A DNA stretch of 64,000 nt from Desulfuromonadales bacterium (GTDB taxonomy: Bacteria > Desulfobacterota > Desulfuromonadia > Desulfuromonadales > JAGXHI01). Every line of letters begins with the position of its first letter. Position 1 is the stretch's first letter. Positions 1-64,000 of the stretch are shown here, piece by piece. Location of the stretch: contig JAGXHI010000049.1 of the NCBI GenBank assembly GCA_024636295.1, forward strand, positions 2,573 to 66,572. The letters run 5' to 3'. The notes beneath the pieces are model-generated. The model saw nothing but the letters and a program-made list of their open reading frames with translations, searched no databases and was not told the origin of the DNA. Position numbers and translations under genes: made by a program.

Positions 1-589
1 AGAGAATATCCCGCGGCACAACCCGGTTCAACTCTCCGGCGACCGCATCGACAAGGGCGGGCTGGACGCGGTTGGCCGCCAGAGCCAGAAGATCGCATTT
101 GCGCTCTTCGAGCGAATCGAGAAGACCCTGCGCGGCGTTCACCACCTGCTGCGCATCCCTGCCGTGGCCCTGGACCACCGGCAGCACCGCGCAGCCGAGA
201 TTGTTCGCCAGTCTGGCATTGAAATCAAATTCCAGGATCGCGGCAGGACCGGTGAAGTCGGATCCGGCGCAGACGACAAGATCGCATTCGCTTTCAAGGG
301 CCTTGTACTTCTCCATGATCAGCTTCAGCAGGTCCTCTTCCCTGTTCCTGCTGAACATGTCGCGAACGGCCTCGTAGGTGCAGCCGTACAGCATGGAGTA
401 GGGGCTTTTCAGATCGTATCGCCTGATGATAAGATTCGTGAGGGTGTCCGGGCTTTTTTCATCCAGGACGACGGGGCGGAAGAATCCCACCCTGCCCCTT
501 TGTCCGACGAGCATCTCCATGATGCCAAGGACAAGAACAGACTTGCCGGTGCGAGGCTCTGCACTGGTGATATAGATACCCTGTCCCAT
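1..589 (-). CDS. pta: phosphate acetyltransferase, N-terminal part (gene runs off the window start)
   Basis: My own minus-strand translation from the ATG at 589-587 gives MGQGIYITSAEPRTGKSVLVLGIMEMLVGQRGRVGFFRPVV... This is the BioD-like/DRTGG N-domain of long-form Pta. The frame is open to position 1. It lies 65 nt downstream of ackA on the same strand. It is absent from the ORF track because there is no stop in the window. Confidence 0.75.
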   Translation of the reverse strand, partial: MGQGIYITSAEPRTGKSVLVLGIMEMLVGQRGRVGFFRPVVLDEKSPDTLTNLIIRRYDLKSPYSMLYGCTYEAVRDMFSRNREEDLLKLIMEKYKALESECDLVVCAGSDFTGPAAILEFDFNARLANNLGCAVLPVVQGHGRDAQQVVNAAQGLLDSLEERKCDLLALAANRVQPALVDAVAGELNRVVPRDIL

Positions 590-654
590 GGCTTTTTCCT
601 CCTGATCTCCATGCGGTTATTCGTCTCGGGAGCTTTTTAATGAAGGTCCTTAGC

Positions 655-1926
655 TCAGGTTTGTGCCAAACAGGGGCAGGGCGCGTCTCCTCTTCTCACG
701 CTCTTCTCTAGAATCGCCTCGGCCTGGAGCGCAATTTCGAGCTCCTCGTTGGTGCGCACCACAAGGACCCTGACCGGGGCGCCCGCTTCCTGGATCTCCG
801 CTGACTTCCCCGTCACTGAGCTGTTTCTCCTCTCGTCCAGGGTGATCCCCAGCTGTCGCAGATCGGTGCAGACGGCGCTGCGCACCCCTTCCGAGTTCTC
901 CCCGATGCCCCCGGTGAAGACGACGGCATCGAGTCTCCCCAGCACGGCGGTATAGGCGCCGATGTATTTTTTCACGCGGTAGCAGAACATGTCGAAGGCC
1001 AGCCTTGCCCGCTCGTCCCCGTGCTCTGCCCTCTGCTGCACCTCACGCATATCGTTGAAGCCGCAGATCCCCTTGAGCCCGCTCTCCTTGTTCAGGATCT
1101 CTTCCACCCTGTCGACGGAGAGGGACAGCTGCCGGATCAGGTGAAAGGGTATCGCAGGATCGAGGTCTCCGCATCGGGTTCCCATGATGAGCCCCTCGAG
1201 GGGAGTCAAACCCATGGAGGTATCCACGCACACCCCTTCCCGGATGGCGGCGACGCTGGCGCCGTTGCCGAGATGGAGGGTGATCATGTTGAGCTCCTCC
1301 AGCGGACGCCCGAGATGCAGCGCCGCTTCGCGGGCGACATGGAAATGGGAGGTCCCATGGAAGCCGTACCTGCGGATCTGATGCTCGTCGTAAAGTTCAG
1401 CGGGTACGGCATAGCGATAGGCGGCCGGCGGCAGTGTCTGGTGAAACGCCGTATCGAAAACCGCCACCTGCGGAATGCCGGGGAAGCGCATGCGGGCGGC
1501 TTCGATACCGAGGAGATTGGGAGGGTTGTGGAGCGGTGCAAGGGGAATGAGACCGCGGATGGCGTCCATGACCTCGTCGTCGATCACGGCCGGCTCACGA
1601 AACAACTCTCCGCCATGCACCACGCGGTGCCCGATGCAGAAGAGTTCGGCGTCCTCCTGGATGATCCGTTTCTCCCGGTGGATTTTCGCTATGAAGACGA
1701 ACGCCTGACGATGGTTGGCAAGACGCTTTGTATAGACCTGTTCACTGAAGGTTCCGTCCGCCTGCAGCACGCTCTGTTTCATGAGCCCCTCCGCGCCGCC
1801 GATCCTTTCCACCAGCCCCGAGACGAGCTTTATCCCCTTTTTCCGGTCAAACACCTCGTACTTGATCGAAGAGCTTCCGCAGTTGATGACTCCAACCTTC
1901 GTCCCCCTTTCCGCGCTTTCAGGCAT
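655..1926 (-). CDS. ackA: acetate kinase
   Basis: 423-aa ORF with the acetate/propionate kinase signatures VGVINCGSSSIKYEVF, GFHGTSH and VFTGGIGENS. It is followed by pta. Confidence 0.95.
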   Translation of the reverse strand: MPESAERGTKVGVINCGSSSIKYEVFDRKKGIKLVSGLVERIGGAEGLMKQSVLQADGTFSEQVYTKRLANHRQAFVFIAKIHREKRIIQEDAELFCIGHRVVHGGELFREPAVIDDEVMDAIRGLIPLAPLHNPPNLLGIEAARMRFPGIPQVAVFDTAFHQTLPPAAYRYAVPAELYDEHQIRRYGFHGTSHFHVAREAALHLGRPLEELNMITLHLGNGASVAAIREGVCVDTSMGLTPLEGLIMGTRCGDLDPAIPFHLIRQLSLSVDRVEEILNKESGLKGICGFNDMREVQQRAEHGDERARLAFDMFCYRVKKYIGAYTAVLGRLDAVVFTGGIGENSEGVRSAVCTDLRQLGITLDERRNSSVTGKSAEIQEAGAPVRVLVVRTNEELEIALQAEAILEKSVRRGDAPCPCLAQT

Positions 1927-2742
1927 GAGATACTCCCTTTCAGCTCATTTCCAGTGGCTGGCCGGTGGCGCCGGCACGCTGCTTCAGAGCCAATTTCCAG
2001 GATCGGTCTTCTTCCGTTCGCAGATGCGCGGAGCGTTCGATATGTGGGTGACGGGGCTGGTTAGCCCACATATTCCCGGGTCCTCCGCCCTGTGCGCCAG
2101 ATGAAGACAGAGAAAAAGTGCGGGTATTGGCCGGTCGGCTGGGGATGATGCAGCTCGGATCGATTTGTTTTGCCTCCCGCGGGAAGGCGCCTGCATCTGC
2201 GAATCTGACGGTCCAGAGGCAAGGGGTATGGCAGAGGGGTGAGTGAATGAGTCCGAGAGGCTTGCCCGCAGCGACGCCTTGAATGCCCCCTCCAGGTTCG
2301 CGGCGGCCGGTAAGGGGAGTGCGAAAAAAATTCATTTCCATTTCCAGGCAGGACTATTCCCACTCCGCGTTCCTGCAGGGTCGATGAAATTGGGGGTGAG
2401 ACCGTTTTTTTACATTATTACTATTAATGCTACCAGATTATACAAACAAGTCACGACAAGCAAAACCGTGCTGTCTGTTCTGGGGGCGGACTGACCCTGG
2501 CATGACAACGCGCCAATCTTTTCTAAAGTGTCCGAGAATACCGCCATCGCACTTCAATTTTAATTTTAACGCCATTTACACCACGACTGCTATTGGATTA
2601 TAAGCCAATCGCCATTAAAGAAAACGAGAAGAAACGCCATGTCTTTTTTTGACTATTTCCGCACAGTATCAACATGGACGCCCGAGAAGCTGCGCCTATT
2701 CCTGCACGAAAGCAGGAATTTCACCATCGAGAAGAAGGCCGG

Positions 2743-3756
2743 TCACTTCCCTCTGCGTAGCTGGTATTTCCGCACTGCGCGGTTATGCTCCTTGAGGGTG
2801 CGGGAAAAAACGTGGGTTCCGTCTCCCCGGGAGACGAAGTAGAGGAAGTCCGTTTCGGCGGGATCGGCTGCGGCCCTGAGGGCGTCCTCGCCCGGGTTGG
2901 CGATGGGTCCTGGCGGCAGTCCGCGAATGGCATAGGTGTTGTATGGGGTTTTTTCGGTGAGATGCGCCCGGGTCAGATTGCCGTCGAAATCCTCGATACC
3001 GTAAATGACCGTCGGGTCCGCCTGCAGAGGAATTCCTTTTCGCAGCCGGTTGTGGAAAACGGAGGCGATCAGGGGCATCTCTTCCCGGTTTCCCGCCTCT
3101 TTCTGAACGATGGAGGCCAAGGTCGTCAGTTGATGGAGATTCAACCCGCGGGCCTCGGCCTTCTGGAGGATGTCCGGGTTCACCCGTGACCGGAATTCCG
3201 CCACCATAGTCTTCAGCAGGCGTTCGGCATTCATTCCTGCGGTTAGCGCGTAGGTATCGGGGAAAAGATAGCCTTCCAGTGTCGGTGCATCAAATTCGAG
3301 GCTCCGGATGAAATCAGGGTCGCGGGCCTTTTCGAGGAACTGCTCGGCCGCCGCGAATTTCTCCTGCTCCAGTCGGGCGGCGATCTCCCGAAGCGTCCAA
3401 CCCTCCGGCAAAGTCAGCCGCTGGAGGATCACGTCTCCCTTGACCAGACGTCCCAGCACTTTTTCCGGGTCGGCCGGCTTTTCAAACGCATACTCCCCCG
3501 CCTGAATCCGGAGCATTTCATCGCGCCAGTGCGCAAGAACCTTGAACTTCAATGCACTGGCGATCACCCCTTCCTGCTGGAGACGATGGGCAACGGCGCC
3601 AAAGGATGTGCCGGGGACGATGGACAGATGCACGGTCCGAGGTGGTTCGACCGTGTTGCGGAGGAAATGATAGTAATCCAGACCCGCAATCAACGCCGTC
3701 AGAAAGCACGCCGGAAGAAATATTCGGAAAGCCAGTCGGGTTAAAGTCATAATCAC
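2743..3756 (-). CDS. mltG: endolytic murein transglycosylase MltG (YceG family)
   Basis: 337-aa ORF with an N-terminal TM segment and a YceG-like domain. The C-terminus ...LYFVSRGDGTHVFSRTLKEHNRAVRKY is typical of the family. Confidence 0.9.
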   Translation of the reverse strand: MIMTLTRLAFRIFLPACFLTALIAGLDYYHFLRNTVEPPRTVHLSIVPGTSFGAVAHRLQQEGVIASALKFKVLAHWRDEMLRIQAGEYAFEKPADPEKVLGRLVKGDVILQRLTLPEGWTLREIAARLEQEKFAAAEQFLEKARDPDFIRSLEFDAPTLEGYLFPDTYALTAGMNAERLLKTMVAEFRSRVNPDILQKAEARGLNLHQLTTLASIVQKEAGNREEMPLIASVFHNRLRKGIPLQADPTVIYGIEDFDGNLTRAHLTEKTPYNTYAIRGLPPGPIANPGEDALRAAADPAETDFLYFVSRGDGTHVFSRTLKEHNRAVRKYQLRRGK

Positions 3757-3859
3757 TGGGATGCCATTGATCGGCAGGAAGATGAAGGGATTTTCAGAAA
3801 CATCTTACGGCAGAGGAGATTTTCCGTCAAGCGGAGGAATGCGGGTCGGTCTTTTTTCA

Positions 3860-4450
3860 TCAGGTTTTGAAACAGTTTTCAGACCCGTTCATCAGCCGCC
3901 GGATATTGTCGCGATGGCGCATGATAACCAGCCCGCCGATCAGGAGGGAGACGACGAAAAGGGGCAGGGATTTCTCCAGGAGCAGAATCAGGAAGGGGAT
4001 CAGGCCCGCGGCCCAGATGGACCCCAGGGACACATAGCGCCACTTCCAGAGAATCAGGCCAAATACCAGCACACCCAGAAGAGCGGACAAGGGAGAGAGT
4101 ACCAGAAAAATGCCGAGGCCCGTGGCGACGCCCTTCCCACCTCTGAATCCGAGGTACACGGGAAAACAGTGCCCCATGAAAGTCACCAGGGCAACCAGCG
4201 CCACCTGGGGAACGGTCAATTTGAAAACCAGAAGGGCCGCAAGAACGGGAAGGACCCCCTTCAGCATATCCCCCGCGAGGGTGAGAATCCCAAGGCGCCG
4301 TCCCGCCACGCGGTATACGTTTGTTGCGCCGATATTGCCGCTGCCTGCGGCCCGGACATCCCCCGCTCCCGCAAGACGGGTGAGCACTACTCCTGTGGGA
4401 ACGGCGCCTATGAGATAAGCGGCGATGACAAAGACGATGAAAACGGCCAC
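3860..4450 (-). CDS. plsY: glycerol-3-phosphate acyltransferase PlsY
   Basis: The ORF track gives 301 aa, but the first 105 aa overlap the upstream gene. A GTG at 4450 gives 196 aa (VAVFIVFVIAAYLIGAVPTG...GSGNIGATNV...HCFPVYLGFRGGKGVAT), which matches the PlsY pattern. Confidence 0.9.
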   Translation of the reverse strand: MAVFIVFVIAAYLIGAVPTGVVLTRLAGAGDVRAAGSGNIGATNVYRVAGRRLGILTLAGDMLKGVLPVLAALLVFKLTVPQVALVALVTFMGHCFPVYLGFRGGKGVATGLGIFLVLSPLSALLGVLVFGLILWKWRYVSLGSIWAAGLIPFLILLLEKSLPLFVVSLLIGGLVIMRHRDNIRRLMNGSENCFKT

Positions 4451-4455
4451 TGAAT

Positions 4456-6075
4456 CTATCCCTTTCCTCCGTCCGCGGCCTTTACCGCGATGGCGAAATC
4501 GGGACAGATGTAAAGACATCGCAGACAACCGATGCAGCGCTCTGTATTGGCCGCAACCGCGGGCTTGTAACCGCCGGCATTGAAATCCTCCGATTGCTCG
4601 AAAACCCCGAGATGGCAGATTTCCCGACAATAACCGCAATCCTTGCAAATGGCCGCATTGACCGTCACCTCGAAATCGCGCAGATCGCAGGAGAGGCACC
4701 GCGACGCTTCGGCGATGGCCGCGTTTCTGCCATATACCCTTTCCACGGTCTCGAATGAGGTGCACCGTTTGCCGAGGGCGACCTTCCGGACATCCTTGCG
4801 GGCGGCGCCTCGCGGCGCTGTCTCCGGCGGCAGATCGACTTTTTCTTCGGCCGGGCTTTCCGGCAGTTCCCCCGAACCTCCCAGAAAACGATCGATCGAG
4901 GCGCAGGCCCGTCTTCCCTGAGCGATGGCCTCGATTATGTTCGACGATCCGGTAACCGCATCCCCCGCCGCGAAAATCCCCTTCCTGCAGGTGGCGAGGC
5001 TCTCTTCATCGACACGGATTTCCCCGTACTCCCGCCCTTCCAGGCTGACCGATGCGGCATCCGCGGCCTGTCCCGTGGCGACGATCACTGTGTCGCTCTT
5101 CAGGACGTATTCGCTTCCCTCTATGGGGACCGGTCTGCGCCGGCCACTTTCATCAGCGTTTCCAAGACGCATCCGGACGCAAGTGACTTCATCACCTTCG
5201 ATGATCACAGGGGCGGTCAGAAATTCGATCCGGACGCCCTCCTCAATAGCCTCCTCGATTTCCTCCTGGCTTGCCGGCATTTCCGAACGGCTCCTGCGAT
5301 ACAGCTGCACCACCTCCGCTCCCTGACGAATCGAAGCCCGGGCCGCATCCATGGCCGTGTTGCCCCCGCCAACCACAATGACCCTGTGCCCCAGAGCGGG
5401 TGGATTTCCTTCATTGACCTGTTTCAGAAAGGAGATCCCTTCCAGAACGTTCGGGGCGTCCTCTCCCGGGATGCCCATCTTCGAGGGTTTCCAGGCGCCG
5501 GTAGCCACCAGGACCGCATCGAAATCTTTTTCCAGAAGGGATTCCGCCGATGAAACCGGGGAGTCGGTTTTCATCTCCACTCCCCCGTCCATGATATACG
5601 TAATCTCCCGATCCAGAACCTCTTCAGGCAGGCGATAATCCGGAATGCTGTAGCGCAGCATGCCGCCAAGCCGGGGAAGCGCCTCGAAGAGCGTGACCGC
5701 GTGTCCCTGCAGGTTGAGATAATAAGCTGCTGTGAGGCCGCAGGGTCCGGACCCGATGACTGCGACCTTTCTGCCCGTCGACTGCCGTCTGGGAATTTCT
5801 ACCGCCTTTCGGCCGCCCTTTTCCGCAGCCGCTCTCTTGAGCCGCCGGATGGCGATGGCATCATCGAACAGAACCCTCGCGCATTTTGCTTCGCAGGGAT
5901 GGGCGCAGGCGTACCCGCAGACGAGGGAAAAGGGAATCCGCTCGTGAATGACGTCGAGGGCCCTTGCAAACCGTCCCTCCCGGATCAGTCGGACGTAACG
6001 GGGAACATCGACGCCCGCGGGACATCCCTTCCTGCATGGGGCGTCTGGTTTTCTGCTGCTCTTTATGACTGTCAT
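4456..6075 (-). CDS. GltD-like NAD(P)H-dependent oxidoreductase with C-terminal 2x[4Fe-4S] ferredoxin domain
   Basis: 539 aa. It has an N-terminal Cys-rich Fe-S region and the dinucleotide-binding motifs VAVIGSGPCGLTAAYYL and VIVVGGGNTAMDAA, as in glutamate synthase small-subunit family proteins. The C-terminal CKDCGYCREIC and CIGCLRCLYICP are ferredoxin motifs. Confidence 0.8.
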   Translation of the reverse strand: MTVIKSSRKPDAPCRKGCPAGVDVPRYVRLIREGRFARALDVIHERIPFSLVCGYACAHPCEAKCARVLFDDAIAIRRLKRAAAEKGGRKAVEIPRRQSTGRKVAVIGSGPCGLTAAYYLNLQGHAVTLFEALPRLGGMLRYSIPDYRLPEEVLDREITYIMDGGVEMKTDSPVSSAESLLEKDFDAVLVATGAWKPSKMGIPGEDAPNVLEGISFLKQVNEGNPPALGHRVIVVGGGNTAMDAARASIRQGAEVVQLYRRSRSEMPASQEEIEEAIEEGVRIEFLTAPVIIEGDEVTCVRMRLGNADESGRRRPVPIEGSEYVLKSDTVIVATGQAADAASVSLEGREYGEIRVDEESLATCRKGIFAAGDAVTGSSNIIEAIAQGRRACASIDRFLGGSGELPESPAEEKVDLPPETAPRGAARKDVRKVALGKRCTSFETVERVYGRNAAIAEASRCLSCDLRDFEVTVNAAICKDCGYCREICHLGVFEQSEDFNAGGYKPAVAANTERCIGCLRCLYICPDFAIAVKAADGGKG

Positions 6076-6136
6076 CTTTTTCTCCAGGAATCTTCCGGAG
6101 GCCGGAAGTAAATCGATTATACTTTTTATTTGGAAA

Positions 6137-6694
6137 TCAGGCGCCTCGGACCAGCTCCATGCCCCTGTACAGCGCCTGAAGACTTAAATCCGCTTTAGCC
6201 TTGAATCGTTTCTCGATCACCCGGGCCAGACTCTGAATATCGACCACGCCTGTCGCCGCGCAGAGGGCTCCCAGTGCAAGCATGTTGACCGCGGAGGTAT
6301 TGCCGAGATCGCTGGCAATGCGGGTAAAAGGATGGCCCGAAAGACTCGCGCCGTCCTCCGCCTTCGCCAGGGTGGTGTCGAACAAGATGGGCACGCCTTT
6401 CTGCGCCTCGGGACGAAATTTGTCCAGGGCCTCCTGGGTCAGTGCCAGAATAATGTCCGGGTTCTGCACCTGCTGAAAAATGATCTCGTCCCGATCCATG
6501 ATGACCTCGGCCAGGGAGAGCCCCCCACGGCTGGCAACGCCGTATGATTGCGTCTGGGCCACATTCCTGCCCTCCAGAATCGCGGCTTCTCCAAGCAGAA
6601 TGCCGGCCAGAACCAGCCCCTGACCGCCGGTTCCGGCAAGAATGATTTCATGTCGCTTCTGACTTTTCTTCATCTCCACTCCCGCTTTCATCAC
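6137..6694 (-). CDS. 2-oxoacid:ferredoxin oxidoreductase, gamma subunit
   Basis: 185 aa. ILAGTGGQGLVLAGILLGEAA...SYGVASRGG is typical of the OFOR gamma domain. There is a 4-nt overlap with the beta subunit gene. Confidence 0.9.
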   Translation of the reverse strand: MMKAGVEMKKSQKRHEIILAGTGGQGLVLAGILLGEAAILEGRNVAQTQSYGVASRGGLSLAEVIMDRDEIIFQQVQNPDIILALTQEALDKFRPEAQKGVPILFDTTLAKAEDGASLSGHPFTRIASDLGNTSAVNMLALGALCAATGVVDIQSLARVIEKRFKAKADLSLQALYRGMELVRGA

Positions 6695-7515
6695 AATTCG
6701 AGCGCTCTCTTGCGGATTTCTTCATAGCGTGTATTGAAATCGGGCGCATTCCGGTCGACAAGCGTTCCGACAGCGAAATAATCTTTCTTTTCCCCCACCC
6801 CCAGCTTCCGGTATTTCTCTACCGGAAGGCTCTTTTCCTGGAGCCAGAGAAGCATCTCCCGAGCCTCGAGCATTTCGTTGTTCTTGCCGAAGTGCGTCGG
6901 ACAGGGGCTGACGACCTCCACCAGGGAAAACCCCTTCTTGTTCAGGGCTTCCTTGATATTCTCCTTGAGTTCCCATCCGTGGTAAGGGGTCTGTCGGGCG
7001 ACATAGTTGGCGCCGGCAACTTCCGCAAGGGCGCAGATGTCGATTTCCCGCTCGGGGTTGCCGAAGGAGGTCGTGCTTGTAATGCATTCCTCGGGGGTCG
7101 TTCCTGAAGCTTGGCCTCCGGTCATGCCGTAATTGAAGTTGTTCAGGATAATGGCCGTCACGTCGATATTTCGCCTGGCGGCATGGATCAGGTGGTTGCC
7201 GCCAATGGTGACGCTGTCTCCATCGCCCATGATGACGACCACCTTGAGCCGTGGATTGAAGGCTTTGACACCGGTCGCATGGGGCAGAGCCCGTCCGTGA
7301 GTAACATGAAGAGCGTTGGTCGTGAGATAGTCGTCGAGCTTGCCGGTACAGCCGATCCCCGTAACCACCACAGTCTCATGGTTCGTGTATTCGAGTTCCT
7401 CGAAAGCACGCACCATCGCCCCCATCAGGATGCCGATGCCGCAGCCGGAGCACCACATGTGCGGCAGCATGCCATTTTTCAGATATTTTGTTCCTGTTGC
7501 GTGAGTCATATTCAA
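6691..7515 (-). CDS. 2-oxoacid:ferredoxin oxidoreductase, beta (TPP-binding) subunit
   Basis: 274 aa with WCSGCGIGI at the N-terminus and a GDGD..IGGNH TPP-binding region. It overlaps the alpha gene by 4 nt. Confidence 0.9.
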   Translation of the reverse strand: MNMTHATGTKYLKNGMLPHMWCSGCGIGILMGAMVRAFEELEYTNHETVVVTGIGCTGKLDDYLTTNALHVTHGRALPHATGVKAFNPRLKVVVIMGDGDSVTIGGNHLIHAARRNIDVTAIILNNFNYGMTGGQASGTTPEECITSTTSFGNPEREIDICALAEVAGANYVARQTPYHGWELKENIKEALNKKGFSLVEVVSPCPTHFGKNNEMLEAREMLLWLQEKSLPVEKYRKLGVGEKKDYFAVGTLVDRNAPDFNTRYEEIRKRALEL

Positions 7516-8675
7516 CCCCCTGCCCGGACGGATTGGCCTGAACGGCTTTCCAGAATGGATTCGAGGATATCCCGCGGCGTGATGATCGTCCCATTGTACC
7601 GGTTGACCCGCAGGATTTCTTTTTCAGTCCCGACGACCCGCTGCACTTCTCCGGCAATCTGCCCGCTGTAATTCATCTCCGGCACCACCACGGTATCCAC
7701 ATCCCGCGCCAGGGCCGCCACTTCCTTCTCCGGAAATGGCCAGAGAGTCAGAAGCTGAAGCACACCGACTTTGACGCCGCGCTTGCGCGCTTCCAGGGCC
7801 GCGGCACGCCCAGAGCGGGTGGTGGCTCCGATGGTCACCATCAGAACGTCCATGTCTTCGGTATCGAAGGTTTTCGTCAGGCAGATCTCATCCCGGTGAA
7901 GATCGATCTTTCTGTGAAGCTGCTCGACCCTCCAGGAGGCATTCTGAGGATTGTTGTTGGCGTAGCCATTGGGGCCGTGCATGGAGCTGGTAATGTGAAA
8001 GACGTGGTCGCCTCCGTAGGCGGCCAAAGGGGCGATGCCGTCCACTTCGGCCTCAAAGGGCAGGTACTGGTCCGGTGGACAGGAAGGTTTCTTTCGATCG
8101 ATGATCTCCAGCTCCCCGGCGCGGGGGACTTCAAAGCTCTCGCGCATGTGGCCCACGATTTCATCAGGAGCGAGAATGACCGGAACCCGGAACTTTTCGG
8201 CAAAATTGAAAGCCTTGACCGTCAGTTCGAAGCATTCCCTGACGGAAGCGGGACAGAGGGCGATCACCGTCTGGTCGCCGTGCCGACCCCACCGCAGCTG
8301 CATGATGTCGGACTGCGACGGCTTGGTCGCCAGTCCGGTGCTCGGCCCGGCGCGCTGGACGTTGACAATGACGCAGGGCACCTCGCCCATGACGGCAAGG
8401 CCCAGATTCTCCTGCATCAGCGAAAAACCGGGACCGCTCGTTGCCGTGAAGGCCTTTGCACCTGCCAGAGAGGCGCCGACTACCGCTGCGATGCTGGCGA
8501 TCTCATCCTCCATCTGCAGAAATATGCCGCCGATCGTCGGCAGGACTCTGGAGCAGATTTCGGCAATCTCCGAAGAGGGCGTTATGGGGTAACCGGCGTA
8601 AAATCGGGCGCCCGCATAGATCGCGGCCTCCGAAATCGCCTGATTTCCTTGCATCAGCTTGATTTCCCGTCCCAC
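7512..8675 (-). CDS. 2-oxoacid:ferredoxin oxidoreductase, alpha subunit
   Basis: 387 aa. MQGNQAISEAAIYAGARFYAGYPITPSSEI is the canonical OFOR alpha N-terminus. It is the first gene of the alpha-beta-gamma set. Substrate (pyruvate, 2-oxoglutarate or other) cannot be told from the sequence alone. Confidence 0.9.
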   Translation of the reverse strand: MGREIKLMQGNQAISEAAIYAGARFYAGYPITPSSEIAEICSRVLPTIGGIFLQMEDEIASIAAVVGASLAGAKAFTATSGPGFSLMQENLGLAVMGEVPCVIVNVQRAGPSTGLATKPSQSDIMQLRWGRHGDQTVIALCPASVRECFELTVKAFNFAEKFRVPVILAPDEIVGHMRESFEVPRAGELEIIDRKKPSCPPDQYLPFEAEVDGIAPLAAYGGDHVFHITSSMHGPNGYANNNPQNASWRVEQLHRKIDLHRDEICLTKTFDTEDMDVLMVTIGATTRSGRAAALEARKRGVKVGVLQLLTLWPFPEKEVAALARDVDTVVVPEMNYSGQIAGEVQRVVGTEKEILRVNRYNGTIITPRDILESILESRSGQSVRAGG

Positions 8676-9030
8676 AGTCTCTCTTATCCTTTCCTTGCTC
8701 TTCCGGCGTCCACTCCGGCCACCGATCCTTGTTTAAACAGGCATTAACGGGCGCCCCGTTCGGGACCCTGCAATTTTTCTCCCGGAAATGTTCGATAAAT
8801 TATCATTTTTACCTTCAAAGGGAAAGGAAAATTGGTGCGGAGATGGCTGAAAATAATTCTCGGACCTCCCTGCGGACCTGTTATTTTCATTCCCCGCGCC
8901 ATTGGACCAGAAGACGCGCCCAGCGTTTTCTCCGGAAAAAAGGGCGTTTTCTTGACAGGACCTTCTCCCCGGCGTACCCTGCGCCGGTATAAGACCATTG
9001 ACTCGAATTCCTGATTTGTAGAGATCCGCC

Positions 9031-9765
9031 ATGACGCAAGCCTTCAAGCCCATCCGGCCCCGGCGCATCGCCGAGGAAATCATCGGTCAGATCAAGGAAC
9101 TGATAAAAAAAGGTGAGTTGAAACCCGGTGAACGCATTCCTTCGGAACGGGATCTCTCAGCTCTTCTGGAGGTCAGTCGTCCTTCCGTCCGCGAAGCGAT
9201 CACTGTGCTCGAGGCGATGGGATACCTGGATTCGCGCCAGGGAGGAGGCACCTATGTGCGCTCACTGGCCCAGACCTCCCTCGCCGATCCTCTCACCAGC
9301 CTGGTCGGAGAAAAGGACCCCAGCATGCTCCACGCACTGGTGGAGGTGCGCCTGGGGCTGGAGTCCTGGTCGGCCTTTCTGGCGGCCCAGAGAGCGAAGC
9401 CCGAAGAGATCGTCCGGATAAGGGATCTGCTGGGAACCATGGAGAAGCAGGCAGAAGGGGGTGGATGGGATGCCGATATCGATTCCCGTTTTCACTACGC
9501 CATAACGGCCGCATCCCACAATACCCTGCAGATCCACATTCTTGACACTATTCATTCTCTTTTCCATACCACCATCCAGGTGGCCCTCATGGAGTTTTAC
9601 CACAAGGCGGACACCATCGATATTCTCCGCCGTCAGCACCGCGACATTTTCGACGCCATCGCCGCCCACAATCCGGAGAGGGCGCGGCAGAAAATGATGG
9701 ACCACCTTTCCATGGTGGAAGAAAAAATGTCCGAGCTTCTGGCTGAGCAGGAGACCTTCCCCTGA
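9031..9765 (+). CDS. GntR-family transcriptional regulator (FadR/FCD subfamily; LldR/PdhR/GlcC-like)
   Basis: 244 aa. It has an N-terminal winged HTH (GERIPSERDLSALLEVSRPSVREAITVLEAMGYL) and a C-terminal all-helical FCD-like domain. Confidence 0.9.
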   Translation: MTQAFKPIRPRRIAEEIIGQIKELIKKGELKPGERIPSERDLSALLEVSRPSVREAITVLEAMGYLDSRQGGGTYVRSLAQTSLADPLTSLVGEKDPSMLHALVEVRLGLESWSAFLAAQRAKPEEIVRIRDLLGTMEKQAEGGGWDADIDSRFHYAITAASHNTLQIHILDTIHSLFHTTIQVALMEFYHKADTIDILRRQHRDIFDAIAAHNPERARQKMMDHLSMVEEKMSELLAEQETFP

Positions 9766-9868
9766 AAATGAGAACGACCACCCGCGAATGATCCTCGGAT
9801 GGCCTTTTTTGTTCACTTCGGCTGAGAGCTCAAGCCGCCTGAAAATTATCCCTTTATCGCAGGTCGTA

Positions 9869-11218
9869 CTAATCCGGCACCGCCTGTCCCAGCACCTCCA
9901 TCACGTGCAGCACCTCCTGTGACATGCCGCTCCGGTTCACGCCCCAGGCGAGCTGGAGATGGCAGCCGGGGTTGGCCGTCGCCAGGATTTCGGCTCCCGT
10001 CGATTGCACATTTCCGAGCTTTCGGTCGAGAACCTGCCGGCTTTCCTCCGAAAACTTCAGGCCCCAGGTCGCCGCGGACCCGCAGCACCAGCTTGCTTCC
10101 GACATCTCCCGCAACTCCACCCCCGGCACGGCCTTCAGCAGCTCTCGCGGTTGGGCTGAAATGCCCTGAGCATGACAGAGGTGACATGGCTCATGGTAGG
10201 TGACCGTTTTTCGCACTTCGCGCAGGTCCTCGGTGCGCAATCCGGCCTCACCAAGAAATTCGGATACATCCCGCACCTTACTTCGAAACAATGCCAGTTT
10301 TTCACGATCCGCTTGTCCCTCCAGGATTTCCTCGTACTCCTTGAGGGCCGCTCCGCATCCGGCGCAGTCGGTGACGATGGCGTCGACATCCTCCGCCAGG
10401 AACAGCTCAAGATTGAAGAGGGCCAGTTCCCGGGCTGTCTGTCGATCCCCTTCAGACAGATGGGGCGCGCCGCAGCATTTGGCGGCCTTTGGTGTGATCA
10501 CGTCGAATCCCTGGTGGGCCAGAACCCGAACGGTCTGCCGGGAGACATGCGGATAAATCAGGGTCATGACGCACCCGAGAAAAAATCCGATCCGTCCCCG
10601 CTTCTCCCCCCGCGCCGAAAGCATTTCAGGAAGCTGAGGCCTAAGCGGTTTTTCCAGGGGCGGCAGCATCCCCTCAGCTTTTTCCATCCAGTCGGGTCCG
10701 AGCTTGAGAACCCCAAGATGACGAACAAGCCACTGCAGGCCAAGCCGTTGGTAGAGGCGGGTGGGAATCATTGATTTTTCAAGGCGTTCGGGAGATACGA
10801 GCATCTTCTCCAGAATAAAGGTGCGGAACGCATTCCCCATGGCGCCGGGAGGATAAAAGGCGTGCGACTGACTGCGGCAGACCTCCATGATTTCACCGGC
10901 CTTGACCCCGGAGGGGCAGGCGGTCGTGCAGGCGCGGCAATCCAGGCAGAAAAACGCCTCTTCTCTGACGCCCCTGGTGAATTCCAGTTTTTTCTCCGCC
11001 ACAGCCCGGGCCAGCGCCACCCTTCCACGCGGATTGGAGCGCTCCCGTCCGGTCAGTGCGTAAGTCGGACAGGTCGGCAGACAGAAACCACAGCGCATAC
11101 ACTGGAGCATATCCTTGTAACCTGGCGCATCCTTGGATTTAAAGTTGCCGAGAGTTTCAGGGCTTGACACGAAAGCCTTCCTCCACATGCTGCCGGGTTT
11201 CTGGATCACCCTCATCAA
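9869..11218 (-). CDS. (Fe-S)-binding subunit of a glycolate/D-lactate oxidase-type enzyme (GlcF-like)
   Basis: 449 aa with CMRCGFCLPTCPTY and CLDCRACTTACP cluster motifs, then two Cys-rich CCG-type regions. The listed start overlaps the upstream gene by 62 nt, so the true start is uncertain. Confidence 0.85.
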   Translation of the reverse strand: MMRVIQKPGSMWRKAFVSSPETLGNFKSKDAPGYKDMLQCMRCGFCLPTCPTYALTGRERSNPRGRVALARAVAEKKLEFTRGVREEAFFCLDCRACTTACPSGVKAGEIMEVCRSQSHAFYPPGAMGNAFRTFILEKMLVSPERLEKSMIPTRLYQRLGLQWLVRHLGVLKLGPDWMEKAEGMLPPLEKPLRPQLPEMLSARGEKRGRIGFFLGCVMTLIYPHVSRQTVRVLAHQGFDVITPKAAKCCGAPHLSEGDRQTARELALFNLELFLAEDVDAIVTDCAGCGAALKEYEEILEGQADREKLALFRSKVRDVSEFLGEAGLRTEDLREVRKTVTYHEPCHLCHAQGISAQPRELLKAVPGVELREMSEASWCCGSAATWGLKFSEESRQVLDRKLGNVQSTGAEILATANPGCHLQLAWGVNRSGMSQEVLHVMEVLGQAVPD

Positions 11219-12590
11219 AGATTTTTCCGGGATTCAGAACTCCTTCGGGGTCGAAGGCATTCTTTATTCTTTTCATCACCCGCACTCCACCTTCACCGAT
11301 CTGCCGGGCCAGATATTCCTTTTTTGCCAGGCCGATGCCGTGCTCGCCAGAAACGGTGCCGCCCCAGGAAAGGACTTTTTCATAAAGGTCATTGTAGAAG
11401 GCATGCGCCCGGGCCATTTCGTCATGGTCCCGCTCGTCGCACAGGACTGTCGGATGCAGATTTCCGTCGCCGGCATGACCGAAGGTCCCGACCTTGAGGC
11501 GATACTTTTCTGTCAGACGTTCGATTTCGCTGAAGGTCTCCGCCAGACGGGAGCGGGGCACGGTGGCGTCTTCAAGAAGAGTGGTCGGGGAAACCCGAGC
11601 CAGCGCCGAGAGCGCCGTACGCCGCGCCGCCGCAAGGTCCGCGGCCTGCGAAGCATCCCGGGCAAGGTGAATCTCGGCGGCATTGACCTGCTCCAGGATG
11701 GTACGCACCCCTTCAGCCTCCTCGGCCACCGGAGCGGGATGGCCGTCCACCTCGATCAGCAGCAGAGCCGCCATTTGTCGGGGAAGACCGATTTTGACGT
11801 AGTCTTCCACGCAATTGATAGTGGCACGGTCCATGATCTCCATGGTCGAAGGGATAATCTTCGCTGCAATGATCCGGGAAACCGCCTCCCCCGCCGTACG
11901 CACATCGTCGAAGTAGGCCAGAAAGGTCCTCTTGTCCCGGGGAGGGGGGACCAACTTGACGGTGATCTCCGTCACGATCCCCAGCGTCCCTTCACTGCCC
12001 ACCAGCAGGTCCTTGAACCCGTAGCCGGCGACATCCTTGACGCTCTTGCCGCCGGTGGAAATCACGCTCAGATCCGGCAGTACGCCCTTAAGCGCCATGA
12101 CATAGTCCCGGGTTACACCATATTTCAGGCCACGCAGCCCTCCTGCATTTTCCGCCACATTGCCGCCCAGCGTCGAGACCTTCTGTGATCCGGGGTCGGG
12201 AGGATAGAAGAGCCCTCTGGCAGCCACGGCATTGAACAGATCGAGGGTAATCACACCGGCTTCGGCAGTCGCGGTAAGGTTTTCCTCATCGATTTCCAGA
12301 ATGCGGTTCATCCGGGTAAGGCCAAGCACCATCCCTCCCCGCACAGGGACGCTGCCTCCGGAAAGCCCCGTCCCGGAGCCTCGTGGTACGATGGGCAGAC
12401 CCTCTCGGCAAGCGATCTCCATGGCGGAAATCACCTCTTCCGTCGTCTTGGGATAAACCACCACCTGGGGCAGGTGATGCACACCCGGAGTCGCATCATA
12501 GCCAAGGGTCAGAAGGTCCTCCTTTTCATGGAGAACGTTTCGGGCGCCCAGTTTTTCTTGCAGGAGTCCGATTATCGCTTTGGAAATCAT
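11157..12590 (-). CDS. FAD-linked oxidase (GlcD / D-lactate dehydrogenase family)
   Basis: It has an FAD-binding PCMH-type domain (PIVPRGSGTGLSGGSVP) and a C-terminal oxidase domain (GTVSGEHGIGLAKKEYL). I chose the ATG at 12590 (MISKAIIG...) because the longer ORF-track start overlaps the usp gene. Confidence 0.9.
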   Translation of the reverse strand: MISKAIIGLLQEKLGARNVLHEKEDLLTLGYDATPGVHHLPQVVVYPKTTEEVISAMEIACREGLPIVPRGSGTGLSGGSVPVRGGMVLGLTRMNRILEIDEENLTATAEAGVITLDLFNAVAARGLFYPPDPGSQKVSTLGGNVAENAGGLRGLKYGVTRDYVMALKGVLPDLSVISTGGKSVKDVAGYGFKDLLVGSEGTLGIVTEITVKLVPPPRDKRTFLAYFDDVRTAGEAVSRIIAAKIIPSTMEIMDRATINCVEDYVKIGLPRQMAALLLIEVDGHPAPVAEEAEGVRTILEQVNAAEIHLARDASQAADLAAARRTALSALARVSPTTLLEDATVPRSRLAETFSEIERLTEKYRLKVGTFGHAGDGNLHPTVLCDERDHDEMARAHAFYNDLYEKVLSWGGTVSGEHGIGLAKKEYLARQIGEGGVRVMKRIKNAFDPEGVLNPGKIFDEGDPETRQHVEEGFRVKP

Positions 12591-12597
12591 GGGCGGT

Positions 12598-13116
12598 TTA
12601 TTCCTTTTCAAACCCTTCCTCATGATAGCCATCGGGAATCCGGACCAGGAGAACGGGAATGGTTGCATTGTGCATCACCCGGGTGGCGGTATGTCCCAGC
12701 ATCACCGCTCCGATGACGGTGTGACGGTGAGAGCCGACGATGATGAGATCGGCGTTGGTCGCCTTTGCCTGGTTGACGATCTCCAGATGGGGTTCCCCCT
12801 GGATCACCCGGATTTCACTGACCAGATCTTCTCCGCCCTCGGCATGAACCGCCTCGATTTCGCAGAGGCGCTTCACCCGCTCCTTGATCTTCTGTTTGGC
12901 GGATTCATGAGCTCGTCTCTGGATGTCCTCGGCCTGCCCCTGGGACATGTGCAGCTCCACAAGGTGTTGCCCGAAAGGATACAGGGCTTCCATCACATGA
13001 AGGATGATGATTTTAGCGTCATTTTTTTGCGCCTCACTCAGAGCATACCGAAAAACATAGGGCGCGCCGGACCCCAGTGCGGTTGCATACAATATGGTGT
13101 TGATTTTTGGCAGCAT
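12598..13116 (-). CDS. universal stress protein (UspA family)
   Basis: 172 aa. ILYATALGSGAPYVF...IIILHVME...ADLIIVGSHRHTVIGAVMLGHTATRVMHNATIPVLLV matches the Usp fold signature. Confidence 0.85.
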   Translation of the reverse strand: MLPKINTILYATALGSGAPYVFRYALSEAQKNDAKIIILHVMEALYPFGQHLVELHMSQGQAEDIQRRAHESAKQKIKERVKRLCEIEAVHAEGGEDLVSEIRVIQGEPHLEIVNQAKATNADLIIVGSHRHTVIGAVMLGHTATRVMHNATIPVLLVRIPDGYHEEGFEKE

Positions 13117-13516
13117 GCTTTATCCTCCGGAAGATATGGACATTAGCGGTCGCAAGACAGATCCCGAGGTCAACTGATGGTACCCGAGATGTGCTCATGG
13201 TCGCAAGTCCGGTGACTTTAATGATCACGACTGGAGCAATGCCCCTGGATGCTCATATGCAGTTTTCGGGATGCGCCACTTCCTTGAAGAAAAAACGTGC
13301 CCGAATGCCTGAGCATCCCTTACTACATCGCCACCACCTTACAAAAGAATAGCATGTCGAACGTCTCTTCGCCCGGAAAAGCCCAAAATCCGGATGATCC
13401 CAGGGATGTACGGCGGTATCAGCGCAGGCAGCCCTTGGGTGTCATACGGAATATACAGTCAAAAAATCGCGGGATTGCCAACGGCATTCATCGGAAACAA
13501 GCCGGCTGAAGATTAA

Positions 13517-15937
13517 TCACAAGGGTTCAAAGAATCCATGTTCTGCCTTCGACAACAGTTTGAATGAAGCAATTAAAACAACAAGATAACAGAAAGCAGC
13601 AGCCAGAAGAGCTTCGTTATACCCATACTTGATGGCCAGAATAATCGTAAGGGTCGATCCAAAAACGGAACTTGCCCCATTGATGGCAAGCATCCAGGGA
13701 ATGATTTCGCCCAGACCACGCAGTTTCATAAACCTTATGGCAACAGGGAGAGGGAATCCCAATGCGAAGCCCAGGGGAAAGAGAAGAAAAACAGTAATCA
13801 TCATTCTGATCGAAATCGAATTGGCGTTGATGTGATTAAATATCGATGACAGGCTGAAAATATAAATAAGGGTTAAAAAAATGATGGCACTACATGAAAC
13901 TATCAAATATCTATGCAAGGCATCAGACTTTAGCCGGCCACTTGTAAGGCTGCCAAGGCCCGCTCCTACCAAAATTGTGAAAATAATGGTCGACATGGAA
14001 AATATGGGGTTACCCAAAACAAGCATGAATCTCTGAATCATGGTGATCTCCAAAATCATGAACCCCGCACCAATCATCAAAAAATAAAGACTGAAACCAT
14101 AAATAAGTTTTAAACTATAACCATGTGAATAATATTTATTTCCATTTGTTTTTTTAAAAAGATTCCCCAAGAGAGGTAAAAATCCGAAAAGTGAAATAAC
14201 TGAAATAGATACGTAAAATATATTTACCAGTGAATCAGGGAGATTCCGGGACAGTTTGTAAAAAAATGGGCTAAGGTCTGTGACTGGTTTTATATCGTAG
14301 CCTCTTCCATCTACTTCTTTAATAAGCTCCTGGAGTGTTCTTTGATCATTTTCCAGTCCAAGAAGCATATTGTTCAAGTAAGGCATTTTTACGTGGGGAA
14401 AAAAAGATGCCCCTGGGATGAACCAATTTTGTGCGAGTGCAGAATTGAGAATTTTTACTGATTCTTCCTTCGCGAATTCTTGCTTCTTGATTACTAGAAC
14501 TGGATAATCGTAAGATCCTAAAACATATAGATGCCGCATGGCTGCGGAATTTGAAATGCCATTATCTTGAAAAACTGCGAGAGTGGTCGTGAACAATTTT
14601 AGCAACTCTAAATCATTGTGGGTAACTATAACAATGTGGCCTTCACTATTAGTACGGTCCAGATATTCGGAAATGGCCTCGCGAGTATACAAAAAATTTT
14701 CTGTAAGCGCATAACTCCCCAGACCCTGACTGGTATTGGTCACGGGCAGGCTGAACATGATCAAATCGTATTTTCCGCTACTTTGTCTTAAAAAGTTTCT
14801 TCCTTCACTTATATTTAGACTAACATCTCCAGTGTTATAAATATTGCCATTATAATTGGAATACTTTTCCACCATACTGACAATATCCGGGTTGATTTCC
14901 ACCGCAGTTATTTTCTGAAAACCAGCCATTTTAGCTAAAAGAATATCCCTGCCTCCACCAGGTCCGATAACTAAAGTATTACCTTTTAACCGATCATTTA
15001 TAACGTCCAGGGGGAGATAGCCTGGAAATTCTTTTTTGAGGTTTTGAATTGCTGGATTTGGGTCCTTGAAATCTCCATTAAACCGATACATGGGCATGCC
15101 CGCGGTTCCATCCACATAAATATCCATAAGTTGCGGATAATCTTCAAAACCTACCAGGTCCACCCGGCCCAGGGCGCCGCCCCTGGATTCCAGAATTTTT
15201 CCATTAAAAGTATGCAGCGCATCATAGATTTCTTTCTGGGGATTTTTGCCTGCTGAAATCTCCGGCAGATTCAAAACATATATGCTGACCGAAAGCACAA
15301 TGCAGATCATCACTCCCCTGCCAAGCGAAACTTTATACCTCTTTAAGGTGATTAATTTCTTGATCAGGAAAAGAGTTATGACAACCAGAGGGGTGCTTGT
15401 TATAACAAAAATTACCTGATATATATCAAACCTATTCAGCAGGTAAATTATTCCTATACATCCGAAAGCCGCTCCAAGTAAATCGGCTCCGTATAGCTGC
15501 CCACTTACTGATGGAAACGTGTAGAAAAGCCTTGCCCAATAAACGCCTCCGATTAAAAACGGAAATATAAAAATACATGAATAAATTAAAATATTATTAT
15601 TGAATATCTGGTGGTTATTTACGTAAACTGAAGCGATATTGGATAATGCCAAAAAGGCATAAAACAGATAGGCTAATTTTACTAAAATAGCGATAGGATT
15701 GTATTTGTTCAGAAATTCGGTCATAAGATAGGCTAACAAACTCCCCATGCTTAAACCAAATAGTGCCAATGATACAATAACAAATACAAAGTGGTAGGTC
15801 AGGACGATGGATAGAAAACGCTGCAGAACTATTTGAAGGGAAATAATGCTGGCCGAAACAAGAAATATGCTGACAAGCAAAAACAGGTAATATTCTTTTG
15901 GCTTTTGACTAGATTCAGTGGCCATAAATCCTGCCAT
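13517..15937 (-). CDS. fused polytopic membrane (MFS-like) / spermidine synthase-like protein
   Basis: 806 aa with many TM segments at both ends. The central domain is an aminopropyl/methyltransferase-like fold (LVIGPGGGRDILLAKMAGFQKITAVEINPDIV ... YDLIMFSLP). The gene is strikingly AT-rich compared with its neighbours. Confidence 0.8.
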   Translation of the reverse strand: MAGFMATESSQKPKEYYLFLLVSIFLVSASIISLQIVLQRFLSIVLTYHFVFVIVSLALFGLSMGSLLAYLMTEFLNKYNPIAILVKLAYLFYAFLALSNIASVYVNNHQIFNNNILIYSCIFIFPFLIGGVYWARLFYTFPSVSGQLYGADLLGAAFGCIGIIYLLNRFDIYQVIFVITSTPLVVITLFLIKKLITLKRYKVSLGRGVMICIVLSVSIYVLNLPEISAGKNPQKEIYDALHTFNGKILESRGGALGRVDLVGFEDYPQLMDIYVDGTAGMPMYRFNGDFKDPNPAIQNLKKEFPGYLPLDVINDRLKGNTLVIGPGGGRDILLAKMAGFQKITAVEINPDIVSMVEKYSNYNGNIYNTGDVSLNISEGRNFLRQSSGKYDLIMFSLPVTNTSQGLGSYALTENFLYTREAISEYLDRTNSEGHIVIVTHNDLELLKLFTTTLAVFQDNGISNSAAMRHLYVLGSYDYPVLVIKKQEFAKEESVKILNSALAQNWFIPGASFFPHVKMPYLNNMLLGLENDQRTLQELIKEVDGRGYDIKPVTDLSPFFYKLSRNLPDSLVNIFYVSISVISLFGFLPLLGNLFKKTNGNKYYSHGYSLKLIYGFSLYFLMIGAGFMILEITMIQRFMLVLGNPIFSMSTIIFTILVGAGLGSLTSGRLKSDALHRYLIVSCSAIIFLTLIYIFSLSSIFNHINANSISIRMMITVFLLFPLGFALGFPLPVAIRFMKLRGLGEIIPWMLAINGASSVFGSTLTIILAIKYGYNEALLAAAFCYLVVLIASFKLLSKAEHGFFEPL

Positions 15938-16096
15938 CGATCAAGAAAAGAACATTGAAGGGCAGCCATAAGCACCCAGTGCCCTGAACAGGAGATCTGG
16001 AGACAAAGAACCTGAATGCCTGCAATTGCAGGGCCTTTTGGTGCGAATCGCATTTAATCGCACTAAAGGACCCTGGCTGAATGTTCTCACGATTTT

Positions 16097-17431
16097 CTAG
16101 CCGATCAGGCTGGCAAGGTAGGTGATAATGGGGGGATAGAAGATGCACACCATAAGTCCGATCAACTGCAGTACGATGAAAGGCACAATCCCCCTGTATA
16201 TCTGGCCGAGGTTTATCACGCTCGCATCCACACTGCCCTTGAGATAAAACAGGGAGTAGCCCACGGGAGGAGTCAGGAAAGACATCTGCAGGTTAATGGC
16301 GAAAATCACGACGAACCACGTTATGTCAAATCCCAGCTGCTCGGCAATGGGCAGAAAGATGGGAAAGCAGATAAAGATGATGCCGATCCAGTCGATCATG
16401 AATCCCATCAGGAAAACGATGAGCATCATCATGAAGAAAATTCCCCACCTGCCCAGCCCCTCCAGGCTCATGATGAAATCAGTGACCACATCGCCACCGC
16501 CCAGGCCCAGGAAGACTCCGGTAAAGATCGAAGCCCCGATGATGGTGGCCATGACCATAGCGTTGGTTATCAGCGCCTGCCTCAGACTGATATAGAGAGT
16601 TTTCCAGGAAAATTTTCCGTAGAGGATCATCAGCACAAAAGCGATGAAGGCTCCCACTCCGGAAGCTTCCGTGGGAGTGGCTACACCCGTCCAGATGGTG
16701 CCCAGCACCCCCAGGATAAGAATGATGGGCGGGATGAAATTGACCAGCAGCATGCGCAGCAGCTGAGCCGTGGAGACCTCGCCTCTTTCCTGGGCGCTCA
16801 AGGCAGGGGCCTTCTCCGGGTGACGAAAAGAGATGAACAGTACGTACATAAAGTACAACATCCCGAGAAGCACCCCGGGAAGCAGGGCTCCGGCAAAGAG
16901 CCTGCCTACCGATTGTCCGGACTGGTCCGCCATCAGGATGAGCATGATGCTGGGCGGGATCAATATGCCCAAAGTGCCCCCGGCTGTGACGACCCCTGCG
17001 GCAAGTTTCTTGTCGTAGCCATACTTCATCATCACAGGGACCGACATCAGGGCCATGCTGACCACACTGGCGCCAACAACACCTGTGGTGGCGGCAAAGA
17101 CGATGCTGAGAATGGTTACCGCAAGGGCTACGCCTCCATTTATTTTACCGAACAGGTGCATCATGGAGGTGAACAGGCCTTCGGCTATCCCGGACTTATC
17201 CAGAAAGACCGCCATCAAAACAAAAAGAGGAATGGCTATCAGGATCTGGTTGGTCAAAGTGGTATAGGTGCGGGCTACGATCATGTACAACGCACCAGGC
17301 CCCCACCCCAGAAGGCCGACCATGGCGCCCACCCCACCCAGGACAAAAGCCAAAGGGTGCCCGACGAGAAGACCCAGCAACATCAGGGAAAACATCAAAA
17401 ATACTGCAAATTCAGGGGTCAATTCGATCAT
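16097..17431 (-). CDS. TRAP transporter large permease (DctM family)
   Basis: 444-aa polytopic membrane protein of DctM-like sequence. It overlaps the small permease gene by 4 nt. Confidence 0.9.
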   Translation of the reverse strand: MIELTPEFAVFLMFSLMLLGLLVGHPLAFVLGGVGAMVGLLGWGPGALYMIVARTYTTLTNQILIAIPLFVLMAVFLDKSGIAEGLFTSMMHLFGKINGGVALAVTILSIVFAATTGVVGASVVSMALMSVPVMMKYGYDKKLAAGVVTAGGTLGILIPPSIMLILMADQSGQSVGRLFAGALLPGVLLGMLYFMYVLFISFRHPEKAPALSAQERGEVSTAQLLRMLLVNFIPPIILILGVLGTIWTGVATPTEASGVGAFIAFVLMILYGKFSWKTLYISLRQALITNAMVMATIIGASIFTGVFLGLGGGDVVTDFIMSLEGLGRWGIFFMMMLIVFLMGFMIDWIGIIFICFPIFLPIAEQLGFDITWFVVIFAINLQMSFLTPPVGYSLFYLKGSVDASVINLGQIYRGIVPFIVLQLIGLMVCIFYPPIITYLASLIG

Positions 17432-17949
17432 AACTCTTTTCCTTTAACGGCGATCACGATGTTCCGGATCAGTTGCGCCAGCCCGATTAAAAGCAGCAGG
17501 GCCGCCCCTACGGGGATGAGTGTTTTTACTGGATAAATAATGGGGCTCCACGCCGTGGAGGCGGTTTCTTTCATTGCCCAGGACTGGGCCGCAAAGTTGG
17601 TGCCGAAACTCAGGAAAATGTAACAATACAGCAGATAGAAAGGGAAAAAAGAAATGATATCGGCTATCGCTTTTCCTCTACGTGAAAGGCGGTCATAGAT
17701 AAAGTCGATATTGACATGTCCATGGTGGAGTTGAGTATAAGCCAGCGCGAGCATGGTTACCGCAGCCAGGAGAAAGCCCGACATTTCAAAGGTCCAGATA
17801 GTGGGGCTGCCCAGGATTCTTCTGGTAATGACTTCAAAGACGGCCAGAAACATGAGAAGCATCAGGAGCCAACATACAATTCTGCCTGTCCATTCGATAA
17901 ATACTTCTACACCGTGCACTACATTTTTCAAAAGTGCCATCACACACAC
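17428..17949 (-). CDS. TRAP transporter small permease (DctQ family)
   Basis: 173 aa with 4 TM segments, placed between the binding-protein and DctM genes. Confidence 0.85.
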   Translation of the reverse strand: MCVMALLKNVVHGVEVFIEWTGRIVCWLLMLLMFLAVFEVITRRILGSPTIWTFEMSGFLLAAVTMLALAYTQLHHGHVNIDFIYDRLSRRGKAIADIISFFPFYLLYCYIFLSFGTNFAAQSWAMKETASTAWSPIIYPVKTLIPVGAALLLLIGLAQLIRNIVIAVKGKEL

Positions 17950-18313
17950 CTGTCTATGAGTTGACTATCAGGGATTCCCGACAGGAATTCCCGGGGAAGT
18001 TCGTTTGTTTTGGATGAACAGGACCTCGTCTCGTATCATTTGGCCCCGAATACTTGAATTCCTGCTCCGGAGGGGATGGTCGCATTCGCCCCGATGATAT
18101 AGCACAATCCGCTGCTGTAGATCAAGGGGACGCGGAATGTTGGAGCGGAAGCCTTTCTTCCATCACGATCAGCGGCAGCCGTGAATGGGCCCGATTACAT
18201 CTTTTGATAAAACGTCTGGTCTCATTACATGATGCCGGGGTGCAGATCGGCATATTACAATCAGGCGCCGGCCGCCAAGGCGGCCGGCACTCGATTTTAT
18301 TTAGACTGCAAAT

Positions 18314-19537
18314 TTATTTAACGGGCATCGGGTTAGAGATGTATTTCGTTCCAGGAGTCCAGAATTTCTGCGCTGCCATTCTTTTTTGCACATCTTCCTG
18401 GACTTTCAATACATCTTCAAGGACGCCGTGCTTTTTGGCGATTGCTTTGATCTTTTCATAGGTCTCATCCAGCCCGGAAGGCGTCCGGCCGTACATGAAA
18501 GGCTGCTGGATGTTTCTCCATATCTGCATATTCTTGAAGAAGTCCAGTTGGGAGAAGGCTATTTTGGCAAAGTCGGGATTCTTCTCGGCATCCTCGATCA
18601 TGTATCGCCAGGCAGCCTGCTGGAGTTTTTCAAGCACCTCATCGTTCAACCGGGTAATCTCCGTTCCCGCCTCAATAAATTTGTTGGTGTATTTACCGGA
18701 GCCGTATTCAAAGTAGGTCCAGCTCCACATCATGGAGGCCATGGCCGCTTCCTTGAATTTGAACTTGGACATATCGGACAGGCCGTCATAGGATTTTTTG
18801 TTGATCATGACGCCCCAGACCGGACCCGGTTGATGCCAGCCGGGCAGAACCCAGAATTTCGAGATTTCCTGAAAACCCATGACCCAATCGACTTCCGGCA
18901 CCGAAAACTCACCGGCATCAATCGTTCCCCTCTGAATGGCCATATAGACTTCGCCGCCCGGCATGAATACCGCGGATCCACCGACGTCCGCCAGCATCCT
19001 GGCCTGCACCCGGCCGCACTGGCGCATTTTGACGCCTTTATAATCTTCCAGCGTCTTGATGGGCTTATTCGAGCGCTGACCGCTCTCAGGCCCTGTTATT
19101 GCGTGGGGGATCCATACGATATTGTACTTGCCGTACAGTTCCTGAGCCAGCTCCAGGCCGCCGCCCTGCCAGTACCAGATCATGTAGTCCGCCGGGGTAA
19201 AGCCCATGGGCACGGAAGTGATCAGGCTGAAAGCGCTGTTCTTCCCGTCCCAGTAGCTGGGCCAGTCAGTAGCCATGTCTACAACACCGTTGGCTACGGC
19301 ATCGAATACCTCGAGGGTCCCGACCAGACTGCCGCCATCATTGTAATTGATATTGACTTCATCTTCACAAAGAACATCCACCAGACTCGTGTAGTATTTG
19401 TCGGGTTTGTTCAGCTGGATGGAAGCCGGCCAGATCGATTGAAACCGCCATGTCTTGGCCATCACAGAAGTGCTGCTTGTAATAAGAAAAACCATTGCAA
19501 GTAGAATGTTGCCGAAAACCAGCATACGCTTTTTCAT
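18314..19537 (-). CDS. TRAP transporter substrate-binding protein (DctP family)
   Basis: 407 aa with a signal peptide (MKKRMLVFGNILLAMVFLITSSTSVMA) and a periplasmic binding-protein body. It is the first gene of the TRAP set. Confidence 0.85.
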   Translation of the reverse strand: MKKRMLVFGNILLAMVFLITSSTSVMAKTWRFQSIWPASIQLNKPDKYYTSLVDVLCEDEVNINYNDGGSLVGTLEVFDAVANGVVDMATDWPSYWDGKNSAFSLITSVPMGFTPADYMIWYWQGGGLELAQELYGKYNIVWIPHAITGPESGQRSNKPIKTLEDYKGVKMRQCGRVQARMLADVGGSAVFMPGGEVYMAIQRGTIDAGEFSVPEVDWVMGFQEISKFWVLPGWHQPGPVWGVMINKKSYDGLSDMSKFKFKEAAMASMMWSWTYFEYGSGKYTNKFIEAGTEITRLNDEVLEKLQQAAWRYMIEDAEKNPDFAKIAFSQLDFFKNMQIWRNIQQPFMYGRTPSGLDETYEKIKAIAKKHGVLEDVLKVQEDVQKRMAAQKFWTPGTKYISNPMPVK

Positions 19538-19922
19538 AACTTGCTCCTCTATGAGAGTTTAACATTCCCCGGCTATCTGCCCTCGGTGGCCGGGCGCCAG
19601 ACTTTGCCTCTTGCTGAAGACTTGGGCAGGTGAAGTCGTTAATCCCCCTTTTAGCTTGAGATTGTTTTGATGAATTTCGTCATTTTGTGCACCACCTTCA
19701 GGTTTTTCCCCTGCTTACTCCCAACCCGGACCAGGAAAGGGATTTTGTCAATTCCCAGGAATCCGAAATTTTATATCAATGTTTTACAGCATACATTTTC
19801 ATCAATCAATGTCAATGATCCCATATGCTGCCGTTCCACTGATACATCTTTAAATTCAAACGGTTATCATTTTTTTCAGGAGTACATCTCTGCAATCGGG
19901 ACATATAAACAAACGTTCTTTT

Positions 19923-21329
19923 CTATTTTCCATTTCCCCTCTTCTCTTCCATGTCAATCCGGTGAAGCTTGCGGGCAACACTGGCCTGGCTGATTCCAAT
20001 CGCCGCTGCAATTTTGCGTGTGGAGCCGTAACGACGGCGAGCCTGCAGAAGAATCTTTTCCTCGAATTCCGCCAGTTGCTCGGGCAAAGGACGGTCTTCC
20101 CGAATCTCCTCTCCCTCGACCAGGGAAAACAGCAACCTTTCGCCGGTCGATCCCGTGACGATCAGCCGTTCAATCGTATTCTCCAACTCACGAATGTTGC
20201 CCCGCCAGGGAAGCCGGCTCAAATGCTCGATCAACTCCCCGGAAAAGGTCTTGTAGGTATTGTGGCTCCTGTTGAACTTGTCCAGAAAATAGCTGACCAG
20301 GAGCGGAATATCCTCGCGCCGTTCGCGCAGAGGAGGAATCGAGATCGGGACCACGTTGAGCCGGTAGAAGAGATCGGCGCGGAAACGCCCCTCGGCCACC
20401 AGGCGGGTGAGGTCACGATTGGTGGCGGCGATCAGGCGCACATCCACGGTGCGCACACGGCGTCCGCCAATTTTAAAGAATTCTTTGTCCTGCAGAACAC
20501 CAAGAAGCTTTGACTGCAGATGCAGGGGCAGTTCCGAAATCTCATCGAGAAAAACCGTTCCACCATCGGCCATTTCAAAAAGTCCCGGCTTCCCCCTGCG
20601 GTCGGCCCCGGTGAAGGACCCCGCTTCGTAACCGAACAGTTCCGATTCGATCAACGACTCCGGAATGGAGGCGCAGTTGATCTGCATCAGAGGCCGGTCC
20701 TTTCGGGCGCTCGCCCGGTGGATCATTTTTCCCAGAAGACTTTTGCCGACACCGGTTTCGCCGGTGATGAGCAAGGTCGAATCGCTGTTCGCCACCTGCA
20801 AGGCCAGATCGATCACCTGCCCCATCTGATCGCTGCAGGCAATGATGTCCTCTTCCGCAAGCAGATGGTCACGGGCCATATCCGCATCGATTTCCTGCTG
20901 ATACTGCACAACGGTCAGATCCCAGATGGTGCTGATGATATAGCGGATCTCCCCGTCCGGATCGAAGATCGGTTTTCCCTTGACCAGCAGTTTGCGGCCC
21001 GTCTTGGTGGAATAGGTTGCCGTCACCGGCGCACGGCGCTCGATAACCACCAGGCTGGCCGCACCCGAGAAATAATTATCCGGTCCCACCAGATCATACA
21101 GACTGCGCCCGACAAGTTCTTCGGCGGGGATGCCGGACATCTCCTCGAAGGTCTTGTTCACCCCGAGCGTGACCCCCTGTCCGTCGGCAATGTAGATGCC
21201 GTTGTACATGTTGTCGAAGACGAGCTGCAGCAGATCCTTGTCCATACCCTCGACCCGGCCGGAGCGGCCCCTTGAAGCTCCCTCTGAATATTCTTCTTCT
21301 CGATTCAAGTGAATCAAGTGGCCGTCCAT
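19923..21329 (-). CDS. sigma-54-dependent transcriptional activator (PAS - AAA+ - HTH)
   Basis: It has a PAS-like N-domain, Walker A GETGVGKSLLGKMIH, the sigma-54 contact loop ESELFGYEAGSFTGA, and a C-terminal Fis-type HTH (STRKIAAAIGISQASVARKL). The start is uncertain: the ORF track uses a TTG at 21335, and there is an ATG at 21329. Confidence 0.9.
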   Translation of the reverse strand: MDGHLIHLNREEEYSEGASRGRSGRVEGMDKDLLQLVFDNMYNGIYIADGQGVTLGVNKTFEEMSGIPAEELVGRSLYDLVGPDNYFSGAASLVVIERRAPVTATYSTKTGRKLLVKGKPIFDPDGEIRYIISTIWDLTVVQYQQEIDADMARDHLLAEEDIIACSDQMGQVIDLALQVANSDSTLLITGETGVGKSLLGKMIHRASARKDRPLMQINCASIPESLIESELFGYEAGSFTGADRRGKPGLFEMADGGTVFLDEISELPLHLQSKLLGVLQDKEFFKIGGRRVRTVDVRLIAATNRDLTRLVAEGRFRADLFYRLNVVPISIPPLRERREDIPLLVSYFLDKFNRSHNTYKTFSGELIEHLSRLPWRGNIRELENTIERLIVTGSTGERLLFSLVEGEEIREDRPLPEQLAEFEEKILLQARRRYGSTRKIAAAIGISQASVARKLHRIDMEEKRGNGK

Positions 21330-22072
21330 CCGCAATCCATGGTCAGCATCGAGCCTGTAACGCAGGAAGCGTCCTCGGAGCAGAGAAAGAGGACAAACCG
21401 CCCGATTTCATCGGGTTCGATCAGCCGCTTGACAGCAGCATTCTTGAGCATGATCGTTTCGATAACCTCCTCGGAACTGAGATTGTTCACCCTGGCCTGA
21501 TCCGCAATCTGATTGTCCACCAGGGGGGTGCGGACATATGCCGGACAGATGGAGTTGACAGTGATCCCGAAGGGACCTCCTTCCAGTGCGGTGGTTTTGG
21601 TAAGTCCCGACATCCCGTGCTTGGCGGAAACATAGGCCACCTTGAAGGGCGAGGCGATCAGCCCGTGCACTGAATTGATGTGAATCACCCGGCCCCAGCG
21701 GCGCTCTTTCATGCCCGGCCAGCAATATCTGGTAAGCAGGAAGGGCGCTGTGAGCATCAGCGACATCATGAAATCCCATTTGTCTTCGGGAAAATCCTCC
21801 ACCGGAGCAACATGCTGGATGCCGGCGTTGTTCACCAGAATATCCACTCGTCCAAAGCGCTCCAGAGCGGCATCGGCAAGCGCCCGGCACCCTTCCCTCC
21901 GGGAGAGATCGGCTTCGACAAAAAACCCACCGATCTTTTCCGCCTCCCGGGTTCCCGCCTCTTCGTTGACATCCGCCATAACCACCAACGCGCCGGCGCC
22001 GGCAAGAACCTGGGAAACGGCCAGTCCGATACCGCTTGCGGCTCCGGTGACAATTGCCACTTTATCTTTCAT
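21314..22072 (-). CDS. bdhA: 3-hydroxybutyrate dehydrogenase (SDR family)
   Basis: MKDKVAIVTGAASGIGLA... with YVSAKHG catalytic Tyr-x3-Lys. The overall sequence is BDH-like. The ATG at 22072 has a GGAGGAG RBS just upstream. The ORF-track start 22129 is an extension. Confidence 0.85.
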   Translation of the reverse strand: MKDKVAIVTGAASGIGLAVSQVLAGAGALVVMADVNEEAGTREAEKIGGFFVEADLSRREGCRALADAALERFGRVDILVNNAGIQHVAPVEDFPEDKWDFMMSLMLTAPFLLTRYCWPGMKERRWGRVIHINSVHGLIASPFKVAYVSAKHGMSGLTKTTALEGGPFGITVNSICPAYVRTPLVDNQIADQARVNNLSSEEVIETIMLKNAAVKRLIEPDEIGRFVLFLCSEDASCVTGSMLTMDCGWTAT

Positions 22073-22175
22073 GACTCCTCCGTACGGAATACATAATCCG
22101 CATGAATTTGGGGGCTCCGGGCGACGCAAGCGCCGCCGGGAGTCCCATCCTCATGATCTGACGAGCGTTTTGCTT

Positions 22176-23531
22176 CTACAGGTTTCCGGCAACCTCAAAG
22201 GAACAGCCGGTCTTGGCCCGAATCTCATCGACGTTGCTTCCCGGTGCGACTTCGGTCAGGATCAGCCCCTTTTGATGATCGACTTCGAAAACGGCCAGAT
22301 CCGTCACGATCATGTGCACCACGTTTTTTCCCGTCAGAGGCAGAGTGCATTCCTCGAGGATCTTGGGCGAGCCGTCTTTGGCCGTGTGGTCCATCATGAT
22401 CACGATTTTTTTCACTCCGGAAACCAGATCCATGGCGCCGCCGGGTCCCTTGACCATTGCTCCGGGGATCATCCAGTTGGCCAGATCGCCGTATTTGGAG
22501 ACCTGCATCGCCCCCAGGACCGAGAGATCGATATGGCCGCCGCGCACCATCGCGAAGCTCTCCGCGTTATCGAAATAACTGGCGCCCGGCTGAGCAGTGA
22601 CCGTCTGTTTGCCCGCATTGATCAGGTCTGGATCCACTTCGCTTTCCGTGGGAAACGGTCCGATCCCGAGAAGGCCATTCTCGGCATGCAACGTGATGCT
22701 GACCTGCTCGGGGATGTAGTTGGCCACAAAAGTGGGCATGCCGATACCCAGGTTCGCGTACATGCCGTCCGTGAATTCCTGCGCCACCCGTTTTGCCATC
22801 CACTCCCGCTTGGGTGAGAAGCCCTTGACCGACGTCTCGCCCGCGATGGTCCGTTGTTCGATCGGCTTTTTGTACTCGCTTCCGAGAAGAATGCGGTCGA
22901 CATAAAGGCCGGGGGTATGTATTCCGTGGGGGTCGAGTTCACCGATTTCCACGATCTCTTCCACCTCGGCCACGGTCACACGGGCTGCTTTTGCACAGAG
23001 GGGATTGAAATTGCGAGCGGTTTTGCGGAAGATAAGGTTGCCCGCCTTATCGGCTTTCCATGCTTTCACCAATGCCAGGTCGGCAGTCAGGCCTTCCTCG
23101 AGCACGTATTCCTTATTGTTGAATTCGGCCGTCGGTTTTCCCTCCGCGAGACTCGTACCGTATGCGGTTCGGGTGTAAAATGCCGGTATTCCCGCGCCGC
23201 CCGCCCGCAGTTTCTCCGCCAGCGTTCCCTGGGGCGTGAGTTCAAGTTCCAGATCCCCCGAGAGAAACTGTTTTTCAAAGATGGCGTTTTCGCCCACATA
23301 GGAGGAGATCATCTTGCGGATCTGGCGGGTCTGCAGCAGCAGCCCGAGTCCGAAATCGTCCACTCCAGCGTTGTTGCTGATCACCGTCAGGTCCTTCGCT
23401 CCGCTGTCCCGCAGGGCGACGATCAGGTGCTCGGGGATACCGCATAATCCGAACCCCCCGGCGGCCACTGTCATTCCGTCGCGGACCAACCCCTCCAGAG
23501 CGGCCGCGGCATCGGTGTAAATTGCCTTCAT
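22176..23531 (-). CDS. 3-oxoacid/acetoacetate CoA-transferase, fused A and B subunits
   Basis: [34 protein letters not shown]... is the A-subunit part. It is followed in the same ORF by a B-subunit-like half (..[26 protein letters not shown]..). The ATG at 23531 has an AGGAGAG RBS. Confidence 0.9.
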
Positions 23532-23632
23532 TTTCTCTCTCCTTTGAAAAGATCGTTGAACCTCTGGATTGACCACGAAGCCATGAAGCACGGACGACTC
23601 TTCCGGGGCGCCATAGCTTCGTGGTTGGACTA

Positions 23633-24949
23633 TCAGAGTACAACCAGACCCAGGCCGATCAGCACTCCGCTGACAATCAACATAACCGTGGTGTAGCCCA
23701 TGATGTCCTTTGCGCCCAATCCTGCAATGGCCAGCGCAGGCAGCGCCCAGAAGGGCTGAATCATATTGGTCCAGGCATCGCCCCAGGCGACGGCCATCGC
23801 AACCCTGGCCGTATCGACCCCCAATTCAATACCTGCCGGAACCATGATCGGCGCCTGCACCGCCCACTGGCCTCCACCGGACGGGACAAATATGTTGACC
23901 AGGCCCGCACTTAAAAAGGTGAACAACGGGAATGTGGTCTCAGTTGAGATCGATACGAACCACTGGGACATCAATGCCGCCAGGCCGGAGGTTATCATCA
24001 TGCCCATGATTCCTGCATAAAAAGGAAACTGGACCACGATTCCGGAAGAACCTTTAATCGCCTCGGTCAAGCTGTTGAGAAAACTTCTTGGCGTCCAGTG
24101 CAAGAGAATGCCCATGAACAGAAAAGTGAAAATGACGATATTCAGGTTAAGATTGAAACCTTTTGTGAAGAAATAATGGATAATATAGGTGAATCCCATG
24201 ATTGAGATCAGGATGGAGACCACCGGGCTGTTTTCCAACTTCTCTGCCGGTGTGGATGAGGCGACATCGTAGGTGTTTTCCGTTTCAACCAGAAGGTTCG
24301 GATCGATGGCGATGCTTTCATCGGCAGGCGGCATCATCATTCGACCTAAAATCGGCACGAGAATGAGTATGACAATGGCAATAATGAGGTTGAAAGGAGC
24401 GAAAATTGTCTGCGAAGTGGGTATTACACCAATCTGGGCGGCAAGAAAGTGACCTTCGGTCGCAATAACCAGAGGCACGGATCCGGCCAGTCCCGCATGC
24501 CAGACCACAAATCCCATGTATGCGGTCGCGATGAGCAGCGGAAAATGTACATTGGGCACTCTTCTGGCGACCTCTTTTGCCACCAGAGCACCTATGACCA
24601 ACCCGAAACCCCAGTTGATCCAGCTTGCAAGCGCGGAAACGATACCGACCAGCATAATGCCCTGGCCGGGAGTTTTGGCAACGGAGGCGATCGCCCCCAG
24701 CGCCTTCTTGAACAGAGGACTGTTTGCCAGGATAAAGCCGGTCACCAGAATCAATACCATCTGCATGGAAAAGGCCAGCAGATTCCAGAAGCCGCCGACC
24801 CAGTGTTGAACCATCTGCAAGGGACCGTTATCGGTCAGAGCAATACCCAGGATAAAGACGATGAAAGTAAGAATTACCGCAAACAGGAACGGGTCGGGCA
24901 GGTAGCGCTGCATCACTCGGACGAAAAACTTCGATACTGGCTGCAACAT
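23633..24949 (-). CDS. atoE: short-chain fatty acid transporter (AtoE family)
   Basis: 438 aa, collinear with E. coli AtoE as I recall it ([14 protein letters not shown]..., [13 protein letters not shown]..., VQFPFYAGI..., [21 protein letters not shown]). Confidence 0.85.
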
Positions 24950-25066
24950 GACTTCCTCCTTTTGACTTTCTCTTTTTTCAATGCATGAATGAACTGAGAA
25001 TCAAATCCCCCTCCACAAAAGTGCTGGTCTTCCTCGCAATGAATCCGAATCCTGTTTTAAATGGCC

Positions 25067-26242
25067 CTACATGCTTTCGAAGATTGCCGCGACGGCTTCC
25101 CCGCCTCCGATACAGAGAGAGGCGAGTCCATAACGGACCTTCCGCTGCCTCATTTCGCGCACCAGGGTGGCGACAAGCCGGCCGCCGCTGGCGCCGATGG
25201 GGTGCCCGAGGGCGACCGCGCCGCCGTTGACGTTCACCTTCTCCAGAGGAATTCCGAGATGTTTCATGCACAGGAGCGGAACGCCCGAGAAAGCCTCGTT
25301 GATTTCGAACAGGCCAATATCTCCCGGGATCAACTTTGCTTTTTCGATACACTTTTGAATCGCCCCTACGGGCGCTTCGGCGAAGAGGTTCGGATCCTTG
25401 CTGTAGGAAGCGGCTGCGACCAGTCGCGCCCGGGGGGTCAGATTATACTTCTTCAGACCCGCTTCGCCGGCGACCAGCGCCAGGGCGGCGCCATCGTTGA
25501 TGCTGGAAGCGTTTCCGGCGGTTATCGAGCCTTCCTTCGCGAAAGCGGAGCGCAGACCGGGCAGTTTCTCCACATTTCCCCTTCCCGGCTCCTCATCCTC
25601 GGCCACCGTCACTTCGCCTTTGCGCGAGCGCTTCACCACGGGAACGAGTTCTTCCTGGAAGGTCCCGGCGCGCAGTGCTTCCAGCGCCAACCGGTAGGAC
25701 CTGGCGGCATATTCATCCTGCTGAGCGCGATCGATATCGTTAGAGGCGCTCCAGTCTTCTGTAATCTCCCCCATATGGCGGCCGGAATAAGGATCGAGCA
25801 GGCCATCGTGGATCATGAGATCGACCGCCTGCCCATTTCCCATACGAAACCCGTAACGGGCGGCGGGCAGCGCGTAGGGCGCCATGGACATATTTTCCAT
25901 GCCTCCCGCGATCGCCACATCCGTCTCACCAAGGCGAATGCCGTCGGCTGCGAGCATGATTGCCTTCAAGCCGCTGCCGCAAACCTTGTTGATGGTCATG
26001 GCGGGGATGCCGTCGGGAAGTCCGGCCAGACGCATGGCCTGCCGTGCCGGCGCCTGTCCATTGCCTCCCTGCAGCACCTGGCCGACAATGACTTCCCCGA
26101 TGCCTTCCCCCGGCAGGGCGTTGCGGCGAATCAACTCGGCGATTACCTGAGAAGCGAGGGTCGGGGCCGGAACGTCCGCAAGTGCTCCTCCGAAGGATCC
26201 AAAGGGGGTTCTCAGGGCATCAACGATAAAGACCTCGGTCAT
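25067..26242 (-). CDS. acetyl-CoA C-acetyltransferase (thiolase II)
   Basis: 391 aa with the thiolase signatures NKVCGSGLKAI (active-site Cys), NGGAVALGHPIGASG and CIGGGEAVA. Confidence 0.95.
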   Translation of the reverse strand: MTEVFIVDALRTPFGSFGGALADVPAPTLASQVIAELIRRNALPGEGIGEVIVGQVLQGGNGQAPARQAMRLAGLPDGIPAMTINKVCGSGLKAIMLAADGIRLGETDVAIAGGMENMSMAPYALPAARYGFRMGNGQAVDLMIHDGLLDPYSGRHMGEITEDWSASNDIDRAQQDEYAARSYRLALEALRAGTFQEELVPVVKRSRKGEVTVAEDEEPGRGNVEKLPGLRSAFAKEGSITAGNASSINDGAALALVAGEAGLKKYNLTPRARLVAAASYSKDPNLFAEAPVGAIQKCIEKAKLIPGDIGLFEINEAFSGVPLLCMKHLGIPLEKVNVNGGAVALGHPIGASGGRLVATLVREMRQRKVRYGLASLCIGGGEAVAAIFESM

Positions 26243-26289
26243 GGGAAAAACCTCCGCGTAAAGAAGTAAAATTACTTGTCTCTCAAAGG

Positions 26290-26305
26290 TGCAATCCTCA
26301 TTCCA
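26290..26305 (-). promoter_or_regulatory. candidate sigma-54 (-24/-12) promoter of the thiolase-atoE-CoA transferase-bdh-EBP operon
   Basis: The minus strand reads TGGAAT-GAGGA-TTGCA, against the consensus TGGCAC-N5-TTGCW. The GG and GC dinucleotides are spaced correctly. The -12 element lies 47 nt upstream of the thiolase ATG, and a sigma-54 activator is encoded in the same operon. Confidence 0.45.
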
Positions 26306-26626
26306 AAATAAAAAAATGTTTTAAGTCGGGGGTTTGGCGGGATTAATCTCTTCCGCTCCCCCCCAAATGATTCATTCCTGAATCGATCGGCTCTTTGGAA
26401 AAGAAAATTTGCTACTAATTGCTCAATTTATAGCATATTTTTTGCGAACCGCATCTGAATCAGAAGCGATTCCTTTTAGAATCATCTCCGTCAACCCCCC
26501 CGAAACCATTCGCCTCCAGGAGATTCAAAAGGTCAAAAACATCGTATTATAATTTGACAGCGAGCGTTTTTTGCCCCTAAAGTATTCTGAAGCAAAATGG
26601 TAAGACCAATTTTTTACGGAGTCGTC

Positions 26627-27187
26627 ATGCCTGAAGAAAATCGAATGAAAACTTTTCTGGAGGCAGCCGGACGTTCGGGGGCAAAGACGGTATTCTGCAG
26701 CAGTCCAGCGCAGGCGGTTTCCTACCTGCGGGATCACTCGGGCGGCTCCATTCTTCTTCCCTCGTTTTCCAGCTCCAGGCGACTGGGGCTTGCCGGACTC
26801 CTTCGCGATGCTGGATGCGAGGTGATCGACAGCGATTTCCGTCGACAGTCCGCAGCAGCGGCGGCAGGTCTCACCGGCGTCAATTTTGCCTTTGCCGAGA
26901 CGGGCACACTGGTTCTTGAGAGCACGGAGGAGCCGGTGCGGTTGGCCACGACCCTGCCCGAGCGCCATTTCGCCCTCCTTGATCCTCGCAAGATATTTCC
27001 GGATGCCCGCTCCGCCGCCCCCGTGCTGCGACAGCTCCAGTCCGGAACCCGTCATTTTGTCGCCTTCGTTACCGGTCCGAGCCGAACCGCCGATATCGAA
27101 AGGGTCCTCACGATCGGAGTGCACGGCCCCCGGGAGGTGCACATCCTGCTTCTCGAGGGACTTTCCGACGATCCGCTGGAAATGTAA
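26627..27187 (+). CDS. LUD-domain protein (LutC / LldG-like lactate utilization protein)
   Basis: C-terminal ...GVNFAFAETGTLVLES...RHFVAFVTGPSRTADIE... is typical of LutC/YkgG. The ATG at 26627 has a GGAG RBS 6 nt upstream. Confidence 0.8.
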   Translation: MPEENRMKTFLEAAGRSGAKTVFCSSPAQAVSYLRDHSGGSILLPSFSSSRRLGLAGLLRDAGCEVIDSDFRRQSAAAAAGLTGVNFAFAETGTLVLESTEEPVRLATTLPERHFALLDPRKIFPDARSAAPVLRQLQSGTRHFVAFVTGPSRTADIERVLTIGVHGPREVHILLLEGLSDDPLEM

Positions 27188-27219
27188 TCCGGGGAACAGA
27201 TACCCGAGCGGGAGGAACC

Positions 27220-29367
27220 GTGAAAAAAGTACGGATGCAGGAATACAAGCAGAGAATCGACAACGCCCTCTCCACCCCCCGTCTGCAGGAAGCCCTGCAC
27301 CGCTTTGGCGATGCCTGGGCGAAGGCCCGGGAAGATGCTTTCCTCGGACTCGATTTCGAAGCCCTTCGCGCGGAAATCGCCGGATGCAAGGATGAGGTCC
27401 GCCGTCACCGTGAGCGTTATTTGTCCGAGTTCATCCGCAACGCCGAGAACGCGGGCGCCCGCGTTGTCAGAGCTCGTAACGCTGAGGAGGCCTGCCGCTA
27501 TATCACGGAGCTGGCCCGGGAGCGGGGGGTGCGCACGGCCGTCAAAAGCAAAAGCATGGTCAGCGAGGAGATCCATCTCAACAAAGCGCTGGAGGAAGCC
27601 GGCGTGCGGCCGGTGGAGACGGATCTGGGGGAGTGGATCGTCCAGCTCGCCGGAGAGCGTCCCAGTCACATGGTCATGCCCGCCATCCACATGTTCAGGC
27701 AGGAGGTGGCCGAGCTCTTCGGCCAGGTGACCGGACAACCCGAGCCGCCGGACATCGCCCACCTGGTTCAGCTCGCGCGGAATCAGCTTCGCGGCGCCTT
27801 TATCGAGGCGGAGATGGGAATCAGCGGCGCCAATATCGCCGTCGCCGAGACCGGAGGTCTGGTCCTGTTAACCAACGAGGGAAACGCCCGTCTGGTGGCA
27901 ACCCTGCCCAAGATTCACGTAGCCCTGGTGGGCATCGAGAAGCTGGCGCCTTCCCTGGAGGACGCCTTGCGCATCATCCAGGTGCTTCCCAAAAGCGCTA
28001 CAGGACAACCGATCACCTCCTACGTCACCTGGATCGGCGGAGCCGTCCCCTGCGGCGAGGGCGACAAGGAACTGCATATCGTACTGCTCGACAATGGCCG
28101 CAGCGCCCTGGCGGAATCCCCCCGCTGCCGCGATGCCCTGCGCTGTATCCGCTGCGGAGCCTGCGCAAACGTCTGTCCCGTATACCAGACGGTGGGAGGG
28201 CATGTTTTCGGCCATGTTTACATCGGCGCCATCGGCATCGTTCTGACGGCTTTTTATCACGGCCTCGATGGGGCGGCCGAAATCGTCCGCGCCTGCATCG
28301 GCTGCCGATCCTGCGTCTCCGTCTGCCCGGCAGGCATCGATCTGGAGGACATTATCCTTCACCTGCGGGAGGTGATCGCAGGGGAGGAAGGGATCGGGGC
28401 CGGCAAGTCCGTCGTTTTCAAAAAGATCATGCGCAATCGCCGCCTTTTCCACGGCATGCTGCGCACCGCCGCCATCCTTCAGAAACCGGTCACCCGCGGC
28501 GAACGAACCATCCGACACCTCCCTCTCTTTTTTTCCGGGCTCACGGAATGGCGGACCCTGCCGGCCATTGCGGACACTCCCCTGCGGGATTCCTGGACTA
28601 AGCTGCCGCAGAAGGTGGAAAACCCCAAGGCAAGGGTCGCCTTTTTCGCCGGCTGTCTCAATGACTTCGTTTACCCGGAACTGGGGGAGGACCTCGTGAC
28701 GGTTCTCAACCGTCTGGGGGCGGAGGTTATATTTCCAGAGGAGCAGAGCTGCTGCGGGGTCCCGGCCTCCTATTCGGGAGACCGGGAGACGGCCTCGGAA
28801 ATGGCCGAACAGAATGTTCGCGCCCTTCTCTCGGAAAAGCCGGATTACGTGGTCACCACCTGCCCCACCTGTACCATGGCACTGCAGCGCGATTTTGTCG
28901 AACATCTGAAAGATAATCCGGTGTGGGCCGAAAAGGCCAGACGTCTCTCCGAAATCACCTTTGACGTTTCACGCCTGATCACGGATAAACTCGGTGGCGC
29001 AGAGGTCTTTCAAGGCTCCGGCGGGGACCTGACCACCTACCATGACAGCTGCCACCTGAAACGCGGCGCCGGCGTCTGGCGGGAGCCGAGACGGCTTCTC
29101 GCCGCAAGCGGGCGCGAGCTGACCGAGATGGCCCACGCTGACCGCTGCTGCGGATTCGGGGGATCCTACAGTTTCGCCAGCCATCCCGCGGTCGCTCGCC
29201 GCATTCTCGAGGACAAGCTGACGGATATCGAGGCGAGCGATGCGAAGTGCGTGGCCATGGATTGCCCCGGTTGCCTGCTGCAGATCCGCGGCGGACTGGA
29301 GAAAAAAGAAAGTCCGATCCGCGCCGCCCACACTATTGAGCTGCTGGCGGACACCTTTCGCCGCTGA
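27220..29367 (+). CDS. LutB-LutA fusion: LUD domain + 2x[4Fe-4S] + two CCG domains (LldH-like lactate dehydrogenase Fe-S subunit)
   Basis: 715 aa with a GTG start. It has an N-terminal LutB-like LUD domain, CIRCGACANVCP and CIGCRSCVSVCP clusters, and a C-terminal LutA-like region (FFAGCLND..., YHDSCHLKRG..). Confidence 0.85.
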   Translation: MKKVRMQEYKQRIDNALSTPRLQEALHRFGDAWAKAREDAFLGLDFEALRAEIAGCKDEVRRHRERYLSEFIRNAENAGARVVRARNAEEACRYITELARERGVRTAVKSKSMVSEEIHLNKALEEAGVRPVETDLGEWIVQLAGERPSHMVMPAIHMFRQEVAELFGQVTGQPEPPDIAHLVQLARNQLRGAFIEAEMGISGANIAVAETGGLVLLTNEGNARLVATLPKIHVALVGIEKLAPSLEDALRIIQVLPKSATGQPITSYVTWIGGAVPCGEGDKELHIVLLDNGRSALAESPRCRDALRCIRCGACANVCPVYQTVGGHVFGHVYIGAIGIVLTAFYHGLDGAAEIVRACIGCRSCVSVCPAGIDLEDIILHLREVIAGEEGIGAGKSVVFKKIMRNRRLFHGMLRTAAILQKPVTRGERTIRHLPLFFSGLTEWRTLPAIADTPLRDSWTKLPQKVENPKARVAFFAGCLNDFVYPELGEDLVTVLNRLGAEVIFPEEQSCCGVPASYSGDRETASEMAEQNVRALLSEKPDYVVTTCPTCTMALQRDFVEHLKDNPVWAEKARRLSEITFDVSRLITDKLGGAEVFQGSGGDLTTYHDSCHLKRGAGVWREPRRLLAASGRELTEMAHADRCCGFGGSYSFASHPAVARRILEDKLTDIEASDAKCVAMDCPGCLLQIRGGLEKKESPIRAAHTIELLADTFRR

Positions 29368-29431
29368 TTTTCCGATGTGACCTTTACCCTGTCACCCCCC
29401 CCCCGGCCGGAACCTCGACCTCCACAAAACT

Positions 29432-30538
29432 TCACTCAGAACCTCCCCTCTCCACTTGATCTTCACCGTTGTCGTGATCGCCCAGGATCTTGACCGGTTC
29501 GCCAAGGACATCCTGGATATAAAGCATCTGAACGAGAACAGTGAAGAGAACGATCAGTGGGGTGGCCAGAAGGACGCCGTAGAATCCTACGAGCATCGCC
29601 ATGAGAAATTGCCCGGCGACGACGAAGGCGGGGGGCACCATCACCGCCCGGCGCTCGATCAGGGGAGTAATCAGATTGCTTTCGATGAATTGCACAATAG
29701 CAAAGACAATTAAAACCGCCAGCGCCATCTTCGGGCTTTCGGTCAAACCGACAAGGATGGCAGGAATCGCGGAGAGAAGGGGACCGAGGAAAGGGATGAA
29801 GGAGAGGATCCCGGCGATGACCCCGAGGATGAGTGCCAGCGGCGCGCCGATGAGCAGCAGTCCAATCGCCGTCAGGCTGCCGATAACAGTCATCGACGCA
29901 AGGCGACCCAACAGCCAGTAGCGCATCACCTGCCCCAGCTCTCCAAGAATCTCTCTCCCCCGGGGACGCTTGCCTGCCGGTAAAAGGTGCAAGGCTGCGT
30001 TGCTGTAAACGGCCGGATTTACGGCCACGTAGATCCCGGTAAAGATGATAATCACCAGATGGGACAATGCCTCGAGGGTAGAGGAAAAAACCGAGGTGAT
30101 ATTGCCGAGAATCCCTCCTTTTCCGCCCCCTTCTTGCGAAACCCAGGACAACAGCCGGGGGAGCCATTCGTTTTCCCCGATATAGGAGCGGACCTTTTCC
30201 GACGCCGTAGTCAACCGCTCCGACAATCCGGTGGCCTGATCGGCAACCTGCGCCCCGCCGATCCACATCAGCCCGGCAAAGCCCAGGAAGATCAGGAGAA
30301 TAATCGCGACGAGGGCGAGGGCGCGCGGAATCGAGACCCACTTGCGCACCAGGGCGGAAAAGCCATCCAGAAAGACAGCCAGGAGAACGCCGGCAAAGAT
30401 CGCCAGCAGAACCCGGGCGACCGGACGCAGCAGATAAGGGACCACGAGGAACAGAATAACAATCGTGACCGGCAAAGCAAACTGCCGGACCCATGACGGT
30501 AAAGGCTCCTGACGCACGGTTGCCTCCGATGGTTTCAT
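29432..30538 (-). CDS. AI-2E family transporter (PerM/YhhT-like, UPF0118)
   Basis: 368-aa polytopic membrane protein whose pattern fits the AI-2E family (..LLPAGKRPRGREIL..., ..FIPFLGPLLSAIPAILV..). Confidence 0.8.
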   Translation of the reverse strand: MKPSEATVRQEPLPSWVRQFALPVTIVILFLVVPYLLRPVARVLLAIFAGVLLAVFLDGFSALVRKWVSIPRALALVAIILLIFLGFAGLMWIGGAQVADQATGLSERLTTASEKVRSYIGENEWLPRLLSWVSQEGGGKGGILGNITSVFSSTLEALSHLVIIIFTGIYVAVNPAVYSNAALHLLPAGKRPRGREILGELGQVMRYWLLGRLASMTVIGSLTAIGLLLIGAPLALILGVIAGILSFIPFLGPLLSAIPAILVGLTESPKMALAVLIVFAIVQFIESNLITPLIERRAVMVPPAFVVAGQFLMAMLVGFYGVLLATPLIVLFTVLVQMLYIQDVLGEPVKILGDHDNGEDQVERGGSE

Positions 30539-30874
30539 GAAACTCGCCTGGGAACAACCTCTCTGGCAGCTTCAGTCTTGAATCCAGCCAATTCCCTGGC
30601 GGCTTATCATTCAGTCTACTGTCACAGAGATTTCCGGCAAGGCTGGAGGATTCATTTTTAATTACATTAAATTCGAAGAATGCGAATCGGCAAACCGGTT
30701 TTTCTGATAATTGAAAATAAATTTCATTTTCTTGTTGACATTCGACCCTCCCTCCTATTAGTTTATGAACTCAATTTTCAAATTCATCTCTATTCTGTTC
30801 TCCGCTGGGCCCGCGGGAATCAGGGAGCATGAGTCAATTCCCATTTTTTTCATTTATTGAACAAGGAGTTTCTG

Positions 30875-32083
30875 ATGAGGAGATCATTTGTAATCGTTCT
30901 GTTGCTCAACCTGACGGTATGCGCCCTTTCCCCCCTCGCGGCCACTGGCGCCACGAACGAAGAGCTGGAGCGCCGGCTCAATCTGATTACGGAAGAGCTG
31001 CAGAAGCTGAAAAACGAATCGGCCGTGTCGGAGCCCGAATACAAGTCAACCTATGGACTCGGCCCGGCCGCCTCCAAGGTTTACGGAGCGAATCGAGGCC
31101 TTTCCATCGGCGGCTATGGTGAAGGGATCTATACCCACTACGTATCCGATCAGGGCAGCAAAAAGGACACGGCGGACATGCTGCGGGCCATTCTCTACTT
31201 CGGGTATAAATTCACCGACAAAATTGTTTTCAACAGCGAAATCGAGCTCGAACATGCCGATGAAGTCTTCGTGGAGATGGCTCAGCTCGATTTCCTTCTG
31301 AATGAGAGAATCAATCTGCGCACAGGTCTCCTGCTGCTTCCGGTGGGTCTCACCAACGAACTGCATGAGCCGACCCTGTTCCACGGCGTGCATCGCCCCT
31401 TCGTCGAACGCGAGGTCATCCCCAGCACCTGGCGGGAAATGGGAGTGGGCGTCTTCGGGAAATTAGCCAGGGGCCTGTCCTACAAGTTCTATGTCGTCAA
31501 CGGCCTCGATGCCGAAGGATTCGGGAGCACCGGACTGCGAGGCGGTCGCCAGAAGGGCTCCAAAGCCCTGGCGGAAGATCTGGCAATTACGGGGAGTCTT
31601 GCATGGTCGCCGATGCTTGGCCTGAGCCTTGGGGCGAGCACCTACCTGGGCAACAGCGGCCAGGGGAAATTCGAGGATGCCGACGTCTTCACCTCCATTT
31701 ATGAGATCCACGGCCAGTACAAGTGCCGCGGCCTGGAGCTCAAAGCACTGGCGGCCACAGTGGAGATCGACGACCACCAGGAATTGAGCTCCGCCCTGGC
31801 GACGGATATCCCCGAGAGCATCACCGCCTGGTATGCCGAGGCCGCCTATGATGTGCTGCCGCTGATCGTTCCGGGCACGACCCACTATCTCGCGCCCTTC
31901 GTCCGCTATGAGGATCTGGACTACGACGGATCGGATGAAAGCAAGACACTGGTCGTCGCCGGCCTCAGCTACAAACCCATTCCCAACGTCGTGCTCAAGA
32001 CTTCCTACCGCAATTTCGACATGGAAGAAGCAGGAAAAACTAAGGCGGACGAACTGAATTTCAGCTTCGGATACATTTTTTAA
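30875..32083 (+). CDS. outer-membrane beta-barrel (porin-like) protein, function unknown
   Basis: The ATG at 30875 follows an AAGGAG RBS. The signal peptide is MRRSFVIVLLLNLTVCALSPLAA, followed by a coiled N-segment and then alternating beta-strand-like sequence ending ...NFSFGYIF (aromatic C-terminus). Confidence 0.6.
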   Translation: MRRSFVIVLLLNLTVCALSPLAATGATNEELERRLNLITEELQKLKNESAVSEPEYKSTYGLGPAASKVYGANRGLSIGGYGEGIYTHYVSDQGSKKDTADMLRAILYFGYKFTDKIVFNSEIELEHADEVFVEMAQLDFLLNERINLRTGLLLLPVGLTNELHEPTLFHGVHRPFVEREVIPSTWREMGVGVFGKLARGLSYKFYVVNGLDAEGFGSTGLRGGRQKGSKALAEDLAITGSLAWSPMLGLSLGASTYLGNSGQGKFEDADVFTSIYEIHGQYKCRGLELKALAATVEIDDHQELSSALATDIPESITAWYAEAAYDVLPLIVPGTTHYLAPFVRYEDLDYDGSDESKTLVVAGLSYKPIPNVVLKTSYRNFDMEEAGKTKADELNFSFGYIF

Positions 32084-32136
32084 TTCTTTTCCGGTGCGGC
32101 CGGAATTCCCGGCCGCACCGATTCAAGGGAAAAACC

Positions 32137-32667
32137 ATGAGGATGATCCTGTTTGCACTTCTGGTTGCTCTGGGAATGCCCGTCCTCGCTTTCGGCGGGG
32201 CCTACATGAGCAAAAAGGAGGCTCTTGAACTCGCCTTTCCGGAAGCCGAGCGGGTGGAGACGTTGAATCTGTACCTCGACGAGACACGGATACGAAAAGT
32301 GTCCCGCCTGTCGGGAATTCCGGCGGTCGGGGCCATTCATACCTTCTACGTGGGGAAAAAGGGGGATCTGGTCACCGGCTATGCCGCCATCGAGGCGGCT
32401 GTCGTGAGGACCTTGCCGGAAACCCTGATGATCGTTCTGGACCCGGACGGGCACGTGAGAAGAGTGGAGGTGCTCGCCTTTTACGAACCCGAAGAGTACA
32501 AACCTCCTGTCCGCTGGCTGGCGCAGTTTGAGGGGCGCATTCTGGATTCCGAACTGCGGGTCGGCGGCGCCATCCACGGAATCACCGGCGCAACGCTATC
32601 GGCGCAGGCGGTGACCCGACAGGTGCGCAAGACAGTCGCCCTGCTCCGGGTGCTGCGGGAGGAATAA
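32137..32667 (+). CDS. periplasmic FMN-binding domain protein
   Basis: 176 aa with a signal peptide. The C-terminal ..GGAIHGITGATLSAQAV.. matches the FMN_bind (NqrC/RnfG-type) flavinylation motif [S/T]GA[T/S]. Confidence 0.75.
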   Translation: MRMILFALLVALGMPVLAFGGAYMSKKEALELAFPEAERVETLNLYLDETRIRKVSRLSGIPAVGAIHTFYVGKKGDLVTGYAAIEAAVVRTLPETLMIVLDPDGHVRRVEVLAFYEPEEYKPPVRWLAQFEGRILDSELRVGGAIHGITGATLSAQAVTRQVRKTVALLRVLREE

Positions 32668-33153
32668 ATGCGGATTATGATGAACGGACCCGGCCGGGGG
32701 GCTCTTCCCCGAGGGATGCTCTGTTTTTTTTATTTCTACTTTTTTCTTCACTGGGGAACAGGGCTGTTCATGTTCCGCCATAAACTCGGGTTCACCTATG
32801 AGTCGGTTGTGCGCTATTACCGAGGGGACCCCGAGCTCTTCATGAACCCCCGATCGTTTGCAGGCCTGCTGGAGGTGACTCACTTTCACCTTTTTGCCAT
32901 GGGGCTGTTTTTCGTCGTCTTCTCCCACCTGCTTCTGTTCACTTCACTGCGTCCCCGCCTGCAGGGCGCCCTGGTTGGCCTTCTCGCCGCCGGGATGTCG
33001 GGAGATATGGCGGCCGGCTGGCTGGTTTGTTTTCTCGCACCGGAGTTCGCGTGGGTCAAGCTCGGCTCTTTCTGGTTGCTGCAGGGGACTTCTCTGTTTC
33101 TTCTTCTTTCCCTTCTCACCTCCCTCGTGAAGCGTCCATTCGTCTTGCCGTGA
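32668..33153 (+). CDS. small integral membrane protein (about 4 TM, His-rich), function unknown
   Basis: 161 aa, starting 1 nt after the stop of the FMN-binding gene. Its hydrophobic segments contain HWGTG and THFHLF...FSHLLLF histidines. Confidence 0.55.
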   Translation: MRIMMNGPGRGALPRGMLCFFYFYFFLHWGTGLFMFRHKLGFTYESVVRYYRGDPELFMNPRSFAGLLEVTHFHLFAMGLFFVVFSHLLLFTSLRPRLQGALVGLLAAGMSGDMAAGWLVCFLAPEFAWVKLGSFWLLQGTSLFLLLSLLTSLVKRPFVLP

Positions 33154-33287
33154 TGATTTGTATGGCTCGAACACCAATCGAGCCACTTTCTCACCCGCAT
33201 AACTATTTGCTGTCGATTTTGAGCAGGGGCGGCTCGGAACGGACCTGAGAATCTTTCCCGCCGGCCTCGGCAGCTCGGAGCAGAAGG

Positions 33288-34112
33288 TCAGAAGAGGTAG
33301 AAAACGGTCAGGCCCGCGAGGAAATCGGCCGTCCCACTGGAGAGTCCCCTGCCCAGATAACCCTCAACGGCGATGGAATCCGTGGCCCAGTATTTCCCCT
33401 TGAGCCGCGCCTCCACCAGGTCGGAGGAGTCGTCCGCCGGAGGAGAGGACCACCAGAGCGAGACCGAGGGCAGAAATCTTTCCGTCAGCCGGTATCCGGC
33501 TTCCCCCTCCAGAGTGCCGTAATCCTTCAATCCCAGCTCGGAGTTGGACCCCTGAAAGATGTAACGACCCTCGGCGAAAGTGTACCAGCGGTCGAACCAT
33601 TTGACTGCTCCGAGTCCCGCTCCGATATCGAATTCCCCGGTGCCCAGACCTTCCTCTTCGTCGGCTGTAGGAAATTTCAGGTAAAGCAGAGGGCGTATAA
33701 CTGGAAAAGTCTCGCTCTCCTGCCGCAGAATGTAGCCGGCGGTCAAGGTGATGTCGCCCAGGCCGCCCTGCGAATCGCTTACATCGAAGGCGGTTTGCCG
33801 CATGCCCCTGCGGCCATCGACCGGAAAGCGCATCCCCCCGGAAAGGATGGTGTTGCTGCTGCTCTGGTAAAGATAAGGAATGGTAAGTTCAAAATCAAGC
33901 CGGTCGGTGGGAAAGTAATTTATGCTCAGCGGCACACGGACAGAATCCGTGGTGAAATCCGTGCCATAATCGCCTGTAGCGAAGTCAATCCCCAATCCAA
34001 GAGCGTATTTCCTCGCCTCGGCGGCCAGGGAAGGGTTCCCGGCAGAAAAAACTGCCAGGATCAGGACAACCCCTTGAAGGAAAATTTTCCTGAAGTGATC
34101 TCTCATTCTCAT
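33288..34112 (-). CDS. outer-membrane beta-barrel protein (resembles the 'MetA-pathway/transporter' barrel family)
   Basis: It has a signal peptide (..VVLILAVFSAGNPSLAAEA), then LGLGIDFATGDYGTDFTTDSVRVPLSINYF... and ends ..LAGLTVFYLF. The start is taken at ATG 34112 or 34106, after an AGGAGG RBS. The ORF-track start 34274 is an extension. Confidence 0.6.
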   Translation of the reverse strand: MRMRDHFRKIFLQGVVLILAVFSAGNPSLAAEARKYALGLGIDFATGDYGTDFTTDSVRVPLSINYFPTDRLDFELTIPYLYQSSSNTILSGGMRFPVDGRRGMRQTAFDVSDSQGGLGDITLTAGYILRQESETFPVIRPLLYLKFPTADEEEGLGTGEFDIGAGLGAVKWFDRWYTFAEGRYIFQGSNSELGLKDYGTLEGEAGYRLTERFLPSVSLWWSSPPADDSSDLVEARLKGKYWATDSIAVEGYLGRGLSSGTADFLAGLTVFYLF

Positions 34113-34188
34113 AAACCTCCTTTGACTCATAAAAGGGAAGGACAGCCCCGGCTGCAGGGACTGCCCCCCAATATTACTCCTTTGAAAA

Positions 34189-34668
34189 TTATTTTCCAGC
34201 CGGGGTTGCCGGAATGGCCGAGGTCGCCCTGCCTCCGGCGCCGTCGGGCTGTGCCGGAGTTGCGGGAACGGCACGATGAAGTTGCCCCTGTTCGCTGACG
34301 GCGCCGCCCTGCTGCCCGTAAGCGCCCATGTTGTCGCCCTGGCGGCTGGCCCGGGCCTTGACGGTGCCCTCCGCCGAACCGCCTGATTCTCCCTGGTTGC
34401 GGTTATTGTACCGGGTTCGGGTCTGATCGCGGTGCTGCAAATCCCTTCCGTTTCGTCCCTGCCCGTATCGTGCTCCCGACAGCTCGTTCAGGCCATGGCG
34501 GGAAGAGCCGAAGGATCCCCGGGCGCCGGAATCCAAACCCATGGAACCCCCAAAAGCGGCCCTGCCGCCAGAGCTTCCCCCCATGCCGCCGCGGGCGAAG
34601 GATGTTTCCGCCATTCCCAAACTCAGGGAGGCTGCGAGAAGGATGACCGGTAAAAGTTTGATTTTCAT
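34189..34668 (-). CDS. secreted Gly/Ser/Arg-rich low-complexity protein
   Basis: 159 aa. It has a good RBS (AAGGAG) and the signal peptide MKIKLLPVILLAASLSLGMAETSFA, followed by RGGMGGSSGGRAAFGGSMG... It sits downstream of a candidate ECF promoter. Confidence 0.55.
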   Translation of the reverse strand: MKIKLLPVILLAASLSLGMAETSFARGGMGGSSGGRAAFGGSMGLDSGARGSFGSSRHGLNELSGARYGQGRNGRDLQHRDQTRTRYNNRNQGESGGSAEGTVKARASRQGDNMGAYGQQGGAVSEQGQLHRAVPATPAQPDGAGGRATSAIPATPAGK

Positions 34669-34733
34669 GATTCGATTTCTCCTTTTTCAATTTAATGGGT
34701 GATGTCCGATCGGCGAGGCCTTGCCTTTCCTTC

Positions 34734-34762
34734 TTAGACGCGGCGGCTGTTGAAAAGTTTAC
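34734..34762 (-). promoter_or_regulatory. candidate ECF-type promoter (GTAAAC-N16-CGTCTAA) facing the Gly-rich protein / OM barrel genes
   Basis: The minus strand reads GTAAAC TTTTCAACAGCCGCCG CGTCTAA. This is identical in both elements and in spacing to the motif at 34807-34835 on the other strand. Confidence 0.4.
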
Positions 34763-34806
34763 GAACAACTTTCATCCGATCCAGGCAAACCATCATCCCA
34801 TTGCAG

Positions 34807-34835
34807 GTAAACCTTTGACTGTTCGCTTCGTCTAA
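34807..34835 (+). promoter_or_regulatory. candidate autoregulated ECF-type promoter (GTAAAC-N16-CGTCTAA) upstream of the ECF sigma operon
   Basis: The plus strand reads GTAAAC CTTTGACTGTTCGCTT CGTCTAA, about 100 nt upstream of the sigma factor ATG. The AAC/CGT core with a 16-nt spacer is the general ECF promoter architecture. Confidence 0.4.
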
Positions 34836-34936
34836 AGAGAAAAGTAACTGGATCCTGCTGGCCCGCCGCCCGTCGCGGGGCAGAGAGAACTGGTCGCCCA
34901 TTGACACTGACACCAAGGTGCGGATACGCTCCTGGA

Positions 34937-35518
34937 ATGAATAGCCGTACAGAGAAAACGCTCCTGGACCGGATCAGGGGAGGGGACGACTCGGGATTCG
35001 AATACCTGGTTGCCGCCCATTCTTCCCGCACTCTCGCCCTGGCCTGGCGCCTGGTGGGAAACCGGGAAGATGCCGAGGATATCGCACAGGACGCCTTTTT
35101 GCGTCTCCACCGCAGCCTGGGCGGTTTTCGAGGCGACAGCTCCATTGCGACCTGGCTGCACAGAACGGTGACCCATCTGGCAATCGATCATCTTCGGCGG
35201 CGCAAACTCAGGGACAAGATTTTTTTCTTCCGTCGAAGCAACGAAGAGGTCGATCCGATGGAATTCGTTCCGGACTCCGGCGCCTCTCCGGGTGAGCATC
35301 TTTTTGCCGGTGAAATTCGCCAGCGCCTGGATCGTGCCATGCTTCGGCTCTCTGCACGTCAAAGGGTGGTATTCACCTTGCGCCACTACGAGGAAATGCC
35401 TTTGCGGGAGATCGCCGCATTGCTGGAACTGGAGGAGGGAACGGTCAAGAGCCACCTGCACCGGGCCGTCCGCATTCTGCGCCAGGAGCTGCAGGACCTG
35501 AAAGGGGAGTCATCATGA
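34937..35518 (+). CDS. ECF (RpoE-like) sigma-70 family sigma factor
   Basis: Region 2 is EDIAQDAFLRLHRSLGGFRGDSSIATWLHRTVTHLAIDHLRRR and region 4 is PLREIAALLELEEGTVKSHLHRAV. The ATG at 34937 is preferred over the TTG at 34901. Confidence 0.9.
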   Translation: MNSRTEKTLLDRIRGGDDSGFEYLVAAHSSRTLALAWRLVGNREDAEDIAQDAFLRLHRSLGGFRGDSSIATWLHRTVTHLAIDHLRRRKLRDKIFFFRRSNEEVDPMEFVPDSGASPGEHLFAGEIRQRLDRAMLRLSARQRVVFTLRHYEEMPLREIAALLELEEGTVKSHLHRAVRILRQELQDLKGESS

Positions 35519-35991
35519 GCCAGTCGCCCAGGATATCCTCATGCCGTCCCGAAAACTTGACTCTGTTTCATTATGGTGAGCTGGATTCAGCCGGACGACT
35601 CCAGGTGGAAGAGCACCTTCAGGGGTGTGCCGCCTGCCGCAAAGAACTGGCGGAGCTGCGCTCCGATTTGGGGATGCTCCCGAAAAAAGACCTCGATTTT
35701 TCCCCCCGGCAGATCAGGGAATTCAATCAAAGAGTGAGCCGTCTTCGCCCGTTGCACCGGTGGCCTCTCAGGCCAGCCGTGGGATGGTCCCTTGCCGCCG
35801 CCACGGCGGTGCTGCTGGTGATGACCCTGAAGTCGCCGGTTCCGGAATGGCTGCCGGTGGATCAAGGGACCTCTCCGCAAATCAGCGAAAGCCCGAAAAG
35901 CCTGCCCGATCCGGAACTGCTGTTGAACATGGAACTGATCGAGAATCTGGATCTGCTCCAGGAGCTGGAAGGGATGGGAACCAGGGGATGA
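35515..35991 (+). CDS. anti-sigma factor (zf-HC2 type, single TM)
   Basis: It overlaps the sigma gene by 4 nt. It carries the H-x3-C-x2-C motif (EEHLQGCAACRKEL) and one TM segment (GWSLAAATAVLLVMTL). Confidence 0.75.
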   Translation: MSQSPRISSCRPENLTLFHYGELDSAGRLQVEEHLQGCAACRKELAELRSDLGMLPKKDLDFSPRQIREFNQRVSRLRPLHRWPLRPAVGWSLAAATAVLLVMTLKSPVPEWLPVDQGTSPQISESPKSLPDPELLLNMELIENLDLLQELEGMGTRG

Positions 35992-36227
35992 AACGAACAT
36001 TTCTTGTTTTTTTCCTCGCAGGATCTCAGCTTCTCTGGTCGGCCGCCGATCTCAATGCAGAAGGGAAAAAAGACAAGAGCAAGTCTTCGGATGACGTTGA
36101 GATCAGCAGTAAAGACCGCCAGGTGATCCGTATGATGGAGCTGTTGCAGATGATGGAGGTGCTGAAGGATATGGATCTCCTTCAGGGGGAAGAAGAAAAG
36201 GGCCGCACGGAGGACAAGAAAAAATGA
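35988..36227 (+). CDS. small secreted charged protein (79 aa)
   Basis: There are ATGA overlaps at both ends, consistent with translational coupling. The signal peptide is MKRTFLVFFLAGSQLLWSAADLNA. It is not listed separately in the ORF track because it is embedded in the 35625-36227 frame. Confidence 0.55.
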   Translation: MKRTFLVFFLAGSQLLWSAADLNAEGKKDKSKSSDDVEISSKDRQVIRMMELLQMMEVLKDMDLLQGEEEKGRTEDKKK

Positions 36228-36775
36228 AAATCATTCGTTGTGTCTGCATCCTGTTGCTGCTTCTCTCTCCGGTGGGCGCGTTCGCTTTCCAGGGGGATGA
36301 AGCGACGTCCGCGCCGGGCCCGGCGGCGGAATCTCAGGTCGACCGCCAGGACCTGCAGCGCTGGCAGCGGCTTTCACCCGAGGAGCAGGATCGTCTTCGG
36401 GAGCGTTATCGGCAATACCAGGAATTGTCCCCTGAGCAGCAGCAACAGCTGAGGCAAAACCTTCAGCGCTTCCGGGAGATGGAACCGAATCAGCAGGTGC
36501 GCCTGCTGGAGCGTTTTCAGCGTTGGCAGCAGCTGTCTCCCGAACGCCAGGAGAATCTTCGCCGAAAGTTTCGACAGTTCAACCAGCTCGATCCGGAACA
36601 GCAGCGCCGGCTGCGGCAGGAATTGCAGTCGATCCAGGATTTGCCGGCGGCGGAACAGAGCCGAAGGCGGCAGGAAATTAACCGTGATTTCTTCGGCACC
36701 CGCGGGGGAATGGGCGGAGGGGGAGGGATGGGTGGAAGGAGCGGCGGAATGGGTGGCCGAGGGATGTCGCGTTAA
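36224..36775 (+). CDS. secreted repeat protein (DUF3106-like LSPEQQ repeats) with Gly/Met-rich tail
   Basis: 183 aa with a signal peptide and about six 17-18-aa repeats of the type (W/F)Q.LSPE.Q..LR. The C-terminus is GGMGGGGGMGGRSGGMGGRGMSR. Confidence 0.65.
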   Translation: MKIIRCVCILLLLLSPVGAFAFQGDEATSAPGPAAESQVDRQDLQRWQRLSPEEQDRLRERYRQYQELSPEQQQQLRQNLQRFREMEPNQQVRLLERFQRWQQLSPERQENLRRKFRQFNQLDPEQQRRLRQELQSIQDLPAAEQSRRRQEINRDFFGTRGGMGGGGGMGGRSGGMGGRGMSR

Positions 36776-36864
36776 TCTTGCCGTTTCATGCCAGGCCGTC
36801 CTCTCCCTTTCCCGCACTACACCCGCTTGATTTCACCCGGTGCAGATCCTGATCCGCAAGGACA

Positions 36865-37317
36865 TCATTCAAAAACAACGGGTATAATCACGGAGTCATC
36901 CAGCTCTCGAAGTCCGGAGGGATTATCCTTCTGCAGAACCAGTTCTCCCTCTGCGCCCGCGGGCGGGGTGAACTCGAGCCTTCCGGAGAAGGGGACGAAA
37001 TCCGTGGTCATCCACTCGCCCTGGGCGCTGGCGAACCCCCGGGAAAGGATATTTCCCCTTGCGTCCTTCAGAATGAGGGGGAAATCTCCCTCGAAGTACC
37101 AGGGCCCCCTGGCCTCGCCCCGAACCAATAGGGGAGGGCGGACCACGGCGCCCGGCTGAGGAGACTGCACCCTGATCAGCTCTTTTTCCGGAGCCTTTTT
37201 TATCTCCCCCTGAGAAGTTGTTGTTCGTTCCGGGGGCCCGGACACGCCCGCGGCGCAGCCACTCAGGAAAAAAGAAGACAGAACGGAGACGACCAAAATC
37301 AGGCGTGACGATTTCAT
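36865..37317 (-). CDS. lipoprotein with Gmad2-like immunoglobulin-like domain
   Basis: 150 aa with a lipobox FLSGC. ..VRGEARGPWYFEGDFPLILKDARGNIL..GEWMTTDFVPF.. resembles the Gmad2 domain. Confidence 0.6.
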   Translation of the reverse strand: MKSSRLILVVSVLSSFFLSGCAAGVSGPPERTTTSQGEIKKAPEKELIRVQSPQPGAVVRPPLLVRGEARGPWYFEGDFPLILKDARGNILSRGFASAQGEWMTTDFVPFSGRLEFTPPAGAEGELVLQKDNPSGLRELDDSVIIPVVFE

Positions 37318-38606
37318 GAAATCTCCGTTTTTTCCATACTTCCATCCGATGACTTTTCATTAAGCACCGCCCCGGCGGCGCTCACCCCCGCCAGATAGCC
37401 GGTCGACCAGCAGACCTGCAGGTTGAATCCGCCGGTCGGTCCGTCAAGGTCAAGCACTTCTCCGGCGAAGTAGAGATTGTCTATTCTCTTTGAGCGCAGA
37501 GAGCGCATATCGACCTCTTTGAGATCGATGCCGCCACGGGTGACGATCGCCTTGTCGAACCCCTCACAGCCGATTACCCGCAACGGAAGCGCTTTGAACA
37601 GCTCGAGCAACTTCAGGCGCTCTTCGCGGGTCACCGAGTGACATTTCTTGTCGGGATCGATGCCGGAGAGACGGATAAAAAGAGGGATCATCGCTTTTGG
37701 CAAAAGATTGCCGAGAGAATTGCGGAAATCATAGTTGGCGTGATCGGCCATTTCCCGCTGCAGGCGTTTGTCGAACAGCTGCATTTCAACTGCTGGCTTG
37801 AGATCGAGTTCCAGGGTCACCTTCCCCAGGCTGAGCGCATCGCGCACAGTATTGCTCAGATCGAGGACAATCGGCCCACCAATACCGTCGCGGGTGAAGA
37901 ATGTCTCGCCGAAGCGGCTCTCGAGCACACACCCTCCCTGCAGCACTTTGAGTTCGACGTTCCTGAGATTGAGATCGCATACCTCACCGGTCCAGTTCTC
38001 CGCCAGAGTGATGGCGGTAAGCGCAGGCTGCGGCTCGATCACCGTATTCCCGAGCTCCCGCGCCCAGCGATACCCATCGCCGGTCGAACCCGTTTTGGGA
38101 TAAGAGAGCCCGCCGGTCGCCACCAGCACCGCTCTGCCTTGAAATTCTCCATCGCTGGTTCGCACCCCTGCAATGGAACCCCCGTCACGGACCAGCTCGC
38201 GCACCTTGCTGCTGCAGCGCACTTCAACGCCGGAGTCGGCCAGAAACCGATCCAGCACCCGCTGCACGTCTCTCGCACCGCCGCGGGCCGGGAATACCCG
38301 TCCACCCCGCTCCACCACCAGCGGCAACTCGCGCTGTTCAAAAAAATCCATCACCTCCTGCACACCGAAAGCGTACAGTGAAGTCAGAAGGGCTTTCCCA
38401 TTGGCTCCGAAATGGCCAGCAAACTTGCGCACGTCGGGCTCGCTGTTCGTGATATTGCAGCGCCCCTTGCCAGTGATCAGCAGTTTGGCCCCGCAGCGAG
38501 GCTTCTTCTCCAGAAGGAGCACCCGAATGCCCCGTTGTGCAGCATGACCGGCTGCAAAGATGCCAGCCGGTCCGCCGCCGATCACAATCAGATCATATTT
38601 GCCCAT
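37314..38606 (-). CDS. NAD(P)/FAD-dependent oxidoreductase, HI0933/YhiN (BaiN-like) family
   Basis: MGKYDLIVIGGGPAGIFAAGHAAQRG...ITGKGRCNITN is the canonical family N-terminus. 430 aa. Confidence 0.9.
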   Translation of the reverse strand: MGKYDLIVIGGGPAGIFAAGHAAQRGIRVLLLEKKPRCGAKLLITGKGRCNITNSEPDVRKFAGHFGANGKALLTSLYAFGVQEVMDFFEQRELPLVVERGGRVFPARGGARDVQRVLDRFLADSGVEVRCSSKVRELVRDGGSIAGVRTSDGEFQGRAVLVATGGLSYPKTGSTGDGYRWARELGNTVIEPQPALTAITLAENWTGEVCDLNLRNVELKVLQGGCVLESRFGETFFTRDGIGGPIVLDLSNTVRDALSLGKVTLELDLKPAVEMQLFDKRLQREMADHANYDFRNSLGNLLPKAMIPLFIRLSGIDPDKKCHSVTREERLKLLELFKALPLRVIGCEGFDKAIVTRGGIDLKEVDMRSLRSKRIDNLYFAGEVLDLDGPTGGFNLQVCWSTGYLAGVSAAGAVLNEKSSDGSMEKTEIS

Positions 38607-38820
38607 GTGATACCTTCTCGTAGAAATGAGCTATTATCGCCCCCTGAGGCAGAAAAGTCCATGACAGTTCCCTTCAAGAACGCTCGGAATGCAGGACCGG
38701 TTTCTGTTTCCTTCCTTGGAAATTGCGATCGAAGCATGGACGAATTCCGGGGTCCCAAACGAGAAAGAGCCCCCGTCTAACGACGAGGGCTCTTTCTGCA
38801 AATATATGCGAGAAGAAAAA

Positions 38821-39588
38821 TTACAGGTTGTTGAAGGTCGAGATTTCCTTCTTGGCTTCGACGTTTGTCATCTTCTCGAGCGCCTTGGCCATGGCGGTCT
38901 CGATCCGCTCTTCGCTCCAGGGATTTCTCAGGAAGGTCAAATTGGTGAAACCTTCGGCGCGGGACTGAAAGACCACATTCCCCTTGTAATCGAGAGCCTT
39001 CAGGGAGAGTATCAGCCGATAACGCTTGAATACCAGAAATTGATCCTGATCCTCTATTTTGAGCTCACCGGAGAGGAAAACTTCCTCCTTGTTCTTTCCC
39101 CTGACTTTTCCCACCAGATCCTGGGCCATCTTGGGGTTCAAGTTGGAATAGCGATGAAAGGGGGCGTCCGAGGAGCCGGGATGCCGCCACTGCGAAGTGA
39201 GGCTGCCGAGCAGTCTATTGGCGCCGCTGCTGCCGGTATCCAGGTCCTTGTACTCTTTGGCGATGCTGTCGAGCTTTTTGGCCCGATTTCGATCGGCGGA
39301 AACCGACAGGTTGAATTTCTCCAGCGACTTGGTCATCAATTTGTAGGTCCGCATTCCGACATCATCGAAGGCTTGTCCACCCGCCGCCTGTTTGCCCAGG
39401 TCAATCACATCCACCCCGCCGTTGCTTTGAACGTTGTAGTAACAGAGCAAAGCCTCGGTCGGCTTCTTCGGTTCCCAATCGGCCGATTTTTCCACCCACG
39501 TGGTTGCACAACCGGAGAGCAGAAGAGCCAGGCCCGCCAGGGACAACATCATGAATTTCCGACCTGCAAACTTCCGAACTGCGTACAT
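38821..39588 (-). CDS. lipoprotein, function unknown
   Basis: The ATG at 39588 follows a GGGAGG RBS. The signal and lipobox are MYAVRKFAGRKFMMLSLAGLALLLSGC. I recognised no domain. Confidence 0.55.
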   Translation of the reverse strand: MYAVRKFAGRKFMMLSLAGLALLLSGCATTWVEKSADWEPKKPTEALLCYYNVQSNGGVDVIDLGKQAAGGQAFDDVGMRTYKLMTKSLEKFNLSVSADRNRAKKLDSIAKEYKDLDTGSSGANRLLGSLTSQWRHPGSSDAPFHRYSNLNPKMAQDLVGKVRGKNKEEVFLSGELKIEDQDQFLVFKRYRLILSLKALDYKGNVVFQSRAEGFTNLTFLRNPWSEERIETAMAKALEKMTNVEAKKEISTFNNL

Positions 39589-40060
39589 TCCATTCCTCCC
39601 ATAGATTAAAAGGATTAAAATTGTGAGCTGGATGCATAGCACCATTCTTTTATTTCGTCAACTAGATATCAAACAAAATACACTATGTGGGAATTTGAAA
39701 ATGTCTAACGATTTAACGATAACGAACAGGGCGCTTCGAAAGGGGCGTCCTTCTTTATTTGGCCAAAGCAGCTGTCGAACTCTACCCATCCCCGGAGAAA
39801 TTCTTGCGGCCATGGAAACCAAAGCTATTACTCTTCCGGCCGGAGAGTCTTCCCTCGCTCCTGAGTAAGGATCGATTCAGAGCCATCCCCCATCATTCCC
39901 GATTTTCCTGCCCTCCTCTGCCTCAACTGCAGGGATTTTAAAGCGCCTTAAAAACTGCCCCTGCGATCCCGTCGTTATTGCCTCCAAGTCAAGGTGCGGG
40001 GGCAATGAAATACGGTATTTCTCTTGGCGCGCCGGCTTTGGCGGTGTAACATCTGCCGCT

Positions 40061-41311
40061 ATGATAGAGACCGAATCACACAGCGCAGAGCAGTCTTCCA
40101 ACCGCTTTCATTACGGCTGGGTGATTGTCCTGGTCGGGACCCTGACCATCGCCGCCTGCCTGGGCCTGGCGCGTTTTGCCTTCGGGATGCTGCTTCCGTC
40201 GATGAGCGTGGCGCTTGGGATGACGTACGGCGAGATGGGGTTTCTCGGGACGGGAAACTTCGCCGGTTACCTGGCGGCGGTCGCCGCGTCGCCGTTTCTG
40301 CTGCGTCGTATCACCCCGCGCCTCCTGATCGCGAGCGCCCTCGTGCTGATCTCTGTCTGCATGTTCGGCATCAGCGTCGGCGGCAGCTATAGCGCGGTCC
40401 TGGTGCTCTACACATTTGTCGGCATCGGCAGCGGTCTCGCCAATATCCCGTTGATGGTTCTGGTCTCCTACTGGTTTCGTCGCCAACGGCGGGGCCGGGC
40501 GGCCGGCCTGATGGTGATCGGCAGCGGTTTTGCCATCATTTTTTCGGGATTTCTGATTCCAGCCCTCAACGCCCGCTTCGGTGAGAGCGGATGGCGCGCA
40601 AGCTGGATCGTGCTGGGTCTTATCGTGTTGGCGATCGCCGCGGTCGCAGCCGTCCTGATCCGCAACGATCCGGCCGATAAAGGGTTGGAACCGGCCGGAA
40701 TTCCGGGAAATATCGATTACGATCCGGCTGAAACCCGGGGACGGTTCACCGTCCTGCGGATCCTCGGCCATCTCGGTGGGCTTTATTTCATTTTCGGCGC
40801 CACCTATGTGATCTACGGCACATTCATCGTCACGACCATGATCGAGGAGTACGGATTTGTCGAGGCGAGCGCCGGGCAATTCTGGTCCTGGGTGGGATTT
40901 TTCAGCCTCTTCTCGGGGGTGGTGTTCGGCATCCTCTCGGACCGGATCGGACGCAGGGGAGGATTGATGGCGGTCTTCGCCGTACAGACCCTGGCCTATC
41001 TGCTCGCCGGATCAAAACTGGGGACGCCGGCCATTTTTGCCTCAGTCGTGCTCTATGGGATCGCGGTCTTCGCCATACCCGCCATTATGGCGGCGGCGGT
41101 CGGCGATTACCTCGGAAAGGCCCGGGCGGCGGCCGCCTTTTCCATGATCACTTTCTGCTTCGCCATCGGCCAGACCCTGGGGCCGGCGCTGGCCGGGATG
41201 GTGGCCGAAACCACCGGAACCTTCACCGGCAGTTACCTGGCCTCTGCCGGTCTGACCAGCATTGGCGCCGTCCTTTCCTACTTTCTTCCCCATTCCGAGC
41301 AGTCGAACTGA
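40061..41311 (+). CDS. MFS transporter
   Basis: 416 aa with about 12 TM segments and an MFS-type loop motif (WFRRQRRGRAAGL). Confidence 0.85.
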   Translation: MIETESHSAEQSSNRFHYGWVIVLVGTLTIAACLGLARFAFGMLLPSMSVALGMTYGEMGFLGTGNFAGYLAAVAASPFLLRRITPRLLIASALVLISVCMFGISVGGSYSAVLVLYTFVGIGSGLANIPLMVLVSYWFRRQRRGRAAGLMVIGSGFAIIFSGFLIPALNARFGESGWRASWIVLGLIVLAIAAVAAVLIRNDPADKGLEPAGIPGNIDYDPAETRGRFTVLRILGHLGGLYFIFGATYVIYGTFIVTTMIEEYGFVEASAGQFWSWVGFFSLFSGVVFGILSDRIGRRGGLMAVFAVQTLAYLLAGSKLGTPAIFASVVLYGIAVFAIPAIMAAAVGDYLGKARAAAAFSMITFCFAIGQTLGPALAGMVAETTGTFTGSYLASAGLTSIGAVLSYFLPHSEQSN

Positions 41312-41348
41312 AACCAGATCCTGGTTTAAAGGATCATTGGCGATGGAT

Positions 41349-42578
41349 TCAATCCGTCGCTTCATTCCGGTGGTGACGCAGCTTGATCCGCCAGGCATAG
41401 AAGATGAGGGGGATCATCAGAAGAACGGCGCCGAGGTACGGGAGGGTGGAGCTGTACTGATAGAGTCTGGTGCCGATCAGCGGACCGAGGACGAAGCCCG
41501 CCGCGGGGCAGGCGGAGATCAGTCCGCCGACTGCGCCCTGCTCCCGGGGGCCCACCGCCAGGGAGGCGCCGGCGATGAAGCCGGGCGCGACCAGGCCCAG
41601 ACCCAGGCCAAGAACCCCCATGGCGGCTACCAGCAAAGGAATGCTTCCGGCCACGAGCAGGGCGGCGTAGCCGACCATCAGAATCGGCAGCCCGGTCCGA
41701 AGCAATCGGGTGGGGGTCATCACCTGCCGCCGTACCAGGAATGCCTGCGCGAAAAGAGACATGATCGCCGAGGCCATCATGCCCATGCCGATCGACTGTG
41801 CGGTGCTCCTGGCATCGAGGGCGAATTTGTCCTGGAAGTAGAAGCCGATGGTCTGGCTCATCATCGAGAACGCGAAAAAGGTGATAAATCCAACGAGGAT
41901 AAAAGGAAAGTACCGCCGGTCGAACAGCTTCAACCGCCCTTTGTTGCGGTACGCCTCGACCTGTCGAGCCGGTTCATGGATGGTGACAACGAGAAGGAGC
42001 GCGCTCAACAGGGCGATGCCGGAGGCAATGTAGAGGGGGGTGAGAAGGCCGAGGACCACCAGCAAACCGCTCAGCGCCGGGCCGAGGATCGCCCCCAGGG
42101 TGCGGGCGGCGCCCAGACGACCCATACCCGCGGTTCGTTCCCCGGCGCTGGTGGTATCCGCGATATAGGCCAGAGCGGCGCTTGGGGCCGCCGATATCAG
42201 CAGGGCCATCAGCACCCGGGAGGTGATCGCCAGAATGTAGAGGGGCGTGCCGGTCAGCTCCCCCCGCAAGCCGTAGTGGAAAACCGTGGCGAAGAGCAGG
42301 CAGCCACCGGCATAACCGAACTGGCCAACCAGCAGTATCGGCTTGCGCCCCCAGTTGTCGCAGGTCCGCCCCCAGATCGGGCTGGTGAGGGTAAAGACCA
42401 GAGAGGAGCAGGTAATGATCAGTCCGATCTGCAGTTCTTGAAAGCCGACTTCGCGACCCAGGGGCGCCAGAAGGGCGAAGGTCATCGACTGCCCCATGCC
42501 GGTGGCGAGGACGCTGAACATAACCAGGTTTGATGCGAGGCGGGATGGGGGAATGATAGAATCCTTGTCGTTCGTCAT
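41349..42578 (-). CDS. MFS transporter (drug/H+ antiporter-like)
   Basis: 409 aa with about 12 TM segments and the motif-A-like sequence SPIWGRTCDNWGRKPILLVG. Confidence 0.85.
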   Translation of the reverse strand: MTNDKDSIIPPSRLASNLVMFSVLATGMGQSMTFALLAPLGREVGFQELQIGLIITCSSLVFTLTSPIWGRTCDNWGRKPILLVGQFGYAGGCLLFATVFHYGLRGELTGTPLYILAITSRVLMALLISAAPSAALAYIADTTSAGERTAGMGRLGAARTLGAILGPALSGLLVVLGLLTPLYIASGIALLSALLLVVTIHEPARQVEAYRNKGRLKLFDRRYFPFILVGFITFFAFSMMSQTIGFYFQDKFALDARSTAQSIGMGMMASAIMSLFAQAFLVRRQVMTPTRLLRTGLPILMVGYAALLVAGSIPLLVAAMGVLGLGLGLVAPGFIAGASLAVGPREQGAVGGLISACPAAGFVLGPLIGTRLYQYSSTLPYLGAVLLMIPLIFYAWRIKLRHHRNEATD

Positions 42579-42853
42579 CGGCGGGTGTCAGACCAGGCAA
42601 GAGGGAACCGTCCGGGGGGGGTCGGATTCTGCCACCATACGCCCGAAATGGCGCGACTGTCAACGGAAGGAACGGAGCGTTTGAAGGCCGCGGCCAGACG
42701 CTCGGGCTGCCTCTGCACCGAAAGAGATGTTGCGGTATAATTAAAAAAAAGTCCAATCGCTTCGAAAGATCTGCCTGGAAGACGCCGCCCGCAGGTCCTT
42801 CATTGAGCTGGAACCCATTCTTCCGGTGTTGGCGACCGGAGGCGGATTTAGAA

Positions 42854-45115
42854 ATGTCATTTACAGAGTTTCGACGCAACTATTTGACCCGTCCGATCTT
42901 CAAGGCCGCCAAACGTGCTCTCCCGGGGCTCTCGGAGACGGAACGAGAGGCGCTGACCTCCGGCGACATCTGGTGGGACGGCGATCTGTTTACCGGCAAT
43001 CCGGACTGGCGGAAGCTCCTCGCGACACCCCCGGCGGCCCTCTCCGACGAGGAGCAGGCCTTTTTCGACGGACCGGTGGACGAACTCTGCCGGATGCTGA
43101 ATGAATGGGAAATCAACTGGTCTCGAGGGGACCTGCCCAAGAACGTCTGGGAATTTCTGAAGCGCGAGAAATTCTTCGCCATGATCATCCCCAGGGAATT
43201 CGGCGGGCTGGAGTTCTCGGCTTTCGCCAACTCGGAAGTGGTGCGGAAAATTGCTTCGCGCTCCCTCGTCGCCGCCGTCACGGTCATGGTCCCCAACTCT
43301 CTCGGCCCGGCAGAGCTGCTGATGCAGTTCGGCACCGATGAGCAGCGCCATTACTGGCTGCCCCGCCTCGCCGATGGACGGGAGCTTCCCTGCTTCGGCC
43401 TGACCAGCCTCGAGGCCGGCTCCGATGCCGCCTCGATGATCGATAGGGGAGAGGTGTGCCGGGCCGTCTTCGAAGGCCGGGAGGTGCTCGGCATCCGCCT
43501 CAACTGGAGCAAGCGCTACATCACCCTGGGGCCGGTGGCCACGGTCCAGGGCCTGGCTTTCAAGCTCTTCGATCCCGAGCATCTGCTCGGGGATGAGGAG
43601 CAACGGGGGATCACTCTTGCGCTGGTGCCGACCTCTCTTCCGGGTATCGAGATTGGACGGCGGCATCTGCCGGCCTTCCAGATGTTCCAGAATGGTCCGA
43701 ACCAGGGACGGGACGTCTTCATCCCCATGGATTACGTCATCGGCGGGCAAAAGCAGGTCGGCAAGGGATGGCGCATGCTGATGAGCGCCCTGGCCGTCGG
43801 TCGCGGGGTTTCCCTCCCCTCCCTCTCAGCCGCGGCGACGGCTCTTTGCGCACGCACCACCGGGTCCTACGCCAGAGTACGCAAACAGTTCGACATCCCG
43901 ATCGGCCACTTCGAGGGGATCCAGGAACGCCTGGGCAGCCTCGCCGCCGATGCCTACAAGGTGGACGCCGCCCGTCGACTGACGTGCTCGGGGCTGGACG
44001 AGGGGCGGAAGCTTTCGGTGATATCGGCCATTATGAAGGTTCATGCCACCTATGCGATGCGCTCCTCCATCGAGCACGCCATGGATGTTCACGGGGGGAA
44101 AACCGTCATCGATGGCCCCCTCAACTACCTCGGCGACATCTATCGCGCTGTTCCGGTGGCCATCACCGTCGAGGGGGCGAACATTTTGACCCGCAGCCTG
44201 ATCATTTTCGGCCAGGGGGCGATCCGCTGTCACCCCTGGCTGCTCAAGGAAATGTTGGCTCTTGAGGAGCAGGACCCCGACAAAGCCCTGGAAGTCTTCG
44301 ATGAAAACTTCTGGGGGCATGCCCGCCACGGGCTGAAGAACTTTTTCCGGGCCTGGGTCAGGAGCTGGTCCGGTGGACGTATCGGCCCCGCTCCGGATCA
44401 GGGAAAGACGAAAAAATATTACCGCCGGCTCGGAGGCTATGCCGCAGCTTTTGCTCTGGTGGCGGACACTGCGCTTTTGCTGCTGGGCGGCGGTCTCAAA
44501 CGCAAGGAGATGATCTCGGCTCGCCTCGGCGATATCCATGCCGAGCTCTACCTGCTGTCGGCGGTGCTCAAGCGCTGGCAGGACGAAGGCCGCCGGAATG
44601 ACGATCTGCCCCTGGTCGAATTCGCCATGGAGAGAGGCTTCGCCACCATCGAAGACCGGATCAACGGGGTTCTGACCAACCTGCCCAACCGTCCGGTGGC
44701 CGCCCTGGTCCGTTTTTTCATTCAGCCGCTCGGGGTTCGTCGGCACGGACCCTCCGATCTCCTCACCCGGCGTTGCGCCGAGATCCTGCTCACCCCTTCG
44801 GGCGCCCGCGACCGGCTCACAGGCGGCCTCTTTCTGGGGCGGGGAGCCAATACCGGAGTCGCCGATCTGGAGCAGGCATTCGAGCTGGTGACCCGATGCG
44901 CTGCACTGCAGCAGAAATTGCGCGAGGGGCGCTGCCGGGATCACAGGGAGGCGCTGGAAAAGGGCTTGATCAGCGATGCGGACGCCGCCCTGCTGCAAGA
45001 GACCGAAACGGCGGTCAACCGTGTGCTGGCTGTCGATGATTTTCCCGCCGAGGAGCTGGGCGAGAGCAACTTTTCCGCCACCGCCGAACCGCAGGCGCAA
45101 GGAGAGCCGCGCTGA
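42854..45115 (+). CDS. fadE: large acyl-CoA dehydrogenase (FadE-type with C-terminal DUF1974-like extension)
   Basis: The ACAD core includes ..CFGLTSLEAGSDAASM.. and ..TVEGANILTRSLIIFGQGAIRCHP.. It is followed by a roughly 250-aa C-terminal extension, as in FadE. The ATG at 42854 follows a GGAGG RBS. Confidence 0.8.
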   Translation: MSFTEFRRNYLTRPIFKAAKRALPGLSETEREALTSGDIWWDGDLFTGNPDWRKLLATPPAALSDEEQAFFDGPVDELCRMLNEWEINWSRGDLPKNVWEFLKREKFFAMIIPREFGGLEFSAFANSEVVRKIASRSLVAAVTVMVPNSLGPAELLMQFGTDEQRHYWLPRLADGRELPCFGLTSLEAGSDAASMIDRGEVCRAVFEGREVLGIRLNWSKRYITLGPVATVQGLAFKLFDPEHLLGDEEQRGITLALVPTSLPGIEIGRRHLPAFQMFQNGPNQGRDVFIPMDYVIGGQKQVGKGWRMLMSALAVGRGVSLPSLSAAATALCARTTGSYARVRKQFDIPIGHFEGIQERLGSLAADAYKVDAARRLTCSGLDEGRKLSVISAIMKVHATYAMRSSIEHAMDVHGGKTVIDGPLNYLGDIYRAVPVAITVEGANILTRSLIIFGQGAIRCHPWLLKEMLALEEQDPDKALEVFDENFWGHARHGLKNFFRAWVRSWSGGRIGPAPDQGKTKKYYRRLGGYAAAFALVADTALLLLGGGLKRKEMISARLGDIHAELYLLSAVLKRWQDEGRRNDDLPLVEFAMERGFATIEDRINGVLTNLPNRPVAALVRFFIQPLGVRRHGPSDLLTRRCAEILLTPSGARDRLTGGLFLGRGANTGVADLEQAFELVTRCAALQQKLREGRCRDHREALEKGLISDADAALLQETETAVNRVLAVDDFPAEELGESNFSATAEPQAQGEPR

Positions 45116-45234
45116 GCCAGATATAGACAATCAATCTCGATCGTCGTCCCTTGTTCAAAGGTGTGGAGGCCTATTCCTTACCTGCTCCTTCTTTAAAAAA
45201 CACCTAGTTAAAATGTCCGCATGAAAGTAGAATA

Positions 45235-45284
45235 CCCTCATGTCTTTCGGATGAGGGGAACCTACGGGTTCCGCCACTTTTTTT
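45235..45284 (+). terminator. tandem hairpins followed by a T7 tract (possible fadE terminator / glgC leader structure)
   Basis: The hairpins are CCCTCAT-N9-ATGAGGG and GGAACC-TACG-GGTTCC, followed by GCCAC and TTTTTTT. The T tract is not immediately adjacent to the stem, so confidence is modest. Confidence 0.35.
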
Positions 45285-45316
45285 ACATTTGAGGCGCAAC
45301 CAAGAGGAGGTCAGTC

Positions 45317-46552
45317 ATGTTTGCAATGGGAAATGCAGGAAGAAACACCATCGGAATGGTCCTGGCGGGGGGAAAGGGAGACCGTCTGAGCCCTCTCACC
45401 CTGAGAAAACCCAAGCCGAGTATTGCATTCGGCGGCAAGTACAAGATCATCGACTTTGTCCTGAGCAACCTCTTCAATTCGGGAATCAAGCGGGTTTACG
45501 TCCTCACCCAGTACCAGGCTTATTCGCTGAACAAGCACATTCGCGAATCCTGGGGCAAATGGACGGGTCTCGGCGAGTTTTTCGTCGCGATCTCCCCGGA
45601 GATCCGGGGCGAGAGCGAGGAGTGGTTCAAGGGGACGGCCGACGCCATCCTGCAGTACCTGCGCTTCGTGGAGCACACCGACGCGGAATACGTGGCCATC
45701 TTCGGCGGCGACCATGTCTACCGGATGGACATTGGACAGATGGTCGAGTATCACCGCATGAACCGGGCGGACATGACCCTGGCCGCCCTGGAGGTGACGC
45801 CAAAGGATGCGCAGCGCTTCGGCATTTTTGCCGTCGATGAGGACTTCAGGGTCACCGCCTTCGCAGAAAAACCAAAAGATCCCGAGCGGATTCCCGACCG
45901 GGAAACCTGCTTCGCCTCCATGGGGAACTACATCTTTTCCACCCGCAAACTCATCGAAGTCCTGCTGGAAGGCAAAAAGAAGTATGAAGACCTCGACTTC
46001 GGCAAGCACGTGATCCCGATGATGCTGGAGCAGGGGGATCGGGTCTTCGCCTACAACTTCAGTGACAATCAGATTCCCGGAATGAAGCCGGAGGAGAGGG
46101 GATACTGGCGGGACGTGGGGACGATTGATTCCTACTACGAGGCGAACATGGACCTGATCAATGCCTCGCCGCAGCTCAACCTCTACAATTACAAATGGCC
46201 GATTCTCACCAATCAGGGGAACCTTCCGCCGGCCAAGACCATCTTCGACCAGGAGGACCGCCGCGGGGAGAATCTCAATTCCTATGTCTGCGCAGGGTGC
46301 ATCACCAGCGGCGGCACTGTGCGGCGCTGCATCCTCGGCCCCCGCTCCAGGATCAACAGCTGGTCCCTGGTGGAGGATTCGATCCTCTTTGAGAACGTGA
46401 ACGTAGGGAGGCACGCGAAGATCCGAAAGGCGATCGTCGACAAGAACGTGGTCATTCCGGACAACACCATCATCGGCTACGACCATGACGAGGACCGGCG
46501 CCGGGGATACACGGTGACGGAGTCGGGGATCGTGGTGGTTCCGGGCGCCTGA
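45317..46552 (+). CDS. glgC: glucose-1-phosphate adenylyltransferase
   Basis: 411 aa. GMVLAGGKGDRLSPLTLRKPKPSIAFGGKYKIIDFVLSN is the GlgC signature. There is a strong AGGAGG RBS. Confidence 0.95.
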   Translation: MFAMGNAGRNTIGMVLAGGKGDRLSPLTLRKPKPSIAFGGKYKIIDFVLSNLFNSGIKRVYVLTQYQAYSLNKHIRESWGKWTGLGEFFVAISPEIRGESEEWFKGTADAILQYLRFVEHTDAEYVAIFGGDHVYRMDIGQMVEYHRMNRADMTLAALEVTPKDAQRFGIFAVDEDFRVTAFAEKPKDPERIPDRETCFASMGNYIFSTRKLIEVLLEGKKKYEDLDFGKHVIPMMLEQGDRVFAYNFSDNQIPGMKPEERGYWRDVGTIDSYYEANMDLINASPQLNLYNYKWPILTNQGNLPPAKTIFDQEDRRGENLNSYVCAGCITSGGTVRRCILGPRSRINSWSLVEDSILFENVNVGRHAKIRKAIVDKNVVIPDNTIIGYDHDEDRRRGYTVTESGIVVVPGA

Positions 46553-46638
46553 AGGGTCACGGGTCACGGGCCACTGACCAGGGACGCAGCTACCGAATAA
46601 GAATAAAGGACATTTTCAGGCGGAATCTTGGGCCCGGG

Positions 46639-47517
46639 TCAGCTTTCGGTGGAGGAGAGCCGATAGGGACCATAGATGGAGCGCAGCACCACCTCCACTC
46701 TGGATCCCACCGGGGGCATGCGGTTCCAGTCGATGCGGTAGTAATTGACGGTGGTTTTGAGCGGCAGAACGTTGTCGGTGATGATTCCGCCGTTGCAGTC
46801 CGAGGGGCACAGGATGCAGCCGGAAGGAAAATTGATCGCCTCGGCCGTGCCGTGATAGACAAAATGGGGAGTATAAGGTTTTATCACTTCCTCCCCCTGC
46901 ACTTCGATCTTCTCCTCGATAAAATTCTCTATCGCGGCTTCCACGATCTTGCCCTCCTGTATGAAACGGATGGTGCAGATGATCGGATCGCCGTCCAGGT
47001 AATCTTCCCGGGTGGTGGTGGGCTTGAGGCCGGTTCGCTGCTCCACCTCGGACATGGGGATCTGCCGGCGGGAGGTCACCCCGATCTCCTGCAGGGCCTG
47101 GTCGATGTGATCGCGCCGGACATCGGTGGTGAAAACGAAATAACCCTCCATCTTTCCCCCCTTGGCGCCGAAAAACCCCTGGAAGCGGCGTCCCCAGTCC
47201 AGGATCGAAGGCTTGGACCCGTCCTTGGTGACCGTTGCGGAGATGCGCAGTTCCTTGTTGTCCTGATCGACCACCATCCGGTCGGTTGCCCCTTTTACGA
47301 TGCGCGCATTTTCCTGCTTTTCAGCGGCGGCAGAGGCTTTGGTCCCCGGAATGGTGCTGAGTCCCAGAATACCTAGCCCCAGGACCTTGAGAAACTCGCC
47401 CCGGCGAATTCCACTTTCGGATGTTTTGGTTGCCGTCTTCTCCTTCTGGCGAGCACCCACCAGCACGGAGTAGGGATCGGAACAGCAGGAGCAGCCTGTC
47501 GATTTTTCGTCTTTCAT
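46639..47517 (-). CDS. Tat-exported protein, YdjY-like (function unknown)
   Basis: The ATG at 47517 follows an AGGAG RBS. A twin-arginine motif GIRRGEFLKVLGLGILG is preceded by an unusually long N-region containing GCSCCSDP. The C-terminal part has HFVYHGTAEAINFPSGCILCPSDCNGG. The YdjY assignment is from memory of family naming and is not verified. Confidence 0.55.
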   Translation of the reverse strand: MKDEKSTGCSCCSDPYSVLVGARQKEKTATKTSESGIRRGEFLKVLGLGILGLSTIPGTKASAAAEKQENARIVKGATDRMVVDQDNKELRISATVTKDGSKPSILDWGRRFQGFFGAKGGKMEGYFVFTTDVRRDHIDQALQEIGVTSRRQIPMSEVEQRTGLKPTTTREDYLDGDPIICTIRFIQEGKIVEAAIENFIEEKIEVQGEEVIKPYTPHFVYHGTAEAINFPSGCILCPSDCNGGIITDNVLPLKTTVNYYRIDWNRMPPVGSRVEVVLRSIYGPYRLSSTES

Positions 47518-47675
47518 CTCAGTCTCCTTTAAAATCATCGGCGTTCTGTGGATTTGAAGTATCCCGATGGGACACAAAAGAATCGGTTTCTCAGCCTCAA
47601 CGGCCCTCCCGTCCACGGGGGGGACATAAATCGTTGCGGGAGATGTTCAGGGAGGGGTAAAGATGTTTTTTTCAG

Positions 47676-50192
47676 TCAATGGAATAGATGAGGCATCGCC
47701 AGCAGCCATAAGACCCGAAGGGCCAGCCCCGGAAGCATCAGCCAGATCATCCGGGTCGCGGACAGACGGAGCAGCCCGCCCAACAGGGGGGCAACCGGCA
47801 GCGGAAGCCAGGGCAGAGCCATTATCGCCGGCATCAGGAGGCCAACGGCCGTCGAGTTCACGGCCGGGGGCGCTTCCCCTTGGCCTTTGCGCAGCACAGG
47901 CAGGATATCCCCCAGCAGAAACCGACCCAGTGCAAAAGAGAGAATCCCCGCCTGGAACAGACTCAGGTAGCTGAAAACACCTCCCAGAAAAACCCCTTGG
48001 GCCGCGGCCTGCGCCGATACCAGAACCGGCTTGCTCAGGGGAAACCAGAAGCCCTGGAAAAGATGTCCGAGCAGCAGCAGAAACAGGGCCATTGGGCTGG
48101 CGCCCATGGGGCGGAAGTATTCGGTGAACATCTCCAGGTCGCCCGCCATCAGGTTGTTCAGAAGAAACATAAGGTGAAACTCGGCCGTATAGATGTAGGA
48201 GTTGATGGCCCAGAAATATTTATCCCCCAGATAGACCCCCAAACCCGCTGCGAAAAGAAGAGCCAGAAGAATCATGGATTTGAGCCGCAGGGATTTTCCA
48301 AGGCGGTACTGTCCGTGTGAACCTGCGCCTTCGTCCAATTCCTCCTCTCGGCTTGAAACCTGCCCTTCTTTCTCCCGGCGGGCCTGGTAGCGCCTGATGA
48401 GCAGGGGGAGAAGGGAAACCCCGATCACCAGCGCCAGCCCGACCAGGAATGTCGGTGAGATCCTTCCGCGGATTACGTCCAGCAGAGAGCTGGAAAAGGT
48501 GATGAAGGCGATGCAGCCCGGCAGCATGAAGAGGAAGGTCGCGAGTGCATAATGCGTGAATTTTATTCGGGTCAGTCCGAAGGCGTAATTGAGCAGGTTG
48601 AAAGGAAAAAGCGGGATCAGGCGCGTGAAGGCCACCATCTTCCAGCCGTGCTTCTCCACCTGCTCATCCAGGTGGCGCCAGCGGGGGCTTTTCAGTTTGT
48701 TCTCGATCCAGCCTCGTGCCAGGTAGCGGGAGACCAGAAAGGCGACACACGCCCCCAGGGTGGCCGAGATGATGGAGTAGACCACTCCCCAGAAGGGTCC
48801 GAAAAGAACGCCGGCGGCGATGGTCAGGGGCAGGCCGGGAAGAAAGAGCGCTGGCGCCACCGTGTAGATGGACATGTAAATGATCGGCGCCCAGACGCCA
48901 TACCCCTGGATGAGATCGCGCAGTCGCTCCTGCTCCAGGTATTCGGTCGCTCCGGAGGCCCGGACCGCGAGAATGAGAGCGATGATGAGCGCCAGGATCC
49001 CCAGTTTCTTCAGCAGCCCGGCCCTGGACTCTTCACCGGCGGTGAAGGTGCGCTCGCGGGTGGTCGCCGAGGGAAAGGTCTTGCGGAGGGTCTTCTTCAC
49101 CCTGAGGCGGTTGAGATAGGTAAAGGGGGCTTTGGCCACTTTCGCCTTGTCCACCATCGCGTCCTCCGGAGTCAGAACCAGGTCCAGGATGTGACTGGTT
49201 GGTCCATGGGCCCCGAGGAAGTGGGCGCAGCCCGTGCAATAGGTGACCGTCCGTTGACCTTCTGCCTCCTGCATCCGCTGCCGGGTCCAGCCTTTGGCCA
49301 GATCCGGTGAGACGCACCCCACCGCGCCGCCTTCGCCGCAGCAGAGGGTGGTCTTGCGGGAATGGGGAGGATCGACCGGGGTCAGACCTTTTCGGGACAG
49401 AAGGGAGCGCACCGAGTTCTGCACCGGTTCTGCAAAGCGCGCGACGCACGAATCGTGCACCGTCACCGTCCCGCCGACGGTGGGGGTCTTCGGAAGACCC
49501 TTTTCATCCAGCACTTCGTAGATCGTCCGGGTTTCCAGTTCCGGCGCATACTGACTGAAGACCTTGTAACAGTTGGGACAGGCGACGAGGACAGTCTTGA
49601 TACCGTTCGCGGCCAGATAATCCTTCATCTCACCGAACATCTCTTGAAAATACTGCTCCCGTCCCAAGTCGTGGGAAGGCTTGGTGCAGCAGTCAAGGAC
49701 GATTCCGATATTGGAGATGCTTCTCCGCAGGTGCGCGAAGGTTTTCAGCGTCTGTTCGGGCCGGGTTCCGGGCAACCCGCAGCCGGGGAAAAAGACGGTG
49801 TCGCACTCTTCAGGCAGAGCGTACCAGCTGTATCGCCGGGACGTCCCTCTTTTTTCGTAGGCGCGCACTCCGCTGTGTTCGGGATATTCCCCCTCCCCCC
49901 TCTCGAAGGTTTCCCGGCGCATCTCCAGAAACATCTGCATCGGATCGAGGTCCACCGGGCAGACCGCTGTGCAGAGGCCGCAGAGGCTGCATTCGAAGGG
50001 AAGCCCCAGCGAATGCTTGTCTCCGGGATCATACCCGTCGGCGATACTTTTCGGATCGCCGTTGTTTTTCAAAAACCGACATTCCGCCACGCAGCGTCCA
50101 CACTGGATGCACCGGCTGGAGTTGAGTTTCAGTTCCTCCCCTAAGGAGGTTCGCAGCGACTGGGAAGAGACGTTTCTTTGGAGTGCGGTCAT
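47676..50192 (-). CDS. fusion protein: HdrD/GlpC-like Fe-S + CCG-domain oxidoreductase fused to TVP38/TMEM64 (DedA-superfamily) membrane domains
   Basis: The N-terminus has CIQCGRCVAEC and CSLCGLCTAVCP 4Fe-4S motifs, then two Cys-rich CCG-type regions (FFPGCGLPG.., VHDSCVARF..CCGEGG). The middle carries a TVP38-type signature (FLPGLPLTIAAGVLFGPFWGVVYS...FTRLIPLFPFNLLNYAFGLT). The C-terminal roughly 230 aa is a further polytopic region. The ATG at 50192 is preferred; the ORF-track TTG at 50363 would overlap the MerB-like C-terminus. Confidence 0.75.
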   Translation of the reverse strand: MTALQRNVSSQSLRTSLGEELKLNSSRCIQCGRCVAECRFLKNNGDPKSIADGYDPGDKHSLGLPFECSLCGLCTAVCPVDLDPMQMFLEMRRETFERGEGEYPEHSGVRAYEKRGTSRRYSWYALPEECDTVFFPGCGLPGTRPEQTLKTFAHLRRSISNIGIVLDCCTKPSHDLGREQYFQEMFGEMKDYLAANGIKTVLVACPNCYKVFSQYAPELETRTIYEVLDEKGLPKTPTVGGTVTVHDSCVARFAEPVQNSVRSLLSRKGLTPVDPPHSRKTTLCCGEGGAVGCVSPDLAKGWTRQRMQEAEGQRTVTYCTGCAHFLGAHGPTSHILDLVLTPEDAMVDKAKVAKAPFTYLNRLRVKKTLRKTFPSATTRERTFTAGEESRAGLLKKLGILALIIALILAVRASGATEYLEQERLRDLIQGYGVWAPIIYMSIYTVAPALFLPGLPLTIAAGVLFGPFWGVVYSIISATLGACVAFLVSRYLARGWIENKLKSPRWRHLDEQVEKHGWKMVAFTRLIPLFPFNLLNYAFGLTRIKFTHYALATFLFMLPGCIAFITFSSSLLDVIRGRISPTFLVGLALVIGVSLLPLLIRRYQARREKEGQVSSREEELDEGAGSHGQYRLGKSLRLKSMILLALLFAAGLGVYLGDKYFWAINSYIYTAEFHLMFLLNNLMAGDLEMFTEYFRPMGASPMALFLLLLGHLFQGFWFPLSKPVLVSAQAAAQGVFLGGVFSYLSLFQAGILSFALGRFLLGDILPVLRKGQGEAPPAVNSTAVGLLMPAIMALPWLPLPVAPLLGGLLRLSATRMIWLMLPGLALRVLWLLAMPHLFH

Positions 50193-50221
50193 ATCTGTTC
50201 GATTGTCAGTCGTTTCGATGT

Positions 50222-50860
50222 TCAGGGGCTGAAAAGAATGCGGGCCGCCTCCAGAGCCTCCAGGGCGTCCAGACAGATGACATGCTCGTCCCCCAGGCTC
50301 ATTCGGGCCTGGTAATCTTTCAGGTGCTCCTTCGTACAGAAGAAGTTCATGACATTTCAGCAACTGCCCGACCAGTCGTCAGACTCGCGCAAATCGACAT
50401 GCAGAACGTGGGCTTCAGAGGGCTGCAGATCCTCGATCCCGCCGTCCCTGATCGCCACACGGACAGGCCCCTGACACTGGCTGCACCGAGAGGTGATATC
50501 TACATCCTGCCCGAAAGTAAAGGCAGCCCCCATGGCGTCGATGGAGCACATCGCGTGAAAGGAGCGCCCATCATGCAAGCTGACCCGATGGGGCGTGGGC
50601 AGAGCGGAGACCGGGTAAACAAACAGGACCATATCCTCATTTTTCACCACGACCCGTTTGCGGACCAGCCTTTGAAGAACCCCCTCGCGACAGGGTTCCT
50701 CAAAATCCGGAAGACAGCGGATATCCGCTTCGTCCAGTGGTTTTCCCAGAGTGATGATCCGGTTCATCAGGGCTTGCCGCAAACGTTTTTCCTGCGGGTC
50801 CAGGCCTGAAAAAATATTGAGGAATCGTCCCCGCCCTGACGCTTTGCATTGGGATGACAT
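50222..50860 (-). CDS. alkylmercury-lyase (MerB) family protein, candidate selenoprotein (in-frame UGA at 50357-50359)
   Basis: The 167-aa ORF (..HAMCSIDAMG..SGSC) stops at a TGA. The same frame continues NVMNFFCTKEHLKDYQ...ILFSP to a TGA at 50222-50224. The combined length is 212 codons, the size of canonical MerB. The UGA aligns with the second Cys of the MerB SFCCHVHFF motif. Confidence 0.6.
50327..50345 (-). other. SECIS-like hairpin 11 nt downstream of the in-frame UGA
   Basis: The minus-strand RNA reads UGA-AAUGUCAUGAA-CUUCUUC-UGUAC-GAAGGAG. This is a 7-bp stem (one G-U pair) with a 5-nt loop carrying G at position 2. The stem starts 11 nt after the UGA and the loop 18 nt after it, which is within the geometry described for bacterial SECIS elements. 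Confidence 0.45.
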
Positions 50861-51017
50861 GTTATTTCCATATTTTGAGAAGAGAAAGAAATCGGGATAA
50901 GATAGATTTTAGCTGATTTTTTTTCAAATAGAAAATATCGATAGTTCAGATAAGAAGCATCAGGTTGGTTGATGCAGTAAGTTGCATGCGACCAAAAGAC
51001 GGATCGGCGCTGAAAGT

Positions 51018-51055
51018 GGAAAACCCCACTTCCAGGTCAGGGAGCGGGGTTTTCC
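51018..51055 (-). terminator. hairpin downstream of the glycyl-radical enzyme gene
   Basis: A perfect 10-bp inverted repeat GGAAAACCCC-N18-GGGGTTTTCC lies 93 nt after the GRE stop, in an AT-rich intergenic region. There is no clean U tract. Confidence 0.4.
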
Positions 51056-51147
51056 AGGTTAAAGACATTTTCCAGGATCAACAGCACCTCATCACTGATC
51101 CCCATCCGGAAACTCCAGGATATTACTGGCGGGTTTCCGGAGAAAAA

Positions 51148-53559
51148 CTAGCAGCGGCAGTGTTCCGTGCGGTCGATGACATCTTCCTGCAATGGCCTGC
51201 TCAGCCCGGTGAAGAAGGCGCTGTATCCCGCCACCCGCACTAACAGGTCCGAGTATTTTTCCGCGTGAGCCTGGGCTTCACGCAGGACTTCTGAGTCAAC
51301 GACATTGAATTGAACATGCCAGACCCCTGCTTCCAGAGCGCCTTTGACATAAGAGACGAAGTTTTTCAGCCCGGTTTCCCCTGCCACTGCGGCAGGCATC
51401 AGTTTTATGTTTAAGATGGATCCTCCCGTCATTCCTTCGTGATCCAGCTTCCCCACCGACAGTGCAGCCGCCGTCGGTCCCTCTTTCCCCACATAATGGC
51501 AGGGAGAGCACCCGTCAGCCAGGGACTGCCAGGCTTGTCTGCCGTTTGGCAGAGCGCTGATTACCGTGCCGTAGGGAATGTTGGCTGAAACCGAGCTGAA
51601 GCCCGGATGGAAGCGCTCTCCGAACAGGCTTCTGTGCCTGTTCGTTTCCGCGACGTAAATGTCCACCACTTTTTGCGCGATGTCATCCGCGCGCGGGTCG
51701 TCATTGCCGTAGTGCGGCGCTTTTGCCTTCAGCATCTGCCGGACATGCTCATTCCCCTTGAAATCGGCATCCAGTGCGTCCATGAGTCCGTTCATGGTGA
51801 GAATGCCATCTTCAAAGACCAGTTTCCTGATGGCGGTCAGGGAGTCCACCACGTCGGCCAGGCCGACCGCCCGGGGAGAGAAGCCGAAATTATAGACGGC
51901 GCCGCCGGCGCTCCGGTCCAATCCCCTGTCGATGCAGTCCTGGACGAAGCAGGAGACGAACGGGGTCGGAACCCTATCCCGGTGGATTTTCTCCAGCTTG
52001 ACGCTCGCCCGGCTGTAAACGCCGATAAGGTAGCCGAGTTGCCTTCCGAAGGCTTCCACCACTTCCTCAAAGGATGTGAACTCGCGGGGATTGCCGGTTT
52101 TTATCCCCATCTGCCGGTTGCCCAGCGGCCACCAGCCATCGTGAAGGGCAAAGTCCAGGGCGGCCGCGAAATTGATGTAGCCGCCGTTCTGCGATCCCTT
52201 GTCTTTTCTGGTGGGCTGCACGCTGGCGCAACCCACGCTGGAGTAATCGCGTGCATCCTCCAGGGCAATCCCTTTGCCGACGAGTCCCGGCACAACCCGG
52301 CGGTCGTTGAAAAAAGAGGGATGGCCCGTGCCGAGGCGGGCCAGTTCACAGGTCTTTTCCACCAGGGCGTCGGGCGAGCCCTCCCAGAAGCGCACCGACA
52401 GACTCGGCTGATGGAGCCGGGTGTTTATTGAAGACTGAATGCACATGTAGGTCAGGTCGTTGGTGGCATCCTTGCCGTCAGGCGTCTGCCCCCCCACGCA
52501 GATCTGCTGCTGGGACGGAAATCCCGAAGCGATATGGGAGTAATATTCCGAATTGATGTAATTCGTCTCCGGAAATTTCAGGAAAAAACAGTCCAGCAAC
52601 TCCTGGGCCCGTTCTTCGGAGATACGCCCCCCCTGCAGGTCGGCCTGAAGATAGGGATAGGCATATTGATCAAGACGGCCTACGGAGTAACAGCGCTGGA
52701 ACGCCTCCTGCTGAATGCCCACGAAAAGGAACCAGGTCGCCTGAATCGCTTCCTGAAAGGTCCTCGGCGGCAAACCCGGCACCTGGTCACAGGCCGCCGC
52801 AATCGTCAGGAGCTCTGCCCGGCGATCCGCATCGGTTTCCTCTTTGGCCATCTGCCGCGCCAGCTCCGCATATCGCTTTCCGAAATCGGTGATCGCATCG
52901 CAGCTGATGATGGCCGCCCGCAGAAAATCGATCGCATTTTTGTCGTTATCCTGCCGGGCGCGCCCCAGCCTTTTCTCGGCCCGGGCTTTTATCCCCTGGA
53001 AGCCGATTTCGAGAACCGTCTGATAGTCGGGAGTGATGTGCCCGGCCGGTCCATAGAGCGGCACATCCAGGCTGAAGATATTGGTGCCCTTGACGATGTT
53101 GTTTTCCGGATCCATCAGGAAGAGTTTCTTTTCTTCGGCATCCATATCTGGAAACAGGATCTGGCGAAGCGAGCTGTCGTGCCAGTGGGGCAGGATTTCT
53201 TCAAGTTCCATAAGGTCCGCGTCGCTGAATTCGAACCGGTCGAAGGCCCGGGTGGTCAGCTTGCGATATTCGTCCAGCAGGTCGTCCCCCACGCTTTCGG
53301 GGTAAATCGGAAAGGCGCGCGGCCGGCTGCCCATGGACCCCGCGATGAGCTGACCATCTTCGATGTAGATGGTGCGTTCCCGCAGAAGCTTTGCAAAGGC
53401 CAGAGCACGCCCCACGATCAGCGGCTCGTCCCGCACCTCTTCGGATTGGAAGTAAAGGTGGTGATAGATCCGGGCTCTTTCGATGCAGACATTGGGTTTG
53501 TACGTCAGAAAACGCGTCTTCAACTCCTCGACCCTCGCGGTCGGACCGAATCCCGGCAT
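51148..53559 (-). CDS. glycyl radical enzyme (PFL2 / glycerol-dehydratase-like family), substrate unknown
   Basis: 803 aa with the C-terminal glycyl radical motif LLVRVAGYSAFF (Gly778) and a Cys loop SSVGCASVQP (Cys444). The N-terminus ARVEELKTRFLTYKPNVCIERARIY is typical of the PFL2 class. The RBS is AGGAG. Confidence 0.9.
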   Translation of the reverse strand: MPGFGPTARVEELKTRFLTYKPNVCIERARIYHHLYFQSEEVRDEPLIVGRALAFAKLLRERTIYIEDGQLIAGSMGSRPRAFPIYPESVGDDLLDEYRKLTTRAFDRFEFSDADLMELEEILPHWHDSSLRQILFPDMDAEEKKLFLMDPENNIVKGTNIFSLDVPLYGPAGHITPDYQTVLEIGFQGIKARAEKRLGRARQDNDKNAIDFLRAAIISCDAITDFGKRYAELARQMAKEETDADRRAELLTIAAACDQVPGLPPRTFQEAIQATWFLFVGIQQEAFQRCYSVGRLDQYAYPYLQADLQGGRISEERAQELLDCFFLKFPETNYINSEYYSHIASGFPSQQQICVGGQTPDGKDATNDLTYMCIQSSINTRLHQPSLSVRFWEGSPDALVEKTCELARLGTGHPSFFNDRRVVPGLVGKGIALEDARDYSSVGCASVQPTRKDKGSQNGGYINFAAALDFALHDGWWPLGNRQMGIKTGNPREFTSFEEVVEAFGRQLGYLIGVYSRASVKLEKIHRDRVPTPFVSCFVQDCIDRGLDRSAGGAVYNFGFSPRAVGLADVVDSLTAIRKLVFEDGILTMNGLMDALDADFKGNEHVRQMLKAKAPHYGNDDPRADDIAQKVVDIYVAETNRHRSLFGERFHPGFSSVSANIPYGTVISALPNGRQAWQSLADGCSPCHYVGKEGPTAAALSVGKLDHEGMTGGSILNIKLMPAAVAGETGLKNFVSYVKGALEAGVWHVQFNVVDSEVLREAQAHAEKYSDLLVRVAGYSAFFTGLSRPLQEDVIDRTEHCRC

Positions 53560-53617
53560 TATCTTTCTCCTATTCAGATGATTTCGTTGCAGGACGGGAG
53601 CATGATCGCCCCCTCTT

Positions 53618-54685
53618 CTACCAGGACATTATCGTGCAGTTCAACCCCATGTCCGTCAGGGTCTTTTTCAGGGGCTCCACCTTCTCGGGCATCAAACCTG
53701 CCCTCCCTTTGAGCAGATAGGGTCTGCCCAGTTGCTCATATTTTTGCTCGCACAGATTATGAAAGGGCATCAGCTCCACTGTGGAGGTGTTGTGCAATTC
53801 TGAACGGATGAATGTTCCGATCGCCGCCATGTTTTCCGTATCGGCATTCACCTCCGGTATGACCGGCACCCGGACGATCAGATGAAGAGGACGATCGGTC
53901 CCTCTCGAGACAAGCATCTCGTCAAGAGCCCTCAGGTTGTCCAGGATTGTTTCATTGTCAACGCCGGTGATCCGACGATGTTCGTGCCTGTCCACGATCT
54001 TTAAATCGTAAAATATCGTGTCGCAATATTCTGCTATCCTCTCCAGCCAGGGCCAATCGCCGTATCCCGAAGTTTCAATGGCCGTGTTCAGACCAAGTTC
54101 CCTGCACTTGCGGAGCACTTCGCAGGCAAAAGCCGGCTGAAAAAGAACTTCGCCGCCGCCGATGGTCACTCCGCCTCCGGAATGTCGATAAAAAAGAGAG
54201 TCGCGTTTGACGATGTCGACGATTTCATCTGCGTCCCGGGTTTCGCCCCATTCCGACTTTGCACCGCTGGGACAGGCTCTCACGCACGCTCCGCACGCAC
54301 GGCAGGAGGCCTTCGAAATCGTGAAACCGGTTGCGGGCTCTTGGGAGACGGCGCCCTCGGGACAGCTGTCGATGCAGGCGCCGCAGCCGATGCATCCGTT
54401 CTTGTCGTAACGTATCTCTGTGGCGCCGCTTTGTCCTTCCGGGTTCGCACACCACAGGCAGCGCAACGGACACCCCTTCAGAAAGACAAGGGTTCTGATT
54501 CCCGCGCCGTCGTGAAGAGAAAACCTCTGAATATTGAAGACGACCCCTTCGGCGCCGGGCGCCATGGCTCGCCTGCTCCCGCTGAAAAGAGGTTTCTCCC
54601 TTGCCGTCAACCCGCTGCAGTCTTCAATTTGAACGTCGGACTTGCCCATGATTGCGCTTCTTTTCTGGTGATTGACTCTGGGCAT
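53618..54685 (-). CDS. glycyl-radical enzyme activating enzyme (radical SAM, with two auxiliary ferredoxin-like clusters)
   Basis: It has the CPLRCLWCANP radical-SAM CX3CX2C motif after GIRTLVFLKG, plus CIGCGACIDSCP and CRACGACVRACP. The ATG at 54685 follows a GAGGG RBS. The ORF-track start 54787 would abut the lysR gene. Confidence 0.9.
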   Translation of the reverse strand: MPRVNHQKRSAIMGKSDVQIEDCSGLTAREKPLFSGSRRAMAPGAEGVVFNIQRFSLHDGAGIRTLVFLKGCPLRCLWCANPEGQSGATEIRYDKNGCIGCGACIDSCPEGAVSQEPATGFTISKASCRACGACVRACPSGAKSEWGETRDADEIVDIVKRDSLFYRHSGGGVTIGGGEVLFQPAFACEVLRKCRELGLNTAIETSGYGDWPWLERIAEYCDTIFYDLKIVDRHEHRRITGVDNETILDNLRALDEMLVSRGTDRPLHLIVRVPVIPEVNADTENMAAIGTFIRSELHNTSTVELMPFHNLCEQKYEQLGRPYLLKGRAGLMPEKVEPLKKTLTDMGLNCTIMSW

Positions 54686-54704
54686 GTTGCCCTCGCATTT
54701 TTCC

Positions 54705-54732
54705 AGTATAGAGGCGCTACGATACATGTAAA
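54705..54732 (-). promoter_or_regulatory. candidate sigma-70 promoter of the activase-GRE operon
   Basis: The minus strand reads TTTACA-N16-TATACT, ending about 20 nt upstream of the activase ATG at 54685. Confidence 0.45.
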
Positions 54733-54752
54733 ATACATTGTTTGACTTGATC

Positions 54753-54769
54753 GATACAAAATTTGTATC
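54753..54769. promoter_or_regulatory. LysR-type regulator binding site (ATAC-N7-GTAT, T-N11-A)
   Basis: GATACAAA-A-TTTGTATC is a perfect 8+8 dyad in the lysR/activase divergent intergenic region. It is centred about 63 nt upstream of the predicted TSS. A second, weaker dyad ATGTA-AAA-TACAT (54726-54738) overlaps the -35. Confidence 0.55.
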
Positions 54770-54802
54770 ATAAAAGGCAGGCAACAAGCATGGGAGCGGT
54801 AA

Positions 54803-55705
54803 ATGGACTTACGACAATTGCGCTACTTCGTTGCGGTCGCCGAGGAACTGCATTTCGGCCGCGCCGCCAGGCGGCTGGCCATCTCCCAGCCGCCGCTCAG
54901 CTACAACATCCAGCAGCTGGAGAATTCCCTCGGCGCCAGGCTGCTGGAGAGAAGCAACAAGGCGGTCTCCCTCACTGCGGCGGGGGAAACCCTGTATGGA
55001 GAGGCGAAGAAGATCCTGAGCCAGGTGCGGGACGCGGAATACCTGACCACGCAGGCAGCCAGGGGGATGATCGGGCGTTTGCGCATCGGCTTCTCCGCCT
55101 CCAGCCTGTTCCGCGGCCTGCCTGAAGCGATCGAAAAATTTCAGGAACGGGCCCCCGAGGCGGACATCGTTCTGCACGAATTGAATTCGGCCGAACAGCT
55201 CGAGGCCCTGCAAAGAAGAGATATCGATCTGGGACTGGTCCATGGGGAGCATGTCCCCAGAGGGTTGAAAGCCGCAACCCTGATGAAGGAGCCTTTTCTG
55301 TGCTGCCTCCCCTCTTCTCACCGACTGACCGGAAAGCGATCCATCCGGCTCAAAGATCTGATCGGTGAGAGCATCGTTCTTTTTTCCCGCCCCTCCTCGC
55401 CCCATTACTACGATAAAATCATTGCCATGTTCGTGAACGCGGGATTCAGTCCCCGGATCCGGCACGAAGTGCGTCATTTCCTCACCATGGTCAGCCTGGC
55501 GGAGAAAAAAATGAGTATTGCCATCGTGCCACGTTCAATGGCTCACGTCACGTTGAAGCACGTCACATTCCGTGCCATTGCGGATGCCGAAGAAACCACC
55601 GAAACCCGGTGCATCTGGCGGGAGGACGACAATTCCATGCTTCTGGGGGAGTTTGTCTCTTCCGTCCAGGAGTTCGCCCGCCGCATCGAAAGCGGGGCCG
55701 ATTAG
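54803..55705 (+). CDS. LysR-family transcriptional regulator
   Basis: 300 aa. MDLRQLRYFVAVAEELHFGRAARRLAISQPPLSYNIQQLE is the canonical LTTR HTH. It is divergent from the GRE activase. Confidence 0.9.
   Translation: MDLRQLRYFVAVAEELHFGRAARRLAISQPPLSYNIQQLENSLGARLLERSNKAVSLTAAGETLYGEAKKILSQVRDAEYLTTQAARGMIGRLRIGFSASSLFRGLPEAIEKFQERAPEADIVLHELNSAEQLEALQRRDIDLGLVHGEHVPRGLKAATLMKEPFLCCLPSSHRLTGKRSIRLKDLIGESIVLFSRPSSPHYYDKIIAMFVNAGFSPRIRHEVRHFLTMVSLAEKKMSIAIVPRSMAHVTLKHVTFRAIADAEETTETRCIWREDDNSMLLGEFVSSVQEFARRIESGAD

Positions 55706-64000: not shown

Follow-up and report, generated by a model that had tools for sequence, protein, structure and literature searches.

The minus-strand gene at 50222-50860 of the window (the whole 64,000-nucleotide stretch of Desulfuromonadales DNA analysed here) is an intact saoL, encoding a MerB-fold "selenocysteine-assisted organometallic lyase". 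Its reading as a selenoprotein gene is well supported, since the product matches the SaoL model and, across an in-frame UGA, the Pfam MerB family, TGA is found at this position in 80 of 80 relatives, the codons of a downstream RNA stem are frozen, and the structural model of a homologue has the MerB fold. Taken as a whole, the locus is very probably best explained by a saoL decoded with selenocysteine (Sec), whose product would carry out a MerB-like lyase chemistry, and which heads a three-gene unit situated outside any SAO operon. The features discussed below are collected in Table 1.

Table 1. Features of the saoL locus (positions are those of the window).
Feature	Position	Strand	Description
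saoL	50222..50860	-	Complete 212-codon gene: 167 codons, UGA/Sec, 44 codons, TGA stop; predicted MerB-like organometallic lyase selenoprotein
In-frame UGA, predicted Sec (U168)	50357..50359	-	Cys167 directly before (CU dipeptide); column of MerB catalytic Cys159
Post-UGA tail, 44 codons (NVMNFFCTK...ILFSP)	50225..50356	-	C-terminal portion of the MerB fold
Codons Cys105-Ser-Ile-Asp108	50537..50548	-	Equivalent to MerB Cys96 and Asp99
SECIS-like hairpin	50327..50345	-	Stem CUUCUUC 50345-50339, loop UGUAC 50338-50334, stem GAAGGAG 50333-50327; 11 nt past the UGA
Fe-S/CCG-DedA fusion, 838 aa	47676..50192	-	29 nt downstream of saoL; Pfam Fer4_17, CCG, VTT_dom
YdjY-domain protein	46639..47538	-	NCBIfam ydjY_domain, 84.3 bits for a cutoff of 50
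Terminator-like hairpin, then sigma-70-like promoter match	50899..50975	-	Hairpin 50975-50957; TTGAAA-17-TATCTT 50927-50899; consensus matches only

Gene anatomy and family assignment

The minus-strand ORF 50357-50860 codes for 167 amino acids, has the C-terminus ...DDWSGSC and closes on the TGA at 50357-50359. Past this codon, the same frame reads NVMNFFCTKEHLKDYQARMSLGDEHVICLDALEALEAARILFSP before a TGA stop at 50222-50224. An earlier note on this DNA, made from the sequence alone, had given the ORF, the TGA and the 44-codon open frame exactly to the base, and had counted, correctly, 212 residues for the joined product (167+1+44); the R831b MerB chain 1s6l_A also has 212. Public gene calls end at the Cys (P0001 and nearly all homologues, about 167 aa), and one homologue entry, P0022, is mistranslated, with a Trp at the Sec column.

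On the SaoL model of NCBIfam (NF040728), the protein scored 167.2 bits for a cutoff of 140, its residues 15-167 covering profile positions 2-159 of 159. The match to Pfam MerB (PF03243), a check that the earlier note had proposed, spans the UGA in the 212-aa product (residues 85-210, 99.5 bits, E = 1.8e-28), as do the alignments to MerB structures of the PDB. Cutoffs of the MerB equivalog models were missed (57.5 bits against 193 for NF009710, 53.8 against 200 for NF033555), so that only the broad PF03243 was reached. Identity to the 80 best relatives ranged from 34 to 55%, the top match being at 55%. The window gene resembles published SaoL in the following traits: the family HMM is passed, the CU dipeptide (C167-U168) lies 44 residues short of the C-terminus, for about 45 in the family, the tail past the UGA is conserved and has its homologue in the C-terminus of MerB, database calls stop short at the Cys, the genome is of anaerobe type, and the SECIS hairpin is the one found in C. 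difficile-type loci.

Whether a Sec-containing MerB-like family had already been catalogued was left open in the earlier note. It had: this is SaoL (NF040728), named by Haft & Gwadz (2023, J Bacteriol 205:e0025922; preprint 10.1101/2022.07.06.499078), and a MerB-like Sec family was tabulated before that name, in a review of June 2022. The main text of Zhang & Gladyshev (2008) does not mention MerB. A Cys-Sec MerB homologue is not new, and because the family is already published, the present one adds a member to it and leaves the field unchanged.

MerB fold and active site

HMMER alignment against MerB and MerB2, anchored on the FF pair, placed U168 on MerB Cys159, C167 on Phe158 and N169 on Cys160. 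The register proposed in the earlier note was right for HAMCSID against YAWCALD, which pairs C105 and D108 with Cys96 and Asp99, and off by one at the UGA, which it had put on Cys160. C105 and D108 are invariant in our alignments (A1 and A4). Two residues of the MerB trio Cys96/Asp99/Cys159 are thus matched identically, and the Cys159 column holds Sec168, a conservative but non-identical replacement.

A structure model was made with AF2 from the full-length homologue P0022 rather than from the window protein. It has a pLDDT of 88.8 and displays a complete MerB fold; over its tail, mean pLDDT by blocks of 10 residues goes from about 65 to 90, the lowest values being those of the block with the CU site and of the extreme C-terminus. 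When this model was compared to the PDB with Foldseek, 11 out of 11 significant matches were MerB or MerB2, with TM scores of 0.51-0.71 (0.66-0.71 for the ten crystal-structure chains), and 189-213 of its 213 columns were aligned.

Compared to MerB (EC 4.99.1.2; R831b, PDB 1S6L/3F0P) and MerB2 (5C17), SaoL therefore shares the fold over nearly the full length. It has the same length as MerB, keeps the Cys96 and Asp99 equivalents, and has a second metal ligand at the equal position. It differs from MerB in that this second ligand is Sec instead of Cys159, in an extra Cys at the position of Phe158, in an overall identity of only about 19% (Foldseek, P0022 model), and in its context, which is not that of a mer operon: no merR, merT, merP or merA scored above cutoff among the roughly 50 of 54 window ORFs scanned with NCBIfam and Pfam. 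Since no biochemical characterisation of any SaoL was found in the literature consulted, lyase activity and substrate are predictions from this homology to MerB.

Conservation of the UGA and of the downstream hairpin

All of the 80 loci from GTDB-representative relatives have TGA at the Sec column, each followed by a conserved in-frame tail, and 78 of them have a Cys codon directly before it. These loci come from Bacillota, Actinobacteria, Desulfuromonadales, Desulfobulbaceae, a Cetobacterium plasmid and other lineages. Four of four further metagenomic SaoL loci also have TGA and an in-frame tail. Across the 80 loci, the tail is as conserved as the body of the protein, and none of the orthologues terminates at this column, two points on which the earlier note had staked its interpretation. 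In the published family, 98% of the members are Sec forms (Haft & Gwadz 2023, J Bacteriol 205:e0025922).

Of the 54 window ORFs, 32 end normally in TGA, more than in any other stop, so that decoding of this UGA would be a site-specific recoding rather than the result of an altered genetic code. Within the 64-kb window, a tRNA search gave no tRNA, tRNA-Sec included, and profile scans of the ORFs revealed no selA, selB or selD; the Sec decoding capacity of the organism is therefore an assumption. A scan of the window for in-frame TGA in other genes yielded no usable selenoprotein candidates, as spurious long frames dominate in DNA of 56% GC.

We then turn to the hairpin. Bacterial SECIS elements reportedly have a spacing of about 11 nt between the UGA and the minimal upper stem, an apical loop located 16-37 nt from the UGA, and a G in the first two loop positions. 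The window hairpin, CUUCUUC-UGUAC-GAAGGAG, fits this description, with a loop that begins 18 nt past the UGA and a G at loop position 2; its 7-bp stem, 11-nt spacing and loop G are exactly as the earlier note gave them. Folded from the window alone (68 nt), the segment reaches -12.6 kcal/mol, with z = -0.58, and 51 of 200 shuffled sequences were equally stable. On its own the hairpin is thus within chance, and it is solely the comparison with relatives that makes it significant.

This comparison was made on the window and 79 relatives, one locus (L037) being too short. At least 6 of the 7 stem pairs were found in 79 of the 80 sequences scored, 63 in the register of the window (itself included) and the other 16 with the stem displaced by 4 nt, an alternative register found in Lachnospiraceae; in one relative (L033), a stem change is compensated. 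Codon choice within the stem was nearly uniform: Thr+8 is ACG in 46 of 46 cases (5.6 expected), Phe+6 is TTC in 76 of 77 (25.3 expected) and Lys+9 is AAG in 49 of 51 (20.2 expected). Asn codons beyond the stem, taken as controls, were near background usage (38/78 for 27.6 expected, and 30/76 for 27.0 expected). These comparative data indicate that the hairpin is under RNA-level constraint, its structure being kept across the family beyond what the protein sequence requires, and they answer positively the question of hairpin conservation raised in the earlier note. Rfam SECIS families gave no match over the window at gathering thresholds, and a permissive search of 50270-50400 returned no SECIS, its only match being a chance snoRNA (E = 1.7). 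SECIS servers likewise failed on the SaoL genes of Haft & Gwadz (2023, J Bacteriol 205:e0025922).

Two readings would do without Sec. The TGA might be a true stop, leaving a truncated MerB-like protein of 167 aa and a 44-codon remnant, through pseudogenisation or loss of the Sec machinery. This would agree with the public gene calls, which stop here in P0001 as in nearly all homologues, and with the lack of visible sel genes within the window. We nevertheless consider it very improbable: 80 of 80 loci share the TGA and have behind it a tail as conserved as the body, the MerB fold includes this tail as an integral part, the truncated protein would miss its second metal-binding ligand, and the SECIS stem, unbroken in the window, is constrained at synonymous sites family-wide. 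Even less credence is given to an ordinary Cys-Cys MerB homologue whose TGC or TGT was turned into TGA by an error of sequencing or assembly. A single substitution would suffice for it, and Cys forms are known in the wider family, in Jonquetella (Haft & Gwadz 2023, J Bacteriol 205:e0025922) and in a Cys-packed homologue among our loci (L087); yet TGA is found in independent assemblies of all 84 relatives, and a SECIS hairpin would serve no purpose in a Cys form.

Neighbouring genes, the SAO system and proposed function

Upstream of saoL, the terminator-like and promoter-like sites sit in a gap of 287 nt that separates it from a glycyl-radical enzyme gene. These matches suggest a separate transcription unit made up of saoL, the Fe-S/DedA gene and the ydjY-domain gene. 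The glycyl-radical enzyme and its activase (51148-54727) were rejected as members of the system, being absent from other SaoL loci and set apart by the same sites.

In the 838-aa fusion, Cys positions reveal a pair of CxxCxxCxxxC ferredoxin motifs and a pair of CCG-type motifs, an HdrD-like set, and a hydropathy scan places some 9-10 TM helices after them; these include a VTT/DedA domain and an unannotated C-terminal membrane region of about 210 aa. CCG domains are typical of disulfide reductases such as HdrD and HdrB. The fusion resembles HdrD/GlpC/LldF-type Fe-S and CCG (disulfide) reductases in this succession of two 4Fe-4S motifs and two CCG-type Cys motifs. Its match to NCBIfam NF045663, "diclust_near_Sec", is partial (profile positions 282-670, 237.7 bits for a cutoff of 530), and it differs from that family by the lack of the N-terminal pyridine-nucleotide-disulfide oxidoreductase part and by the fused DedA/VTT polytopic membrane domain. 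Fe-S/DedA orthologues adjoin saoL in 8 loci.

For the YdjY-domain protein, the database call (P0042) takes a start 7 codons further on, at 47517. Two blocks of this protein are invariant, a CxCC tail at the N-terminus and GCxxCPSDCNGG; it also has a hydrophobic segment, signal or anchor, and is 64-78% identical to orthologues adjoining saoL. We speak of a signal or anchor segment because Tat export was not retained: RRGEFLK is present, but of its two Arg only the second is invariant, and the motif departs from canonical spacing. An AF2 model of this protein was of moderate confidence (pLDDT 65), no PDB structure resembled it at E <= 1e-3, and the papers found to mention YdjY give no function for it. 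A VTT/DedA membrane protein gene beside a YdjY-domain gene is also the arrangement of ydjX-ydjY-ydjZ in E. coli K-12, where the DedA-family YdjX and YdjZ flank YdjY, in a cluster not known to include MerB/SaoL, an HdrD-like Fe-S/CCG protein or a selenoprotein.

In its original description, SaoL marks an operon of nine genes, SAO (Haft & Gwadz 2023, J Bacteriol 205:e0025922). Two of the SAO families count as "optional", SaoL and SaoD. The window saoL lies outside any SAO operon within 64 kb: tblastn with eight C. difficile Sao proteins, whose labels were verified with NCBIfam, detected none of the ABC transporter SaoA/P/B/X, the efflux protein SaoE, SaoC, SaoT and SaoD in the window, and no Sao model was matched in NCBIfam scans of its ORFs. 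The same eight queries found at least 4 Sao families in the loci of 59 of the 80 relatives, including Actinobacteria and deltaproteobacteria. Instead of these neighbours, saoL has here the HdrD-like/DedA fusion and the YdjY-domain protein, an association seen in the window and in about a dozen other loci. The trio recurs in Desulfuromonadales, Desulfobulbaceae and other anaerobe MAGs, its genes being arranged in three different orders. Among 9 YdjY-anchored loci, the Fe-S/DedA-YdjY core is accompanied by SaoL in 4, by the DsrE-like SaoD, with which SaoL alternates, in 3, by a Cys-form (Cys-packed) MerB homologue in 1, and by neither in 1. Beside this core, related loci also have genes for rhodanese, DsrE/SaoD, TusA, DsrC and C_GCAxxG_C_C (seleno)proteins, and once SelB. 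Most trio-context SaoLs group together in an NJ tree, but not cleanly, and we do not claim that they form a clade.

One tentative reading, to which we would not yet commit ourselves, is that SaoL belongs here to a second SAO-related system, undescribed as far as our search goes and widespread in Desulfuromonadales, Desulfobacterales, Desulfobulbaceae and Nitrospirota. Its core, devoid of the SAO ABC transporter, might consist of the HdrD-like Fe-S/CCG-DedA/VTT fusion, a membrane protein of about 220 aa that has no annotation and is part of the fusion in the window, and the YdjY-domain protein with invariant CxCC and CxxCxxxC. Such a system may be an anaerobic analogue of the mer type, dependent on Fe-S clusters and selenium, that binds, transports, cleaves and reduces organometal(loid) or sulfur/selenium species.

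As for the chemistry, translation would insert Sec at the UGA, the downstream hairpin with its GU-containing apical loop acting as a bacterial SECIS that recruits SelB with Sec-tRNA(Sec). The product would be a 212-aa cytosolic enzyme with the active site Cys105/Asp108/Sec168 and Cys167 beside the Sec. By analogy with MerB, thiolate and selenolate may bind a soft metal or metalloid bearing a carbon ligand, whereupon Asp108 would protonate the carbon and the C-metal(loid) bond would be broken. The vicinal Cys167 could assist in releasing the bound atom or passing it on, or could enter into a reducible Se-S bond. With their predicted locations, the Fe-S/DedA protein in the membrane, its HdrD-like domain on the cytoplasmic side, and the Cys-rich YdjY-domain protein exported or membrane-anchored, the two partners may replace the ABC transporter and thioredoxin-like parts of SAO in transport, binding and reduction.

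A genuine selenoprotein might also act here without cleaving any C-metal bond, in the trafficking of sulfur or selenium (persulfide, perselenide, selenide) or as a metal(loid) chaperone, with a C-U carrier site reduced by the HdrD-like domain. The sulfur-related genes repeatedly found beside the core, the alternation of SaoL with SaoD and the disulfide reductase character of CCG domains all go in this direction. We find it unlikely, because the MerB catalytic trio, with Sec in the place of Cys159, is retained down to its proton-donor Asp, which a carrier does not obviously require, and because PDB fold matches of the P0022 model are solely to organomercurial lyases. Sec-dependent, MerB-like lyase chemistry is thus the reading that we prefer.

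For the family, the frozen hairpin UUCUUC-UGUAC-GAAGAA provides a simple and specific marker for fixing truncated SaoL gene calls. The association of SaoL with the trio links two unexplained systems, SAO and YdjY/DedA, and narrows the minimal set of SaoL partners to an Fe-S domain of reductase type, a membrane domain and an exported protein rich in Cys; a unit of three genes is also simpler than the nine-gene SAO operon for finding the SaoL substrate. In anaerobes, a candidate role for SaoL would be to cleave methylmercury or other organometal(loid)s independently of oxygen.

Predicted recoding of saoL and its relation to MerB

The earlier note had proposed a Cys-Sec homologue of MerB encoded by an ORF that continues in frame past a UGA to a 212-residue product, with a 7-bp stem 11 nt after the UGA. 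The ORF, the UGA, the continuation and the product length match the sequence and its translation exactly, and the stem is present, with G at loop position 2. Since TGA ends more of the window's ordinary ORFs than any other stop codon does (32 of the 54 selected), the UGA in saoL is, on sequence grounds, a case of site-specific recoding and not of a reassigned genetic code. The core idea of the note was right, and not new. The same family was described and named SaoL by Haft & Gwadz (bioRxiv 2022; J Bacteriol 2023), who reported Sec in 44 of 45 cases and SaoL as a marker of the nine-gene "Selenocysteine-Assisted Organometallic" (SAO) operon; a June-2022 review tabulated an "alkylmercury lyase MerB-like" selenoprotein, and a 2026 review includes NF040728, the NCBIfam SaoL model, with a CU motif.

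In a search with Cys in place of U, the Pfam MerB profile matches residues 85-210 of the product, spanning the UGA (E = 1.8e-28), in agreement with the family assignment of the note. The product passes NF040728 ("MerB-like organometallic lyase SaoL"; 167.2 bits, cutoff 140) and is far below the NCBIfam cutoffs of the true-MerB equivalogs. HMMER against PDB sequences gave E = 2.7e-13 for MerB2 (5C17) and about 5e-5 for R831b MerB. In these alignments C105 and D108 correspond to MerB Cys96 and Asp99, as previously proposed; the register placing C-U on Cys159-Cys160 was off by one, since anchoring on the FF pair aligns U168 with catalytic Cys159, also the sole Cys of MerB2, C167 with Phe158, and N169 with Cys160. 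By this alignment, the predicted Sec takes the place of the essential MerB Cys (Cys159).

Standing in for the window protein, P0022, a full-length database homologue, was modelled with its own homologues. The P0022 model (mean pLDDT 88.8, pTM 0.86) has regular helices and strands after the UGA position, where mean pLDDT per 10-residue block lies between about 65 and 90, the minima falling at the very C-terminal end and in the block that includes CU. Foldseek against the PDB returned 11 significant matches, all to MerB or MerB2 (E 1.9e-12 to 4e-8) and none besides; TM was 0.66-0.71 over 189-213 aligned columns for ten crystal-structure chains, and 0.51-0.56 for the NMR model. According to the model, a product stopped at residue 167 would have an incomplete fold and no second metal ligand.

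Features of the window, with positions and strands
Feature	Position	Strand	Remarks
saoL frame	ATG at 50860	minus	167 codons ending ...LRESDDWSGSC
In-frame TGA	50357-50359	minus	directly after the Cys codon (codon 167)
Post-TGA tail	TGA stop at 50222-50224	minus	44 codons, same frame, NVMNFFCTKEHLKDYQARMSLGDEHVICLDALEALEAARILFSP
Hairpin	50345-50327	minus	CUUCUUC-UGUAC-GAAGGAG
Fe-S/CCG-VTT/DedA fusion	47676-50192	minus	838 aa, 29 nt downstream of saoL
YdjY-domain protein	46639-47538	minus	next after the fusion gene
NF045663-matching protein	4456-6075	minus	profile positions 18-202
Glycyl-radical enzyme and activase	51148-54727	minus	enzyme of 803 aa
LysR regulator	54803-55705	plus	divergent
157-aa ORF	55762-56235	minus	
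Four consecutive ORFs	56604-61086	minus	242, 382, 404, 449 aa

Conservation of the UGA, the tail and the hairpin

Among 40 database homologues besides the window's own call, 39 end early, near the aligned Cys. P0022, which originates in a Logan assembly, is the sole full-length entry of a SaoL homologue (213 aa; compare L036, Clostridium collagenovorans). At the UGA column it carries W, evidently since TGA was translated as Trp when the gene was called; the Trp is a silent annotation error in a public protein set. A GTDB scan with one genome per species gave 581 stretches encoding a relative. In the best 80 of these loci, tblastn reads through the UGA column into the tail: TGA stands at the Sec column in 80/80, TGC or TGT directly precedes it in 78, and an in-frame tail starting N-x-M-N-F-F-C/W is conserved in all (42-63 codons in the loci whose contig includes the end of the tail). 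Four more metagenomic loci likewise have TGA and the conserved tail. Two uncultured deltaproteobacterial MAGs (L030, L032) have W-A-C-G-A/T-U instead of W-x-G-x-C-U; the Cys is moved two residues upstream, and the codons before Sec, GCC and ACT, do not encode Cys.

By itself, the window hairpin is not exceptional (68-nt region, -12.6 kcal/mol, z = -0.58 vs shuffles). No Rfam model matches it, and SECIS servers failed on saoL genes (Haft & Gwadz). The form UUCUUC-UGUAC-GAAGAA is kept nearly identical even in Clostridia of 28-32% GC. With expectations computed from the codon usage of each locus itself, Phe+5 is TTC in 64/76 (expected 24.5), Phe+6 TTC in 76/77 (25.3), Thr+8 ACG in 46/46 (5.6) and Lys+9 AAG in 49/51 (20.2), whereas control Asn codons outside the stem are near background (+1, 38/78, expected 27.6; +4, 30/76, expected 27.0). 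TTC-TTC is found in 33 of the 38 loci below 40% GC, for 1.6 expected. Stem codons being frozen and flanking Asn codons not, codon comparison shows RNA-level constraint on the predicted hairpin. The hairpin of the earlier note is indeed conserved in orthologues: at least 6 of 7 pairs form, in one of two registers, in 79 of 80 scored sequences, a set made up of the window and 79 relatives (L037 was too short), with only L070 failing. Actinobacterial L033 has a compensated stem change (CGCCUUC...GAAGGCG). Sixteen Lachnospiraceae-type sequences encode other residues (C-S-G/S-A-E-F), yet fold into a hairpin of 7 bp that is displaced by 4 nt in the 3' direction (UUCUGCA-GNNN-UGCAGAA) and whose loop opens with G; because the residues differ along with the hairpin, the protein seems to have evolved together with the RNA. 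This shifted hairpin, with FFCSGAEF, takes the place of the SaoL SECIS at the Lachnospiraceae- and Oscillospiraceae-type SAO loci L049, L051, L053, L058, L060, L062, L063, L065, L072, L073 and L075-L080.

Gene neighbourhoods of saoL and YdjY

The C. difficile order SaoD-T-E-C-X-B-P-A-L was confirmed with NCBIfam in L050, whose eight non-SaoL Sao proteins served as tblastn queries against the window and the 80 loci. At least four Sao families lie beside saoL in 59/80 loci. No convincing SAO gene was found by this search in the entire 64-kb window or at L001, L002, L003, L018, L021, L022, L030, L032, L043 and L057, a few of these having a single weak ABC-transporter subunit match only. In contrast to the published operon, window saoL is followed by a fusion gene and then by a YdjY-domain gene. 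The fusion protein carries an HdrD-like set of motifs, two CxxCxxCxxxC and two of CCG type; about 9-10 TM helices follow, part of them in a VTT/DedA domain. Orthologues of these two genes, 43-78% identical, are beside saoL at L001, L002, L003, L018, L021, L022, L032 and L043, and that of YdjY alone on the short contig L006. Judged from gene content, this trio recurs across loci, co-oriented in three different orders. The nearest relatives, those of the Desulfuromonadales MAG L001 (SaoL 55%, Fe-S/DedA 67%, YdjY 78% identity), suggest that the window may come from a Desulfuromonadales-like anaerobe.

In the YdjY family, protein clusters number over 240 (60-78% identity), and the family was sampled here through nine independent loci (L081-L089). 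Their core is the Fe-S/CCG/VTT protein, a ~220-aa membrane protein (fused to it in the window) and YdjY. SaoL with TGA and hairpin adjoins it in four (L082, L084, L085, L086), and a SaoD-type 110-aa protein in three (L081, L088, L089; SaoD equivalog 172.8, cutoff 169, passed; 60% identity with the SaoD of C. difficile). At L087 the SaoL slot is taken by a MerB homologue that is packed with Cys and has no Sec (...NTCACCADSLC..., 2781-3449), and L083 has neither SaoL nor SaoD. Rhodanese, TusA/DsrE, DsrC and C_GCAxxG_C_C (seleno)protein genes are found near these cores, and SelB once, directly adjoining the SaoD, Fe-S/DedA and YdjY module (L088, 837-2729); L085 (2000-7994) has three extra rhodanese genes and a C_GCAxxG_C_C family member. 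YdjY proteins (alignment A2) have an invariant GCxxCPSDCNGG and an invariant CxCC, the latter in a ~35-aa tail N-terminal to a hydrophobic signal/anchor segment, an odd location for conserved Cys if the segment is cleaved. The AF2 model of YdjY has no PDB neighbour.

Upstream of window saoL, the glycyl-radical enzyme and activase genes are conserved beside no other saoL examined, and between them and saoL lie a promoter-like site and one that resembles a terminator. On TIGR01774 the enzyme reaches 688 bits, a little over the cutoff of 678, and it is below all substrate-specific equivalogs (sulfopropanediol, hydroxyproline and choline enzymes). NCBIfam NF045663 ("diclust_near_Sec") is split over two window proteins 42 kb apart, its pyridine-nucleotide oxidoreductase part matching the protein at 4456-6075 and its dicluster/CCG part (positions 282-670) the fusion. 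For the 157-aa ORF, the best match covers only the first ~100 positions of ~490-residue succinyl/acetyl-CoA transferase profiles; truncation or a frameshift has probably left only this fragment of a gene. The four consecutive ORFs have no NCBIfam and almost no Pfam match (HEAT repeats in one only); the last starts MKEIDRRQFLKVSGVALGGVILSGC, a sequence that resembles a lipoprotein signal of the twin-arginine type. No sel gene or tRNA-Sec was found within the 64-kb window.

Proposed mechanism and alternatives

Bacterial Sec decoding and MerB catalysis are established, and the mechanism proposed here rests on them. SelB with Sec-tRNA(Sec) would decode the saoL UGA, aided by the hairpin. By analogy with MerB, a soft metal(loid) would be bound by Cys105 and Sec168, and the leaving carbon protonated by Asp108. 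Cys167 may help in hand-off or form a reducible Se-S bond, reduction might come from the HdrD-like domain of the fusion, and the DedA domain and YdjY could provide transport and binding, replacing the SAO ABC transporter.

The comparative data, with TGA and tail retained in every saoL locus analysed, effectively exclude a true stop or a pseudogene, which we consider very improbable, and a sequencing error, less probable still in our estimate. A role of SaoL in sulfur/selenium trafficking is kept alive by the sulfur-transfer genes neighbouring related loci; we regard it as unlikely. That window saoL is a real selenoprotein gene, an additional member of the known SaoL family, is well supported. 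The parts worth following are its non-SAO context, with YdjY, DedA and HdrD-like partners, and the alternation of SaoL with SaoD.
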